A stretch of 64,000 bases of DNA from assembly GCA_963664325.2 (NCBI GenBank), contig CAXXDQ010000005.1, positions 96,001 to 160,000 of the forward strand. Direction: 5' to 3'. This DNA comes from Desulfomonilia bacterium. GTDB taxonomy: Bacteria > Desulfobacterota > Desulfomonilia > UBA1062. The position numbers and the translations under genes were made by a program. Positions within the stretch are counted from its first letter, which is position 1, and every line of letters begins with the position of its first letter. This document shows, piece by piece, positions 1 through 64,000 of this stretch. Under the pieces are notes generated by a model that saw nothing but the letters and a program-made list of their open reading frames with translations, ran no database searches and was not told the DNA's origin.

Positions 1-378
1 AGGGCGCTGTGGCCATATTCGGCAGAATACCAGCTCACAAGGGGCAGGAGGCTGGCCGCCTATGACGTGACAAGGCTGACCATCGACACATTCACCGAAG
101 ATGATGTCGCCGATATGCTTGAATCAGGGCTCCTGCACAAAGAGGACATGGTAAACGGGCTGCTGATCAGCGATCCTGTAATATCACCGGCCACGCTTCC
201 TGAAAGGCTCAAGGGTATGGCCAGGCATCCGCGCTTTATACCGGCGCTTGCCAGGATGGGACTTACCCTTAATTCGGTCCTGGCGCATTATAAAAAATAT
301 CCGGGAGAATATAACCCCGCCTCGTTCGATTCATGGCAGCGGAAAAACAAAGAACTGTTCAGCCACTGGCTTGGATGA
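1..378 (+). CDS. Hypothetical protein, C-terminal part (5' end outside window)
   Basis: Frame 1 is open from base 1 (RALWPYSAEYQLTRGRRLAAYDV...) into the 67..378 ORF; no motif recognised. Confidence 0.6.
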   Translation, partial: RALWPYSAEYQLTRGRRLAAYDVTRLTIDTFTEDDVADMLESGLLHKEDMVNGLLISDPVISPATLPERLKGMARHPRFIPALARMGLTLNSVLAHYKKYPGEYNPASFDSWQRKNKELFSHWLG

Positions 379-383
379 AGAAA

Positions 384-444
384 CTGTTAAGCTGTTCAGT
401 AAATAGTTTTGCTTGAGGGCTTAACAGCTCAACAGCTTATCGGC
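384..444. repeat. Short palindrome built of 8-bp units
   Basis: ctgttaag-ctgttcag ... cttaacag-ctcaacag-cttatcgg; the arms are reverse complements. Confidence 0.5.
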
Positions 445-464
445 TATATTTAAGGAGAGAATAG

Positions 465-1556
465 TTGATGAAAAGACAAACAGCCTTAATTTTTCTGTTC
501 GTGCTGCTTACGGCCTGTGCCCCGCGCTATACGATCAACCACGATTATCCGAAGGAGCCGTTAAGTTTTCCGCGGGATCATGCCGCGCACTACGATGCGC
601 AGACCGAGTGGTGGTATTACACCGGGCATGTCTTTGATGAAGACAGGAACGAATACGGCTTTGAGCTTACATTTTTCAAGAGGATAACCAGCGACGACAA
701 GTCGCCGCTTTTGAAAATTCCCGCCTACTGGATGAAGGATGTGGGCATGGTGGCGCATTTTGCGGTCACGGACGTAAGCGATGGGAAATTCAGGTTCGGG
801 CAGAAGATAAACCTGTGTTCATCGTGGAAGGCCGACAAGGACAGATATGACGTGGAAATCGGCGACTGGTCGGCTAAGGAAACGGGCGGCATCCATGAAC
901 TCAGGGCAAAGATGAAAGGCTATGAAATCGCATTGAGGCTTAACCCGTTAAAAGACCCCGTTCCGAACGGTCCCGGCGGGATTATGCCGAAGGGCGGCGG
1001 GAACGCGAATTATTATTATTCGATAACGAGGATTGAAGTCACGGGCACTATCACGTTGGGCGGAAAAGAAAAAAAGGTGAAGGGCATTGCATGGATGGAC
1101 CATGAATACGGAACCATGAAAGTTGCCCGCGGCGTTAAGGGCTGGGACTGGTTCAGCATGCAGCTAAACGACGGGACGGATATAATGATTTACATGATCA
1201 AGGACAAAAACCGGGTCGTTAAGGAATCGGGCGGCACGGTGGTCGATACGTCGGGCGCATACAGCTGGCTGAAGCTTTCGGATATGGAAATCAAAGAACT
1301 CTCCACATGGCAGAGCCATAACACAGGGGCCTGTTACCCTTCGGAGTGGGAGGTTTACATAAAGCCTCTGGACCTCAAATTATGCCTGATTCCTGTAACT
1401 AAAGACCAGGAGCTGAGGCTGGCGCCCATTGATTACTGGGAAGGGGCCGTAAACATAAAAGGCAAAAGGGCCGGTGCACCGGTTATGGGAAAGGGGTATG
1501 TCGAGCTTGTGGGGTATTCGAAGAAATCGAAAGTAGGTGAAGAAAATCTTGAATAG
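465..1556 (+). CDS. Lipocalin-like / CrtC-AttH family secreted hydrolase, lipoprotein
   Basis: FPRDH..H...TEWWYYTG, YYYS, WMDHEY, GWDWFS, YWEG, GYVELVGY motifs; lipobox LTAC. Confidence 0.85.
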   Translation: MMKRQTALIFLFVLLTACAPRYTINHDYPKEPLSFPRDHAAHYDAQTEWWYYTGHVFDEDRNEYGFELTFFKRITSDDKSPLLKIPAYWMKDVGMVAHFAVTDVSDGKFRFGQKINLCSSWKADKDRYDVEIGDWSAKETGGIHELRAKMKGYEIALRLNPLKDPVPNGPGGIMPKGGGNANYYYSITRIEVTGTITLGGKEKKVKGIAWMDHEYGTMKVARGVKGWDWFSMQLNDGTDIMIYMIKDKNRVVKESGGTVVDTSGAYSWLKLSDMEIKELSTWQSHNTGACYPSEWEVYIKPLDLKLCLIPVTKDQELRLAPIDYWEGAVNIKGKRAGAPVMGKGYVELVGYSKKSKVGEENLE

Positions 1557-1578
1557 GGAACATTTGAAATATCATGAA

Positions 1579-2001
1579 TCAAACCTTTATGAGACCGTAT
1601 TTCTCCAATTCTTCTTTTATTTTTGCCCTTTCGACGGGCTTGTAAAGGTATGAGTTTGCGCCCCCGCGGTAGCAGGCCTCAAAGATAAATGCAGGGTTTT
1701 TTACGGCAGTGACGACGATGATCTTTACCTCGCCGGTCTTCATAACACCCATCTCGCGCTCGATCTTGCGCATCATCTTTATGGCATCTATCCCGCCTAC
1801 GCGCGGCAGCATCAGATCCATGCAAACGAGGTCATAAGGCCTTCCCATCTCCAGGGCAAGCGTGAACGCCTTCACGCAGTCCATGCCGTCTCCCGCCGCA
1901 ACGCATGTCCCGTAATCGGAAAGTATCCGCTCGAGGGCGAGTCTTGACGTCATGCTGACGTCGGCAAGCAGTATCCTGAGTTTTCCGTCGCTGTCCGGCA
2001 T
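1579..2001 (-). CDS. Single-domain response regulator (receiver)
   Basis: YDLVCMDLMLP, IIVVTA, GANSYLYKP. Confidence 0.9.
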   Translation of the reverse strand: MPDSDGKLRILLADVSMTSRLALERILSDYGTCVAAGDGMDCVKAFTLALEMGRPYDLVCMDLMLPRVGGIDAIKMMRKIEREMGVMKTGEVKIIVVTAVKNPAFIFEACYRGGANSYLYKPVERAKIKEELEKYGLIKV

Positions 2002-2172
2002 GATACTAATATAGGGTTGTCATGAAGGCATGGAAAGGGGTTAAGAATTTTTTATTCTAGAGGTTTTCAACAAGCTCTTTTCCGGCCGGATATAAATTTT
2101 ACGGGAAATTATGCGTTTCCTTATTATCTGCGATGTGAGATATTTATTCCGGACAGGGACAGGAGAATCATT

Positions 2173-2679
2173 ATGACTGAATTTTCTAAGATAATTTCAG
2201 GCTGGTATCCTTTCTATGCGACCATTGCCGGCGCCTCGGCAACATTGCTGGGGCTTCTGTTCGTGATGGTTTCCATCAACAGGGAGCACCTGGGCCTTGA
2301 AGAGAATTCAAAGCTCGTGTCACTTGCAAAGCAGACCTTTATCAGATACCTTTTCATCCTTACATTTTCATTAACGATGCTGGTCCCGAGGAAGACCCCT
2401 GCAAGCCTGTGCATTCCCATAACCGGCCTCGGCCTCTTCGGGCTGCTTAATATAGTAAGAGAGATAATTCCCAATTTCAGAAAGACGAAAATCATTGCTT
2501 CAATCAGGGATTACGCATGGTCTCTGCTGGCATTTGTCCTGATGATTACGTCTTCGATTCATGTAATTATCTATGCGGATACAGACAGTCTTTTTCATAT
2601 GGTAACCGCACTTTTCATGCTTCTGGTTTCAGCGACGAAAAGCTCCTGGAAACTTCTTACCGAAATCAGAAAAACTTGA
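2173..2679 (+). CDS. Integral membrane protein of unknown function
   Basis: About 5 hydrophobic helices; N-terminal AGASATLLGLLFV; AGGAG RBS. Confidence 0.75.
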   Translation: MTEFSKIISGWYPFYATIAGASATLLGLLFVMVSINREHLGLEENSKLVSLAKQTFIRYLFILTFSLTMLVPRKTPASLCIPITGLGLFGLLNIVREIIPNFRKTKIIASIRDYAWSLLAFVLMITSSIHVIIYADTDSLFHMVTALFMLLVSATKSSWKLLTEIRKT

Positions 2680-2681
2680 TG

Positions 2682-2912
2682 TTATCCGGATAAAGAGCCC
2701 TGTCCCGGTTCTGAAGAACCCTCGTCAATCGATTTGAGTATTTCCGTTATTTCCGTCTCTGTCGATTTCAGACTCTGCCTTAAAAATTTAATCATCTCTG
2801 AAGCCGCCCTGACATTTTCCCCAAGTCTGTCTATGGGGATATCACCGTTGTTTATCTTCTCAACCAGCGCCTCAAGATCGCTCAGGGTTTCGGAATAATT
2901 TTTTTTCTTCAT
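2682..2912 (-). CDS. xseB: Exodeoxyribonuclease VII small subunit
   Basis: YSETLSDLEALVEKI..GDIPID pattern; overlaps the xseA stop. Confidence 0.9.
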   Translation of the reverse strand: MKKKNYSETLSDLEALVEKINNGDIPIDRLGENVRAASEMIKFLRQSLKSTETEITEILKSIDEGSSEPGQGSLSG

Positions 2913-4225
2913 TTTATCTCCCTCGATTCGACAATGCTCGTAAGGCTTCCGTGGTAAAGTACGGTCTTCAGCCTTTCGCCCTCTTGCGCAGCGGCGGCAT
3001 CCGTAAGCGGGCTGCCGTCAGGACGCAGGCTCATGCTGAATCCCCTTTTCAGGATAGAAGCCGGGTCCACGACCTTTACAAGGTTTTCATATTCAATAAG
3101 CCTTATGCCGGCAGCCCTTATGATAGCGCGGACAGAAGGGCTTATTGAACTTTTAATGACTGCAAGCCTGCCTGACGCACCTGAAATGGTGCGGGCTGAG
3201 GCCATGCCCAGGTTCCTGAGCCAGGTATGAAGGAGGCCCTCGGCGGTCTTTGTCATACCCGAAACAGACAGCGAAACCCTGTAGGCAAGCATTTTGAGCC
3301 GGTCCCAGTCCCTTTCAAGCAATGATGCCGCAGAGTTCTCAAGCACCGTACCCGCTTCATCGATCCTGAGCCTGAAACCGTCAAGCACTGATACGAAGAA
3401 CCTTGCCGTATCAGTCGGGGTCACGAAATGCCTGTACGAGACCATATCCGCCACGCTCAGGTCTATTTCATGCCCGATGCCTGTCAGAACCGGATATGCA
3501 GCCCTGGCGACAGCCGTGCAGATTGTAATATCGTCGAAGTATGAAAGGTCCGTCCTTGAACCCCCGCCGCGGACAATCGCGATTGCATCCGGCTTGAGTT
3601 TTTCAAGCGCGGCGATTCCGGTTATGATGTCCTTTGAAGTCTGCTCGCCCTGCATGTAGGCGTTGAAGAGAAGTATCTTGAAGGCATAGCCGCTTTCGTT
3701 GAGAATACTCGTAAAGTCCTTATAGGCGGCGGAACCCGCCGATGTTATCAGACCTATCCTTAAAGGACAGTCGCTTAATGAAAGGCCCTTGTTCCTTTCC
3801 ATCAGGCCGGACTTTTTCAGCTCGTCTATCGTCTGCTGCCGTTTCTTAGCCATGGCGCCAAGGCTGTAGGAGGCATCGATATCGTTTACGACAAGCTGGT
3901 ACTTGCCCTCCTTGACATATAGCTCCACCGACGCCCTTACTTTCACCTCGAGCCCGTCGGCCAGAGTGAAAGAGGCCAGTCCTTCCCTTCTCAGCCTGGC
4001 CTTCCATGACAGCACCGAACCCTTGAAGAATGCGCAGCCGATCCTGGCGATGTACTGCCCCGGGTTTCGGGCGTCTTTTTCCACGATGTCGAAATATGCA
4101 TGGCCTGAACGGTCATGCAGCTTGAACCCGTGTATTTCGCCAACCACCCAGGTGTCTTCGCCGAATGTTTCGTCAAGTAAAGACCTTGTTAGGTTGTTAA
4201 GCTGGCTTACGCTGTAGCAGTTCAT
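2909..4225 (-). CDS. xseA: Exodeoxyribonuclease VII large subunit
   Basis: YSVSQLN, WVVGEI, SGHAYF, IGLITS..SAAYKD, RGGGS, TGIGHEID, TPT. Confidence 0.95.
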   Translation of the reverse strand: MNCYSVSQLNNLTRSLLDETFGEDTWVVGEIHGFKLHDRSGHAYFDIVEKDARNPGQYIARIGCAFFKGSVLSWKARLRREGLASFTLADGLEVKVRASVELYVKEGKYQLVVNDIDASYSLGAMAKKRQQTIDELKKSGLMERNKGLSLSDCPLRIGLITSAGSAAYKDFTSILNESGYAFKILLFNAYMQGEQTSKDIITGIAALEKLKPDAIAIVRGGGSRTDLSYFDDITICTAVARAAYPVLTGIGHEIDLSVADMVSYRHFVTPTDTARFFVSVLDGFRLRIDEAGTVLENSAASLLERDWDRLKMLAYRVSLSVSGMTKTAEGLLHTWLRNLGMASARTISGASGRLAVIKSSISPSVRAIIRAAGIRLIEYENLVKVVDPASILKRGFSMSLRPDGSPLTDAAAAQEGERLKTVLYHGSLTSIVESREIK

Positions 4226-4331
4226 GTTTCATGAGATAGCAGACAATCCGAGGAGTAATCAAGCATTCGCTGATTGACCCACTTTTTAAAATATGGGATA
4301 CGTGCTCGTAAGCCATTTAAAAGAGGTTCCT

Positions 4332-5105
4332 ATGGAATACAGTCTGATCAAGATAGAGGTCGAAAATCATATTGCCATTGTGGAAATGAACCGCAAGAAA
4401 GAGCTGAATGCGCTTAACATGGCCATGATGAGGGAGCTTGACGGAGCATTTGCATCTTTCGATCAGGAGGGCAGCGATATCAGCCTTGTAGTGCTGACCG
4501 GCGGGGAGGGATGCTTTTCCGCAGGGCTTGACCTGAAGGAAGTGCCAGATCTCAACGGAGACGATTCGGCAAGGTATTTCAAGCTTTACCTTGATTTGTA
4601 TACCCGGCTGATCGACTACGAAAAGATCATGATAACGGCAGTGAGCGGGATAGCCTTCGGCGGCGGACTCAACCTTGCCCTTATGGGGGATATAATCATT
4701 GCATCTGAAAGCGCCATATTCTGCCATCCCGAGGTGAAATACGGATTCAACCCCCTCATCACGCCGCTGGTGTCGCGCATCGGCATGGCGAGGAGCAAGG
4801 AGCTTACTTTAAGGGGTGATCCCATCGGCGCGATCGAGGCCCACGACATCGGTCTGATAAACCGCGTGGTCCCGCCGGAAAGATTCAGGGAAGAGGTTAT
4901 GGCCTGGGCCAGGCAGCTTGAAAAAAGGCCTAAGGAGGCTGTTTTGGCGCTCAAGCGCTCGTTTGATGTCGTAAGCAGGCTTGATGCGAAGGCCGCCATC
5001 GAATATGAACTCGAAATATCGGCCATGCTGCTCAATGTAAGAACGAACGCCAGAAAGGAGATGAAAAATTTCATCCAGGGCAAAAAAACATCCAGGGCCT
5101 CATAA
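4332..5105 (+). CDS. Enoyl-CoA hydratase/isomerase family protein
   Basis: NALN, FSAGLDL, AFGGG, HPEVKYG; start moved to ATG 4332 after AGAGG. Confidence 0.9.
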   Translation: MEYSLIKIEVENHIAIVEMNRKKELNALNMAMMRELDGAFASFDQEGSDISLVVLTGGEGCFSAGLDLKEVPDLNGDDSARYFKLYLDLYTRLIDYEKIMITAVSGIAFGGGLNLALMGDIIIASESAIFCHPEVKYGFNPLITPLVSRIGMARSKELTLRGDPIGAIEAHDIGLINRVVPPERFREEVMAWARQLEKRPKEAVLALKRSFDVVSRLDAKAAIEYELEISAMLLNVRTNARKEMKNFIQGKKTSRAS

Positions 5106-5769
5106 GTTCGACGCTCAGAAGCTTTTTAAAAAACTTTCTTCTTTCTACGGGCCTTCGGGGTGGTGGCCGGGAGAAACCCCTTTTGAAATCATCGTAGGCG
5201 CAGTCCTTACCCAGAACACCGCATGGGCGAATGTCGAGCTCGCCATATCAAACCTTAAATCATCAGGCATGCTTGATTTCGATGCATTGTATTCTGCAAA
5301 AGATGAAATCCTGGCAGACCTGATCAGGCCGGCAGGATATTTCAACATCAAAACAAGGCGCCTGAAGAACCTGCTTGATAAAATTGCCGGAGCCGGCGGC
5401 CTGGATGCTGTTTTTAAGATGGAAACAGCCGTTTTGAGAGATACGCTGCTCACCGTGAACGGGATAGGGCCGGAGACTGCCGACAGCATATGCTGCTATG
5501 CGGCTGGAAGGCCGGTTTTCGTTGTGGACGCCTACACAAAGCGCATGCTCAGCCGGCATGGATATGCATCTGAAAAAGCTTCATATCATGAGATCCGGGT
5601 CATGTTCATGAATGCGCTTATCCCGGATGTCAGCTTATTCAAAGACCTGCACGCCTATATCGTCTTTGTAGGGAAGGATTTCTGCAGAAAAACAAATCCC
5701 GGCTGCAGCCGGTGCCCGGTCTCAAGCCTTTGGGGTAATCCCTCTTATTCCGCTTTGCATTCAAGATGA
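5068..5769 (+). CDS. Endonuclease III-like HhH-GPD DNA glycosylase (start uncertain, possibly ATT)
   Basis: Frame is open upstream of the 5269 ATG and encodes YGPSGWWPGETPFEIIVGAVLTQNTAW; GIGPETADSI, VVDAYTKR; C-terminal CX6CX2C. Confidence 0.85.
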   Translation: MSSRAKKHPGPHKFDAQKLFKKLSSFYGPSGWWPGETPFEIIVGAVLTQNTAWANVELAISNLKSSGMLDFDALYSAKDEILADLIRPAGYFNIKTRRLKNLLDKIAGAGGLDAVFKMETAVLRDTLLTVNGIGPETADSICCYAAGRPVFVVDAYTKRMLSRHGYASEKASYHEIRVMFMNALIPDVSLFKDLHAYIVFVGKDFCRKTNPGCSRCPVSSLWGNPSYSALHSR

Positions 5770-6047
5770 TGTCTCTTCGCCTTCGGCTTGAGGATCGAGG
5801 CAGGAAGCTCAAGATCCCATTTTCGCGAAGGCAAGGAGGAAGCGACGTAGGTGTACTCTGTTATGTACTCCGAGGAGCATTCCGACATGGCCGACAAATT
5901 TTCTCTACGCCTTAGGCTTGAGGAGCTAAACACGAAGCTCACGACCCCATTTTCGCATCACGAAAATTGACGCATCGAAGATGCGCCCGAAGGGTGAGGG
6001 CCGTTAATAACCCGAATCAAAGGAAGCGCTTGAATGCAAAATGGAAT
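5747..6047. mobile_element. Non-autonomous MITE/REP-like element, long composite form
   Basis: Terminal inverted repeats attccgctttgcattcaag / cttgaatgcaaaatggaat (17/19); core shared with 17074..17199; holds two copies of a ~55-bp unit (5768-5826, 5902-5956). Confidence 0.75.
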
Positions 6048-6499
6048 TAAAACAGTTTCCTGCTGTCCAGCAGAATTGTAACAGGGCCGTCGTTTATCAA
6101 TGAGACTTCCATCATGGCCTGGAATACCCCTGTTTTCACCTTGCCCGGCAGGAGCCCGGACATCTTATTGGCGAAGTCCGCAAACATCTGCCGGGCAGTC
6201 TCGGGCGCTTCGGCGTCCGACCAGGAAGGCCTTCTGCCCTTCCTGGCATCGCCCAGCAGCGTGAACTGGGAAATCAGCAGGACTTCACCTTGGGTCTCGG
6301 CGACACTTAAGTTCATGAAGCCCTTTTCATCGTCGAAGATGCGAAGCCCCAGGATCTTGTTCGAGATGTATTCAATGTCCGCCTGAGAGTCGTTTTTTTC
6401 TATCCCGGCAAGGCACAAAAGCCCTGTTCCGATTGAGGAGACAACACTGCCGCCGACCTCAACCGATGCCTTCCTGACCCGCTGCAAAACCGCCCGCAT
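6047..6499 (-). CDS. dtd: D-aminoacyl-tRNA deacylase
   Basis: MRAVLQRV, SQFTL, KGRRPS, NDGPVT. Confidence 0.95.
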   Translation of the reverse strand: MRAVLQRVRKASVEVGGSVVSSIGTGLLCLAGIEKNDSQADIEYISNKILGLRIFDDEKGFMNLSVAETQGEVLLISQFTLLGDARKGRRPSWSDAEAPETARQMFADFANKMSGLLPGKVKTGVFQAMMEVSLINDGPVTILLDSRKLF

Positions 6500-6500
6500 G

Positions 6501-7106
6501 CTAAAACCGGCCTTCCGATTTTTCGTAGAGTTCAATGACGTTATTAATCCGCGTTATACGCCATGTACCCTGTTCACTTGTCAATTCGATCTCAAGCACG
6601 CCTGTTTTACCGGCAGAGAGTCTGGCTTTGGCCGTGCCGTTTTTCCATGAGATGCCTTTGAGCCCGAGTTTTCCCCGGGCAGCACCCTTCATCATGGGGC
6701 TTAAAACACTTGTCACAGGCGGAGCGCCGTTTTTGACCCAGGCCTCGAAGTCACCCGGCAGGCTTTTCTTGACCCTGGTCCCGTACATGACGGCAAGGTT
6801 CTTGCTGACATAGGGTGGGATGCCTCTCGAGTCCATTTTCTGGTATGCGATTAGCGTAATCTGCTTGGCCAGCTCCATTGAAAGCGTTTCCATATCGACA
6901 TACCTGCTGAAGGTCTTCCAGTCGTGTTCCCTTATGGACCTTGATACCTGTGAGAGCGAATAAACGGGAGTTGTCGGAAACCAGAAGTAAAGAAGCGCTC
7001 CTGCAGCAACTATAATCGCTGCACATGCCGCCATTACGGCAGAAATGATGATCTTTCTTCTTTTCTTTGTTTCTATCTCACCACAAAAAGGGATCTCGTG
7101 CTTCAT
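6501..7106 (-). CDS. Membrane-anchored protein, DUF2939-like
   Basis: One TM helix then PVYSL...HDWKTFSRYVD; C-terminal WRITRI. Confidence 0.65.
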   Translation of the reverse strand: MKHEIPFCGEIETKKRRKIIISAVMAACAAIIVAAGALLYFWFPTTPVYSLSQVSRSIREHDWKTFSRYVDMETLSMELAKQITLIAYQKMDSRGIPPYVSKNLAVMYGTRVKKSLPGDFEAWVKNGAPPVTSVLSPMMKGAARGKLGLKGISWKNGTAKARLSAGKTGVLEIELTSEQGTWRITRINNVIELYEKSEGRF

Positions 7107-7141
7107 GCTAGGCTCCTAAAGCCGAAGGCGAAGAGACATCA
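7082..7141 (-). repeat. Solo copy of the ~55-bp repeat unit
   Basis: Reverse complement gatgtctcttcgccttcggctttaggagcctagcatgaagcacgagatcccttttt; first 22 nt identical to 5768-5789. Confidence 0.85.
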
Positions 7142-7155
7142 CTCTCAGCCGCCCT

Positions 7156-8538
7156 TTACTTGAATATGGTCGTGGTCATTACCACGCCGTCGCGCAAAAC
7201 GCTCAGGCTGAGTTTCCTGCCGGTAAGGGCAGCGGCTGCTTTCTTGAAATCCGCAAGCGACTTAATCTCTTTCTTGCCGAGCTGGAGTATTATGTCGCCG
7301 GGCTTGAGCCCTGTGCCCTCGGCGTTGGAACCATGCTTTATACTGGTTACAATTACACCTGTTACATTGGCATTCAGGTTCAGGCTGTCCCTTACGCCCG
7401 CATCTATCTCCTGCGCCGTAAGCCCTCCGAGGAAGCGGTTGTCGCCGACCGTGAAAGTGTCCCCCGAAGCGGAGGCCTTTGAAAGGTCGCCCGCGTTTAC
7501 AGGGATTATGATTTCCCGGCCTTTTCTTATAACGGTTACCTTTGCCTGGGTTCCGGGAAGGACCTCTGATACCATGAACCTCATTGAAATTGAGTTCGGA
7601 ACTACTTTTCCGTTTATTGCAGTTATGACATCACCGCGTTTTATGCCTGAGTTGGCGGCAGGAGAGCCTTTTGCGACATCGACGACGATAACGCCTCTTG
7701 GAGTTGACATATTCAATGAGCGCGCAATACCGGCGTCGATATCCTGGGCCGTGACTCCGAACCAGCCCCTTACGACCTTCCCGTAACGGAGGATGCTGTT
7801 CTTCACGGATACCGCGAAGTCTGCAGGTATGGCGAACCCTATCCCGATATTGCCTCCGGACCTTGAGAGGATGGAGGTGTTGATACCGACAAGCTCCCCT
7901 CTCATGTTCACGAGCGCACCGCCCGAATTGCCCGGGTTGATTGCGGCATCAGTCTGAATGAAGTTTTCATAATCGGTAATGCCTAGGCCTGAACGGCCGA
8001 GTGCGCTCACTATGCCCAGTGTGACGGTCTGCCCGAGCCCGAACGGGTTGCCTACAGCAAGGACAAAGGTCCCGATCCTTAACTTCGACGAATCTCCGAC
8101 AGGCAGATAAGGCAGCCCTTTTGACTCTATCTTTATTACGGCCACATCGCTCTTGGGGTCGGTCCCGATAATGCGTGCCTGGAATACCCTGTTGTCTGAA
8201 AGCCTTACCTCGACCTTATCCGCCCCGCCTACGACATGGTTATTTGTTATTATATAGCCGTCCGCCGATATAATAACTCCCGAGCCGAGAGAACGCTGCA
8301 CCCTTTCCTGCTGGGGGGCATTGCCGAAAAAATCCCTGAAAAACGGGTCGGAATAAAACGGAGAGCTGTCGACAACGGTCTTTGTCGATGAGATGTTTAC
8401 AACGGAAGGAATGACCTTTTGCGCCACGTCCGCCACCCATTCGCCCTGCATAACATCAGCAGGCACAGCCGGCAGCGGGGCGGCTGAAATCATGACCGCA
8501 AACATTGAAAGGACAGCCAGTCGATGCACCTTGTTCAT
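7156..8538 (-). CDS. DegP/DegQ (HtrA, Do family) periplasmic serine protease with two PDZ domains
   Basis: GSGVII, TNNHV, DVAVIK, QTDAAINPGNSGG; signal peptide. Confidence 0.95.
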   Translation of the reverse strand: MNKVHRLAVLSMFAVMISAAPLPAVPADVMQGEWVADVAQKVIPSVVNISSTKTVVDSSPFYSDPFFRDFFGNAPQQERVQRSLGSGVIISADGYIITNNHVVGGADKVEVRLSDNRVFQARIIGTDPKSDVAVIKIESKGLPYLPVGDSSKLRIGTFVLAVGNPFGLGQTVTLGIVSALGRSGLGITDYENFIQTDAAINPGNSGGALVNMRGELVGINTSILSRSGGNIGIGFAIPADFAVSVKNSILRYGKVVRGWFGVTAQDIDAGIARSLNMSTPRGVIVVDVAKGSPAANSGIKRGDVITAINGKVVPNSISMRFMVSEVLPGTQAKVTVIRKGREIIIPVNAGDLSKASASGDTFTVGDNRFLGGLTAQEIDAGVRDSLNLNANVTGVIVTSIKHGSNAEGTGLKPGDIILQLGKKEIKSLADFKKAAAALTGRKLSLSVLRDGVVMTTTIFK

Positions 8539-8660
8539 ATTGAATCCTCCTTATGCTGCGCATGTCCTAGCACAGAGACAAAACTGTTTCAACCATGCCG
8601 GAAACTGCTGGAGAGGCCCCTATGTACATTGTCAAGACAATCGGATATAGGCATGATATT

Positions 8661-9566
8661 ATGGGGATTAATTCTACCAGAACCTTCCATGCAAAAAGCG
8701 GTATCGACCTGATGAGGGAATATACGATCAACGAATCCCTGTCCTCGCTTGATTCCGTTTATATGGACCTGATTGAAAACCCCAGGCCGTTCGGGCAGAT
8801 AATAGCCGGGAAGCTGATTTCACAAGGTCTTTTATCACAAGGTTCGACAATCCTTGAAGCAGGCGGAGGCTATGGCACGCTAATGGCGTCTCTGCTCGAT
8901 GCCTGCTGCGAAACGGTCAGGAAAGTCGTAATGGCGGATCTGTCCCGGGGGTTGCTGCTGAAGCAAAAGAAGCGTCTTGAGCCCTGGGCGGAGAAGTGCT
9001 CATTCGTGAACACCGACATCCATGAAATGCTCCATGCAGTTAAAGGAATCGACATCCTGATAATGAACGAGGTCGTCGGCGACCTGGATACGATGACTGG
9101 TCTTGTACCGGGCAGCCTGCCCGTGTCTGCAGGGACCGTCATTGAAAAATATGGCCTGGACATGCCGGAAACCGGTCCGTTTTGTCTGAACTCAGGTGCC
9201 ATCAATGCGGTCGAGGCCGTATGCCAAAATGGTTTTTCCGCATTTATATCAGAACACAGTTCCGACCCGATAATCCCGCATGACATGCCCTGGCTGGCTA
9301 AAGGCCTCGAACTGGACGGCTGGCCGCGGGAGATCAAGCTGTTCGGCCACTCAGAATATACGATCAGGTTTGCCCACCTTATAAAGGTGGCGCACACCCT
9401 GGGGAGAAAAACCCTTACAGGCTCTTACATCGACCTGGCAGGACTTAAACGAAGGCCTTCATACCGCTTCATATTCGAGGCCGGAGCCTGCTCGACCCAC
9501 GAACAGGAAATCATCCTGGAATTCCTCGACCACATCAGGGAATACAGATGGATGATAATTCTTTAA
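8661..9566 (+). CDS. Class I SAM-dependent methyltransferase
   Basis: ILEAGGGYG motif I, MADLS, NEVVGD; start uncertain (8595, 8661 or 8712). Confidence 0.75.
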   Translation: MGINSTRTFHAKSGIDLMREYTINESLSSLDSVYMDLIENPRPFGQIIAGKLISQGLLSQGSTILEAGGGYGTLMASLLDACCETVRKVVMADLSRGLLLKQKKRLEPWAEKCSFVNTDIHEMLHAVKGIDILIMNEVVGDLDTMTGLVPGSLPVSAGTVIEKYGLDMPETGPFCLNSGAINAVEAVCQNGFSAFISEHSSDPIIPHDMPWLAKGLELDGWPREIKLFGHSEYTIRFAHLIKVAHTLGRKTLTGSYIDLAGLKRRPSYRFIFEAGACSTHEQEIILEFLDHIREYRWMIIL

Positions 9567-9590
9567 TAAATCCGGCATTCAGGCCCTGCC

Positions 9591-9646
9591 GATGGCTCTT
9601 AGCATTCAGCTTGAGGAGTTGAACAGGATGCTCGGGATCTCATTTC
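9591..9646 (+). repeat. Degenerate solo copy of the ~55-bp repeat unit
   Basis: gatggctcttagcattcagcttgaggagttgaacaggatgctcgggatctcattt aligns without gaps to 5768 onward. Confidence 0.7.
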
Positions 9647-9691
9647 AGGCAGCAATAATGTTATGTGACGTCTGCGTTCTCAAAGGTATGT

Positions 9692-10753
9692 CTATCTTTT
9701 CTCACGCCGCTGGCGCATGTCCTCAAGGATACGATCAACCGCGGCCGGGCTTGCCCAGTGAATGAAATCGCCTTTCGCCCAGAATACATGGAATTCACCG
9801 CCGACAGCCCGCAGTACATCCTGTACGGCCGGTTCCCACAGAACATAACGCGGCTCGTTGAAACAGCAGACGTCATATTCATTGAGCACCTGGATCTGGG
9901 ACCGCTGGTGGGACCCCATGATATAAAGGTCCTCATAGCTTGCGATCAGGTACAGATCCGGGAGTACCTGCTCCCAGTCCCCCCAGTTCTTCTGGTAGCG
10001 GTCGAAATGCATCGCGAGCGGCACACTGCCCGCCACCGGGTAACTGGCGGAGATGCGCGTATCCAGCGCCGCGGCCAGTGTCGTAGTCCAACCCCCGCCG
10101 GACAGACCTACCATGAAGATATCGCGAAAGCCCCTTGTCCGTGCTAGATTGACGGCCGCTATCACCGGCTCAAGGAAATAACGCACCGGCGAGCCTAGGG
10201 TCAGGCCGTTCAGGAATATCATTTCCTCATGCTGGGTTATAGGCACACGGCCGGTACGGGGCAGATCGATTATGACTGGCTCCTTGTTGTCTCCGGTGCA
10301 CGGCAAATCCAGTCTCCAGACCGTATAGCCGTTGGCTACAAAACGGCGTATTACGATGGCGTCGACCACTGTGTAGCCGTCATGGCCGTCATGATAGATA
10401 ACCAGCGCGCCGTTCGGCGAGATAGGCCGGTAGACAGACATGTTCGAGATAAACCCGTTTTGCATGGAAATTTTCAAGCGGTCGCCTTCGGCCTGGGGCA
10501 GGGTGTCGGGCAGCGTATCAGAGGCGAATATATATCGGATCAGCTCTTTGCGGGTCGCCGAGATTTCATCTGCCGTGTGCAGGCTGATATCGGGCGTGTA
10601 GTCTACAGGAGCGATATAGGTTAGCGTGTTTGCCGTGCCGCCAGAATACTGCTGCTCCTGTGTAGCCGATGATGATCCTCCTTCGTTCCTGCATGCGATG
10701 ACCATGAGGACAAAAATGCCTGCACAAATGCAGCCTGAAAGCTTCTTTCCCAT
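9692..10753 (-). CDS. Alpha/beta-hydrolase fold lipoprotein
   Basis: GLSGGG nucleophile elbow, later D (YDVCCF) and H (FIHW); lipobox VIAC; GAGGAGGG RBS before ATG 10753. Confidence 0.75.
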   Translation of the reverse strand: MGKKLSGCICAGIFVLMVIACRNEGGSSSATQEQQYSGGTANTLTYIAPVDYTPDISLHTADEISATRKELIRYIFASDTLPDTLPQAEGDRLKISMQNGFISNMSVYRPISPNGALVIYHDGHDGYTVVDAIVIRRFVANGYTVWRLDLPCTGDNKEPVIIDLPRTGRVPITQHEEMIFLNGLTLGSPVRYFLEPVIAAVNLARTRGFRDIFMVGLSGGGWTTTLAAALDTRISASYPVAGSVPLAMHFDRYQKNWGDWEQVLPDLYLIASYEDLYIMGSHQRSQIQVLNEYDVCCFNEPRYVLWEPAVQDVLRAVGGEFHVFWAKGDFIHWASPAAVDRILEDMRQRREKR

Positions 10754-11027
10754 GATGCGCCCCTCCTCATACCGAAATGTCCGGACATTTAAAATGACCG
10801 TGCAACATGCATTAACAGCTCTCAATTAATATAACGGCGATGCCTGTGCCTGTCAATTGCCGGCAGTAATGTCCATATCTGCATATCCGGGGGAGGCGCA
10901 ATATCCGGTTGGTACTGGGAATATACCTGTTGTGCAACTGTACCTGGTCCCGGCTATCGGCATAATAACGCTTATCTTTTCTTGTAGGTGTTTATCTGAA
11001 ACCAATTTCATGTAATATACTTGCGGT

Positions 11028-11759
11028 ATGAAAAAGATCCTTACTTTCCTTTCTGATTTCGGAGTGAAAGACAGCTATGCGGCTCAGGTCAAGGGCAGGA
11101 TTCTGAGTGCGGCATCGGATGTATCCATCATCGATATAACTCATGAGTGCGATAGATTCGGCATTATCAGCGGCGCGTGGCTGCTGCATACCTACTGGCG
11201 GTGTTTCCCTGAAAACACGGTTCACCTTGCGGTTGTTGATCCGGGAGTGGGCACAGACAGGGCGATCCTGGCAGTTGAGAAAGACGGCCATTTCTTCATC
11301 GGCCCGGATAACGGGATATTCTCGTTCATCTATCCGGCGGAAAAGGTGTTTGAAATCACCTGGAGGCCGAAAACCGGAATATCCCCGACGTTTCAAGCAA
11401 GGGATATCATGGCCCCGGTTTCGGCGATGCTGCTGAAAGGCATACAGCCTGCAACGCTCGGGACGCCGAAACAGAACCCCGTTTTTTTCAATGCCACGAA
11501 TCCCATGGTTGTCAACATCGACAGCTTCGGGAACATCATCACGAATATCGAGCCGTCCTGTCTGGGCGGCGGGGGTATTATGATCAACGACGTATTTATC
11601 AAAAAGCTTGCCTCAACCTACAGCGATATAGGAGAAGAAGACGGGCCCGCCATGATTAAAGGCAGTTCCGGCACAATCGAGGTGTCGGCAAACATGCAGA
11701 GCGCAGCCAAGGTATTAAAGGCGGTAACAGGGATGCCTGTCGTTATAAAACAGGGGTGA
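11028..11759 (+). CDS. SAM hydroxide adenosyltransferase / chlorinase-fluorinase family (DUF62)
   Basis: LSDFG..DSY, IDITH, VHLAVVDPGVGT.R, GPDNG, SPTFQARD, IDSFGN. Confidence 0.92.
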   Translation: MKKILTFLSDFGVKDSYAAQVKGRILSAASDVSIIDITHECDRFGIISGAWLLHTYWRCFPENTVHLAVVDPGVGTDRAILAVEKDGHFFIGPDNGIFSFIYPAEKVFEITWRPKTGISPTFQARDIMAPVSAMLLKGIQPATLGTPKQNPVFFNATNPMVVNIDSFGNIITNIEPSCLGGGGIMINDVFIKKLASTYSDIGEEDGPAMIKGSSGTIEVSANMQSAAKVLKAVTGMPVVIKQG

Positions 11760-11762
11760 GGT

Positions 11763-13637
11763 ATGGAAACAAAACTTAAAGTTCTCATGGTCGATGCGGC
11801 AAGCGGATATTACCGCCATGAGCGCTACAGGCTCGGCGACTTCTTCGGACCGGTTGATCTGGGGCTGAACCTTGCAGGAAGGTACAACTCCCTGAACATC
11901 GGTGTGGGACTGCTTGCAGGCTCAATATTTCCCGGGTCGAACCGCATGATCTTTACCGGGTTCTCTCCGTGCTGGGGCGGCTTTTACATCTCCTCGATGG
12001 GGGGCGCCGGGCTTGTCTTCGACAACCTAGGCATCAACATGCTGTCTATTACGGGAAAGGCGCCGGTGCCTTCCATTCTCTACCTTAACCGCGTGCATGG
12101 TGAAGAGATCGAGGTGGAGATCGTGCCGGTAAAGGCCGAAAAGGTCTGGAGCAGCGGCCGGCTTGGCGTTTATTCCATGACGGATTATGCGCTTGAAAAT
12201 TTCGGCTCAAGGTATCTTTCCGACCCCAGGGTGCTTGTTGCGGGTCCGGCCTCGCTTGCAACGGATTTCGGCGCCATAGGCTCGATGCCGGTAGTTTCAG
12301 GCAAGCCGACCCATATCGACACATGGGCGGGCCGGGGCGGGTTCGGTTCCAAGATGTTTCAGCAGCACGGTCTTGCCGCGATAATCTATGGCGGCACATA
12401 TATCGACGATGATTTCAGGGACAGAAAGGTCGCGGACCAGTGGTTCATAGACAAATATACAAAAAAGCTCGCCGCCAAAGACCTGGAGGCCACTACTAAA
12501 TACAGGTTCGAACCCGATTTCAACACAGGGGGAACTCTCGGCGTGAACCTGGCCACGATTGGCGGAGGCCTCATAGCGTTCAACTACCGCTCGATCTTCA
12601 TGGACGAAGCGGTGAGGCTCAATATGCACAAAGACCTTATCGCGGGCCACTATCTGAAACAGTTCAACGAAGAGACCATCTATCCCAAGCAGCAGCATAC
12701 ATGCGGCGAGCCGTGCGTCGCTCTCTGCAAGAAGATGAACGGCGACTTCAAGAAGGACTATGAGCCCTACCAGACGATGGGGCCCCTCTCCGGCATATTC
12801 GACCAGCGGGCGGCCGAGAAGCTGAACGGCCATGCGGACATGTACGGATTCGATGCCATATCCGTCGGCGGTGTTGTGTCGTGGCTTATGGAATGTATGG
12901 CCGAGGGCTGTCTCAGCCCGGAGGAACTTGGAGTAAGCAGAACGCCGGTCTTTAAGCCGGACGGGTTCAGCGTAGAAACCGATTCCATGAATAATGCCGA
13001 ACTCGGTATCGAGCTGCTTGACGGTATAATTCAGAAGAGGCCCATGCTTGACATGGGGGAGGGTGCGCGCAGGCTTGCCCGGAACATCTCAAGGACAAAA
13101 GGCAGGAAGGTCCTCGACAGCTTCCTTTTTGCAGCATACGCGCGCAACGGCTGGATGGTGCCGAATCAGTACTGGACGCCCGGTGTGCTGTCGCCTATGC
13201 CGATAATGGGAAAATATTACATGGACTACGGCAAGGATTTCCTGCCTCCCCGGGAACTGGGCAGAAAGAATGCAAAGCGCATGAAGATGGAACTGGTGAT
13301 GGACAATATCGGCATGTGCCGCTTCCACCGCATGTGGGCCGAGGAAATGATTCCGGAGATAATAGGCGAGCTCTACGGGATGAAAGACGGATACCTGAGC
13401 GGCATATCGATGGTGGCCAGCCGAATAAACTCCAGAAATGCATCGGTTTACTGGGAGACGAAAAGGGCGGTGGAGTTCATTGAGACATTTTTAAAAAGGA
13501 AGCATGAGGTTGAAGGCAACAACAGCGCCGAGCTGCTAGACTGGATAGGCAGGTTTGAAAAAGAACCGGATGAGGCCGGTATGGAGTTCTGGTACGATAT
13601 CCATAAGGGAGAGCAGGAATCGCTCAGGGAATTCTGA
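11763..13637 (+). CDS. W/Mo aldehyde:ferredoxin oxidoreductase, GAPOR-like clade
   Basis: SSMGGAG, WAGRGGFGS, KYRF.P..NTGGT, CGEPCxxxCKK, YEPY...GPLSG, GFDAI, DNIGMCRFHR. Confidence 0.85.
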   Translation: METKLKVLMVDAASGYYRHERYRLGDFFGPVDLGLNLAGRYNSLNIGVGLLAGSIFPGSNRMIFTGFSPCWGGFYISSMGGAGLVFDNLGINMLSITGKAPVPSILYLNRVHGEEIEVEIVPVKAEKVWSSGRLGVYSMTDYALENFGSRYLSDPRVLVAGPASLATDFGAIGSMPVVSGKPTHIDTWAGRGGFGSKMFQQHGLAAIIYGGTYIDDDFRDRKVADQWFIDKYTKKLAAKDLEATTKYRFEPDFNTGGTLGVNLATIGGGLIAFNYRSIFMDEAVRLNMHKDLIAGHYLKQFNEETIYPKQQHTCGEPCVALCKKMNGDFKKDYEPYQTMGPLSGIFDQRAAEKLNGHADMYGFDAISVGGVVSWLMECMAEGCLSPEELGVSRTPVFKPDGFSVETDSMNNAELGIELLDGIIQKRPMLDMGEGARRLARNISRTKGRKVLDSFLFAAYARNGWMVPNQYWTPGVLSPMPIMGKYYMDYGKDFLPPRELGRKNAKRMKMELVMDNIGMCRFHRMWAEEMIPEIIGELYGMKDGYLSGISMVASRINSRNASVYWETKRAVEFIETFLKRKHEVEGNNSAELLDWIGRFEKEPDEAGMEFWYDIHKGEQESLREF

Positions 13638-13675
13638 TATAAGGCCTTTCAATACGGTACGGACGGCAGGGGTCG

Positions 13676-14782
13676 TCAGAATGTTTTCCTGGTCCTCCCC
13701 CATTTCTCCACCTGCTTCAGCAGGTCGAGCGCATCCTCTTCGGTTTCGCAGTTGGTCTGCATGTAAAGCCCCTTGGGAGAAACGTATTTGAGGATCTCCT
13801 CGATCTCCTTCGGGTTTACCCCCAGCATGACGATTCCCTTTTTCCTGTCCTGAATCTTTTTATACAGGGGTATCCACTTCTCATAAACATAAGAGGCATC
13901 GGGGCCGTCGTATTCTGTCGGCCGCCACTGTATGGCATGGATGTCGTCGATGTCGAGAATAGCATCGGCGTGCTTCACCATGTCCGGGCCGTCGAGATGG
14001 AATAAAGCCCTGTCGAGGAATGCCGCCTCTCTTGCAAGCGTCGGCTTCACGAATTCATCGAACATCTTCGGAGAGAGCACCGTGCCGAAATCGCACTGTA
14101 GAGGATACCACCTGTCCCTGCTCCAGACGGGCATCCAGCAGGTCATGCCGTCACATTTGTCAGCAATCATTTTGTACAGGATGTCGTAGGCCTCGAACCA
14201 TGCGTCATCAATGGCATTTACGAGGGCCGTGACTTCCCGGGGCCTTTCAATCATATCGAAGATGAGATCCTGATGGCCTCTGAGGGACGCGGCTATGTCG
14301 AATCCTCCCCCGAGGTCGGTCATGCCCACCAGATACTTGTCAGGGGCGCGCTCGGTGAAATAGCCTGTCATGTCGAAGGCGGCCTTCCACAGTTCATGCC
14401 CCTTGTCGAATTTCACATGAGGGACTGCATTGGCCGGGGCCGCAGTCTGTTTAGGGCCGAACCATATCGTCGTATCGTCGAGCCTGTAGTCCGCACCCAA
14501 AGGCGCAGCGAGCATGCCCGGGCCCAGGTTTATGAACTGGTATGGGAAAGATTCGCCCAGGAATGAAGCGATGCTGAAAACAAATTCATTTCCGTGATAG
14601 AAATTCTCCGGGGTCGTCCACTTTTCCCACAGGCCGTCAGGTTCCTTAATGTCGGGGAAAGTATAATCAAGAGGTTTACTCCGTGGTGCGGTAACCGCGA
14701 TGCAGCACCTGTCGATCATGTCGCAGGCCCAGAAGGCCTCAAAACGCTTCTTAGTATCTTCCCAATCATCCTTGTAGATCAT
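13676..14782 (-). CDS. URO-D / MtaA-CmuA-like TIM-barrel protein
   Basis: INLGPG, MTDLGG..D..ASLRG, LQCDF, LSPKMFDEFVKP, FHLDG. Confidence 0.7.
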   Translation of the reverse strand: MIYKDDWEDTKKRFEAFWACDMIDRCCIAVTAPRSKPLDYTFPDIKEPDGLWEKWTTPENFYHGNEFVFSIASFLGESFPYQFINLGPGMLAAPLGADYRLDDTTIWFGPKQTAAPANAVPHVKFDKGHELWKAAFDMTGYFTERAPDKYLVGMTDLGGGFDIAASLRGHQDLIFDMIERPREVTALVNAIDDAWFEAYDILYKMIADKCDGMTCWMPVWSRDRWYPLQCDFGTVLSPKMFDEFVKPTLAREAAFLDRALFHLDGPDMVKHADAILDIDDIHAIQWRPTEYDGPDASYVYEKWIPLYKKIQDRKKGIVMLGVNPKEIEEILKYVSPKGLYMQTNCETEEDALDLLKQVEKWGRTRKTF

Positions 14783-14899
14783 AACCGGCTCCTCCCGTCA
14801 GGCTATTGAATGATTCTACCATGCCGGTACACGCATGTCTTGTATTCATTAGCCATTCTTTGGTAAAATTATGCCTGCAGAAAAAAAGGAGGACTTAAA

Positions 14900-15676
14900 A
14901 TGAGCAGGTTCATTGACTTGTCTGTTGCCATTGAAAGCGGGCTTCCGAGCGATCCGCCGATGATGATCCCAAAGATCATGTACATCGACCATGCCCTCGG
15001 CGCCGAGAGCATGAAGGCGTTTTATCCCGGCCTTACAATCGGCGACCTGCCGGGCGGGCTGGGCTGGGCGGTTGAGGTGATGGAGGTCTCGACTCATGCA
15101 GGCACGCACATGGATGCGCCGTGGCATTTTCATCCCACGCAGGACAGGGGCAAGCCTGCGCTCACGATCGATCAGTTCCCGCTGGAATGGGGCGTCGGGA
15201 ACGGCGTCAAGCTTGACTTCTCCGACTTTCCCGACGGCTACAACATCACGGTCGAGGATGTGAAGGCCAAACTCAGCGATATAGATTACACGCTCAAGCC
15301 GGGCGACATATTCCTTGCACAGAGCGGGGCCGCTCCCTACTGGGGCACGCCGGAGTATCTGGTAAGGGGATGCGGGTTCAGCCGGGAAACCACGCTGTGG
15401 ATACTTGGCCACGGCGTGCACGTGGTCGGTACGGACGGCTGGAGCTGGGACCGGCCGCTGCCATTCCAGGCGAGAGAGTTCGTACAGACAAAGGATGCCT
15501 CCATCATCTGGGAAGGGCATTTCGCCGGCATAGAAAAGGGCTATTTCCAGATAGAGAAGCTTGCCAATCTGGATGCGCTTCCGGCCACGGGTTTCAGGTT
15601 TTACTGCTTCCCGGTCAAGATAAAGGGGGCGAGTGCGGGGTGGATACGGGCCGTCGCCGAAGTGGGCAGGGCGTGA
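14900..15676 (+). CDS. Cyclase family (kynurenine formamidase-like) metal hydrolase
   Basis: HAGTHMDAPWH, VGTD, IEKLANL, PVKI; AGGAGG RBS. Confidence 0.92.
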   Translation: MSRFIDLSVAIESGLPSDPPMMIPKIMYIDHALGAESMKAFYPGLTIGDLPGGLGWAVEVMEVSTHAGTHMDAPWHFHPTQDRGKPALTIDQFPLEWGVGNGVKLDFSDFPDGYNITVEDVKAKLSDIDYTLKPGDIFLAQSGAAPYWGTPEYLVRGCGFSRETTLWILGHGVHVVGTDGWSWDRPLPFQAREFVQTKDASIIWEGHFAGIEKGYFQIEKLANLDALPATGFRFYCFPVKIKGASAGWIRAVAEVGRA

Positions 15677-15788
15677 TAACTTCGCATACCGTTGTCGCTT
15701 CCTCGCGGAAACGTTGCAGCATACGTCAAAGTATGCCTCACATTTCCGCTTCGTCACTCCTCGGTCTGCAAAGTTCTGCCGCCCTGCC
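15665..15788. mobile_element. Second MITE/REP-like palindromic element (124 bp)
   Basis: Arms ggcagggcgtgataacttcgcataccg / cggtctgcaaagttctgccgccctgcc (22/27 complementary); central hairpin gcatac-gtcaaa-gtatgc. Confidence 0.7.
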
Positions 15789-15991
15789 ACTCATGTTTAA
15801 TTCCTGCATTGCATTATCGGGAAATTAATATACTTGATGATAGTGTCCCTGAGATATAATCAATAAACAAAGGCATAAAAAGAAGGTTAGAGTGTGAAAA
15901 TTCCAGTGTCTCGAAAAGACAATTTATGGTTAGGTCCTAGTTTTTCTACCGCATACGGCAAAATCAATAATTGGGTTTAAGAGGAGGATAC

Positions 15992-16576
15992 ATGATGTCA
16001 GATTTTGTTCCGTTAATGGAAATAGCTGATACTATTGGAGTGGATCCAACAACAATAAGACGTTTAATAAAAAAGTATGGCGATGAGCTAGGTATTGCAG
16101 TTGAAAGAGTAAAATCAAAATCACGAAATGGAAGATGGGTCGATTGCTTATCTATTGATGATCGAAACAGTTTAATTGATTTTTACGAAAGTCGAGTTAA
16201 AAATGAAGACTTATCATCAGATGAATTATCACCACGACGGTTTGGAGTTTTCTATATCATCCAGCTTATTCCTGAAGTCTTACCTAATCGTGTAAAAATT
16301 GGTTATACAGATGATCTTAAAAAAAGATTGAATGAGCATCGAACGGCTGCTCCCACTGCAAAAGTCATTGGTAGTTGGCCTTGCAAACGTTCTTGGGATC
16401 AGGCTGCAATGGATTGTATAACAAGAGAAAACTGCAAGTTAGTTATGAATGAGGTTTATGAGGGTGATGTAGAAATATTTGTTAAAAGAGCTATTAATTT
16501 CTTTTCACAAATGCCAAATTCAAATATGGCCCCTATTTTGTCAGAGCATTCACCTCTAAAAGATATACAATCATAG
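15992..16576 (+). CDS. GIY-YIG/T5orf172-like protein with N-terminal HTH
   Basis: LMEIADTIGVDPTTIRRL (HTH); GVFYIIQ...RVKIGYT..LKKRL..H; GAGGAGG RBS; strongly AT-rich. Confidence 0.75.
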   Translation: MMSDFVPLMEIADTIGVDPTTIRRLIKKYGDELGIAVERVKSKSRNGRWVDCLSIDDRNSLIDFYESRVKNEDLSSDELSPRRFGVFYIIQLIPEVLPNRVKIGYTDDLKKRLNEHRTAAPTAKVIGSWPCKRSWDQAAMDCITRENCKLVMNEVYEGDVEIFVKRAINFFSQMPNSNMAPILSEHSPLKDIQS

Positions 16577-16626
16577 ACACCAGTTAATTTGGATTTGACA
16601 GGCAACTTAGATCAAGGATTAACAAT

Positions 16627-17061
16627 ATGATGACCATCCGCCGAATGACGATTGATGATTATGATGCTGTGCTTGGGCTGTTGCGTGGGACGCCTGGTGT
16701 TGTCGTGCGTGATGCCGATTCGAAAGAGGCGGTTAAGCGCTATCTTGAACGCAACCCGGGGCTCAGTTTCGTGGCGGTTGAATCAGGTCTCATCGTCGGC
16801 TGCATCATGTCCGGCCATGATGCTAGGCGCGGCTATCTCCAGCATCTGGCCGTTGCCGGTGGGTTCAGGAGAAAAGGGATAGGAAAAGCCCTAGTTGAAA
16901 GATGCCTCGACGGGCTTGAGAAAGAAGGCATACTGAAGTCGCACATAGATGTTCTTGCAACAAATGAAAGCGCGTTTTCTTTCTGGGAAAAAATCGGATG
17001 GGAAAAAAGAAGCGATGTGCTCCGCTACTCCTTTATAAGGATGGGTAGTCATAACGCTTAA
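16627..17061 (+). CDS. GNAT family N-acetyltransferase
   Basis: GHDARRGYLQHLAV...RRKGIG, N..A..FWEKIGW. Confidence 0.92.
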   Translation: MMTIRRMTIDDYDAVLGLLRGTPGVVVRDADSKEAVKRYLERNPGLSFVAVESGLIVGCIMSGHDARRGYLQHLAVAGGFRRKGIGKALVERCLDGLEKEGILKSHIDVLATNESAFSFWEKIGWEKRSDVLRYSFIRMGSHNA

Positions 17062-17073
17062 ATGGTTATGAAG

Positions 17074-17199
17074 ATTCCATTTTGCATTCATGATGATACC
17101 GAGGAGGCAAGGAAGAAGCGACGCAGGTGTACTTTTAAGGTACTCCGAGGAGCATTCTGACGCAGCTGACAAAGGTAGGGCTTGAATGCAAACTGGAAT
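17074..17199. mobile_element. MITE/REP-like element, short form (126 bp) of the 5747 family
   Basis: Inverted ends attccattttgcattca / tgaatgcaaactggaat; core aggcaagga.gaagcgacg.aggtgtact...gtactccgaggagcattc.gac shared with 5829-5886. Confidence 0.8.
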
Positions 17200-17321
17200 T
17201 AATTTATTTTTTCGTCAAGGCTGTAGCGTTCAGTAACCTGTCGGGTTGCAGCTTTCGTGATAAATCTGTAGAATATTCCGCCCAGTGAAACCGCTCCTAT
17301 TACCATAAAAAGGATGCTCAT
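17199..17321 (-). CDS. Small membrane protein, 40 aa (not in ORF track)
   Basis: MSILFMVIGAVSLGGIFYRFITKAATRQVTERYSLDEKIN*; starts 1 nt after the previous stop; AAGGGG RBS. Confidence 0.55.
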   Translation of the reverse strand: MSILFMVIGAVSLGGIFYRFITKAATRQVTERYSLDEKIN

Positions 17322-17322
17322 T

Positions 17323-17547
17323 TTAAACCCCTTTCTTCTTGCTTAATTTTACCGATCCCCAGCTTCCGGCAATAATTCCCGTCATGATAAACAAGAGGGT
17401 AAAGCCGGGGTCGAATCCTGTTATCTTGTCGGCATAAAGGCCTGTACAGAGTCCTGAAAAGATTCCTGCCAGGATTACGGTGGCCCTGAGGGCGGTCATT
17501 CCAATCCCGGCAGAAAGTTTTTCCGTCTGTTTAATGCCTTTTGCCAC
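17323..17547 (-). CDS. AtpZ/AtpI-like (ATPase gene 1 type) two-TM protein
   Basis: G...G...D...G..P.F.L.F...G..AG pattern; 74 aa. Confidence 0.65.
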   Translation of the reverse strand: MAKGIKQTEKLSAGIGMTALRATVILAGIFSGLCTGLYADKITGFDPGFTLLFIMTGIIAGSWGSVKLSKKKGV

Positions 17548-17557
17548 AACCGAGCCC

Positions 17558-17734
17558 TTAGAACAGTGCCGAAAGAAGCTGACGTGCGGGTGCAGTGTTT
17601 ACGCCCACCAGCATCACGATCAGTACATAGATTGCAGCTGCTTCTACAGGCGTCAGGCCCAGAACCTTGTATGTAAACCTAATTCCGATTCCCGTCAGGA
17701 ACAAGCAACCTATTACGATCCAAAGCATTAACAT
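17558..17734 (-). CDS. Small two-TM membrane protein, 58 aa
   Basis: MLMLWIVIGCLFLTGIGIRFTYKVLG...; GGAGGT RBS before ATG 17734. Confidence 0.7.
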   Translation of the reverse strand: MLMLWIVIGCLFLTGIGIRFTYKVLGLTPVEAAAIYVLIVMLVGVNTAPARQLLSALF

Positions 17735-17773
17735 GGCGTCTACCTCCGTTTTGTTTTTTTCTAAACCTGATGA

Positions 17774-17790
17774 AGCAAACGATGTGCCAA
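17774..17790 (-). promoter_or_regulatory. Sigma-54 (-24/-12) promoter
   Basis: Minus strand TTGGCACATCGTTTGCT = TGGCAC-N5-TTGC consensus, 40 nt before the ATG. Confidence 0.85.
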
Positions 17791-17805
17791 ATTTAAGTGG
17801 CATTT

Positions 17806-17818
17806 TAACTTGTTGATA
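17806..17818 (-). promoter_or_regulatory. IHF binding site
   Basis: TATCAACAAGTTA matches WATCAANNNNTTR, just upstream of the sigma-54 site. Confidence 0.7.
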
Positions 17819-18013
17819 TTTTAAAATAATTTCCATGCATCATTAAATGCTTTGTCATCGTGTCCTGAACACAAACCTGCCGGACGGGCAATGCCGGAAC
17901 ATTTTGTCAATTTCGGGAAATACATGCCCGGCATTTTGTGACAATTTGGCAAAATTGTCTACAACGTTCAATAACCGCTTGATTTTATGTTGATTCATAA
18001 ATATCTTTAACCC

Positions 18014-18757
18014 ATGCTGGCTATAGATATAGGCAATACCTTTATAAAGGCGGCTGTCGTTGATGGCAGGGGCGTTTCAAATATAAGTTATCTCTCAACA
18101 GAGAAGTGCATAAGAGAGAATAAATTCTTTCCCTTGCTGCCCTTAAAAAAAATCAGCGCTAACGGCATTGCCATTGCCAGTGTGAGGAAGCAGGCGCTTG
18201 AAATAATAATGAATGAAGCGCGAAGCTTGTTTGGCGGAGCACCTTTCATTGTGGATATCTCAACAGACACCGGGATTAAAAACCTGTATCTCACCCCTGA
18301 TACGCTTGGCATCGACAGGCTGGTAACCTCTGCAGCTGCGTGGCATCTGTACCGGCAGGGAGACAGTCCGGTTATAACGGTAGACATGGGAACCGCCACG
18401 ACGATAGACCTGGTAAGCTCAAAGGGCGAATTTATGGGCGGCATAATTGCGCCCGGTCTGGAAAGTGCGCTTGAGGGCCTGCTTGAGAACGCACCCGAAC
18501 TCCCGAGAGTCATTGTTGAAAAGGTCAACAGGCTTATCGGCAGGACCACCGCCGAGTGTATGTCATCAGGAGCTGTCGCATCGCAAGCCGCGATGATAAG
18601 GGGATTAACGGACATGATCGATCCACACGCTGTTGCCGTTGTCACGGGAGGTATGGCTCCGGTGATATCAAACTGGCTGAACGGACGGTATATAATTGAT
18701 GAGAACCTTATGTTCAAGGGCCTTAAATTAATCTATGAAAGAAACCGCAATTCCTGA
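18014..18757 (+). CDS. coaX: Type III pantothenate kinase
   Basis: LAIDIGNT, LGIDR, VDMGTATT, GGIIAPG, TGG. Confidence 0.95.
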   Translation: MLAIDIGNTFIKAAVVDGRGVSNISYLSTEKCIRENKFFPLLPLKKISANGIAIASVRKQALEIIMNEARSLFGGAPFIVDISTDTGIKNLYLTPDTLGIDRLVTSAAAWHLYRQGDSPVITVDMGTATTIDLVSSKGEFMGGIIAPGLESALEGLLENAPELPRVIVEKVNRLIGRTTAECMSSGAVASQAAMIRGLTDMIDPHAVAVVTGGMAPVISNWLNGRYIIDENLMFKGLKLIYERNRNS

Positions 18758-18811
18758 AAAATACCGCATGAAGCCCTTGTTGCATTCTATTTTTTGAGTT
18801 AGGATGAAACC

Positions 18812-20653
18812 ATGAAATCAGGACCAGCCAGACACATGTTGAGCATCATCTTTTCCCTTGTAATTACCCTATGCATGGCAATCCCGGCAGAAGCAGGGGC
18901 AACGGCCGCATCCCTTTATCAGCAGGCAAACAAAGGCTATGTCGAGCTGTCCCGGGACGCCGCCCTGAAAAAGGATAAAGACAACTGGATAAAGGTAATA
19001 AAGCAGTTCGAAACGGTTGTTAAGAAATATCCAAAGTCAGCGCAGGCCCCCAAATCCCTCATCATGGAAGGTAAGCTCTATGAGCAGGTTTACGGCTATT
19101 TCTGGAAGAAAAAAGACCTTGATGCGGCGCTTTTGGCCTTTGGAACGGTCGTCGACAAATACCCGGACAGCCCTGTTGCCGATGATGCCCTGTTCAGGCA
19201 AGCCAGGCTGTATGAGACAAGGCTGAAGGACAAAAAAAAGGCGGTTGAACTTTACAGGCAGATAGTAACGCAATATCCCAAAAGCGATACGGCACAGCAG
19301 GCGCGCGAGGAGTTGAACGCAATAAACATCAAGGATGAGGCGACTGTACAGAAAACTGAAATAAAGAAGACTGCAAAAGCGGATAAAAAGGCCGGCGGGG
19401 ATAGCCTTAAGGAAAAAGGGCCGGCAGAACCGAAAGAGGACAAGGGAGAACAGGCCTCCGCCGGCCCGGTTAATGTCAAGAATATCCGGCAGTGGTCTGA
19501 CAGCGACTATACGAGATTTGTAATAGAACTTGACGGTGATGCGGCTTTCAAGACATTTTCCCTGCCTCCCAACGAGGAGGCTGCCAGGCCCCAGCGTATC
19601 GTTATGGATGTCATGGGTGCCAGGCTGTCTAAAGGCATACCGCTGAAAGCGGACCTTAACGACGCCCTGCTTAAGACCATGCATGTCAGCCAGAATACAA
19701 AGGACAAAGTGAGAATCGTGCTGGATCTCAGTTCAAAGGCGGACTACAAGGCGTTCCCGATGGAAAACCCGTCAAGGATCATACTTGATATAAAGTCAGG
19801 TCCCGACACCCCGGCTGCTGTGGTGTGTGATCCCAAGGATATAAAGAAGCTCTCGCCTCAGTCTGAAACCGAATTCCATAAGGTCAAGAAATACTCTTCA
19901 TCACAGGTGCCGGAAGACAGCCCTTCGATTCCCAAGCAGCTTTCACTCAAGGTCTCCAAGATAGTAGTAGATGCAGGCCACGGGGGAAAGGACCCGGGAG
20001 GGCTGGGGCCCAACGGCGAGAAGGAAAAGGAAATCAATCTGGCTGTCGCCAGGCAGCTGGCAAAAAGGCTGAAAGACCAGGGTTACGAGGTCCTGCTTAC
20101 CAGGGATAGCGATGTGTTCATACCTCTGGAAGAAAGGACGGCCTTTGCCAACAGGAAGAAGGCCGATCTGTTCATATCCGTGCATGTGAATGCAAACGAC
20201 AATTCTGACATCACCGGTATTGAAACATATTTCCTGAACCTGACCACCGATGCCTCGGCCATTCGTGTTGCGGCCCGTGAAAACGCCACTACTACAAAGT
20301 CAATAAGCGATCTCCAGTTTATTATAAACGATCTTATGCTGACATCGAAAATAAATGAATCCTCAAGGTTTGCATCATCGACTCAAAAATCCATAATCGG
20401 CTCCCTTGACAAGAATGAAATTGCCACAAAGGATCATGGTGTGAAGCAGGCCCCGTTTTATGTCCTGATAGGGGCCAAGATGCCGGCCATTCTCGTCGAG
20501 ATAGGCTTTATCACTAATCCGAACGAATGCGAACTGCTGCACAGCGATGAGTATCAGCAAAGCATTGTCGACGGGATAGTGGTGGGAATAAATACATATG
20601 TCTCGAATACATGCTATGCTCTCAAGGACAAAGACAGGGAGAAGATACAATGA
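18812..20653 (+). CDS. N-acetylmuramoyl-L-alanine amidase (TPR + AMIN + Amidase_3)
   Basis: VDAGHGGKDPG, EKEINL, LTRDSD, ISVHVN, LVEIGF; N-terminal TPR-like repeats. Confidence 0.93.
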   Translation: MKSGPARHMLSIIFSLVITLCMAIPAEAGATAASLYQQANKGYVELSRDAALKKDKDNWIKVIKQFETVVKKYPKSAQAPKSLIMEGKLYEQVYGYFWKKKDLDAALLAFGTVVDKYPDSPVADDALFRQARLYETRLKDKKKAVELYRQIVTQYPKSDTAQQAREELNAINIKDEATVQKTEIKKTAKADKKAGGDSLKEKGPAEPKEDKGEQASAGPVNVKNIRQWSDSDYTRFVIELDGDAAFKTFSLPPNEEAARPQRIVMDVMGARLSKGIPLKADLNDALLKTMHVSQNTKDKVRIVLDLSSKADYKAFPMENPSRIILDIKSGPDTPAAVVCDPKDIKKLSPQSETEFHKVKKYSSSQVPEDSPSIPKQLSLKVSKIVVDAGHGGKDPGGLGPNGEKEKEINLAVARQLAKRLKDQGYEVLLTRDSDVFIPLEERTAFANRKKADLFISVHVNANDNSDITGIETYFLNLTTDASAIRVAARENATTTKSISDLQFIINDLMLTSKINESSRFASSTQKSIIGSLDKNEIATKDHGVKQAPFYVLIGAKMPAILVEIGFITNPNECELLHSDEYQQSIVDGIVVGINTYVSNTCYALKDKDREKIQ

Positions 20654-21297
20654 GAAAGGCTTATCCTCTTATACTTTCCATAATATTCACTTTTATAATC
20701 GGAGCAGGTTATGGAAAGAGCAATATCATGGAAAAGCAGATAGGCGCCCCCGGCCCTGATTTGTCGGTCACTGCCCGGGAAGTCAAGCCGGCAAACGCTT
20801 ATGCCGATAAAAAAGTGGAAATTGCCTGCAATAATGTACCGTTTAACCCGTTTACCATTCACCTGGAAATGAATCAGTACAAGGAGACCGCATTGGCTGC
20901 GGCTTCCGAATACGGCAATTCCATCGGGCAGACTTTCGTTACCAGAACACCGGTTGCAAACAGCACATGGTACTCCGTAGATCATGGTTCGTTCAGGAAC
21001 GCCAAAGATGCGGTAACAAAGATGCAGGACCTGAAAGCCAAAGGGCTTATTCCAAAGGATGCCTATGTCGGCGCACCTATGCCTTATGCCGTGGAAATCG
21101 CTTCCGCCCTCACAAGGGAAAAGGCCTTGAAGGAAATCTCCCGGGCCAGAAAATCGGGAGTTTCCGCATATATAATCCAGGGGAATGAAAACTGTTTCCG
21201 TGTCATGTCGGGCGCTTTCCCGAACAGGGATACAGCAGGTTTTTATGAAAAGGAAATCAGAAATCTTGGCCTGCCTGCCAGGGTTGCTCCGCGATGA
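20650..21297 (+). CDS. SPOR-domain periplasmic protein
   Basis: ATGA overlap with amidase; signal peptide; two SPOR-like repeats (WYSVDHGSF, FRVMSGAF). Confidence 0.7.
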   Translation: MRKAYPLILSIIFTFIIGAGYGKSNIMEKQIGAPGPDLSVTAREVKPANAYADKKVEIACNNVPFNPFTIHLEMNQYKETALAAASEYGNSIGQTFVTRTPVANSTWYSVDHGSFRNAKDAVTKMQDLKAKGLIPKDAYVGAPMPYAVEIASALTREKALKEISRARKSGVSAYIIQGNENCFRVMSGAFPNRDTAGFYEKEIRNLGLPARVAPR

Positions 21298-22178
21298 ACG
21301 ATGCATTGATTGATTCATTTATCGAATACCTTGTTACCGAGAGATCCTCTTCCGAAAATACCATGTCTTCATATTCGAACGACTTGAAGGCCTACGGTTT
21401 GTGGCTTGATGAAAAAGGCCTGGATTTCGAAAAGGTTGACTACTACGAACTGGCGGACTATCTGGCCTTCATGAAGGAGTCTGGCCTTAAAACGACCAGC
21501 GTCAACAGAAAGCTTTCCACAATCAGGCAGTTTTACAGGTTTCTTCTTGATGAAGGCATCATAGAAAAGGACCCGGCAAGGGAGGTTCTCATGCCCAAGA
21601 GGGCGCAATACCTGCCTGAAGTCCTTAATGTCAGCGAGGTGGAGGGTCTCCTGAATGCACCCGATACGTCAAAGCCTTTAGGCAAAAGAGATAAGGCCAT
21701 GCTGGAGCTTCTTTATGCCACCGGTCTCAGGGTCAGCGAGCTTGTAAAGCTGAAACTCAATAACATCAACCTGGGTTCCGGTTTTCTTATAACAAAGGGC
21801 AAGGGCGGAAAAGAGAGGCTCGTCCCCATGGGGGAGAAGGCAATTTTATGGACAAGGGAATATATTGAAACCGTAAGGCCATCCATGTCCATGAAAAAAA
21901 GCGAGATACTCTTTTTCTCAAACAGGGGAACAGCCATGACCAGACAGAATTTCTGGTATATCATCAAGCGCTATGCTCTATCTGCAGGCATATACAGGGA
22001 TATCTCGCCTCATACGCTGAGGCATTCGTTTGCCACCCACCTGCTGACCGGAGGGGCGGACCTGCGTTCCGTTCAGATGATGCTGGGCCATTCGGACATA
22101 TCCACGACGCAGATATACACCCATATTACCTCGCAGAGGCTTAAAGAGGTGCATACCCGCTATCACCCGAGAGGCTGA
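21294..22178 (+). CDS. xerD: Tyrosine recombinase XerD
   Basis: LYATGLRVSEL, GKGGKER, HTLRHSFATHLL..GADLRSVQ.MLGH..ISTTQIYTH. Confidence 0.95.
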   Translation: MNDALIDSFIEYLVTERSSSENTMSSYSNDLKAYGLWLDEKGLDFEKVDYYELADYLAFMKESGLKTTSVNRKLSTIRQFYRFLLDEGIIEKDPAREVLMPKRAQYLPEVLNVSEVEGLLNAPDTSKPLGKRDKAMLELLYATGLRVSELVKLKLNNINLGSGFLITKGKGGKERLVPMGEKAILWTREYIETVRPSMSMKKSEILFFSNRGTAMTRQNFWYIIKRYALSAGIYRDISPHTLRHSFATHLLTGGADLRSVQMMLGHSDISTTQIYTHITSQRLKEVHTRYHPRG

Positions 22179-22179
22179 T

Positions 22180-24813
22180 GTGGAGGTTATCACTACCCAT
22201 ATCCAGGCCGATTTCGATTCGTTTGCATCCATGCTTGCGGCAAAACTCCTGTATCCGGATGCCGTGCTTGTTTTTCCCGGTGCGCAGGAAAAAAGCGTGC
22301 GCGATTACCTGCAGGGCGCAGGCAAAGAGTTTTCGGGTTCGATTGAGAAACTCCGCCAGGACAGGCTCGGCGAGATAACCAGGCTAGTGGTTGTCGATAC
22401 GAAGCAGGCATCGCGCATCGGTGTGTTCTCTGAGATAATCGGCAGGCCCGGTCTCGAGATTATTGTTTACGACCACCACAGGGCCTCTGCTGATGATATA
22501 TCAGGGACAGTGGAACACTGTGAAGAGCTCGGCTCGACAGCAGCCCTTATGGTGGAAGAGCTTAATCGCAACGGTATAACGCCGCCGCATGAAGTTGCCA
22601 CTGTCATGGCCATGGGCATATTCGAAGACACCGGGTCGCTGCTGTTCCCTTCCGTGACGGCCAGGGACTGCATAGCGTATGCGAGCCTTATCTCATGGGG
22701 AGCGGACGTCAATCAGGTCTCAAGGATGGTCTCAAAGGAACTCAGCCCCGTGCAGGTGGATGTCCTTGACCAGCTCATAAAGAATTCACGGACATATCAT
22801 ATAAACGGCATCGATGTCATGTTTACACAGTCCGTGTCCCTGGAATACGTTGAAGATTTTGCCATGCTTGTCCACAAGTTGAGGCCCATGTTTGCGGAAG
22901 AGGCGATATTCGCATTCGGGCAGATGGGGGAGAGGATATATCTCGTTGCAAGGAGCTCCATCCCTCAGATCAATTCGGCTGATGCAACGGCAATCTTCGG
23001 CGGCGGGGGACACCCGAGCGCCTCGGCGGCTTCGGTAAAGGACATGGGTCTTGACCAGGCGCAGGCCGCATTGCTGAAGCATCTGAAGAAGACGACCAAG
23101 CCCAGGATAACTGCCAGGGACATCATGACCTTTCCGGTGAAAGGGATATACCTTGACTCCACGATCGACGACGCCAGCGACGTGCTCAACAAATACAACA
23201 TAAACGCCGCCCCGGTAAAATCAAAAGACGAGAAACTCCTCGGCCTTGTAACCAGGCAGGTGGTGAGCCGGGCGCAGGGGCATAACCTCGGCGGCTCAAA
23301 GGTGATCGAGTATATGATCCGCGACATCAGGACGGTAAGACCCGAGGCCTCGGTCGGAGAAATAAGGTCACTTGTCATAGACGGGTTTCAGCGGCTCCTG
23401 CCGGTAATGGATGATAAAAAGGTGATAGGCGTCATAACCCGCACGGACCTTATGCGCATTATGCATGAAAAGATGGGAAAGAGTGAAGGCCTGCAGTCTT
23501 CGTCGCCTCCCAAGAAATATGTCCAGTCCCTCCTGTTTGAAAGGCTGCCGAAAGAGCTTTATGAGCTGATGAGAAGGGCTGGTGAACTGGCCACCGAAAT
23601 GGGTTTCAACCTCTTCATCGTGGGCGGCATAGTCCGGGACATGGTCATGCGCATTGACAATCTTGACATCGACCTTGTTGTCGAAGGCGACGGGATAGCC
23701 TTTGCAAAGGAACTTGCAAAGGTGAACGGTGCCCGGATCGCCTCCCATGAGAAATACAAGACGGCGGTTTTGACGCTCAAAAACGGCCGGCATATTGATA
23801 TCGCCACGGCCAGGCTTGAATACTACAAGATACCCGGCGGTTTCCCGGTGGTCGAGGAGTCGACTCTCAAGCTCGACCTGTACAGGAGGGATTTCACGAT
23901 AAACACACTGGCGATTGCGCTTAATCCCAGCCGGTTCGGCGAGATGATAGACTTTTTCGGCGGCCAGAGGGACATCAAGGAAAAGAGGATAAGGGTGCTC
24001 CATTCTCTCAGCTTTGTAGAAGACCCGTCGCGTATTTTAAGGGCCGTCCGGTTTGAAAAGCGCCTGGGATTCGCGCTTGGCAGGCAGACCCTTTCACTGG
24101 TCCATTCAGCGGTCTCATCAGGGTTTTTACACGGCATACCGGGCAGGCGTATATTCCATGAAATAGGTCAGATACTGTCCGAGGACGACCCTTTGCCCGC
24201 TATGGAGAGGCTGTGGGAGCTGGGGGTCCTTGAAACCATACACAAGGGAATCATCTATAACGAGCAAACGGCTGAGCTGTTCAGGCATGTGAAGGAGACG
24301 CTCAGCTGGTTCAGCCTGCTCTATACGCATGAAAGGCTCAGGCACTGGTTTGTGTTCATGATGGCGCTTACGGACCAGATGAAGCCCAAGACGATTATCG
24401 CAATCGGCGAAAGTCTCGGGGTGGGTATGGAGGAAATACGGCAGCTCCTGAGCGCGAAGACCTCCGCCTTTGAAATGTTCAAGGCCTTTGCCATGGAAAA
24501 GGAAAGGTCCGCGGCATGGGTGGTCAATACCGTTGAAGGCGCAAGCCTGGAAGAGATACTGTTCGTGATGTCAAAGACCAGGAGCATCGACATGAAGGAG
24601 AGGATCTCGTCGTTTATCACAGCCTGGCGCCATTTCAAGCCTCCCGTTACCGGCAAAGACCTAATCAGAATCGGTTTCAGGCAGAACAAGCATCTGGGCG
24701 TCTGCCTCAAGGAGATAAGGGACAGGGGCCTCAACGGAGAGATAAAGGATTATAACGAGGCCATGCTTTTCGCCAGAAAGATGCTGGCTGAGCAGAAAAG
24801 AGAAGAAGGTTGA
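22180..24813 (+). CDS. tRNA nucleotidyltransferase with DHH and CBS domains (A-adding type)
   Basis: DHH, GGGH, two CBS domains, VGGIVRD..DID, ATARLEYY..PG, RRDFTIN, EDPSRILRAVRF. Confidence 0.9.
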   Translation: MEVITTHIQADFDSFASMLAAKLLYPDAVLVFPGAQEKSVRDYLQGAGKEFSGSIEKLRQDRLGEITRLVVVDTKQASRIGVFSEIIGRPGLEIIVYDHHRASADDISGTVEHCEELGSTAALMVEELNRNGITPPHEVATVMAMGIFEDTGSLLFPSVTARDCIAYASLISWGADVNQVSRMVSKELSPVQVDVLDQLIKNSRTYHINGIDVMFTQSVSLEYVEDFAMLVHKLRPMFAEEAIFAFGQMGERIYLVARSSIPQINSADATAIFGGGGHPSASAASVKDMGLDQAQAALLKHLKKTTKPRITARDIMTFPVKGIYLDSTIDDASDVLNKYNINAAPVKSKDEKLLGLVTRQVVSRAQGHNLGGSKVIEYMIRDIRTVRPEASVGEIRSLVIDGFQRLLPVMDDKKVIGVITRTDLMRIMHEKMGKSEGLQSSSPPKKYVQSLLFERLPKELYELMRRAGELATEMGFNLFIVGGIVRDMVMRIDNLDIDLVVEGDGIAFAKELAKVNGARIASHEKYKTAVLTLKNGRHIDIATARLEYYKIPGGFPVVEESTLKLDLYRRDFTINTLAIALNPSRFGEMIDFFGGQRDIKEKRIRVLHSLSFVEDPSRILRAVRFEKRLGFALGRQTLSLVHSAVSSGFLHGIPGRRIFHEIGQILSEDDPLPAMERLWELGVLETIHKGIIYNEQTAELFRHVKETLSWFSLLYTHERLRHWFVFMMALTDQMKPKTIIAIGESLGVGMEEIRQLLSAKTSAFEMFKAFAMEKERSAAWVVNTVEGASLEEILFVMSKTRSIDMKERISSFITAWRHFKPPVTGKDLIRIGFRQNKHLGVCLKEIRDRGLNGEIKDYNEAMLFARKMLAEQKREEG

Positions 24814-24857
24814 CTTGAGAATATCAAATCCTGTAATCAGTCATCACTGAAACTTGT

Positions 24858-24930
24858 GGGGATGTAGCTCAGCTGGGAGAGCACAGCGTTCGCAATGCTG
24901 GGGTCGAGGGTTCGAATCCCTTCATCTCCA
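24858..24930 (+). tRNA. tRNA-Ala(CGC), CCA not encoded
   Basis: GGGGATG/CATCTCC acceptor stem with G3:U70; anticodon loop TTCGCAA; TTCGAAT T-loop. Confidence 0.95.
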
Positions 24931-25178
24931 CTTTTAAATTATTTATTTTAAAAGATAGCTCATATTTATATATCGAAATGCCATGTATAAAACATATGTA
25001 TTGAGAATATAATATTGATCGTTTGAATTTTACTGAATTTGCCCTTTGCTCTGAAAATATTTAAACAACTTTAAAAGTCCTTTTGTTTTCCATCTGAAAA
25101 TACTTTTCAAATGTTTTGTTTGTTAAGCTTGGTGCAGTCAAAGTTTTTTCTGAATCATAAACTTAAACTTTCCTGGTT

Positions 25179-25849
25179 GCTGTTTTATTCTCTGCTTTCT
25201 AACTCAGGTATTTGGAACCGGAAATTAAGGTTTATCCTGATTTAACAATATTCTAAACCCTGCAAAATGAAACTGTAAAAACTAAAAAAAGGGAGGATTA
25301 AGGCTGTGAAGAAGACAACGGTATTGGTTATAGTATTTATAATAGCGGTTTTCACAAATGCAAACGCTGAAGAATTCAAAGGCTATCTCTCTGACGCGAT
25401 ATGCGGAATCAGCGGCACTGAACCTTACGGCAACGATCTAACCTTAAACCCGGAAAGACTTACGATAGAAACCATGAGAACCCCGGCATGTGTTGCGGCA
25501 GGATATGGAATATTTATCTACAATAATGATTATAAAAAATTCATTTTCCACAAATTTGATAAAGACGGCAGCGATATGGCAAAAAAGCAAATTGTTGATG
25601 TCTATAACCAGAAAGATAATGTTGCAATAATTGTAGATGGTGAGCTTCTGGGTGATGGCTCAATCAAGGTTTCAAGGATTATGGAGGATAAAAAAATTCG
25701 CCTCAAAAATGAAATAAATAATACATGGTGGGAAAGGGAGTAGTTGAACCTGCAACAAATGGCAAATCATTAAGCGCAATATACAACCGGCGAGGGGTTT
25801 TAAAGAATCTGAGTATGAATGCATTTAACCCCCTGCCGGTTGTTGATTC
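25179..25849 (+). repeat. Tandem duplication, copy 1 (leader + gene + 3' hairpin)
   Basis: Near-identical leader ttctctgctttctaactcaggtattt.gaaccggaaattaaggtttatcctgatttaacaa and trailer ...ccccctgccggttgttgattc in both copies. Confidence 0.9.
25306..25743 (+). CDS. Secreted hypothetical protein, paralog A
   Basis: Signal peptide (ANA cleavage); GYLSD.IC...PAC.AAGYG; GGGAGG RBS. Confidence 0.85.
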   Translation: MKKTTVLVIVFIIAVFTNANAEEFKGYLSDAICGISGTEPYGNDLTLNPERLTIETMRTPACVAAGYGIFIYNNDYKKFIFHKFDKDGSDMAKKQIVDVYNQKDNVAIIVDGELLGDGSIKVSRIMEDKKIRLKNEINNTWWERE

Positions 25850-26037
25850 ATTGAAACTAGTATTCGATCCACACCCCACCCACCGCTTATTTTTACTGCC
25901 CTGTCTCACTGCAAGAATTTCTGCCATCACAAGATTGATTCATTGAAAGTCTTATGTCATTCACCTTTATTCTCATGTGTCAAAAGTTTTATTGCCATTA
26001 AAGTTTTCATGAACCAAGGATTCAAGCCGTCTCGATA

Positions 26038-26710
26038 GCTGTTGTATTCTCTGCTTTCTAACTCAGGTATTTTGAACCGGAAATTAAGGTTTATCCTGAT
26101 TTAACAACTTTCTAAACCTTGCAAAATAAGATTGTAAAAATAAAAAATAAATGGAGGTTTAAGATTATGAAGAAGATTACAGTATTGGCAATAGTTTTTA
26201 TTATAGCTGCTTTCACAAATGTAAACGCGGCAGAATTCAAGGGCTATCTCTCTGATGTGATATGCGGAACCACCGGCATTGAACCTTATGGCAACGATCT
26301 CACCGTGAATCCGGGAAAAAACACTATTGAAACCATGAGAACTCCGGCATGTGCTGCGGCAGGTTATGGAATATTTATCTACAATAATAATTATAAAAGA
26401 TACATTTTTCACAAATTTGATAAAGCCGGCAGCGATATGGCAAAAAAGCAGATTGTTGACGTGTATGACCAGAATGATAATGTTGCAATAATTGTAGATG
26501 GTACTCCTTTAGATGATGGCTCGATCAAGGTTTCAAGAATTATGCTGGATAAAAGTTTCCGACTCAAAGGTGAAGGTGTTAAAAAAATGTGGGAAAATGA
26601 GTAGTTGAACCTGCAGCAAATGACAAATCATTAAGCGCCATATACAACCGGCTAGGGATTTTAAAGAATCTGAATATGAATGCATTTAACCCCCTGCCGG
26701 TTGTTGATTC
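26038..26710 (+). repeat. Tandem duplication, copy 2
   Basis: Matches copy 1 in leader, CDS and trailer. Confidence 0.9.
26167..26604 (+). CDS. Secreted hypothetical protein, paralog B
   Basis: Same length (145 aa) and highly similar to 25306..25743; GGAGG RBS. Confidence 0.85.
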   Translation: MKKITVLAIVFIIAAFTNVNAAEFKGYLSDVICGTTGIEPYGNDLTVNPGKNTIETMRTPACAAAGYGIFIYNNNYKRYIFHKFDKAGSDMAKKQIVDVYDQNDNVAIIVDGTPLDDGSIKVSRIMLDKSFRLKGEGVKKMWENE

Positions 26711-26814
26711 TTTGATGACGGTGCCTGCTATATGACATCTCCATTAATTGTAAAACAGCAAGTTGGAGGAATGGACTCTTAAATATCGGTCTGCCGGGTC
26801 CGGCGAGATATTCA

Positions 26815-26899
26815 TGGTGCGAGAGAAGGGACTTGAACCCCCACGGATCACTCCACCAGATCCTAAGTCTGGCGCGTCTGCCAGTTCCGCCACTCTCGC
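26815..26899 (-). tRNA. tRNA-Leu(TAG), CCA encoded
   Basis: GCGAGAGTGGCGGAACTGGCAGACGCGCCAGACTTAGGATCTGG...GGTTCAAGTCC...CTCTCGCACCA; long variable arm. Confidence 0.95.
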
Positions 26900-26981
26900 C
26901 CGTTCCCCTTCTATCAATATGAGGGCATGTTTTGTCAAGAAGCTTTTCGGATTGAACTTGCGGGTATGAATTGATACGGGT

Positions 26982-27953
26982 TCAGGATGAGAGGCGGGCC
27001 CCTTTGACAAGGTAGTCCTGAATGTATTCCCTGACGCCTTCTTCAAGCGGAGCCGGCTCGTCATTAAAGCCTGCTTTTACAAGCTTTGAAGTGTCTGCCA
27101 GTGTAAAATACTGATACTTGTCCCTTAATGTCTCAGGCATGTCGATAAAGTCTATGGCAGGCTCCATCCCGAGGGAGGCGAATATGGCGTTTGCAAGGTC
27201 CAGCCAGGTGCGTGCATGGCCTGCACCTACATTGAAGATGCCCGATATGTCCCTATTATCCAGAAAAAAAAGGACTGCCCTGACCGCATCCTTTACATAG
27301 ATGAAATCCCTTTTCTGGCAGCCGTCATTGTATTCCTGATTGTACGATTTGAAGAGCTTCAGCCTTCCGGACTCCCTGACCTGTTCGAAACCCTTGTGGA
27401 CAAAACTTCTCATATCCGCCTTGTGGTATTCGTTCGGGCCGTAGACATTGAAGAATTTAAGGCCTGCCATCGTCGAGAGAAAGCCCATCCTTTTTGCCCA
27501 CAGGTCGAAGAGCTGCTTTGAAAAGCCGTACATGTTAAGCGGCATCAGTCCTTCAAGCCTTGATTCATCATCGGAAAAACCCTTTGATCCGTCACCGTAA
27601 GTGGCTGCCGATGATGCGTAAATAAACCTGATGCCTTTACCGGCTGAATAAAGGGCCAGGTCTTTTGTAAACTGGAAGTTGTTCCTGACAAGGTAGGTCG
27701 CATCCGCCTCGGTCGTTGAAGAACAGGCCCCCATGTGGATTATGGCATCGATCTCAGGCGGTGCGCCCGAATGTATCCGGGCGAGGAAGTCGTCTTTTTC
27801 CCTGTAATCTGCGAAGGCGAGGCCTCTCAGATTTTTCCACTTTGAAGAGGTTCCCAGATGGTCGACAGCCAGGATATCATCCATGCCCCTCTGATTCAGG
27901 GCATGAATGACCGCGCTGCCTATGAAGCCCGCCCCGCCTGTGACTGCTATCAA
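26982..27953 (-). CDS. hldD: ADP-L-glycero-D-manno-heptose 6-epimerase
   Basis: VTGGAGFIGS, HMGACSSTTE, YASSAATYG, PLNMYGFSK, FFNVYGPNEYHK, YQYFT. Confidence 0.95.
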   Translation of the reverse strand: MIAVTGGAGFIGSAVIHALNQRGMDDILAVDHLGTSSKWKNLRGLAFADYREKDDFLARIHSGAPPEIDAIIHMGACSSTTEADATYLVRNNFQFTKDLALYSAGKGIRFIYASSAATYGDGSKGFSDDESRLEGLMPLNMYGFSKQLFDLWAKRMGFLSTMAGLKFFNVYGPNEYHKADMRSFVHKGFEQVRESGRLKLFKSYNQEYNDGCQKRDFIYVKDAVRAVLFFLDNRDISGIFNVGAGHARTWLDLANAIFASLGMEPAIDFIDMPETLRDKYQYFTLADTSKLVKAGFNDEPAPLEEGVREYIQDYLVKGARLSS

Positions 27954-28048
27954 TTTTGACTCCTGATTAAAATGGTGGTGAGAAAAGGTATTAACGCCCG
28001 ATAAAACCCTGCATTAACTCTTCACTCACCACTGTTAACTCTACACTC

Positions 28049-28894
28049 TTATTTTCCTGCATGTTCCGAACCGGGTCGGCCTACCCATTCCTTCATACCT
28101 TGGGCCAAACCCATTAGCAGCAGCACCCTGACCATTACGAAATCAGGCAGAAGCGCCCTGGCGATTACTCCGATATGAAGCATCGGCGGTATCTTGATTA
28201 CGTTGCGGCCTTTCTTCAGCGCCTTTTCAACAATGGCCTCGGCAACCGTGTCGTGCTTCTCCACCCTTGGCACAACCAGTTCCCCCAGGAAGTTCAGCCT
28301 TCCGCCTTCGAACATGCCTGTTTTAAGGAAATGGGGGTGAATCGAGGTATATCTTATATTCTTCTTGTCAAGAATCGCCTCGAACCTCAGCGATTCGGTC
28401 AGGCCCCACACTGCCCATTTCGTGGCGCAGTAAACGGCAAGGTCCGGTACTCCGAGAACACCTGCTGCGGATGATATGTTTATAATGTGCCCCAGATTCC
28501 TTTTGTACATTCCAGGGAGAAATGCCTGGATCGTGTAATACATCGATGTAAGGTTGACGTCCGTTTCCCTTTCCCAGTCCTCAACGGGACGGTCGCAGAA
28601 CCTGCCGGGTTTAACATAGCCTGCGTTATTGACCAGTATGTCCACCTGCCCCATGTCTTTTTCAGCCTGAACTGCAAGCTCTTTTACCCTTTTCTTGTCT
28701 GTTACATCGCACTGATAGGTAAAGACCTTTCCGCCTCCTATCCGCTCAAGGTCTGCCTTTGCGTCTTTAAGGGCATTTTCGTTCATATCCCATAATGTAA
28801 CGTCGCAGCCATCCATGATGAGCCTTCTGCATGTGGCAAATCCGATTCCCATTGCACCGCCGGTAACAACAGCCTTTTTCCCCCTGATATCCAT
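28049..28894 (-). CDS. SDR family oxidoreductase
   Basis: TGGAMGIG, NNAG, YCATK. Confidence 0.92.
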   Translation of the reverse strand: MDIRGKKAVVTGGAMGIGFATCRRLIMDGCDVTLWDMNENALKDAKADLERIGGGKVFTYQCDVTDKKRVKELAVQAEKDMGQVDILVNNAGYVKPGRFCDRPVEDWERETDVNLTSMYYTIQAFLPGMYKRNLGHIINISSAAGVLGVPDLAVYCATKWAVWGLTESLRFEAILDKKNIRYTSIHPHFLKTGMFEGGRLNFLGELVVPRVEKHDTVAEAIVEKALKKGRNVIKIPPMLHIGVIARALLPDFVMVRVLLLMGLAQGMKEWVGRPGSEHAGK

Positions 28895-28918
28895 AATAAT
28901 GCCTCCTTCGTTATGATT

Positions 28919-31486
28919 TCATTCTTCAGCCCAGCGTATGAGCCCGATATCCACTGGAAATCTCACATGCTCATGTCGTGGCATGATCCTGATCGTATAC
29001 CCGAACCGGCCAGTATCTTCACAGGTCAGAACCGCCCTGAATTTGTGTATGCCGTCACCGAGACTCTTTTCATGTTCCATCACAAGATCCCGGGTGTCGG
29101 CAAGGTTATTGGCATCATCAAGGATACCGTAATAAACGCGCGCGCTTATCTGTGACGGTTCGATGGCGCCCAGCTGTATTTTGGCATTGATGACAAGCTC
29201 GGAATCCACCTTTACCTCGGCGCTGCCCTCGTGGTCCATTTCAAGCACTTTGACCGATTTCCAGTTTGTGACAAGGTGATTACGCCATTCCACGATATCC
29301 TTGGCCACCTTGAAATTGCTTGCTGAAAGGGTCTTATGGTTTAGGGCCGCCTCCATATAGCAGCGGTCGGTATATTCCTCCACCATCCTGTTCGAATTAA
29401 AGGCCGGGCAAAGGGTGCGCATGGATTTCTTCATCATGGATATCCAGCCACGGGGAAGGCCGTCAAGGCCCCTTTCATAGAATATGGGGATTATCTCCCG
29501 CTCAAGAAGGTCGTAAATGGCCTTGCTCTCCACCAGATCCTGGTTTTCCCAGTTGTCATATTTTTCATCCTTGCCGATGGACCAGCCGAGTCCCGGTGCA
29601 TAACCCTCGTCCCACCAGCCGTCTTCAACGCTTAAATTCAAGGCCCCGTTTGCCGTCGCCTTCATCCCGGAAGTGCCGCAGGCTTCGAGAGGCCTGCGCG
29701 GATTGTTGAGCCAGATGTCCACGCCCTGAACCAGATATCTTCCGATATTCATATTGTAGTCTTCGAGGAACACGATTTTATCCCTGAACGGGTCTTCCCT
29801 GCTTGCATGGATAATCCTCTGGATTATATCCTTTCCCTCGCTGTCCCTGGGATGGGCTTTTCCTGCAACAATAAGCTGTACCGGCCGTTCCTTGCTTGAC
29901 AGGATTGCCTTGAGCCGCTCTATATCCTTGAAAATAAGAAGGCCCCTCTTGTAAGTCGCCATGCGCCTTGCAAAACCTATTGTCAGAGCATCCGGCTTGA
30001 GCACCTCCCTTGCCCTTTCGATTTTCCCTGGGGTTTACCCCCTGTCTTTTAAGCTGGTCAATCAGGCGCTTTCTTGAAAACTCCACAAGCCTTCTTCGCC
30101 TTCTCTCATGGGTGTACCAGAGCTCGGTATCGGGTATTTCATCAATCCTTTCCCAGAGCCTGCTGCTGTCAGGGTCCTCCTTCCATTCGGGGCCCAGGTA
30201 CCTGTCAAAGAGGTCCGCCATTTCGGCGGATATCCATGAGGGGATATGTATTCCGTTCGTAACGGATGAAATAGGGATCTCATCCGGGGATACATGGGGC
30301 CATATGTCCCTCCACATATTCCTTGAAACCACACCGTGAAGCTTGCTCACGCCGTTTCTGAATTCGGAGGTTCTGAGTGCGAAGACAGTCGCTCCAAAAG
30401 GCTCTGAACTGTCTTTTGTGTTCTGCCGGCCCATCTTCATGAAATCGTTCCAGGATATGCCCACTTCATCAGTTGTAAGGCTTTATATACCTCTCAACGA
30501 GGTTCGCGTTGAAGACGTCGTTTCCGGCCGGAACAGGTGTGTGTGTTGTGAAGACCATGGATGATCTGACAAGTGCAAAGGCCGTCGGGAAATCAAGCCC
30601 GGTGTTCAGCATGTAAGACCTGATCCTTTCCAGCCCTACAAGGAAGCTGTGGCCTTCGTTCATGTGATAGACCATGGGATCAATGCCAAGCGCCTTCAGG
30701 GCCCTTATACCGCCTATTCCCAGGATGATTTCCTGCTTGAGCCGGTATTCCTCGTTTCCTCCGTAGAGGTTTGCGGTAAGCTGCCTGTCGTCTTCGGTGT
30801 TTTCAGATATGTTCGTATCAAGGAGATACAGGGGGGATCCTTCCCACATTGCAGCGCCATATCTGGAGTTTGATATCGTGGTCTCCCATTCTGAGAGGTA
30901 TCCTGTAAGGAATTCCCTTGCTGTCTTTTTCAAGCGTCAGCGCCATATGGTAAAAATCATTATCCGTATCCTTTTCCTGCTGCCAGCCGTCAACGTTCAA
31001 CTGCTGGGTAAAATAGCCGTGCTTGTACATGAGGCCCACACTGATTAAAGGGAGCCTCAGATCGCTTGCGCTTTTAAGGTGATCGCCGGCTAATATGCCC
31101 AGGCCGCCTGAATATATAGGCAGGCTTTCCGTGATGCCGTATTCCATGGAAAAGTAACCGATCTTAAAATCGATGGGCTGGGAAATCAGAAAAGAATAGA
31201 CGCCTTTTTCAGACATGTAGTCGGTGAATGCCTCATAAGTTTTTTCCATCTGGGACAGGAACCCTTCATCCTCAAGGAGGTCCATTATCCGGGACTGGGA
31301 GATTTTTGATAACATGTTTACCGGATTGTGGACGATTTCCTCCCAGAGGTCCCTGTCCATGTGTCTGAAGAGCCTCAACCCCTGCTGGTTCCAGGAGAAC
31401 CACAGATTCAAGGCCAGTTCTTTAACCGGCTTGAGCATTTCGGGAAGGGCTGGCCTTACCCAATATGGAACTTTCTTTATCTGCAT
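28919..31486 (-). pseudogene. glgP: Alpha-glucan (glycogen) phosphorylase broken by three +1 frameshifts (pseudogene or assembly error)
   Basis: YFSMEYG..YSGGLG.LAGDH, LYLLDTN, NEGH, FTTHTPVPAG, NGVSKLHG, GFARRMATYKR, EACGTSGMK spread over four ORFs. Confidence 0.9.
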
Positions 31487-31531
31487 AAGGACCCCCTTTC
31501 AAAATAAGGACAGGTTGCAGCCTGCCGGAAT

Positions 31532-31556
31532 AAGGGCGGGGTCATCCCCGCCTTTT
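31532..31556 (-). terminator. Intrinsic terminator after cpoB (possibly bidirectional)
   Basis: ggcgggg-tcat-ccccgcc hairpin with A/T flanks. Confidence 0.65.
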
Positions 31557-31584
31557 AAGTCTTTCAAATGCTTATGTTTTGCAG

Positions 31585-32364
31585 CTATTTCTTTTTAGTT
31601 TTTTTTGCCTGGGACGATTTCGAACCGGCCTTTTCATTAAGTTTGGCCTTTGCCTTCTTTGCGGCTTCAGTTTCAGGATATGCCTTTACCACCTTTTCCA
31701 GGGAAAGGCGTCCGGCCTCGTTGTCTCCGAGCTCAATCAGGGCTACGCCTTCCTTATAAAGGCAGTCAGGCACCTTCGGGCTTTTGGGGTAATTTTTTAT
31801 TACCATGTCATACCTGTCCATGGCCGCCTCGAAATTGCCTTCTGCAAAGAGGCATTCCCCTGCCCAGAAACTGGCGTTGTCTATAAGGTCGCCGTTCGGA
31901 TAGTTTGCAATATAGGCATCAAATGCCTTGAGGGCCTCCAGGTTCTTCCCGGCCCTGTATTTTTCCAGCGCCGCATCGTATTGTGATTTTGATGATGCTG
32001 CAGCTGCCTGTCCTTTCATTGTACCTTCCAGGATCAGGACCCTTGCCTCAATATCCCTGAGTTTTGTTACATCCGCTTTCGGGGAAGCCGATAGCTCCTC
32101 GATCTTGCCCTGGATTTCCCTTATCTGCGTCTGAAGGTCATTGAATTGAGACTGGATGGATGCCTGGTTTTTCAAAGACTGGGCCTTGTCGCTGCTTATG
32201 GTCCCCAGGTCCTTTTCAAGCTTGTCGTTTCTGGCTTTCAGGGCATCGAGTTCAGTCTTGAGGTTCGTAAAATCGCGCTGCGATGCACAGCCGGCAAGCA
32301 TGAAAATTGCAGCGGAAAAAAGAATTATGCCGAATACCGATAGAGTCTTATTTTTCAAACGCAT
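31585..32364 (-). CDS. cpoB: Tol-Pal associated TPR protein CpoB/YbgF
   Basis: Lipobox LAGC, coiled coil, TPRs (NASFWAGE, YPKSPKVPD, YPETEAAKKA); follows pal. Confidence 0.9.
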   Translation of the reverse strand: MRLKNKTLSVFGIILFSAAIFMLAGCASQRDFTNLKTELDALKARNDKLEKDLGTISSDKAQSLKNQASIQSQFNDLQTQIREIQGKIEELSASPKADVTKLRDIEARVLILEGTMKGQAAAASSKSQYDAALEKYRAGKNLEALKAFDAYIANYPNGDLIDNASFWAGECLFAEGNFEAAMDRYDMVIKNYPKSPKVPDCLYKEGVALIELGDNEAGRLSLEKVVKAYPETEAAKKAKAKLNEKAGSKSSQAKKTKKK

Positions 32365-32926
32365 CAAAGTGTGCCCTCCTGTTTTTTGCCCAGGCTTCTT
32401 CATTGTGACCCGAAGCCGCAGGCTTTTCCTTACCGTAGCTAATAACGGAAAGCCGGTTCCCGTCAATCCCCAGGAACATAAGGTATTTCTTGACCTCACC
32501 CGCCCTTTTTTCTCCCAGGGCCAGGTTGTACTCCGTTGTTCCGCGTTCATCGCAATGGCCTTCAACCGTGATCTTGAGCTTCGGATGTGTTTTAAGGAAT
32601 GCCGCTTTCGAGGCCAGTATCCTCTTGCCATCCTGTGACACGGTAAACTCGTCAAAATTGAAATAAATGTCTTCTTCTTCAAACTTTTTCAGACTGTCAG
32701 CCGCTGCACTCATATCCTGCCCCGAGGAAGACTGCATTACGGGCATTTCAATCGGCTGGGGGATGATCTCCGGTGAAGGTGCTGTATTGAGCGATGTGCT
32801 GTTCTGCCCCTGGTTCTGGCCATGAGGGCCGTAAACCTGCTCGATTTTTTTCTTGGCGCAAGCACAGGTAAGAATCATTACAAGCACAATAAGCAGGATG
32901 AAGGTTTTTTTCTGCCGGATCATCAT
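32348..32926 (-). CDS. pal: Peptidoglycan-associated lipoprotein
   Basis: IYFNFD, EGHCDERGTTEYNLALGEKRA, SYGKEKP, NRRA. Confidence 0.96.
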   Translation of the reverse strand: MMIRQKKTFILLIVLVMILTCACAKKKIEQVYGPHGQNQGQNSTSLNTAPSPEIIPQPIEMPVMQSSSGQDMSAAADSLKKFEEEDIYFNFDEFTVSQDGKRILASKAAFLKTHPKLKITVEGHCDERGTTEYNLALGEKRAGEVKKYLMFLGIDGNRLSVISYGKEKPAASGHNEEAWAKNRRAHFDAFEK

Positions 32927-33021
32927 ATTCTCCTTGGAAGCACTTTCCTAATGATAAAAAATTTTATCACAGCTTGAACAATACATGTACATATAAAAAC
33001 ATACCATGAAATTCTGTATTC

Positions 33022-34311
33022 TTACCTGAGGACAGGACCCCATGCCGGCTGGCTGAATCGTCCTCCCGAATTCGTTACACGAACCGGTCTGCTGCCGTTC
33101 AGGTCGGTTATGTACAGGTTTCCGTCACCGGAGGCAAAGACCAAGAGCCTGCCGTCAGGTGAGAAGGCGGGGGAAAAGTCTTCAAAATCAGTGCCGCCAA
33201 GGACCCTCAGATCGGATCCGTCCGGCTTTATCGTGGCTATATGAAAAGCCCCGTTGTCTCCGACATATGTGAAGGCAATCAGGTCGCCTTTGGGTGAAAA
33301 TCTTGGTTCTGTATTCTTTTTCCCCTGGAAGGTGATCCTGCTTTCCTTTCCCGTCGAGAGGTCTTTTATGTAAAGCTGCGGCGAACCGCCCCTGTCGGAA
33401 CAGAATACAATCCTGCCCCCGTCCGGGGAAAAACTGGCAGAGGTGTCAATGCCTGCTGAATTGATGATGCGGGTGGTTGCTTTTGTGCCGAGGTCCATCA
33501 TGTATATGGACTGGTTGCCGTCTCTTGACATGGTCAGGGCCAGCTTCGACCCCGAGGGGTGAAAGGCTGGAGCCGTGTTTAGCCCCCTGGCGCCTGACAG
33601 AAGGGTCGCATTGCCCTGCGAAAAGTTTATCAGCCATAAATCAGGGTTTCTCCTTGCATAGGATACAAAGGCTATCCTGTTGCCGTCCGGAGAAAAGGCG
33701 GGGCTCAATACGATGTCGCCGGCTTTAGCCTTTAACAGCGGGAACCCGCCGGTTCCATCCGGCCTGCATGTGTACAGCGTCCGGCCCGAACCAGTCTGCA
33801 TCACGGAAACGATCTTCGAGTTGAACATGGGGGGAAGGCCCAAAGAATCCTTGAGAAATGAGTCCACAAAATTATTGATGCTCAGATAGACGGCATCCCT
33901 GAAGGGCTTGTAATCAAGGGAGGTCACGATCTTTCCGGTTATGTCGGCGGCCTCAAGCCGCAGGTTTACGGATTTGCCGTCAGCCGGGGTGAGGGAGCCC
34001 GTAACGATGAAATCGGCACCGATCAGGCTGAAGTCTGACAGCTTCGCCTGGGATGTCGATGAGATGGAGGCCTGTGACGGATAGGTTTTCGGGTCTATAA
34101 CGTCAAACACCCCGGCAATTTCAAGGTCTTTTTTCAATATTGCCCATGCCGGGCCTGCCAGATCGGTCGGACCTGCAAAAAGGGGCATGGCCACTTTTAC
34201 CTTCTTTACGCCGCCGGCCTGGATAACGATGGTTTCATCCTGTGCCCATGCGCTGCTAAAAAGAACAAAAAAGACAATTATAAACAAACCGGACAAAGTG
34301 CAACGTTTCAT
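33022..34311 (-). CDS. tolB: TolB beta-propeller protein
   Basis: Repeated PAFSPDG (PD40) motifs, SDRGGSPQLY; operon position. Confidence 0.93.
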   Translation of the reverse strand: MKRCTLSGLFIIVFFVLFSSAWAQDETIVIQAGGVKKVKVAMPLFAGPTDLAGPAWAILKKDLEIAGVFDVIDPKTYPSQASISSTSQAKLSDFSLIGADFIVTGSLTPADGKSVNLRLEAADITGKIVTSLDYKPFRDAVYLSINNFVDSFLKDSLGLPPMFNSKIVSVMQTGSGRTLYTCRPDGTGGFPLLKAKAGDIVLSPAFSPDGNRIAFVSYARRNPDLWLINFSQGNATLLSGARGLNTAPAFHPSGSKLALTMSRDGNQSIYMMDLGTKATTRIINSAGIDTSASFSPDGGRIVFCSDRGGSPQLYIKDLSTGKESRITFQGKKNTEPRFSPKGDLIAFTYVGDNGAFHIATIKPDGSDLRVLGGTDFEDFSPAFSPDGRLLVFASGDGNLYITDLNGSRPVRVTNSGGRFSQPAWGPVLR

Positions 34312-34724
34312 TTATATCTCCTTAAATCTTCATGTGGTGTAACAAATGTAATTGTATATTCATCTTTTCCATCCGGCGGAGGAGGTAGCTTAATCTTGCT
34401 CAGGGCAGTTTCAACCGAACTGTCGTATGCTTTATTGCCGGAGGAAATAATCATTTTTTTACTGATGATTTCTCCTGTCTTGGAAATTTTTATAATATAT
34501 GTAACTTTGAGGTCAGGGTTAATATGCTGATCTTGTGGTAGTTGCCACACCTGTTTGAGTCTTAGCATTACGTTCCCGGCCCACTCCTCGTTTTTTGTAG
34601 CAGTATGCGTTATCGGTTCGGAGGAGATATCGGAAGTAATTTTCTTTTTCCCAGCGCATGCAGAGCATAACAAAATAATTATAAACATAACAAATATAAT
34701 TCGTTTAATATTAATCATTCTCAA
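34308..34724 (-). CDS. Lipoprotein carrying a TolA/TonB C-terminal domain (TolA paralog)
   Basis: IILLCSAC-AGKKKI signal; QVWQLP...SSGNKAYDSSVETAL..IKLPPPP closely matches the TolA C-terminus. Confidence 0.8.
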   Translation of the reverse strand: MRMINIKRIIFVMFIIILLCSACAGKKKITSDISSEPITHTATKNEEWAGNVMLRLKQVWQLPQDQHINPDLKVTYIIKISKTGEIISKKMIISSGNKAYDSSVETALSKIKLPPPPDGKDEYTITFVTPHEDLRRYK

Positions 34725-35371
34725 TTCCCATAAGGTGGAACGAATGTTAGTGACCCTATATATTCCCCTCCGGGCGGCGGTGGTAGCTTGATCCTGCTCA
34801 ATGCAATTTCAACTGAGCGGTCGTAAGGCCTGTTGCCCGAAGAGACCACCAGTTTCTTGCTTATTATATCCCCTGATCTCGAAATCCTGATATCGTAGGT
34901 CGCCTTCAGATCCGGGCTGATTGTTACCCCTTCCGGTATCTGCCATACCTGCCGGAATCTTGCTATTACAATTCCTGCCCATGCCTGATTCCTTGCAACC
35001 TCACCGTATCCGCTTTCACCTGAAGTTTCCACGTTTCCCTGACGGTTTTGCCGGCCCTGCTGCGGAGAGGGTGAAGGCCTGGCCGGCTCCGAATCCAGAT
35101 CGGGTTCCGGCAATCTGGAGAGGTTTTCATTGGCCGGTACGTCTTTTGAAATCTCCCCGAAGTCCCTGATTTTCGGTACAGGCGAAGGAACGGCAAAATT
35201 CTTGAAACTTCCACCTGAAACAGAGGCACCAGGGGGTCCGGGAACAATATCGACCTCATACACGACCGGAACCGCTTTTGCCTTTGAGGAGAAATCCGGC
35301 AGTATAACCCCTGCAAAAAATCCTATATGCAGTAAAAGGGATATAGCTATAAAAACATGAAACCTTCTCAT
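34721..35371 (-). CDS. tolA: TolA-like energy transducer
   Basis: TM anchor with SLLLH, Pro-rich linker, SSGNRPYDRSV C-terminal domain. Confidence 0.85.
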   Translation of the reverse strand: MRRFHVFIAISLLLHIGFFAGVILPDFSSKAKAVPVVYEVDIVPGPPGASVSGGSFKNFAVPSPVPKIRDFGEISKDVPANENLSRLPEPDLDSEPARPSPSPQQGRQNRQGNVETSGESGYGEVARNQAWAGIVIARFRQVWQIPEGVTISPDLKATYDIRISRSGDIISKKLVVSSGNRPYDRSVEIALSRIKLPPPPGGEYIGSLTFVPPYGN

Positions 35372-35373
35372 CC

Positions 35374-35784
35374 TTACCTGTTCAAGGGTGGTTGAGTGAC
35401 AAGCCCCAGCTTCGTAAGACCCGAGCCCCTGATCAGGGCCATGACTTCCACGACATATCCATACGGCACCCCTTTGTCGGCCTGGAGGAATACGTTTTCA
35501 ATTCCCCTCTGCTGGACAATCTGCTCAAGCAGCGGGGTCAGCCTGGCTATTTCTATAGTAGAACCGTTGATATCAATTTTTTTATCCTTGCTTATGGTTA
35601 CAATTATATCCTGGGACTGGCTTGGGAGCGCTTTTGATTCCACCTCTGGGAGGTTTACATTCATACCTTCCTTCATCATGGGAGCGGAAACCATGAATAT
35701 TATGAGAAGCACCAGTATTACATCGACCAGGGGTGTTACGTTAATGCCCGATACGATTTTGCCTCTATTGTTTCCTGTCTCCAT
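35374..35784 (-). CDS. tolR: TolR/ExbD
   Basis: INVTPLVDVILVLLIIFMV.AP, ADKGVPYG. Confidence 0.93.
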   Translation of the reverse strand: METGNNRGKIVSGINVTPLVDVILVLLIIFMVSAPMMKEGMNVNLPEVESKALPSQSQDIIVTISKDKKIDINGSTIEIARLTPLLEQIVQQRGIENVFLQADKGVPYGYVVEVMALIRGSGLTKLGLVTQPPLNR

Positions 35785-36481
35785 ACAGGCTCCTCCTGGT
35801 CCAGTTCATGTACTCAATCATGAATTGATCCATCTGTCGGTATATGTGATCCATGACACCGGTGAAATAGTTATAAAAAAGGACCGCCGGTATTGCCACA
35901 AAAAGTCCTGCCGCCGTTGCAACAAGCGCTTCGGAAATGCCCGGTGCTACCGTTGCCAGATTTGCAGAACCCATAAGGCCTATTTCCCTGAACGAATCCA
36001 TTATTCCCCAGACGGTACCGAACAGGCCTATAAAAGGGGATGCATTGCTGATGCTGGCAAGAAATCCGAGCCCCCTGCCCAGGGACATGGACTCGTTTGC
36101 GGAAATGCTCTTGATCTTGCCCTCGATATTTTCCAGCAAGGCGGGTGAAATCGAATTGCTGGTGTCCGTTATCCTGTCAAACTCAAGCTGGGCGGCATTA
36201 TACAGTCTTGCGACGGGGGAATCACCGGCCTGCCTGACCCGTTCGGATATCTTTGACTGCAAGCCGCCTTGTCCCAGCGCGTTAAGGATAACTTCTCCGC
36301 TCTTCCTGGCCTTTTTAAACACTATCCATTTCTGGATGATGATCGCCCAGGAAATTACTGAAAAAACCAGCAGGCACGTAAGAACAATCTTTACAATGGG
36401 GTCAGAATCAATGACCATGGCCCCGATATCGCCCCTGAACTGGCCCGGAGCCGCAAACGCCGTCGCAGCCAGCATTAGCAT
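35765..36481 (-). CDS. tolQ: TolQ/ExbB
   Basis: SPFIGLFGTVWGIM, VAPGISEALVATAAGL. Confidence 0.95.
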   Translation of the reverse strand: MLMLAATAFAAPGQFRGDIGAMVIDSDPIVKIVLTCLLVFSVISWAIIIQKWIVFKKARKSGEVILNALGQGGLQSKISERVRQAGDSPVARLYNAAQLEFDRITDTSNSISPALLENIEGKIKSISANESMSLGRGLGFLASISNASPFIGLFGTVWGIMDSFREIGLMGSANLATVAPGISEALVATAAGLFVAIPAVLFYNYFTGVMDHIYRQMDQFMIEYMNWTRRSLYGDRKQ

Positions 36482-36860
36482 GAGTACCTCCCGTTAAAAA
36501 ATTTATTTAAGGTAGTCTTTAGACACCTAAGTCTACATATATATTTTAAAGAGTCGTTTGTTCAAGTGCAAACCTCAAACCGTAAAGTTGATGGCATTCG
36601 GGGTTGCATTCTTTATATGTCCGCCGGGACCGGCGGTAATCATACCCCTCGGGTGTCGGCGCAAGGAGTTTGAATAATTCTTCAGAATTCACAATCCATT
36701 TGTACTCCATCCCTTTTTTAATTACCAGATGGAAAATCAAATTAATGGCACTTTTTGACATTTTGTTACTATTATATAACTACATGAATAAATAAAATAA
36801 TTTTAGACCTAAAGTATTATATTATTATTGACCGATAATAATGATTGTAATATAGGCAAA

Positions 36861-36879
36861 ATAGTGCCAAAAAGTGGCA
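36861..36879 (+). promoter_or_regulatory. Putative MraZ operator (GTG boxes 10 bp apart)
   Basis: atagtgcca / aaagtggca just before the mraZ RBS; TTGACC at 36828 as a possible -35. Confidence 0.5.
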
Positions 36880-36891
36880 TAAGAGGTTTAC

Positions 36892-37335
36892 ATGTTTAAA
36901 GGTCACTTTGTAAACTCTATTAATGACAAGGGGAGATTGAGCATCCCGTCCCGCTTCAGGGATGAGCTGGAGGTGTGCGGCACCGATAAGCTTGTTGTCA
37001 CCAAGGGGATAGACTCCTGTCTCGTGGCATATTCTCCCGAAGAATGGGAAAAGGTGGAGGAAAAAGCCTCACACCTGTCAAGTTATAAACCTGCAGGCAT
37101 ATTCTACAAAAGACACGTGATCGGATCAGCCGATGAATGCTTGATCGATGCCCAGGGCCGTATACTTGTTCATGCGAGCCTGCGCGATTACGCCGGACTT
37201 AAGAATAAATGCCTGTTTGTCGGAATCACTGACCGCTTCGAAATCTGGAATCATGAAACTTATGAGAGGATTATGAAAGAAGCGCTGGCAAGCCCGGGAG
37301 ACCTTCGCGAAGAGCTCGCGAAGCTCGGGCTTTAA
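36892..37335 (+). CDS. mraZ: Transcriptional regulator MraZ
   Basis: MFKG....I.DKGRL.IP.RFR, IDAQGRIL, FEIW. Confidence 0.95.
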   Translation: MFKGHFVNSINDKGRLSIPSRFRDELEVCGTDKLVVTKGIDSCLVAYSPEEWEKVEEKASHLSSYKPAGIFYKRHVIGSADECLIDAQGRILVHASLRDYAGLKNKCLFVGITDRFEIWNHETYERIMKEALASPGDLREELAKLGL

Positions 37336-37339
37336 TCTC

Positions 37340-38260
37340 ATGCGGCATGTAACGGTACTCCTCGAGGAGGTCGTTCAGTTGATAGCTCCAAGGGACGGCG
37401 GCAGGTATTTCGATGGCACGCTAGGTGGCGGAGGTCATGCGCAGGCCATTCTCGATGCAAGCGCACCAACCGGAATGCTTGCAGGGACAGACCTTGATGC
37501 CGATGCCGTTTCGAAACTTCAGGAGACATTCAGGTCATTCGGTTCAAGGGCCAGTTTTTTCAGAGGCAATTACACTTCAATAGATACAGTATGCACGACG
37601 CTGGGCTGGGAGAGCCTCTCGGGCGTAGTACTTGATCTTGGTGTTTCCTCGTTCCAGCTTGACATGGCGGACAAGGGCTTTTCATTTTCAAAGGAGGCCC
37701 CGCTCGATATGAGATTTGAAAGTGAAGCCGGGTTATCGGCTTATGATGTCGTCAACAGATATGAAGAAAAGGAACTGGCCAGGGTTATCTGGGAGTACGG
37801 CGAGGAAAGATTTTCAAGAAGAATTGCCGGGAAAATTGCCTGTAACAGGCCGGTCGAGACCACCACGGCCCTTGCCGATCTTGTCTCCGGGGCAATCCCG
37901 AGGAAGTTCTGGCCTGTAAATATCCATCCTGCGACAAGGACCTTCCAGGCAATAAGGATAGAGGTCAACCGGGAGCTTGACAATCTCAGGGAATTCCTTC
38001 CCAAGGCGGCGACACTGCTTGAGCCGGGCGGCGTCATGGCAATAATTTCGTTCCACTCGCTTGAGGACAGGATTGTGAAACAGTTTTTTGCAGGTCCTGT
38101 GCCTGACATCTCCGCGAGGGAAATACCGGTTCCAGCCGGAACGGATATGCCGATGATGGAAAGGATAACAAAAAAACCGGTTATGCCCTCACCCGTGGAA
38201 ATCAACTCCAATCCGAGGGCAAGGAGCGCCAAACTCAGGGCTGCGAGGAGAAAAGGATGA
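37340..38260 (+). CDS. rsmH: 16S rRNA m4C1402 methyltransferase
   Basis: DGTLGGGGH, DLGVSSFQLD, PLDMR, FQAIRIEVN, FHSLEDRIVK, NPRARSAKLR. Confidence 0.97.
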   Translation: MRHVTVLLEEVVQLIAPRDGGRYFDGTLGGGGHAQAILDASAPTGMLAGTDLDADAVSKLQETFRSFGSRASFFRGNYTSIDTVCTTLGWESLSGVVLDLGVSSFQLDMADKGFSFSKEAPLDMRFESEAGLSAYDVVNRYEEKELARVIWEYGEERFSRRIAGKIACNRPVETTTALADLVSGAIPRKFWPVNIHPATRTFQAIRIEVNRELDNLREFLPKAATLLEPGGVMAIISFHSLEDRIVKQFFAGPVPDISAREIPVPAGTDMPMMERITKKPVMPSPVEINSNPRARSAKLRAARRKG

Positions 38261-38547
38261 GCAGATTCGACAAAAAGACGATGCTGCTTGCCGGTATCAT
38301 CTTTATATCATCCTTTTGCCTCTGGGCCATGTTCCATGTCTGGACAAGGACGTTTGCCATGGACCTTGGATATCAGATCAGCATGGAACAGGGCATCAAG
38401 CAGGAGTTTACAAACGAGAACAAGTCGCTAAGGCTGGAAATTTCAACACTGAAGAGAACCGACAGGCTTGAATCGATTGCGCTTAAAGACCTCGGAATGT
38501 CGCCCCCGGCCCCTGAACAGGTGGTGCACCTATGGAAAAACGAGTAA
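38257..38547 (+). CDS. ftsL: Cell division protein FtsL
   Basis: TM plus coiled coil, RLESIA..LGM..P; between rsmH and ftsI. Confidence 0.85.
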   Translation: MSRFDKKTMLLAGIIFISSFCLWAMFHVWTRTFAMDLGYQISMEQGIKQEFTNENKSLRLEISTLKRTDRLESIALKDLGMSPPAPEQVVHLWKNE

Positions 38548-40241
38548 ACGTCGTATTCGGCATCTTCCTTTTTCTGATGGTCGCCCTGTGTACAAAGGCA
38601 TTCCATCTGCAGGTGCTGAAGGCTGAAGACGTAATATCCCGTGCATACAGGAAATTTGAACACAGCGTCAGCCTGAGTCCCAACAGGGGCATAATATATG
38701 ACAGGAGAGGGCACCCGCTTGCAATAAGTCTGGATGTCAAATCCATTGCAGCAAACCCGAGGCTGATAAATGACGATAATGAGGTGTCGATAAAACTTGC
38801 CAAGGCCCTTAATACAGACCGGTTGTTGATCAGAAAACGTCTTAAGGAAGGCAAATATTTTGCCTGGATAAAGAGGCAGGCGACTCCGGACGAGATCAAG
38901 GCTGTAGAGTCGCTCAAGATAAAGGGGATAGGGTTTTTTAACGAAAAAAAGCGGTTTTATCCCGAAAGTGAAGCCCTGTCGAATATTCTGGGTTTTGTCG
39001 GCATTGACGGAAACGGCCTTGAAGGGCTCGAGTTGCAGTATGACCATATTCTGAAAGGGGCGCCCAAACAGATAGAAGTGGAAAAGGACGGGCTCGGACG
39101 CATAATATGCGCCCAGGGCGTCAAACCTGATATCAATGACAGCAAGGATGGAAACAGTCTCGGTCTTACTATCGATAAGAGACTCCAGTACATCTCCTAC
39201 TCATTCATCAAAGATGCGGTCGCAAGCAACAGCGCCAAATCGGGTTTTGTAATAATAACAAATCCCTATACGGGCGAAATTTACTCGATGGCATCCTATC
39301 CGGGATTTGACCCGAACATAGGTTCATTCAGGAACCTTTCCGGGCACCACAACCGTGCCGTAACAGATGTCTTCGAACCGGGCTCTGTAGTCAAGCCGAT
39401 ATGGGTTGCATGGGGACTTGACACCAATTATCTGAATGCTTCCCAGAGCGTTTTCTGTGAAAACGGGGCATATAAATTCCACCACTCAATTATAAATGAT
39501 CATGAAGGCAAAGGCTGGCTTAACGTCAGCGAGGTCGTCAAATACAGCAGTAACATAGGCATGGTAAAGCTGTTCAGCCCGGTTGATGCATCGAGGCTTT
39601 ATAGCTGTTTAAAGACTTTCGGGATCGGGACCCCTACCGGCATTGACTATCCGGGCGAACCTGCAGGCCTTGTCAGAAATCCGAAAGGCTGGCGCATGAT
39701 AGACAAGGCGACCATGGCCTTCGGACAGGGATTTGCCCTGACGGGGATACAGCTTATAACCGCCTTTAACGCCCTTGTAAACGGGGGGGTAATTATAAAA
39801 CCCCATTTTATAGATTACATATCCGATCCCAAGGGCAGGACAACAAAGTATCAGCCCACGATACTGAGAAAGGCGGTATCTGATAAGACATCGGAGGAAA
39901 TCGTTGACATTATGAAGACGGTGGTGTTGAAAGGCGGCACTGCCGAGGCTGCAAACATGAACAGCTATACTGTTTTCGGTAAAACCGGCACCGCTCAGAA
40001 AGTGGATCCCCTTACAAGAAGCTATTCAAGCGGGGCACATGTCACTTCATTCATAGGCGGGATAATGGATTCATCGGGCAGACCTGTCATGACAATGCTG
40101 GTCTGCATAGATGACCCCCATCCATATTACTATGCCAGTATAGTGGCATGTCCGGTTTTTAAGAGTATCGCCACGCAGTGTACTAATATCATGGATATGC
40201 GCCCCATAATAACACTGGCAAAGGAAGGGGGACGTGGATGA
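38532..40241 (+). CDS. ftsI: Penicillin-binding protein 3
   Basis: RGIIYDR, GLEGLE, EPGSVVK (SxxK), SSN, KTGTAQK. Confidence 0.93.
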   Translation: MEKRVNVVFGIFLFLMVALCTKAFHLQVLKAEDVISRAYRKFEHSVSLSPNRGIIYDRRGHPLAISLDVKSIAANPRLINDDNEVSIKLAKALNTDRLLIRKRLKEGKYFAWIKRQATPDEIKAVESLKIKGIGFFNEKKRFYPESEALSNILGFVGIDGNGLEGLELQYDHILKGAPKQIEVEKDGLGRIICAQGVKPDINDSKDGNSLGLTIDKRLQYISYSFIKDAVASNSAKSGFVIITNPYTGEIYSMASYPGFDPNIGSFRNLSGHHNRAVTDVFEPGSVVKPIWVAWGLDTNYLNASQSVFCENGAYKFHHSIINDHEGKGWLNVSEVVKYSSNIGMVKLFSPVDASRLYSCLKTFGIGTPTGIDYPGEPAGLVRNPKGWRMIDKATMAFGQGFALTGIQLITAFNALVNGGVIIKPHFIDYISDPKGRTTKYQPTILRKAVSDKTSEEIVDIMKTVVLKGGTAEAANMNSYTVFGKTGTAQKVDPLTRSYSSGAHVTSFIGGIMDSSGRPVMTMLVCIDDPHPYYYASIVACPVFKSIATQCTNIMDMRPIITLAKEGGRG

Positions 40242-41686
40242 GGGCATCAACTCTCACAGGCATGATTCCAGGCGCAGTCCTGAAAGGGTCTGATGCCGAG
40301 ATTTCAGGGATAACGGACGATACAAGGAAGATTAATGCAGGCGCTGCTTTTATTGCCCTTAAAGGGACTGTCACCGATGGACACAAATATATAAAGACAG
40401 CCCGGGAAAACGGTGCCGGCTTGATCATCTGCAATGCGGGTTCCGCCCCAGAGCAGGCTGCATTGCCGGTTATTGAAGTACCTGATACACGGGATGCACT
40501 AAAAACAATCCTTCCGGCCCTTTTCCCATCTGCCGGGAAATTGACACTTGCCGGCATTACCGGAACCAGCGGGAAGACTACGACTTCATACCTGCTTGAA
40601 TCCATTTTCAAGGCCGCGTGGAGAAATCCCGGCTTAATCGGGACCATTGAAATAAGATACGGAGGAGAAAGCATTCCTGCGAACGTGACTACCCCGGGTC
40701 CGGTCGAACTCTTCGGCATGCTCGATGATATGTGCAAAAAGGGCGTAGATGCCTGCATAATGGAGGTGAGTTCGCATGCCCTTGACCAGGGACGGGTCGA
40801 CGGTCTTATGTTCGATGCCGGCATATTCATGAATCTCTCACATGAGCATCTGGACTATCATAAGGACATGCAGGACTACCATAACGCTAAAAAAAGGCTT
40901 TTTACCGATTACCTCAGGGGCAGGGCTGTCATAAACATCGATGATGCGGCAGGCATGAGCATCAAGACCGAAATTCCGGATGCATTGAGTTTCGGAAATT
41001 CAATAGATGCGGACATAAGACCGCACTCGGTTAGAACGGATGAAGGTTCAATGATAATAAGCCTTGACACCCCCAGGGGCAGATTCGAACTGGCAAGCAA
41101 TCTTCTCGGACGTTTCCAGGTCTATAATATCATGGCTGCAACCGGGGCCGCCATGAGCCTTGGCATCGATACGGTGGCCATAATCGAAGGGATCGCAAAT
41201 CAGAGGTATGTGCCGGGACGCATGGAACCTGTGCCGAACAGCAAAGGGCTGAGAATCCTGGTCGATTATGCGCATAAACCCGAGGCGCTGGAGAATGCGC
41301 TTAAAGCGGCAAGGTCGCTTTCAGAAGGCAAAGTCCATACAATCTTCGGTTGCGGAGGAGATCGTGACAGGACAAAAAGGCCTTTGATGGCCGCCATTGC
41401 AGAAAAATATTCGGATACAGTTATCGTTACTTCGGACAATCCAAGGACAGAGGACCCGAATGCAATTATCAGGGAGATACTTGCAGGATTTACCAAAGGG
41501 TACGATCCGATAGTCGAACCTGACAGGGCCAAGGCCATCAAAATCGGTGTTGCACTGATGGAGCCGGAGGACATACTCATTATTGCAGGCAAAGGCCATG
41601 AAGACTATCAGATCATAGGGACAAAGAAGTATCCGTTTGATGACCGGACAATATCAAGGAAAGCTGTTCTGGAGGTTATGGCATGA
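40238..41686 (+). CDS. murE: UDP-MurNAc-dipeptide:DAP ligase
   Basis: GITGTSGKTT, MEVSSH, VDYAH, GCGGDRD, SDNPR, GKGHEDYQ. Confidence 0.96.
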   Translation: MRASTLTGMIPGAVLKGSDAEISGITDDTRKINAGAAFIALKGTVTDGHKYIKTARENGAGLIICNAGSAPEQAALPVIEVPDTRDALKTILPALFPSAGKLTLAGITGTSGKTTTSYLLESIFKAAWRNPGLIGTIEIRYGGESIPANVTTPGPVELFGMLDDMCKKGVDACIMEVSSHALDQGRVDGLMFDAGIFMNLSHEHLDYHKDMQDYHNAKKRLFTDYLRGRAVINIDDAAGMSIKTEIPDALSFGNSIDADIRPHSVRTDEGSMIISLDTPRGRFELASNLLGRFQVYNIMAATGAAMSLGIDTVAIIEGIANQRYVPGRMEPVPNSKGLRILVDYAHKPEALENALKAARSLSEGKVHTIFGCGGDRDRTKRPLMAAIAEKYSDTVIVTSDNPRTEDPNAIIREILAGFTKGYDPIVEPDRAKAIKIGVALMEPEDILIIAGKGHEDYQIIGTKKYPFDDRTISRKAVLEVMA

Positions 41687-43047
41687 GGGGCAGACTGATT
41701 GAAGCTGCTGAAATAACAGGCGGCACACTTCTGGAAGGCAGCCCCGAAACGCCTTTTTCAGGAATATCGACCGACTCAAGAATGGTGACAAAGGGAGAAC
41801 TCTTTATTGCGCTCAAGGGAGAGAATTTTGACGGCCATGACTATGTGGGACAGGCTGTTGACAGGGGAGCGGCGGCGGCTGTTGTCGAAAGAAGAACCGA
41901 TGCCAGGGGTTTGAACCTCATCCTTGTCGGAGATACACTTGCGGCGCTCGGGGAACTGGCTGCGCATAACAGGGCCTCATATAATGCAAAAGTAATCGGA
42001 ATCACCGGTTCTGCAGGCAAAACCACGGTCAAGGAGATGATTGCCTCCATCCTTGCCATAAATGGAAACGTCCTTAAAACCCAGAAAAATTATAACAACC
42101 TCATCGGCGTGCCGATGAGGCTCTTCGACCTGAAAGAAGACCACGATTTTGCGGTTATCGAGATGGGGACGAATGCACCCGGGGAAATAGAGAGACTTGC
42201 CAGGATGGCAAAACCGGACATATCAGTTCTTACAGGTATTATCCCGGCCCACCTCAAAGGACTTGGAAGCATGGAAGGCATCATCAATGAAAAGCAGGCT
42301 ATCTTTGAGCACACCTCAGAAGCCGCGGTGTTTGACCCGAATGGCGAATATACAAAAAATGTTGTTGTGCCAGTAAACCTTGAAAAAGTCACCTTTTCTT
42401 TAAAACAGCCCGCTGACGTTCTCCTTTCAGATATTCACAGAAAGGACCTCTCAGGGACGGTATTTACTGCGATACTAAAAGAGAGAAAAATAAGGATCAG
42501 GGTCGGTCTGCCCGGAATGCACAATGTCCAGAATGCCCTAGCTGCCTGTGCTTGTGCCCTGGCGCTGGGGATTGAACCGGAACAGATACAGGCGGGGATT
42601 GAAAATGCATCCTTCCCCGGGATGCGCTCCGAGATAGTGGTCTCTGATGGCCTTACGATAATAGACGACAGTTATAATGCAAATCCCGGCTCGATGAAGG
42701 CTGCGCTCGATGTCCTGTCTGCTGCGCCGCATTCGGTCAAAATAGCAGTCCTGGGGGACATGCTGGAACTCGGTGATGATGCTCAGTTCTGGCACAAAGA
42801 ACTTGGGAAATGGGCCGCCGAAGCAAAGATCAACCATCTTATCATAACAGGGGAAATGTCCTGGGCGGTTAAAGAAGCTGCCTATAATGCAGGACTTGAT
42901 ATAAGGCAGATCACGGTGGCCGACGATATAGAGGGCATAAAGAACGCCCTTTCGCTGAGGACATTGAAGGACGCTATCATTCTGGTTAAGGCCTCCCGCT
43001 CGCTCAAGCTGGACCGTGTCGTGGCGCATCTCAAGGAGGCGGCCTAA
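41683..43047 (+). CDS. murF: UDP-MurNAc-tripeptide:D-Ala-D-Ala ligase
   Basis: ITGSAGKTTVKE, NNLIGVP, DDSYNANP, GDMLELG, VKASR. Confidence 0.96.
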   Translation: MRGRLIEAAEITGGTLLEGSPETPFSGISTDSRMVTKGELFIALKGENFDGHDYVGQAVDRGAAAAVVERRTDARGLNLILVGDTLAALGELAAHNRASYNAKVIGITGSAGKTTVKEMIASILAINGNVLKTQKNYNNLIGVPMRLFDLKEDHDFAVIEMGTNAPGEIERLARMAKPDISVLTGIIPAHLKGLGSMEGIINEKQAIFEHTSEAAVFDPNGEYTKNVVVPVNLEKVTFSLKQPADVLLSDIHRKDLSGTVFTAILKERKIRIRVGLPGMHNVQNALAACACALALGIEPEQIQAGIENASFPGMRSEIVVSDGLTIIDDSYNANPGSMKAALDVLSAAPHSVKIAVLGDMLELGDDAQFWHKELGKWAAEAKINHLIITGEMSWAVKEAAYNAGLDIRQITVADDIEGIKNALSLRTLKDAIILVKASRSLKLDRVVAHLKEAA

Positions 43048-44124
43048 ATGCTCTATCATATCCTCTTTCCTCTCCATGTGTACCATTCCGTTTTCAATGT
43101 CTTTAAATACCTTACGTTCAGGAGCATTTACGCGACCATCACGGCGCTGCTGATAGGGCTGCTTCTGGGCCCCTGGTTTATAGAAAGGCTCAGAAGAATG
43201 AGCTTCGGCGAAAGGATAAGCTCCTACACGCCCGGGCACAACAACAAGGCGGGCACCCCGACGATGGGCGGGGTGTTCATCGTATTCACGATCGTCTTTT
43301 CAGCCCTCATGTGGGTTGACCTTTCAAACAAGTTCGTATGGCTGGTCACGTTCATAACAATAGTCTTCGGTTCATTGGGTTTTATAGACGATTACGTAAA
43401 GACCAGGCGGGGCAACATGAAGGGGCTGCCCGGAAAGCTGAGGCTTGCAATCGAATTTGCCGCCGCCGGTTTTGTCGGATATACGCTGACCACCATCCCG
43501 GGTTTCAGCACTATAGTTACCGTGCCTTTTTTTAAAAACGTGCACTTTGACCTGGGCATGTTCTTCATTCCCTTTTCAATGCTGGTTATCGTAGGTGCTG
43601 CAAACGCAGTCAACCTGACAGACGGGCTTGACGGGCTTGCAATAGGGCCGAGCACCATAGCCGCTGCGACTTATCTGCTGTTCGCCTACCTTACGGGCAA
43701 CTTCAAGACCTCCAGCTACCTGCAGATACACTATATACCGGGAGTGGGCGAACTGAGCGTGTTCCTTGGGGCAATGGTGGGCGCCGGCATGGGATTTCTC
43801 TGGTATAACGCCTATCCGGCCCAGGTGTTCATGGGCGATGTCGGCTCCTTGAGCCTGGGCGGCATACTCGGCACCGTCGCAGTAATAACGAAGCAGGAGA
43901 TGCTGCTGGTTGTAGTCGGCGGCATCTTCGTGATGGAAGTAATGTCGGTAATTCTCCAGGTGGGATTCTTCAAGTTCACAAAAGGCAAACGAATATTCCG
44001 CATGGCGCCCATACACCACCACTTCGAGCTCAAGGGATGGCCTGAACCAAAGATTATCGTGAGGTTCTGGATCATTTCCATCCTGCTGGCGATGCTGGCT
44101 ATCTCCACGCTTAAGCTGAGGTAG
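43048..44124 (+). CDS. mraY: Phospho-MurNAc-pentapeptide transferase
   Basis: [35 protein letters not shown]. Confidence 0.97.
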
Positions 44125-45417
44125 ATGATGAAGATCCTGGTATGGGGGACTGGTGAAACAGGGGTTGAGTCGGCCAGGGCTATGGCTGCAAGGGGCAATG
44201 AGGTAAGGCTTGTTGACGAAAATGAGCCCGGGCAAGGTCTGATATTCCCTGCGAAAAAGCTTGAAGAGGCTGATATAGAATGGGCCGATCTGGTAATTCC
44301 GAGTCCGGGCATACCGATAGGACACCCTCTGCTTGCAAAGGCAAAAAAGGTGCTCTCCGAAATAGAAGTTGCATATTCGTTGCTCACCGGCAGGCTTATC
44401 GCCGTAACGGGCACGAACGGGAAGACTACCACGGTTACGCTGATACACAGGATATTAAAGGCTGCGGGCTTTGATGCAGGGATTGGCGGAAACATATCAC
44501 CTCCGCTTATAAGCCTTGCTGAAGCGAACCCCGGGTATCTGGTTGCCGAAATAAGCTCTTTCCAGCTCGAGTGGATAGAGAAATTCAGGCCTTCCATCGG
44601 CGTCTGCATGAACATCACGCCGGATCACCTCGACCGCTACAATAATATGGAAGAATATATATATTATAAACTGAGGCTGTTCGAGAACATGTCAGGGGAC
44701 GATATAGCCGTCGTCAACAATGACGACCCGTATAAGGACATGATCAAAACCCCGCGCAGGGCCGGCTTTTCGTTTACGAGGCGAGACATTGAACATGGCG
44801 CATATATTGACGGAGACCGGATTGTCTTTTGCGGGGAGATTGAAGGGAAGGGCCCCAAAGTGCCTGAGGCCGTAAAAGTGGGCCGCGGGACAATAGAGGA
44901 TATGCTTGCCGCGGCAATCGTCACCCGTTACCTTGGCGTTGAACCTGCGTTGATGGAAGACATATTTCTTTCATTCAAGGTTATTCACCACCGGTTCGAA
45001 TATGCCGGGGAATTGGACGGGGTGGTTTTCATCGACGATTCGAAGGCCACCAATGTAGGCGCTATTGACGTTGCGCTTGCAAGCGTCGATAAGAAGGCCG
45101 TCATAATCCTCGGCGGGAAGGACAAGGGAGGGAATTTCGGCGAACTCCTTGCGAAACATTCAGGAAAGCTCAGAAAAGCCGTCCTCATAGGAGAGGCGGC
45201 TTCAAGGATAGCTTCGGAAGCAAAAGGGATCGTGGATTTTGAGAATGCATTATCCATGACTGACGCGGTAGCCAGGTCGTTCGATTCGGCCAAGCCCGGA
45301 GATATAGTGCTGCTTAGTCCGGGCTGTGCGAGCTTTGACATGTTCAAGAGCTATGCACACAGGGGAGAGGTTTTCACAGATTGCGTGAAAATGCTGAAAA
45401 CAAGAATTCGGAACTGA
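44125..45417 (+). CDS. murD: UDP-MurNAc-Ala:D-Glu ligase
   Basis: TGTNGKTTT, EISSFQL, PDHLDRY, DSKATN, SPGCASFD. Confidence 0.96.
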   Translation: MMKILVWGTGETGVESARAMAARGNEVRLVDENEPGQGLIFPAKKLEEADIEWADLVIPSPGIPIGHPLLAKAKKVLSEIEVAYSLLTGRLIAVTGTNGKTTTVTLIHRILKAAGFDAGIGGNISPPLISLAEANPGYLVAEISSFQLEWIEKFRPSIGVCMNITPDHLDRYNNMEEYIYYKLRLFENMSGDDIAVVNNDDPYKDMIKTPRRAGFSFTRRDIEHGAYIDGDRIVFCGEIEGKGPKVPEAVKVGRGTIEDMLAAAIVTRYLGVEPALMEDIFLSFKVIHHRFEYAGELDGVVFIDDSKATNVGAIDVALASVDKKAVIILGGKDKGGNFGELLAKHSGKLRKAVLIGEAASRIASEAKGIVDFENALSMTDAVARSFDSAKPGDIVLLSPGCASFDMFKSYAHRGEVFTDCVKMLKTRIRN

Positions 45418-46505
45418 GCTTCGACGTACCGTTCCTGCTGGCAACGCTGGCGCTTATGGTGGCCGGTACGGTCATGGTTTATTCGGCCAGTTTTTTCCTT
45501 TCAAAGGAGATGTATGGAAACGGCTCGGCGATAATAATGAAAAGACTTTTACACCTTGTCGTCGGCTGCGCCGTAATGACGCTTGCAATGTTCATCGACT
45601 ACCGGAAAGTTTTTACCAGACCTGTCATATACATGCTGCTGATTTCAGGGCTTGTCTCGCTGGTCCTGTGTTTTATCCCCGGTGTGGGCATAACGGCCGG
45701 ACATGCCAAAAGATGGGTTAACATAATAATAATGAGGTATCAGGCATCCGAACTGATGAAAATCGCCATGCTCGTTTACATGTCGTATTTCCTCTCGGCT
45801 AAATCGAAAAACATCGGGGTATTTTCCGTTGGCGTTTTACCCGTTCTCTTCATTTGCTCGATTGCGGCAGGGCTTATACTGATCGAACCTGATTTCGGGA
45901 CAGCCGGTATATTTTTTGTCTGGACCATCATGGTGCTCTTTATTGCCGGCATGAGGTTAAAACACCTTCTGATCCTTGGCGGAGGAATATTGCCTCTGGG
46001 CATACTGTTCATGATTCTCGAACCGTACAGGAGGGCAAGGCTGACCGCGTTTATCAACCCCTGGCAGGACATGCAGGGCACGGGCTATCAGATCATACAG
46101 TCCATGCTTGCCTTTTCCAAAGGCGGTATTTTCGGTGCAGGTCTTGGTGAAGGGGCACAGAAACTGTTCTTCCTGCCCGCGCCGCATACTGATTTCATAA
46201 TGGCCGTCCTCGGCGAGGAGACTGGTTTTGCCGGTGTAGTTGTCATTGTTGCTCTGTTCGGGGTATGGGTATGGAGAGGCCTTACGATCGCCAAGGCGAC
46301 GAACGACCTTTTCGGGTTCTTCCTGGTGGTATCTTCGGTACTTCTTGTAGGACTTCAGGCGGTCATAAACATCGGTGTTGCAATGAGCCTGTTCCCGACA
46401 ACGGGCATACCATTGCCGTTCTTCAGCTTCGGCGGCACGACGCTTGTCTCGACCATGCTTGCCTGCGGCATAATCCTGTCCGTATCAAGAGGTGCCAGGA
46501 CATGA
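45381..46505 (+). CDS. ftsW: Peptidoglycan glycosyltransferase FtsW
   Basis: VYSAS, AKRW, EPDFG, GYQIIQS, HTDFI, PFFSFGG. Confidence 0.95.
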   Translation: MRENAENKNSELSFDVPFLLATLALMVAGTVMVYSASFFLSKEMYGNGSAIIMKRLLHLVVGCAVMTLAMFIDYRKVFTRPVIYMLLISGLVSLVLCFIPGVGITAGHAKRWVNIIIMRYQASELMKIAMLVYMSYFLSAKSKNIGVFSVGVLPVLFICSIAAGLILIEPDFGTAGIFFVWTIMVLFIAGMRLKHLLILGGGILPLGILFMILEPYRRARLTAFINPWQDMQGTGYQIIQSMLAFSKGGIFGAGLGEGAQKLFFLPAPHTDFIMAVLGEETGFAGVVVIVALFGVWVWRGLTIAKATNDLFGFFLVVSSVLLVGLQAVINIGVAMSLFPTTGIPLPFFSFGGTTLVSTMLACGIILSVSRGART

Positions 46506-47566
46506 AACTTGTCATCACGGCAGGCGGCACGGGCGGCCATATAATACCGGCTCTGGCAATTGCGCAGGCGCTGCTTGAAAAGAGGCCGGATTCAGATGTC
46601 CTGTTTATCGGTACCGATCGCGGGCTTGAAGAAAGGCTTGCGGCAAAATACAATATACGGTTTGTGCCGCTGAAAGCAGCCGGGATCAAGGGGAAATCCT
46701 TCAGAAATATCCTTTCTGCCGTTGCCATCAATATCGCTGCATTTATAAGCGCCTTTAAGATCGTTTCCAGGTTTAAACCGGACTGGATTATAGGTACGGG
46801 AGGTTATGTAACGGGGATGGTCGTTCTGGCAGGAAGCCTGTCGGGTGCCTGCTGTGCAATACAGGAACAGAACAGTGTGCCGGGTCTCACGAACAGGATC
46901 CTTGCACGATTCTCCGACCGGATATTCCTTTCTTTCCCGGATGCCGCTGACTTATTTCCGGCCGGGAAGACTGTTGTGACGGGCAACCCCCTGCGTAAAG
47001 AGTTCCAGCCGGCTGACGGTAAAGAAAAGAGGACGCTTATGATTATGGGCGGAAGTCTTGGTGCAACAAGCATAAACAAGACAGCCGTGAAGGCCCTCGA
47101 GATTATTAGAAGCAGGCTGAACGGCCTTGAAATCATACACCAGACAGGCCGTGCCGATGCGGGCTGGGTGAAAAAGGCCTATGAGGAAAAGAATATAAAG
47201 GTAAAGGTTGAGCCGTTTATCGAGGATATGGCCTCGGTTTTTGCAAAGACGAAACTTGCGGTATGCAGGGCGGGCGGGATAACACTTTCGGAACTGTCAC
47301 GCATGGGAGTGCCGGCGATAATGGTGCCGCTTCCAAGTGCAGCGGACAACCACCAGTATTTCAATGCGCTTTATATAGAAAATGCAGGAGGCGGATGGAT
47401 ATTTAACGAGGACAGGCTTGCACCTGAGACTCTCTCGGCGGAGATTCTTAAAAGGCTGACGGACGAGCAGGCCCTTTCTGCTGCTTCATCAGCCATTAAG
47501 CGGCTGGGACTCGGCAACGGGACAGAGCATATAACTAAGGAGCTGATAAAGTGTTCAGGGGGATAA
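46502..47566 (+). CDS. murG: Lipid II GlcNAc transferase
   Basis: AGGTGGHI.P, EQN..PG..N, GGSLGA, CRAG, HQ..NA; start ATG 46502. Confidence 0.96.
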   Translation: MKLVITAGGTGGHIIPALAIAQALLEKRPDSDVLFIGTDRGLEERLAAKYNIRFVPLKAAGIKGKSFRNILSAVAINIAAFISAFKIVSRFKPDWIIGTGGYVTGMVVLAGSLSGACCAIQEQNSVPGLTNRILARFSDRIFLSFPDAADLFPAGKTVVTGNPLRKEFQPADGKEKRTLMIMGGSLGATSINKTAVKALEIIRSRLNGLEIIHQTGRADAGWVKKAYEEKNIKVKVEPFIEDMASVFAKTKLAVCRAGGITLSELSRMGVPAIMVPLPSAADNHQYFNALYIENAGGGWIFNEDRLAPETLSAEILKRLTDEQALSAASSAIKRLGLGNGTEHITKELIKCSGG

Positions 47567-48933
47567 AAAGAATTCATTTTGTGGGTATTGGCGGGATCGG
47601 CATGAGCGGTATTGCGGAACTGCTTCTCAACCTCGGGTTCAAGGTTTCAGGGTCTGATGTCGCATCTTCGGAGACTGTCGAAAGACTCATAGCAATGGGG
47701 GCCAGGATTAACATAGGCCACAAAGCTGAGAATCTCGGCGACGCGCAGGTTGTGGTTTTCTCATCGGCTGTTGCAGCGGACAATACTGAATGCCAGCTGG
47801 CAAGAGACAGGGCAATACCGGTAATTCCCAGGGCCGAAATGCTCTCGGAGCTGATGAGGATGAAATATTCCATTGCCATAGCAGGTACCCATGGCAAGAC
47901 GACCACTACCTCCATGCTTGCGACGATCCTGTCACGGGCGGGACTTGATCCGACCGCCATTATCGGCGGGAAGGTGGATATATTCAATTCGAATGCAAAA
48001 CTGGGTGACGGTGATCTGCTGGTCGCTGAAGCGGACGAGAGCGACAGGTCCTTCTTGAAGCTTGCGCCAATAATCGCTGTTGTCACGAATATCGAGGAAG
48101 AGCATATGGACTGCTACAGCGACCTTGACGACATCAGAGAGACCTTCATAGAGTTTCTGAACAAGGTGCCTTTCTACGGATTCAACATGGTCTGCCTGGA
48201 TGACAAAAATATCCAGAATATCCTGCCCAGACTTGAAAGAAAAGTCATTACATACGGCTCGCATACGCAGGCGATGTACCGCTTCAAGGAAGCCAGTTTC
48301 AGTGGTTTCAGCTCAACATTCAAGGCCCACAAAAACGGCACGTTTCTAAGCGATATCACCTTGAAGGTTCCGGGTGTGCATAACTGCATGAATGCGATGG
48401 CGTCCATTGCCACGGCGATGGAGCTGGGTGTCGATATAAAAGTGATCAGGGAGGCTCTGGAGACCTTCAGCGGGGTACAGAGAAGGTGTCATGTCAGGGG
48501 CGAAGCGGGCGGGATTACGGTCATGGACGATTACGGCCATCATCCGACAGAGATCCGGATGACTCTAAAGGCATTAAAGAACGGATTTCCCGATAAGAGG
48601 ATCATCGCCGTATTCCAGCCCCACAGGTACACGAGGACAAGGGATCTGTTCGATAATTTCATCACCGCTTTTTATGATGCGTCGGTTCTGTACATCACGC
48701 CGATTTACCCGGCCTCGGAAGAGCCGATAACGGGTGTTACAGGTCAGAGGCTTTACGAAGAGGTAAAAGAGCATGGCCACAGGCATGCCTATTATATCGA
48801 GGATAAGGATATGATTCCCGGGATACTCGGGAATGAGCTGAAAAGGGGTGATCTGGTCGTTTTCCTGGGTGCAGGGGATGTCTGGAGACAGGGGCCCAAG
48901 CTGCTGGGGATATTGAATAATGAAAACAAGTGA
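47551..48933 (+). CDS. murC: UDP-MurNAc:L-Ala ligase
   Basis: GIGGIGMSG, AGTHGKTTT, EADESD, DDYGHHPTE, FQPHRYTR. Confidence 0.97.
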   Translation: MFRGIKRIHFVGIGGIGMSGIAELLLNLGFKVSGSDVASSETVERLIAMGARINIGHKAENLGDAQVVVFSSAVAADNTECQLARDRAIPVIPRAEMLSELMRMKYSIAIAGTHGKTTTTSMLATILSRAGLDPTAIIGGKVDIFNSNAKLGDGDLLVAEADESDRSFLKLAPIIAVVTNIEEEHMDCYSDLDDIRETFIEFLNKVPFYGFNMVCLDDKNIQNILPRLERKVITYGSHTQAMYRFKEASFSGFSSTFKAHKNGTFLSDITLKVPGVHNCMNAMASIATAMELGVDIKVIREALETFSGVQRRCHVRGEAGGITVMDDYGHHPTEIRMTLKALKNGFPDKRIIAVFQPHRYTRTRDLFDNFITAFYDASVLYITPIYPASEEPITGVTGQRLYEEVKEHGHRHAYYIEDKDMIPGILGNELKRGDLVVFLGAGDVWRQGPKLLGILNNENK

Positions 48934-49756
48934 CGCGCAGGCGACAGACCTTACTTCGATGCGGTGCGGGGGACGTATCGCACAGCTTATTACTGCCGAA
49001 AATCTGGGTGAACTCCAGCGGCTTCTGGCCGGACTTAACGAATATATTATCCTGGGCGGAGGATATAACACGATTTTTTCCGACGGCCTTACGCTTACAC
49101 CCGTCATAAGGCTTGGAGAAGCCTTTGAGGGGGTGGACGCAGACGGGTCCGGAATGCTTTACGCCGGCGGCGGTGCTAGCATTGCCTCAATTATTACGGT
49201 ATGCAAAGAAAAGGGCCTGTCCGGGATGGAGTTCATGGCGGGAATTCCGGGGACCCTCGGCGGAGCGATCAGGATGAATGCCGGGACCAACGATAAAGGC
49301 ATCATGTGTGTCTTATCGTTTATCGATCTGATGGACGCCTCCGGTTCAAGAAGGATGGAAAAAGCCGATATCAACTACGGCTACAGGCACACGGAACTGC
49401 CCTCGAAGTCGGTGATCACCGGCGCCGGATTATCCCTTGAGATTACATCGCCCGATGATGTCAGGGCAAAGGTATCATCCTTTCTGGACAAGCGCAGGAA
49501 TCAGCCGAAGGGACTTTCAAGCGGGTGCATATTCAAGAATCCGGAAGGTTCTTCAGCCGGTTATCTTATAGACAGGGCGGGTCTCAAGGGATGCCGTGTG
49601 GGCGGCGCCGTTATTTCGGATGTACATGCCAATTTCATAATTAACGACGGCAGCGCCTCATCATCGGATATTCTGGAACTCATAGAAATTATCAAGGATG
49701 AGGTAAAAAAACAGTTCTCGGTGGAATTGAAAGAGGAGGTTATAATCCTTGCTTAA
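48920..49756 (+). CDS. murB: UDP-N-acetylenolpyruvoylglucosamine reductase
   Basis: GIPGTLGGAIRMNAG, SGCIFKNP, HANFIIN. Confidence 0.95.
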   Translation: MKTSDAQATDLTSMRCGGRIAQLITAENLGELQRLLAGLNEYIILGGGYNTIFSDGLTLTPVIRLGEAFEGVDADGSGMLYAGGGASIASIITVCKEKGLSGMEFMAGIPGTLGGAIRMNAGTNDKGIMCVLSFIDLMDASGSRRMEKADINYGYRHTELPSKSVITGAGLSLEITSPDDVRAKVSSFLDKRRNQPKGLSSGCIFKNPEGSSAGYLIDRAGLKGCRVGGAVISDVHANFIINDGSASSSDILELIEIIKDEVKKQFSVELKEEVIILA

Positions 49757-50552
49757 GGACTACAGGGACAGGTTCCGCGTTAAATCATCAAAAAAGAAAG
49801 TCTTCAGGATCAATACCTTTCTGAGGGTGTTCATCTGGTCGAGCCTGGGACTGTCCTGTGCCATACTGATATTCTGCGCCGTTGCATATATCTCCAGCAG
49901 CAAGATTTTCAACATAAAGAATATTACGATCAGGGGGTGTTCATATCTAAGGCAGGAGGAGATACTGGCGCTGCTTGACATCGAAAAGGGCGATGGAATT
50001 TTCAAGGCCGACCTTGCCGCAGCAAGGAACAGGCTGAAGGAGCATCCATGGATTGAGGACCTGACGATCTCTAGAAGATTACTGCCTGCCACGGTTGTCG
50101 TTACGGTAAAGGAACAGGTGCCTGCAGCTGCAATAAACATAAATGAAAAATGGTATGTGGCAAACTCTAAAGGAAAAATATTTGCCCCATTGCCAAAGGG
50201 GTTTAACGGTCTTATCATAAGGTCAGTTGGTTATGTTCCAAGCGCTAACGAAATGGGTGAAATCCTTACGAGGTGCATGGCCGCAAACAGGCTTCTGGCC
50301 TCAAAAAAATTAAATATTGAAAGTATAGAAATTGAGTCGTGTAAACGGATGACAATAAGACTTAAAACAGGTATAGGTATAACAACCTTGGGAGAGATAA
50401 CTCCGGCCAAACTAGATACCGCTCTGTATGTCATACAGGAAGTCGGGCCGAACCCTGGGACCATGCTTGATTTAAGCTGTGAAGACAAGATTGTTTTGCA
50501 TAACCCCCCCAAGGAGGAGGAGTTTAAAACGAGTGGCGGCCAAAAGGGATAG
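49749..50552 (+). CDS. ftsQ: Cell division protein FtsQ/DivIB
   Basis: TM plus POTRA (FNIKNITIRG...PWIE...R.LP); precedes ftsA. Confidence 0.88.
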   Translation: MLKDYRDRFRVKSSKKKVFRINTFLRVFIWSSLGLSCAILIFCAVAYISSSKIFNIKNITIRGCSYLRQEEILALLDIEKGDGIFKADLAAARNRLKEHPWIEDLTISRRLLPATVVVTVKEQVPAAAININEKWYVANSKGKIFAPLPKGFNGLIIRSVGYVPSANEMGEILTRCMAANRLLASKKLNIESIEIESCKRMTIRLKTGIGITTLGEITPAKLDTALYVIQEVGPNPGTMLDLSCEDKIVLHNPPKEEEFKTSGGQKG

Positions 50553-51759
50553 AATTATAGTTGGTCTTGATATTGGGACGACAAAGATATGCTGTCTCAT
50601 TACAGAGCGGAGGGAAAGCTCGCTGGAAGTGACAGGTTTCGGACAGTCGGAATCGATGGGACTGAGAAGGGGCCTTGTCGTCAACATGGAACAGACAGTG
50701 GAGGCCATACGCCGGGCCGTTGAAGATGCGGAGAAAATGGCGGGTATCAGGATCGACGATGTCTATACGGGCATTGCAGGCGGCCATATCCAGGGGATCA
50801 GCACAAACGGTGTCATTGCGATCAAGGGAGAGGAAATAACCGAAACAGACAAGAAACGCGTGGTGGACCAGGCAAAGGATTTTGCAAAACCTGTAGGCGT
50901 CGAGATAATACATGTACTTCCCCAGGAGTTTACGGTTGATGATATTCCAGGCGTAACGGATCCCGTCGGAATGGCCGGCACGAGGCTTGAGGCAAAGGTT
51001 CATATTGTCACCGGGTCTGTCTCCGCAGTCAGCAATATCTCAAAATGCGCACAGAAAGCCGGGCTCGGGCTGCATGACATAGTACTTCAGCAGATCGCAT
51101 CCGCCCAGGCCGTTCTGACACCTGACGAACGCAAACTGGGAGTTGTACTGATGGATATAGGCGGCGGGACAACCGACATAGCCATATTCAATGACGGTGC
51201 AATCAGGCATACGGCCGTCATCCCGCTTGGCGGCGATCATGTTACAAATGACATCGCCGTCGGATTAAGGACTCCCATTGCTGAGGCGGAAAGGATTAAG
51301 ATAAAATACGGTCATGCCATTTCATCAAAAGTACCCCAGGATGAGCATATAGAGGTTCCGTCCATAGGGGGTGACACTGTCAATAATATACCCAGAAGGC
51401 ATCTGTGCGAAATTATTGAGGACAGAATGGTCGAGTTCATGAAAATAGCCTATACCGAAGTGAGAAATACGGGGCTTGCGGAAGACATGCACGCAGGGCT
51501 TGTCATTACGGGAGGCGCCAGCTGTCTTGAAGGGCTTGCACAGCTTGCCGAGGGCATAATGCATATGCCGGTTCGCATCGGAAAGCCAAGAGGGGCGAAA
51601 GGCCTTGCCGAACTTGTTGACAATCCTGCTTATGCAACGGTTGTAGGACTGTGCCTTTACGGAACAGAAAGCCCGGCTTTTTCAGGAGGGTTTTCAGGTG
51701 AAGGCATCTTCGAAAAGATTTGGGAAAGGATGATCCGCTGGTTCAAAGAGGTTTTTTAA
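50533..51759 (+). CDS. ftsA: Cell division protein FtsA
   Basis: GLDIGTTKI, DIGGGTTD, GGDHVTNDI, AERIKIKYG; GTG start. Confidence 0.96.
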   Translation: MAAKRDRIIVGLDIGTTKICCLITERRESSLEVTGFGQSESMGLRRGLVVNMEQTVEAIRRAVEDAEKMAGIRIDDVYTGIAGGHIQGISTNGVIAIKGEEITETDKKRVVDQAKDFAKPVGVEIIHVLPQEFTVDDIPGVTDPVGMAGTRLEAKVHIVTGSVSAVSNISKCAQKAGLGLHDIVLQQIASAQAVLTPDERKLGVVLMDIGGGTTDIAIFNDGAIRHTAVIPLGGDHVTNDIAVGLRTPIAEAERIKIKYGHAISSKVPQDEHIEVPSIGGDTVNNIPRRHLCEIIEDRMVEFMKIAYTEVRNTGLAEDMHAGLVITGGASCLEGLAQLAEGIMHMPVRIGKPRGAKGLAELVDNPAYATVVGLCLYGTESPAFSGGFSGEGIFEKIWERMIRWFKEVF

Positions 51760-51776
51760 ATAAATAAGGAGGAGAT

Positions 51777-52940
51777 ATGTTCGTATTGGAAGAAGTCGAG
51801 CAGTCTGGGGCTAGGATCAAGGTCATAGGTGTGGGTGGCTGCGGATGCAACGCGGTAAACAACATGATCGACAGTAACATCAAGGGTGTTGAATTTCTGG
51901 CTTGTAATACGGACTCCCAGACACTCAAAAAATCCCTGTCAGCAAACCGGGTTCAAATCGGCTCGAAGCTCCTTAAAGGCATGGGGGCCGGGGGAAATCC
52001 TGATACCGGGAAAAGTGCGGCAAGTGAGAGTGAAGATGAAATCAGGGAAGCCCTTAAAGGTGCAGATATGGTTTTTATTGCGACAGGACTCGGCGGCGGC
52101 ACAGGGACAGGGGCATCGCCTACAGTTGCCAGAATAGCCCGCGAAATGGGGGCGCTGACCGTTGCTGTTGCTACAAAACCTTTTGAATTTGAAGGACCGC
52201 GCAAGATGAAGCTGGCCCTTTCAGGCGAAAAGGACCTCTCCGAAAATGTCGATGCAATTATTACAATCCCCAACAACAGGCTTCTCGGACTTGATGCAAA
52301 GGGTGTCCCGATTATGGAGGCATTCAGGAAGTCTGATGAGATTTTAACCAATGCGGTAAAGGGCATATCCGACCTTATAAATACGACCGGTGTAGTCAAT
52401 GTGGATTTCAACGATGTCAAATCCGTCATGTGCGAAAAGGGCAAGGCCCTTATGGGGATCGGTTCGGCATCCGGAGAAAACAGGGCGGCAGAGGCTGCAA
52501 ATCTGGCCATATCAAGCCCCTTGCTGGAAGATGTGGATATTTCGGGGGCGAAAGGGATACTTCTCAACATTACAGGTGACCCTACGGTTACAATAAGGGA
52601 AATCAACGAGGCGTCAAAGATAATACAGGCATATGCGCATGAGGATGCAAACATCATCTGGGGATTTGTCGTTGATGAGGATATGGCCGATGAGTTCAAT
52701 CTTATGGTCATTGCAACCGGGTATGCGAACAAGACGGCTATAAAGATGAAGGATGACAGGGAAGTCGACAACGTGAGGGTTCTTCAGCCCAGGGTAATCG
52801 ACTATAACACACCGACCTATATCAGGAACAAGGAGAAGAAGGAAAAGGAAGTCATAAAAATGGGTATGGTTGTTGATGATACCATGGTTGATATGGAAGC
52901 ATACAACATACCCACTTTTCTGAGGAAGAAAGCAGACTAG
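51777..52940 (+). CDS. ftsZ: Cell division protein FtsZ
   Basis: IKVIGVGG, GGGTGTG, NVDFND, C-terminal IPTFLRK. Confidence 0.98.
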   Translation: MFVLEEVEQSGARIKVIGVGGCGCNAVNNMIDSNIKGVEFLACNTDSQTLKKSLSANRVQIGSKLLKGMGAGGNPDTGKSAASESEDEIREALKGADMVFIATGLGGGTGTGASPTVARIAREMGALTVAVATKPFEFEGPRKMKLALSGEKDLSENVDAIITIPNNRLLGLDAKGVPIMEAFRKSDEILTNAVKGISDLINTTGVVNVDFNDVKSVMCEKGKALMGIGSASGENRAAEAANLAISSPLLEDVDISGAKGILLNITGDPTVTIREINEASKIIQAYAHEDANIIWGFVVDEDMADEFNLMVIATGYANKTAIKMKDDREVDNVRVLQPRVIDYNTPTYIRNKEKKEKEVIKMGMVVDDTMVDMEAYNIPTFLRKKAD

Positions 52941-52947
52941 GAGAGGT

Positions 52948-54069
52948 ATGCGACCGACCAGGGTTGAGATTGACCTAGGCGCTATAAGCCATAATCTGAC
53001 ACAGATCAGGAGGCTTACCGGTGTAAGCATCATGATGGTGATAAAGGCGGATGCCTATGGCCACGGTGCCCATGAGGTCGGACGGCTTGTCGAAAGGGAA
53101 CAGCTTGCAGATATGCTGGGAGTTGCGAGCATCGAGGAGGGGATCGACCTCAGAGACGCCGGTGTTACGCTTCCTGTTCTTGTATTCACGCTTGTCGATA
53201 AAACAAAAGAGGATATAGACGCCCTGTTTGAATACCGCCTTACCCCTACTATAACTGACAATTACCACTTCGAAGCGATGGTAGCCGGGGCCAGGAGATG
53301 GGGCAGGCCCATGAATGTTCATTTGAAAACAGACACGGGCATGGGACGCCTTGGGCTCCCTCCGGAGGAGTCCCTTGATGTATTGAACAGCCTTTCCGGG
53401 ATTAACGAGATAAAGGTCTCGGGCATATACACGCATTTCCCCATTTCCGATTCGCCGGACCGGGAATTTACAAAAGAGCAGATATTCGCATTCCAGCAGA
53501 TAATAGACAAGGCCAAATTTCTGGGCAGGGACATCGAATATACTCATTGCGCCAATTCCGGTGCGATTGCCGATCATCCCCATTCTTATATGAATATGGT
53601 AAGGCCCGGTATCCTTTGCTACGGGCTTTACCCGTCACCCGCATGTACAAGAAAGCTGGATGTTATCCCGGCGATGACCATGAAATCAGGTATAATCTTC
53701 ATCAAGCGGGTCAAAAAGGGGACGGGACTTTCTTACGGCCTGACATATAAAACAAGCCGTGATGCATATATCGCCACAATACCTGTGGGTTATGCCGACG
53801 GATACATGAGGTCTTTGTCAAACAAAACGAATGTCGTAATCGATGGAAAGAAATACCCTGTTGTGGGAAGGATTAGCATGGATCTGTGCCTCGTTGAACT
53901 TGGCGATGATGTCTATCCTGTCGGCCACGAGGTTATAATGTTCGGCAAGGAGACCATTACTGCCGAAGATTTGGCCTTGTGGGCAGAGACCGTACCTTAT
54001 GAGATTATATGCAACATGAACAGAAGGGTACCCCGGACATATACAGGGGAAGAGCCATGCGATATATGA
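52948..54069 (+). CDS. alr: Alanine racemase
   Basis: VIKADAYGHG, DTGMGRLG, VRPG, GYADG, GRISMD. Confidence 0.96.
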   Translation: MRPTRVEIDLGAISHNLTQIRRLTGVSIMMVIKADAYGHGAHEVGRLVEREQLADMLGVASIEEGIDLRDAGVTLPVLVFTLVDKTKEDIDALFEYRLTPTITDNYHFEAMVAGARRWGRPMNVHLKTDTGMGRLGLPPEESLDVLNSLSGINEIKVSGIYTHFPISDSPDREFTKEQIFAFQQIIDKAKFLGRDIEYTHCANSGAIADHPHSYMNMVRPGILCYGLYPSPACTRKLDVIPAMTMKSGIIFIKRVKKGTGLSYGLTYKTSRDAYIATIPVGYADGYMRSLSNKTNVVIDGKKYPVVGRISMDLCLVELGDDVYPVGHEVIMFGKETITAEDLALWAETVPYEIICNMNRRVPRTYTGEEPCDI

Positions 54070-54353
54070 AGGTGCTTATTGTTGTCCTTATTATCGCATC
54101 GGTCATGATTTTCGGTATACATAATCCCCAGGCCTATACACTTTCATTCCTCTCTTTCAGGCTGGTCTCGGGAATTCCCTTGTGGTCATTGCTGATGCTC
54201 TCTTTTTTTGCAGGAATGCTGCCCATTATCATTGTCAGTTTCCCGGAAAAGGCCGCTTTCTTTAAAAATATGAAGGAGTTGAACCTGAAAAAGAAAAATA
54301 TTGAAAAATCCCTGAAAACCCTCAATGCTGCAAAACCGAGTGCAGGAGCCTGA
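54057..54353 (+). CDS. LapA-like small membrane protein
   Basis: F..HN....L.F....IPLW.L....F..G pattern, two TMs and a coiled tail. Confidence 0.65.
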   Translation: MRYMKVLIVVLIIASVMIFGIHNPQAYTLSFLSFRLVSGIPLWSLLMLSFFAGMLPIIIVSFPEKAAFFKNMKELNLKKKNIEKSLKTLNAAKPSAGA

Positions 54354-54942
54354 AAGAGGATTTCATAAAATTAAACACTTTTTTGGGCAGCCACAGAGAA
54401 CTTAAAAAGCAGCCGAACTTCATGGCCCTTGTTTCCGTACACGTTAAAAGTTCCGGGGTAATCTTTCCCTTGATTTTCAGCATGCCGAACCAGTCGAGAC
54501 GGCTTAGCAGCTTTTTTAACGTCCTGGGCCGGGGGATGTATAACGACGGGGAAAAGTCTATCAGATAAGGCATGCCTGTTTCGTCAATTCCGTAATTCCT
54601 CCGGTTGCGCATGTCAATATGTACGACATCCCTTTCATGCATTCGTGAGATGATTTCGCCGAGTTTTTCATAATATGACTGATCCGGCACCCTGGAGGTT
54701 TCCCTCAGATTTGTCCCTCCCATGAATGATATGTGCAGGGAGTATATATCCGGCCTGCCAATAAAGCGGGGGATCCCTTCAATGCCGTTTAACTTTGAAT
54801 ATATGAAAGATTCCCAGAAGATGAACAGGGAGCCGATCAATCTTAAAGGCAGTGCCTTATTCCTGTAGGTTTTTTCAACCACCCCTTCATCGGTAATGTG
54901 GACATCAGGACTGTATCTCTGTCTCTGTTTAAGTTTTGTCAT
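54322..54942 (-). CDS. RIO/Kdo-kinase-like protein kinase fold protein
   Basis: GIPRF, H..DVVHIDM....N, PYLIDF. Confidence 0.75.
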   Translation of the reverse strand: MTKLKQRQRYSPDVHITDEGVVEKTYRNKALPLRLIGSLFIFWESFIYSKLNGIEGIPRFIGRPDIYSLHISFMGGTNLRETSRVPDQSYYEKLGEIISRMHERDVVHIDMRNRRNYGIDETGMPYLIDFSPSLYIPRPRTLKKLLSRLDWFGMLKIKGKITPELLTCTETRAMKFGCFLSSLWLPKKVFNFMKSSFRLLHSVLQH

Positions 54943-55039
54943 TTTTCTTTAGTAAAAACTAACATCCGTCATGAGATAATGCAAGAATAAGGCTTCATAA
55001 TAATTCAAATTTATTTCTACAAGTGATAAGAGATGATCA

Positions 55040-56983
55040 ATGAAAGCGAAGGGCGCTATTATCTGGAATGAAAAGGGTTATGCGTTTCTTGTAAGGGACG
55101 ACGGCAGGGAGGATGTCTTTCTAAGGGCCGCCGACCTTTGCGGGGCCATGCACGGCGATATTGTCGAAGCCAGGATATTCAGGCAGGGCAGAGGGTTCAG
55201 GGGTTGCGTAACCAGCGTGCTGAAGCGCGAAAACCTCAGGATATCTGGCAGGTATGTCCGCTTTAAAAAATCGGGCATGATTGAACCTTCAAAACCGATA
55301 CCTTATACGGTCATCGTGCCCAGGGGTTGTGAAAGAGGTGCCAGGCACGGGGATATGGTCACTGCATTAATTACACCCCCGAAGGGACCAGGCCGCATCG
55401 ATTCGTTTACGGCAAGGATCACGGGTATCCTGGATATGCCTGATGATATCAGGGATGACCTCAGATATGTCATAACCAAATATTCACTGCCCGCGGGCTT
55501 TTCGGAAGAAGCCAGGGCAGAGGCCGAGGAAGCTTCATGCACGGATTTTAATGAATATATGATAAGGCGGGTTGATCTGAGGGACAAGGTCTTGTTTACG
55601 ATTGACGGCAAGAATGCCCGGGACTTTGACGATGCCGTCGGAATAGAAAGGCTTGATGAGAGGAATTTCCTTTTAAGGGTTGCGATTGCGGATGTTGCCG
55701 AGCTTGTTAAGACCGGCTCTGCTCTTGACAGGGAGGCTCTTGACAGGGGTTTCAGCGTATATTTCCCGGAAACATGCCTGCCGATGCTGCCGGAGGAGCT
55801 GTCAAACGGTGTTCTCAGCCTCAAGCCCGGTGAGAACCGGCTGGCCGTAGTTGCAGAGATGAAGCTCGGTCCCCGGGGGAGACTTATTTCAACAAAATGC
55901 TACGAGGCCGTTATCCGTTCAAGGGCAAGGCTTATGTACGAAACAGCTTCCCCGTATCTTGAGGGCAGGGCAGGAGAGCCTGCCAGTGATAAAGAAGTGA
56001 ACAAATCGCTTAAGATGCTGAACATGCTCGCAGGTCATCTTATGAGAGCCCGGAAAAAAGCCGGGAGCCTTGATTTCGACCTGCCTGAAGTGGAGATCGA
56101 AATATCCGAAAACGGCCATGTCGAGGACATATCCAAAAGGCCAAGGGGACCTGCCGAACGGCTGATAGAGGAAATGATGCTGCTGGCGAACAGGGCGGTA
56201 TGCGCCTATCTGAAAGAACGCGGAATGCCGGTGCTTTTCAGGGTGCATGACAAGCCGGCGGAGGCTGATATCGATGGACTGGTCGAAATCCTTAATGATA
56301 TCGGTTGTGCAAAGGCTCTCACCGGAAGGCTGTCGCAAGCGGGAGCCTCAGGCAGGCATCTGAACAGGCTGCTGAACGAGATTGCGGATGCATACAGGGG
56401 CCATGACCTTGAATTGTTCGTGCACAGGCACATCCTGCGCTCGCTGAGACAGGCCGAGTATTCGGCACTTGACATCGGACATTTCGGTCTGGGTTTTACA
56501 GGCTACCTGCATTTCACTTCACCTATCAGGCGTTACTCGGACCTTATTGTTCACAGGGTTTTAAAAAGCGTTATCCGGCCGGAAGGTTTACAGGATAAGG
56601 AAAAATCGAGATATGCAAAGCTGATTAAGAAACTTGCACCCGTTTTAAGCAAAAAGGAGCGCACGACGAATGAAGCCATGATGGAAGCGGTCAAGCTGAA
56701 GACAGCTTCTTTCATGAAGCGTCATATCGGAGAGAGCTTCGAAGGTATTGTAACGGGCATATTGCCGTTCGGGTTTTTTGTGGAAATTGCAGACCCTCCT
56801 GTCGACGGTCTGGTAAGGGCGGCGGATATCCCTGGCGCAAGAATATCCGAAGGCCGTGAAGTCAGGATAAAAAAACTCCATATTTCAATGGGCGATAAAG
56901 TTGATGTGCTGATTGCCGGAGTCGATGAAACCAAGGGATTTATAGATATGAAATTAGCTGATCTGAGCCTTCACAGAACTTAA
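55040..56983 (+). CDS. rnr: Ribonuclease R (RNB family)
   Basis: GYAF..D.F, FTIDGKNARDFDDA, LIEEMMLLAN, HFTSPIRRYSDL, C-terminal S1. Confidence 0.92.
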   Translation: MKAKGAIIWNEKGYAFLVRDDGREDVFLRAADLCGAMHGDIVEARIFRQGRGFRGCVTSVLKRENLRISGRYVRFKKSGMIEPSKPIPYTVIVPRGCERGARHGDMVTALITPPKGPGRIDSFTARITGILDMPDDIRDDLRYVITKYSLPAGFSEEARAEAEEASCTDFNEYMIRRVDLRDKVLFTIDGKNARDFDDAVGIERLDERNFLLRVAIADVAELVKTGSALDREALDRGFSVYFPETCLPMLPEELSNGVLSLKPGENRLAVVAEMKLGPRGRLISTKCYEAVIRSRARLMYETASPYLEGRAGEPASDKEVNKSLKMLNMLAGHLMRARKKAGSLDFDLPEVEIEISENGHVEDISKRPRGPAERLIEEMMLLANRAVCAYLKERGMPVLFRVHDKPAEADIDGLVEILNDIGCAKALTGRLSQAGASGRHLNRLLNEIADAYRGHDLELFVHRHILRSLRQAEYSALDIGHFGLGFTGYLHFTSPIRRYSDLIVHRVLKSVIRPEGLQDKEKSRYAKLIKKLAPVLSKKERTTNEAMMEAVKLKTASFMKRHIGESFEGIVTGILPFGFFVEIADPPVDGLVRAADIPGARISEGREVRIKKLHISMGDKVDVLIAGVDETKGFIDMKLADLSLHRT

Positions 56984-57116
56984 AGTGTACCCGGGTTGCC
57001 TGATTGATTAAACTTCAATTGGTATGGGATCATAAAAGTATTTAACTCTTAAACTGAATAAATGGTTTGATTAGGCATATTAAAACAAATAAACAAAATC
57101 AATATTGGAGGTTGCG

Positions 57117-57422
57117 ATGCTGATTGTGGTTGCCAGAATGATTGCAAAGGCTGGAAAAGAAAATGAGATGGAAGAAGCCCTTCGTGCCATTATCCCGAAG
57201 GTGGAGTCCGAGGAAGGAACTTTGGCCTATGTCCTTCACCGCATGAAAAAGAAGCCGCAAAATTTTCTCATGTATGAAAAATACAGAGACAAGGAAGCAT
57301 TGGCGCTTCACAGTTCAACACCATATTTTGCGGAGCTTTTCGGGAAGATAGCGCCTTTAATGGATGGTGACCCGGCTATTGAAGTCTATGAGGTGCTTTC
57401 ATCCATCAAAGAAAAAGGCTAG
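57117..57422 (+). CDS. Antibiotic biosynthesis monooxygenase (YgiN-like) protein
   Basis: AKAGKE, EEGTLAY.L, F.MYEKY.D..AL..H..TPYF; GGAGG RBS. Confidence 0.9.
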   Translation: MLIVVARMIAKAGKENEMEEALRAIIPKVESEEGTLAYVLHRMKKKPQNFLMYEKYRDKEALALHSSTPYFAELFGKIAPLMDGDPAIEVYEVLSSIKEKG

Positions 57423-57911
57423 GATCTCGATTGTAAAGGCATAGATAAACAAGCAGTCTGGAAAATATCAGGCATCAGATGCATTAACCTGCACCGGTTC
57501 CGGTTGCACTCAAAAGGAAGGTGCCGGTATGCCGATGGCGGCTGCCGATCTGTTGCGCCTGACCTGTCCCGGTCCATGACAGGGAGATGCTCTTCTCTTC
57601 GGAAGATGCGGCTGGACTATATGCTTACAGGTACAGCCGCATCGAAATCTTGATAAGAGCCAATACGGGAATGCTCCCTGCAATATGATATTTATTTGGA
57701 AATCAACTTGATCACTTGATAATCATGTTGGTTGGAATATAATAAAAATACTTGCAGCCCGGTGAAGATAAAATTTCGAAATTGCAGGAACGTCTCCATG
57801 TATTCCTCATCAGGAATAGGCCTCATGCGGATTTTGTGTAACAGCGGTGTAGTGTCTGAGCTCGATATTAGGATCCGGCAGGAAAAAAGTGTATGTCAAA
57901 GGGGTGAATGT

Positions 57912-58349
57912 ATGAAGAAAAGGAATATCGCCAAATGGACCCTGGCTGTTCTTGCTGCTGTATTTGCTGTAATCCAGTTCGTGCCTGTGAACCGGACAAA
58001 CCCGCCTGTGGAATCAGATATGCAGTGTCCGGTAGAGGTAAAGGCGATTCTGCGGACTTCATGTTATGACTGCCATTCTCACGAAACAGTATGGCCCTGG
58101 TACAGCAAGGTGGCACCTGTCTCCTGGCTTGTTGCAAGCGATGCCAAAGAGGGCCGGCGCAAACTCGATTTTTCTACGTGGAACCGCTACAGACCGGAGA
58201 AGCAATCTGTCCTGATCTCTGATATGATGGATCAGATCAAAGAGGGCGAGATGCCGCCGGTGCCTTATACCTGGATGCACACCGGCTCCGTTCTCACCCC
58301 GGAAAAGCTGAGAGTTCTGGAGGCATGGGCTGATCAGAACAAGAAATAG
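57912..58349 (+). CDS. Haem-binding (Haem_bd-type) c-type cytochrome
   Basis: SCYDCHS.ET.WPWYS.VAP.SW, GEMPP..Y...H. Confidence 0.9.
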   Translation: MKKRNIAKWTLAVLAAVFAVIQFVPVNRTNPPVESDMQCPVEVKAILRTSCYDCHSHETVWPWYSKVAPVSWLVASDAKEGRRKLDFSTWNRYRPEKQSVLISDMMDQIKEGEMPPVPYTWMHTGSVLTPEKLRVLEAWADQNKK

Positions 58350-58577
58350 CGGTTAACAGCAAACGGAACGGCCTCGGATAATCAGGCTGGAGTGTTTCAG
58401 GAACCAGGCAGAGGTGTCTCTGAGAACATGATGTTCTGATTGAATAACTTGGCTGGGTGCTGATAGCGTTGGTGAAAATATATTAATGAAAAGGATTACA
58501 GCCCCGATTATGAAATATAGAAATAACAGGAATGTCCATGGAAATCCTCTGATAACGGAAAATCTTAACCCGCTTGA

Positions 58578-59450
58578 ATGATAAAAAAATTTGCGCTCCC
58601 CTTGCTGCTTGCCGTTGTTTTTTCCATTACCGGGTTAGGCGTATTTGCATATAAAACACAGATAAAATATCTGTTCCTTTTTTCCGGAATCGGAACGGCT
58701 ACGGCTTTAGGGGCATGCCTGTTCATTTTGATTCCCGGAAAGAAGCAAGCGATTCGAAGGATTATACAGGCATGCATTGGCGGGACACTTTTTATCGGAT
58801 TGTCTCTGTATGGGAATGTGAATTTTCAGGCTTCACAAATCATTTTCGATCTGTCTGCCGGTGTTGTTGCCGGTGCACTCATACAGTTTCTGATTGCAAG
58901 AATAGTAATGCCGTTCTTTATAGGGAATGGATTTTGCTCCATGGCCTGCTGGGACGGGGCTGTTTTTGAACTTATCCAGAACAGGATACCGAAAGCGATA
59001 AAACCGCGAAAGAGAAGCAGTCTCGTGGCCTGGACATATCTGTTGGGTGTTGTTCTGCTGGCAACTGGTATTTCATTTGTTGGTAATCCTGCCATCCACG
59101 AATCCTACAGGCGGTACTGGATAATAGGGGAAAATATCATGATACTGGGACTGGGTGTTGGACTATCCAGTTTTTGGGGAAGCAGGGCCTATTGCAGATT
59201 TTTTTGCCCGTTCATTACGGTTTCAGGTTTACTTTCCCGGTTTTCCATTTTTAAGATCGCCCCGGTTAAATATGACAGCTGTACCGGTTGCGGTGTTTGC
59301 AATAAGGCCTGTCCCATGCTGGTGGATGTGAGGGATTCCGTTAAAAACAACCAGCGAATTTCTAACAGAACCTGTATTCTGTGCGAGAGATGTGTGGATG
59401 CATGTCCGGAAAAGTGCCTGAAATTAGCCCCTGATTTTCCATGGAAGTAG
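58578..59450 (+). CDS. Membrane 4Fe-4S binding protein (NapH/YccM-like)
   Basis: TM helices, FCSMAC, YCRFFCP, two CxxCxxCxxxCP motifs. Confidence 0.88.
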   Translation: MIKKFALPLLLAVVFSITGLGVFAYKTQIKYLFLFSGIGTATALGACLFILIPGKKQAIRRIIQACIGGTLFIGLSLYGNVNFQASQIIFDLSAGVVAGALIQFLIARIVMPFFIGNGFCSMACWDGAVFELIQNRIPKAIKPRKRSSLVAWTYLLGVVLLATGISFVGNPAIHESYRRYWIIGENIMILGLGVGLSSFWGSRAYCRFFCPFITVSGLLSRFSIFKIAPVKYDSCTGCGVCNKACPMLVDVRDSVKNNQRISNRTCILCERCVDACPEKCLKLAPDFPWK

Positions 59451-59609
59451 AAATACAAAACAGAAAAGTCTTTTAATAAGAGTTGTTCAATAATCAATTA
59501 ATGGTCTTTGGTATTAGTATTCAGGTCGGATTTGAAAGCACTTAGAGTTCTTCCGCCAGGCAAGTACGCTCCCAATGTTATTCGAATATGTCAGGGGATG
59601 TTCCAATAG

Positions 59610-59644
59610 AAAAGGGGCTGCCTTCGTCACGGAAGGCAGCCCCT
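59610..59644 (-). terminator. Intrinsic terminator of the clostripain-like gene
   Basis: aggggctgccttc-gtcacg-gaaggcagcccct stem, followed by a T-run on the minus strand. Confidence 0.8.
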
Positions 59645-59672
59645 GCAGGGCATAATTAAATGCTGCACGCCG

Positions 59673-61217
59673 CTATGGCGCCAGGTTGATCACCATATCG
59701 ACAAAATCCGTCCAGGCATTGGCACCGAATAACACGACCTGTCGGTAGTAGAAGGGAGAATAAAGGTTGCCGGAGCCCCAGATGTCATTGAAAATGCTCA
59801 GCCCAGAGGCCGCAGGGCATTTGTTCTGCCGCTGATATAGTACTGCATCGTTAAGGGCTGTCAGGACGTTTTCAGCCTGAGTTTTGACTGCGGTGCCTAT
59901 TCCATCACCGGTGATTACATGGTCGAGGTAATCACCCAGGTCGACATAATAGAAGTCGTCGACACCGCTGTTCTCCTGCATGGTAAAGCTGTTATCGGCG
60001 GCCTGGTTATAATGCTCCGCGACTGACTGATCGTTGTTGATGTCGCTGATAGCCGCCAGAGCAAAGGCGTCGATCGCCCCATACAGGGCATCGATTTTGG
60101 ACAGATCGACAAGGGAGAGTGTGAACGCCCTCGGATTCAGTACTCTATCGGCCAGCAATTCATAGGCGTTATCGCACATATCCCTGGCCAGGGATTCTGT
60201 CGCAATATCGGGATCGCCAAGTACGGCATCGAACCCCTGATAGGAGAAAATATCAGCAGGAAAGTTTTCTTCGGAGCTGAGCATGTAATCGACGTTGTTG
60301 CGCACTTCATAGGCCAGCTCAACCCCGCCCATCAGGCAGGCGAAAGGATAAAATATATCGATAGGATGACCGATAAGCTGTTTCAGATATGCCGTGGCCT
60401 GCCCCAGTTCATAATGCGTAAGACGGTCGTAGTCGCTGCCCTCATCGAATCCTATGCCAAGCACCCCCAGCGTATCCGGTGGCGGATCGTCAAATCCGCT
60501 GCCATGGTTGAATATCGAGTACATGTAGTGTTCAGACGGGTAACGCGCAGCGGCCCAGCTGAGAAAGGCCTCGGTATCGCTCAAAGAACCCGAGTTGATC
60601 TCACTTACGGGTACCATCAGGTCTTCGTTGAAGTCGCCTCCGGTCAGGTAATAATACCCGTCTGCATATTTCGTGTTTTCGTTGTAGGCATCCATCATAA
60701 GGATAATCTGGATGTTGTTCTCCAGGTCACGCGCCTTCATATCCTCAAGGGTTTCGAGGTAAAGGGCGAGGATAGGTCCCATCTCATAATTGATATTATT
60801 ATCCACAGCAAAGTGGGTTATCAGGGTCCACTTGTATGGAGTGTTGTCAACCTGTATTGACAGCTCCTGTTCGCCCTTGAACAATCCCTGGGGCAAAATG
60901 GTGTCGACGGCCTTAACCTTGAATGTGTACACGCCGGTGGCGCCGCTGTCGATAGTGCCGGAAACAGTCCCGTTCTGAGCCAGGCTTAGCCCGGAGGGCA
61001 ACACGCCCGACTCCAGTGAGAACAGGTATTTGCCGGTTCCGCCCTGCACGGCAACCTTAGTCTTGTAATAGCCGCCGGACTTGCCGTTATTCAGCGGCCC
61101 CTTGATCTTAAGACAACCGGCAAGGATGCTTACCGAGATAACACAAACCGCTACAAGCAGCCATCGGGAATACCTGGATCGGCTTTTTCTCCTCATGAAT
61201 GAATACCCCCTCGTCAT
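59673..61217 (-). CDS. Clostripain-family (C11) cysteine peptidase lipoprotein with N-terminal Ig-like domain
   Basis: LAGC lipobox; LPSGLSL...GTVSG Ig motif; WT....AVDNN, NHGSG (His), FACLMG..E (Cys), SEE. Confidence 0.85.
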   Translation of the reverse strand: MTRGYSFMRRKSRSRYSRWLLVAVCVISVSILAGCLKIKGPLNNGKSGGYYKTKVAVQGGTGKYLFSLESGVLPSGLSLAQNGTVSGTIDSGATGVYTFKVKAVDTILPQGLFKGEQELSIQVDNTPYKWTLITHFAVDNNINYEMGPILALYLETLEDMKARDLENNIQIILMMDAYNENTKYADGYYYLTGGDFNEDLMVPVSEINSGSLSDTEAFLSWAAARYPSEHYMYSIFNHGSGFDDPPPDTLGVLGIGFDEGSDYDRLTHYELGQATAYLKQLIGHPIDIFYPFACLMGGVELAYEVRNNVDYMLSSEENFPADIFSYQGFDAVLGDPDIATESLARDMCDNAYELLADRVLNPRAFTLSLVDLSKIDALYGAIDAFALAAISDINNDQSVAEHYNQAADNSFTMQENSGVDDFYYVDLGDYLDHVITGDGIGTAVKTQAENVLTALNDAVLYQRQNKCPAASGLSIFNDIWGSGNLYSPFYYRQVVLFGANAWTDFVDMVINLAP

Positions 61218-61548
61218 TCTTTTGGATCTGATCCAAAACTGAGATTAATAAATATACCACATAGCTCAATTGGCAATCAATTAATATTATATCAAATCAG
61301 CAAGGCCCCGCCTCTGATCCTGGCAGAATGGCAATTTACACCCGCACCCCTGATATTCATGAAAACATCTTCATGCATTCCGTCGCCAATGTACTTTTTC
61401 AATAATGCCCAAGTTTGTTTTTCATGATTAAAAATTGGAAAAAATACTAATCCTTCCTAATTATCTGCCGAAAAGCCAAAATATAATCAACAACGATTGT
61501 GTATGCAGGATTTGAGCAGAAACCAGAATGTAAAAGGAGAAACCAAAG

Positions 61549-61758
61549 ATGCTGAGATTCACAGGGCTGACAACAGAGGGAGATGCGATAAATTTCAGAT
61601 TCAACGATATCAGGCATATCGTGAAGGATGATGACCTTGTAATCCTGGACAGACCCGGCGAGGTCCTTGTGAAATTCTCTACCGTCGAAGTGGAAAAATA
61701 CGAAAAGGAAATTAGTGGTTCAGATTTTCATCCGGCCGTCAGCTTGGGGTATTACTGA
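61549..61758 (+). CDS. Small hypothetical protein
   Basis: AAGGAG RBS, 69 aa, no motif. Confidence 0.55.
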   Translation: MLRFTGLTTEGDAINFRFNDIRHIVKDDDLVILDRPGEVLVKFSTVEVEKYEKEISGSDFHPAVSLGYY

Positions 61759-61835
61759 ACATTAAATATAAGGAAGGTAAAGCATGCCCAAGACAATAAA
61801 TACCAGGCTGAAACGACCGGGCATGGAGAACGTTT

Positions 61836-62402
61836 ATGAATGCAAAGTCCAAATTGAAAAAGAGTGAATTAATTCCATCACAGACTGACAGTTTGGATGG
61901 GAAAAAATCAGGTCTGAATAAACGCGGACTCAAACTCATACATGGATCTAAAAAACAACAGGTCAAAGTAATTATAGGCTGCAGTGATGAAGATGGTATT
62001 AGCGAATATTTGTCTGATCTTGCAAATGAGGCATCTGACAACAAATACGATCTGAGATTTTTCATATCTTATTACAGTGATGAGATACTGGAACTGGCCG
62101 ACAGGGAAGCGATCGATATTTTCATTCTGATTCTGAACAATATAGATTGCTTTGACTATTCAATCCGGGAGCGTATGGAGAATTCCCTGGAGCTTATCAC
62201 TCAGATCAAATCGACATATGAAAGGCCTGTCATTGCATTATCCGGCTGGACAGAAGATTTCTCTCAAATAGAGCGGGTTGAAATGATTGCTGATTTCTTC
62301 TTTCCTCTTCCATTTGAACCGCAAGATTTTGTCGAGGCCCTCGAAGAGTCTTTTGAAATGCTTTATGTCTCAAAGGAAGCATATCTGAAGAGACTTAAAT
62401 GA
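61836..62402 (+). CDS. Degenerate receiver-like (CheY fold) protein
   Basis: LELITQIK...RPVIALSG...ADFFFPLPF; phospho-Asp and Lys absent. Confidence 0.6.
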   Translation: MNAKSKLKKSELIPSQTDSLDGKKSGLNKRGLKLIHGSKKQQVKVIIGCSDEDGISEYLSDLANEASDNKYDLRFFISYYSDEILELADREAIDIFILILNNIDCFDYSIRERMENSLELITQIKSTYERPVIALSGWTEDFSQIERVEMIADFFFPLPFEPQDFVEALEESFEMLYVSKEAYLKRLK

Positions 62403-62719
62403 ATGCTGATGATTTTGCCACAAAAGATATTAAAGATTTAATGCTTTTAACCTGCCCATCGGAAAAACTTTTAAACAATTAACTTGAGTCAAATGATCTG
62501 ATTCTACGGCAAAAACATGCTGAATAGGTATTGTGACAGGACCTCGGAGAAATAATTGCTGATTCAGCAGTGCAAGAGTCTGAAATATACCCATATATTG
62601 GAGAAGGCGATGAAACAGCAGTCTTTGTCAGCCCGTGTGAACTAACCTGTATTGATTGCAATTCCTGTCAGGCCTGTGATAACGTTGCTAAACCATAACT
62701 TAGCTCAATATCGGGAATA

Positions 62720-64000
62720 ATGATGAAACCATCCCCTCTCTTTTCCGCTGAATACAATAAACTGTCGGCAGCGGCGCTGGAAACGGCATTGAATCATGTA
62801 GCGGCATACAAGAACTGGCAGGCATTTGATTCTGGCTCATCTGCTCCTGTTGACAGTCGTTTCCGAGCAATGCCCACAATTTCCAAACATGATCTGAGAG
62901 AGCACACCTGGCGCAACTTTATTCCTGCAGACATGGATGTCGATGCCGCGCTGAAAGCTGGCACTGTGGGCCTTGTTTCCACCAGCGGCACGCTAAGTGA
63001 ACAGGTTGTAAATGTCTGGCATCAGCCCTGGTGGGATGCTTCGGAAGCGGCATCTTGGCGCTACAATTCCTGTATGGCGGCATTGAATCTCGGCAAACAC
63101 CGGGAAGCAATTCTTACCAGCCCGCTGAATACGGGCATCCTGTCTGAAAACGGCCTGCTGAGCCTGGAGGAACGTTCGCTCGGCCGTTTCCTCTATCTTA
63201 ATGAAAAAACCAGTCCGTCATTATGGGATGACAAGCTGATAGAGCGCATTATCAGCGAGCTGGAGATATTCCGGCCGGTCGTGCTTGAAGCAAATCCCTC
63301 ATATCTTGCCCGGGTCGCCCGCTTTGCCTGCAGGCATGATCTGAGGGTATATCAGCCGCCGGTAATTGTATTTACCTATGAAAATCCGGGCATACTGGCG
63401 CGAAAACAAATAAGCAAGGTCTTCCGCTCACCGCTTGTCAGCTCCTACGGTTCAACCGAAGCTGGATATGTGTTGATGGAATGTGAACATGGAAAGCTCC
63501 ATCAGGTCTCTAACTTTTGCCGGATCGACCTTGAATTCATGCGGCCTGAATACGGATATCCATGTGTCGGAAGGCTGCTGCTGACAACACTGACCAATCC
63601 CTGGCGGTCATTGATAAGGTTCGATGTCGGCGATCTGGTACAGATCGATTCCAAGGGCATTTGCGAATGCGGACGAAATGACGGATACATCTGCAAGGAA
63701 ATTGCCGGACGGACGGCTGACCTTACCTATACGACGCAAAATCATCCCGTAACCACAGCCATGGTCGAATCTGTAATCAACAGGCTGGAACCTGTTGCCG
63801 ATTATCAGATCTTTCAACGGGAAGGCATTTATAATGTCCACATTGTTCTTGAGGAATCAGCAGATGCTTCCCGCGCGCTGGAGGAAGGAATAATCGAAAG
63901 TCTGCTGCCGTTGTATGGAGCTGGGGCTGTTATCAAGGTTCATTTTGTGCCGGAAATTGCCGTTGAACCGTCAGGCAAATACCGCCGGACGCGCTCGGAT
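62720..64000 (+). CDS. Phenylacetate-CoA ligase-like (PaaK/CapK) adenylating enzyme, runs off window end; not in ORF track
   Basis: Manual translation MMKPSPLF...MPTISKHDLR...STSGT...ANPSYL...YGSTEAG...LIRFDVGD...GR...PSGKYR. Confidence 0.85.
   Translation, partial: MMKPSPLFSAEYNKLSAAALETALNHVAAYKNWQAFDSGSSAPVDSRFRAMPTISKHDLREHTWRNFIPADMDVDAALKAGTVGLVSTSGTLSEQVVNVWHQPWWDASEAASWRYNSCMAALNLGKHREAILTSPLNTGILSENGLLSLEERSLGRFLYLNEKTSPSLWDDKLIERIISELEIFRPVVLEANPSYLARVARFACRHDLRVYQPPVIVFTYENPGILARKQISKVFRSPLVSSYGSTEAGYVLMECEHGKLHQVSNFCRIDLEFMRPEYGYPCVGRLLLTTLTNPWRSLIRFDVGDLVQIDSKGICECGRNDGYICKEIAGRTADLTYTTQNHPVTTAMVESVINRLEPVADYQIFQREGIYNVHIVLEESADASRALEEGIIESLLPLYGAGAVIKVHFVPEIAVEPSGKYRRTRSD

Follow-up and report, generated by a model that had tools for sequence, protein, structure and literature searches.

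Introduction

Tol-Pal is regarded as an invariable set of components, and I know of no endogenous competitor of TolA for TolB. Domain III of TolA placed in the periplasm was reportedly the subject of earlier studies, by Levengood-Freyermuth in 1993 and by Wan & Baneyx in 1998. Both are cited in the accessible part of PMC6195910, according to which periplasm-exported TolAIII makes E. coli release periplasmic protein. The available sections of a review (PMC7391070) describe the contact between TolAIII and the TolB N-terminus as β-strand augmentation with a Kd of about 40-200 µM, name the N-terminal strand of TolB as the TolA-binding part in E. coli and P. aeruginosa, and suggest that modulated TolB interactions could regulate vesicle formation.

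Here, I describe a tol-pal operon of a Desulfomonilia bacterium with one further gene, X, between tolA and tolB. X is very probably an accessory tol-pal gene, whose product has a signal peptide with an invariant cysteine and, after it, a domain of the TolA-III fold. A literature search returned no paper describing a gene for a TolA-III lipoprotein between tolA and tolB, the supplements of PMC12204202 being outside its scope. Coordinates refer to the window, i.e. the whole 64,000-nucleotide stretch of DNA that was analysed.

Results

An extra gene between tolA and tolB

The operon is encoded on the minus strand in the order tolQ, tolR, tolA, X, tolB, pal, cpoB, which puts X at a TolA-type operon position. 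PF02472 and PF01618 matches cover the pair of tolR (35374-35784) and tolQ (35765-36481). The 216 residues of TolA (34721..35371) comprise an N-terminal helix with SLLLH, a middle part rich in Pro, Ser and Gly, and a C-terminal TonB_2 domain (residues 125-216; 34724-34999), the parent of X. TolB (33022..34311; 429 residues) has PF04052 and PD40 and scores 306 bits with TIGR02800, under the cut-off of 343; its predicted mature N-terminus, QDETIVIQAGGVKK (34201-34242), lies where TolB of E. coli and P. aeruginosa has its TolA-binding N-terminal strand. Pal (32348..32926; 192 residues) has the lipobox L-T-C-A-C and an OmpA domain (PF00691), and exceeds the TIGR02802 cut-off of 125.35 with 138.8 bits, while cpoB/ybgF (31585..32364) encodes a protein of 259 residues, with MRLKNK taken as its start, that combines TPR repeats with the canonical lipobox L-A-G-C.

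The list of open reading frames places X at 34308..34724 on the minus strand, flanked by tolA and tolB, and so bears out the extra gene that a preliminary description of this DNA had proposed. The same description gave X 138 residues and 4-nt overlaps with both neighbours. The overlap with tolB stands, as the X stop codon and the tolB ATG share ATGA (34308-34311), but that with tolA exists only if translation starts at the TTG at 34724. The start is likely the ATG at 34718, 2 nt past the tolA stop, since the spacing is identical in the ortholog of a second genome (G002) and the 136-residue form is the one present in the protein collection; the coding sequence would then be 34308..34718 with 136 residues. 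Its last codons, within a C-terminal tail of LRRYK plus stop codon (34308..34325), contain the tolB Shine-Dalgarno sequence AGGAG (34318-34322), and X appears to be translationally coupled to tolB.

X was also said to be more AT-rich than its neighbours, which holds: GC is 0.38-0.39 along X versus 0.50-0.57 in tolB and tolA; the X gene as such has a GC of 0.365, and GC3 is 0.35 in X, 0.48 in tolA and 0.63 in tolB. The low GC is common to both orthologs (0.365 in the window's genome, G000, and 0.383 in G002). Four other low-GC ORFs are found among the 55 ORFs of the window. Recent horizontal transfer as the source of the low GC is unsupported, since X nests in the TolA of its own genus, its dS matches that of its neighbours, and the two orthologs are AT-rich to the same degree. 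An assembly artefact was rejected on the grounds that the tolA-X junction, AATTGA[AG]AATG, is identical in G000 and in the independent genome G002. Among sequencing runs covering positions 33000-36500 there was no RNA run; the four runs that span the stretch belong to one sample and study.

X carries a TolA-III-type domain without the motor-coupled parts

The proposed paralogy to the adjacent TolA C-terminus was confirmed, with 52% identity over the C-terminal 102 residues of X (53/102, E 1e-38) and PF13103 (TonB_2) scores of 62.8 bits for X and 53.5 for TolA at a cut-off of 22. The domain of X spans residues 44-131 (34326..34589, minus strand; PF13103 E 3.4e-17), and residues 46-127 match profile positions 2-83 of 85. 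The NCBIfam model tonB_Cterm scores 29.7 on X against a cut-off of 27.1, and Pfam adds only a weak PF03544 match and none to PF00691 (OmpA-like). The equivalog model TIGR02794 (tolA_full) gives 29.1 for X and 43.6 for the adjacent TolA, both under the cut-off of 59.45. X is not a TolA proper: it has no S-x3-H membrane helix and no domain II, the domain being separated from the signal by a linker of only 22 residues. The absence of the SxxxH motor-coupling helix had been noted before and is correct, the N-terminus of X (IIFVMFIIILL) being free of Ser and His, whereas the TolA helix carries S-x3-H (SLLLH).

In an AF2 model of X, 10-residue blocks across residues 41-130 have pLDDT values of 86-97, and the domain is built from a helix (36-57), two strands (71-78 and 84-91), a second helix (96-108) and a third strand (120-126). 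The linker, AGKKKITSDISSEPITHTATKN (residues 22-43; 34590..34655, minus strand), has variable alignment columns; residues 21-34 are disordered in the model (pLDDT < 50), and residues 36-43 open helix 36-57. A Foldseek search of the PDB with this model returned four TolAIII structures at the top (6s3w, 3qdr, 2x9a, 1lr0), with C-terminal domains of HasB and TonB ranking next; 6s3w, among the best fold matches, is a complex of TolAIII with a TolB peptide. A profile search of PDB sequences with X gave no match at E <= 1.

Residues that are fixed on both sides are mostly the same ones: 30 of the 33 positions invariant within X and within the TolA of the genus are identical between the two, and the β3 strand (120-126) has no fixed difference at all. 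The changes fixed in X are K77 (R in TolA), E83 (D in TolA) and A97 (P in TolA), together with M89; Pro at position 97 is kept in 14 of 16 TolA sequences of other genera. At positions 64-65, 72, 80 and 104, X and genus TolA use non-overlapping sets of residues. Because of the fixed changes K77, E83 and A97, the ligand of X may have changed from that of TolA-III.

Taken further, these changes could mean that X kept the fold and took up a partner other than TolB, such as CpoB, a peptidoglycan enzyme or an outer-membrane protein with a TonB-box-like strand. The fixed changes including M89, the distinct residue sets, a dN twice that of the TolA C-terminal domain (TolA-C) and the occurrence of short TonB_2-only proteins in many lineages are consistent with this, as is the role of TolA as an interaction hub with CpoB among its ligands, described in the sections of PMC7391070 available. 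The changes are conservative, however, the position between tolA and tolB and the coupling to tolB point to the Tol-Pal cycle, and no alternative partner candidate was identified, which makes a new partner unlikely.

The N-terminus of X is a predicted export signal with an invariant cysteine

Residues 1-20 of X (34659..34718, minus strand) form a predicted signal peptide with a positive n-region (K5, R6), the hydrophobic stretch given above and then C-S-A; residues 4-16 are a helix in the structure model. Next comes Cys21 (34656..34658, minus strand), the putative lipidated +1 cysteine, with Ala at +2. In an alignment of 6 homologs, no other column than C21 and A22 is invariant over the first 30 residues. 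The G002 copy and homolog P0007 have the cysteine too; at +2, P0007 keeps Ala and the G002 copy has Thr. Across the X family (n = 8), Cys is thus invariant, and -1 is Ala or Ser in 8/8.

Lipoboxes were scored with [LVI][ASTVI][GAS]C, or with a PROSITE pattern of the PS51257 type, in conjunction with a positive n-region and a hydrophobic h-region. The window copy, L-C-S-A-C, fails strict PROSITE-type and DOLOP-type patterns because of the Cys at -3. Three of the 8 family members pass the strict PROSITE-type pattern and 5/8 a relaxed form; three homologs have Pro at -2, and in P0004 and P0007 the aligned Cys belongs to a canonical lipobox. Of the lipoprotein signal in the preliminary description, a lipoprotein-like export signal with an invariant Cys is supported, with a non-canonical lipobox in the window copy. 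The likeness to the N-terminus of Pal (CA-KKKI), which it also noted, is confined to this species and generic: from the Cys on, homologs read CAGEKN, CAGKNQ, CAGEKQ, CAGKKQ and CAAEKQ. A common origin of the X and Pal signals was rejected on this basis.

From these features X is predicted to be exported and to carry a lipid anchor on Cys21; Ala at +2 would probably direct it to the outer membrane. Cleavage by signal peptidase I after [AS]-C-[AT] would instead release a free periplasmic TolA-III domain: A-C-A and S-C-A could fit the -3/-1 rule for this enzyme, and the strict lipobox pattern fails in 5/8 family members including the window copy. In that case, however, the Cys would sit at the unconstrained -2 position, and yet it is invariant amid a varying signal; moreover, the aligned Cys lies in canonical lipoboxes in P0004 and P0007, and Pal of the same genome has the similarly odd box L-T-C-A-C. 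I consider a soluble X rather improbable.

X is an old duplicate kept by selection in some species and lost in others

A tree of TolA-III domains, an analysis that the preliminary description had proposed, placed the 7 X rows among 29 domain sequences in one clade (99/98), grouped with the TolA of the genus (92/96) and beside the TolA of G014 (95/89). Judged from this tree, X goes back to one old, partial tandem duplication of tolA near the base of the genus, which copied the 3' part of the gene with domain III. The duplication is taken to be old because the synonymous difference between X and TolA-C is saturated (pS 0.71-0.81).

Between G000 and G002, X has a dN/dS of 0.28 over its full length and of 0.21 within the domain, from one species pair with dS near saturation; dS is 0.88-1.0 for X and 1.04-1.09 for tolA and tolB. 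With a dN of 0.206 versus 0.116, X evolves about twice as fast non-synonymously as TolA-C. Reading frames are intact in 8 distinct X homologs. By these measures, which for the rates come from one species pair with dS near saturation, X is under purifying selection and vertically inherited.

X is found in two of the four species of the genus (G000 and G002), whereas in G001 and G003 the locus is without X and tolA is joined directly to tolB. Absence in relatives, one of the observations named beforehand as speaking against the gene, was thus seen in 2/4 species, while another, decay, was not (dN/dS 0.21-0.28, 8 intact frames). Because the last tolA codons in the X-less species look like those of X, the sequences suggest that X was removed there by recombination between the paralogs. 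Since sister species do without it, X is by this comparison dispensable and not needed for Tol-Pal function.

Loss in two congeners, the low GC and the non-canonical lipobox would also be expected of a functionless tandem duplicate heading for loss. I consider this very unlikely: 8 distinct homologs have an unbroken frame, dN/dS is 0.21-0.28 at a dS of about 0.9-1.0, over which an ORF evolving neutrally would not stay open, and conservation extends to the Cys, an SSGN..D.S core and the spacing of the start.

The distribution of X is narrow. Tandem TonB_2 pairs occur in 3/52 genomes of the family, and no close relative of X was found among 400 other sampled genomes of the phylum, nor in metagenome contig searches with X and with P0006 as queries. 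The sole match in a scan of genome contigs was the G002 record, and P0007 and P0014 searched against the genomes of the class matched TolA C-domains and the X of G000 and G002 only.

Discussion

A possible role in tuning TolB-Pal

The findings could be explained as follows. A copy of tolA domain III would have gained a lipoprotein-type signal peptide, and the short linker would hold this motor-less TolA-III near the outer membrane without a link to TolQR. Since the core and the β3 edge strand for strand augmentation are kept, X would most likely bind the same kind of ligand as TolA-III, namely the N-terminal strand of TolB. As a competitor without force, or as a holding site, it would then tune the amount of TolB-Pal that can be engaged by the motor of TolA, which could in turn alter Pal mobilisation, outer-membrane tightness or vesiculation. 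This tuning of TolB is put forward tentatively, as a possible mechanism with the balance somewhat against it. The explanation as a whole, an accessory gene for a lipid-anchored TolA-III that tunes TolB-Pal, is the best one I can offer and comes close to, but does not quite reach, the point where it could be called probable. A complex prediction of X residues 21-136 with the mature N-terminal domain of TolB scored 0.01 against a mark of 0.32, was run without controls and counts neither way.

The same exported domain might serve as a decoy or immunity factor, protecting the cell by soaking up translocation domains of bacteriocins or g3p-like proteins of filamentous phages whose entry depends on TolA-III. 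According to the accessible text of PMC7391070 and PMC4339652, phage g3p and colicins A and N dock on TolA-III. X is accessory, patchy (2/4 species) and AT-rich like the four other low-GC ORFs among 55, and it evolves faster than TolA-C, all of which would suit such a role. A literature search on TolA-III decoys brought up nothing relevant. Against a decoy role, the dN/dS of 0.2-0.3, a whole-gene average from one pair, gives no sign of an arms race, and X lies within the core operon, coupled to tolB, with no mobile-element, bacteriocin or immunity genes adjoining it in the window. Furthermore, a periplasmic X would meet an invader only past the outer membrane, and for this lineage, which is uncultured, I know of no phage or bacteriocin that depends on TolA. 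A decoy is thus quite unlikely, and the tuning of TolB-Pal is retained as the preferred reading.

Meaning

A motor-less TolA tip that is encoded in the operon and kept under selection would offer a ready natural test of the idea that TolB interactions are modulated. X further illustrates that partial duplication and the gain of an export signal can give rise to a new envelope component, and that recombination between paralogs can remove it again. Its reach is limited, the gene being narrow in distribution and dispensable and the host uncultured. More speculatively, and with little confidence, X might be an operon-encoded brake or buffer of Tol-Pal, a lipid-anchored TolA tip without a motor that keeps hold of the N-terminus of TolB at the outer membrane and thereby controls how fast Pal is mobilised and vesicles are released, and the scattered short TonB_2 proteins with lipoprotein-like signals might form an unrecognised class of force-less competitors with a regulatory role in Tol and Ton systems.

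Comparison with known systems

Among described proteins, X is most like TolA domain III of E. coli, P. aeruginosa and V. cholerae (6s3w, 3qdr, 2x9a, 1lr0, 4g7x), with Foldseek E-values of 4e-5 to 6e-4 and a target-normalised TM of 0.53-0.77, although in sequence it is no more than 13-20% identical to the TolAIII proteins of solved structure. Unlike TolA, it is a separate gene; its product bears a cleavable signal that has an invariant Cys, lacks a membrane helix, S-x3-H and domain II, and therefore could not be driven by TolQR. In lacking the motor-coupled parts it resembles recombinant periplasmic TolAIII, a signal sequence joined to E. coli TolA domain III, from which it differs in being natural, operon-encoded, under selection and probably lipid-anchored.

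Another possible counterpart lies in G004, where an extra ORF of 130 residues (L023 2560-2952) is found between tolA and tolB. This ORF shares with X the position, a signal ending in G-G-A-C and a weak TonB_2 match (22.5 bits at a cut-off of 22), but is only 34% identical to its own TolA-C (76 aa) and 39% to X (49 aa), and has a branch length of 3.2 in the domain tree; its origin may be common with that of X or independent.

Finally, X resembles public clusters from other lineages named 'TonB C-terminal domain-containing protein' or 'TolA family protein', which have a signal and one TonB_2 domain in 119-166 residues. Their signal often has a lipobox-like Cys, and their names are automatic; three X homologs are likewise named 'TonB family protein' by one source. 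No described function was found for these clusters. The preliminary description had regarded X as an undescribed Tol-Pal component, and the absence of a paper agrees with this, whereas the architecture is not unique, as these short proteins show. Unlike them, X forms a narrow and distinct clade that is nested in the TolA of its own genus.

Operon structure and start of X

A complete tol-pal operon lies on the minus strand of the window and consists of tolQ (35765-36481), tolR (35374-35784), tolA (34721-35371, 216 aa), the extra gene X, tolB (33022-34311), pal (32348-32926) and a gene for a CpoB/YbgF-type TPR protein (31585-32364). The last 17 nt of pal are shared with the start of the latter gene, whose product has a canonical L-A-G-C lipobox, in agreement with the statement in a 2025 survey of tol-pal operons that CpoB is mostly a lipoprotein outside proteobacteria (PMC12204202). 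X was initially described as overlapping both neighbours. This holds for tolB, whose ATG is overlapped by the X stop (ATGA), while an overlap with tolA exists only with a TTG start at 34724, which overlaps the tolA stop, and the preferred ATG at 34718 lies 2 nt past that stop. The coding sequence within the ORF at 34308-34724 (minus strand) was taken as 34308-34718 (136 aa from ATG), because the ortholog in G002, one of four species of the genus (G000 to G003), has an ATG with identical spacing and shares the junction AATTGA[AG]AATG, and because the 136-aa form is present in a protein collection. X is integrated in the operon, given the ATGA overlap and the location of the tolB ribosome-binding site AGGAG (34318-34322) inside the last X codons, and it is probably translationally coupled to tolB. 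A simple promoter and terminator scan returned no more sites than were found in shuffled sequences.

X is a paralog of TolA domain III

The preliminary description of X as a TolA C-terminal paralog within the operon, richer in AT than its neighbours, was correct, as the operon assignments, the domain and BLASTP matches and the drop in GC all attest. X matched PF13103 (TonB_2) in Pfam with 62.8 bits (cut-off 22), a domain that the TolA C-terminus also matches, and BLASTP aligned X from residue 32 to its end with the last 102 TolA residues at 53/102 identities (52%, E 1e-38). GC across X is 0.38-0.39 versus 0.50-0.57 in tolB and tolA (X gene: GC 0.365, GC3 0.35), and of the 55 long frames in the window (mean GC3 0.56, sd 0.09) 5 are low in GC, X among them.

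Other low-GC frames lie on the plus strand. Those at 25306-25743 and 26119-26604 encode small secreted proteins (145 and 161 aa) that are paralogs of each other; both are AT-rich (GC 0.36-0.38), with several Cys and a signal ending NA-NA, and the product of the first has no Pfam match. A 201-aa ORF at 15971-16576 (GC 0.35, with a GC3 of 0.22 that is the window minimum) has the look of a foreign or mobile gene and matches T5orf172/MUG113 (GIY-YIG-like) and HTH weakly, and a 196-aa frame at 61812-62399 (GC 0.39), which has no Pfam match, may not be a gene.

An AlphaFold2 model of X built on a 27-row alignment (A2) had a mean pLDDT of 79, with a helix at residues 4-16 corresponding to the signal, disorder at residues 21-34, and a confident domain at residues 41-130 (pLDDT 86-97 in 10-residue blocks). 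The domain elements are a helix (36-57), two strands (71-78 and 84-91), a second helix (96-108) and a final strand (120-126). The top Foldseek matches in the PDB were TolA domain III entries (6s3w, 3qdr, 2x9a and 1lr0; E 4e-5 to 3e-4), among them the TolAIII-TolB peptide complex 6s3w, followed by the C-terminal domains of HasB and TonB.

Distribution, origin and loss

A search of 41 related genomes yielded a full-length X match (59% identity, residues 1-132) only in G000 and G002; the window's own genome yielded X, TolA and one distant match, and the X search matched only TolA in G001 and G003. In the contiguous loci of these two species tolB directly follows tolA with no X between, so that the tolA-X-tolB synteny proposed for checking is absent from both. 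A PF13103 scan covering 52 genomes of the family found adjacent hits in three (G000, G002 and G004), and 400 other genomes sampled evenly across the phylum contained no X match at E <= 1e-14. Searching 5.8 billion protein clusters returned 6 proteins including the window's own, and a profile searched against 1.84 billion representatives returned 269 proteins at E <= 1e-3, of which 2 (P0002 and P0007) reached E <= 1e-30. G004, which belongs to another genus, has a small ORF between tolA and tolB (locus L023, 2560-2952, minus strand, 130 aa). Its signal ends in G-G-A-C and it matches TonB_2 weakly, at 22.5 bits; the ORF has diverged strongly and may share an origin with X or have arisen independently.

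When 29 domain sequences (104 columns) are placed in a maximum-likelihood tree, the 7 X sequences form a single clade (99/98) that joins the TolA of its own genus (92/96), and this group stands beside the TolA of G014, a member of another genus (95/89), which supports the suggested paralogy. X and the genus TolA also have in common a short loop after a PPPP motif that other genera lack; TolA in other genera of the family has a 4-6-residue loop at this place that the genus TolA does not have. At synonymous sites, X and TolA-C have diverged to saturation (pS 0.71-0.81).

Decay of X, which would have spoken against the preliminary description, was not seen: dN/dS between G000 and G002 was 0.28 over the full gene and 0.21 within the domain, as estimated by Nei-Gojobori from this single species pair with dS near saturation (0.88-1.0 for X, similar to 1.04-1.09 for tolA and tolB). 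The corresponding dN/dS of TolA-C was 0.105, and dN was 0.206 for X versus 0.116 for TolA-C.

G000 is the outlier of its genus by sequence (its TolB is 83-85% identical to those of the other three species, which are 89-94% identical among themselves) and carries X, so that X is older than the genus radiation and has been lost from G001 and G003. In these two species tolA has a final 12 nt (Y-S-N-TAA) that match the X end of G002 at 11/12 nt and its tolA end (Y-G-N-TGA) at 9/12 nt. These 3-4 diagnostic bases would fit a deletion of X in which the 3' ends of the two paralogs recombined. Because the TolA C-domain pairs G001 with G003 (dS 0.31-0.34) and tolB and tolR pair G001 with G002, X may have been lost by a single deletion that spread through recombination, or by two separate deletions. 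The gene trees across tolR-tolA-tolB disagree at loci L004-L006 of the genus, with the species without X paired by the TolA C-domain, which suggests interspecies recombination at this locus.

Signal peptide and putative lipobox

X begins with a positive n-region, then a hydrophobic run of 11 residues and the sequence C-S-A-C-A-G. Cys21 and Ala22 are the only invariant columns within the first 30 residues of an alignment of six homologs, and the Cys is also kept in the G002 copy and the more distant P0007, where the +2 residue is Thr and Ala, respectively. Lipobox patterns gave a mixed picture: 3/8 X family members passed the PROSITE-type core (P0002, P0004 and P0007) and 5/8 the relaxed form; the window copy failed the strict forms due to a Cys at -3, and three members have Pro at -2. 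The Pal of the same genome has a comparably odd box (L-T-C-A-C), and the likeness between the N-termini of X and Pal that had been pointed out is there, but it is generic and limited to one species. X is quite likely a lipoprotein; the competing reading is that signal peptidase I cuts after [AS]-C-[AT], which would release a soluble periplasmic protein. As a lipoprotein, X would have its anchor near the outer membrane, provided that the E. coli sorting rule holds for Ala at +2.

Possible function of X

Of the 33 domain positions at which X and the genus TolA are each invariant, 30 carry the same residue; the other three are fixed differences (K77, E83 and A97 in X, where TolA has R, D and P), the last replacing a Pro present in 14/16 TolA of other genera, and no fixed difference falls on strand beta-3. 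The predicted mature TolB begins QDETIVIQAGG, which may resemble the E. coli TolA box. Passages on E. coli and P. aeruginosa describe low-affinity binding of the TolB N-terminal strand to TolA-III by strand augmentation on beta-3, and use of the same TolA domain by phage g3p and colicins A and N (PMC7391070, PMC4339652), and TolAIII exported to the periplasm has served for periplasmic protein release from E. coli, according to a passage in PMC6195910. From the conserved positions, this literature and the use of exported TolAIII, X would be a TolA tip uncoupled from the motor, which by analogy could bind TolB near the outer membrane and tune the Tol-Pal cycle. Use of the domain by phage and colicins would also suit a decoy against TolA-dependent invaders, and a change of partner would find room in the three fixed differences and the higher dN of X. 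Lack of any function would fit the absence of X from two species of the genus and has the dN/dS values against it.

The genus TolA (C-terminal domain at window 34724-34999, minus strand, and loci L004-L006) is short, with 216 aa, and ends 5 residues past beta-3, and so has no C-terminal helix like the one in P. aeruginosa TolAIII that is displaced by TolB (PMC7391070).

Comparison with known proteins

The proposal that X is an undescribed Tol-Pal component stands as regards the gene, for which no paper was found, and is weakened as regards its architecture of signal plus TonB_2, which recurs in other proteins. A full-text literature search found no description of a stand-alone TolA-III gene inside tol-pal, and the main-text passages of the 2025 survey, taken without supplements, mention none (PMC12204202). 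Judged by sequence, short proteins that combine a signal, often with a lipobox-like Cys at its end, with one or more TonB_2 domains are no rarity. Twenty proteins were hand-picked for short length or N-terminal coverage among 150 listed representatives (of the 269), and the lipobox patterns were run on 17 of them, including P0007 and leaving out P0020, P0022 and P0062; outside the X clade, 5/15 passed the strict core and 10/15 the relaxed form. In the representative search, P0063 and P0071 have a Cys-containing signal and 2 matched stretches each (2 TonB_2 stretches in Pfam for P0063), and P0043 and P0143 an ordinary signal and 3 each (3 TonB_2 stretches in Pfam for P0043). Clusters of 119-166-aa proteins in the ESM Atlas are named TolA, TolA family protein or TonB C-terminal domain-containing protein, and three X homologs carry the name 'TonB family protein' in one source.

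X is confirmed as a real, lineage-restricted, dispensable TolA domain III paralog kept by selection, and is probably a lipoprotein; its putative role as a Tol-Pal tuner is an attractive hypothesis. X is not TolA proper, since it scores 29.1 bits on TIGR02794, below the cut-off of 59.45, has no spacer domain and, as originally remarked, lacks the motor-coupling S-x3-H helix that the adjacent TolA carries as SLLLH.
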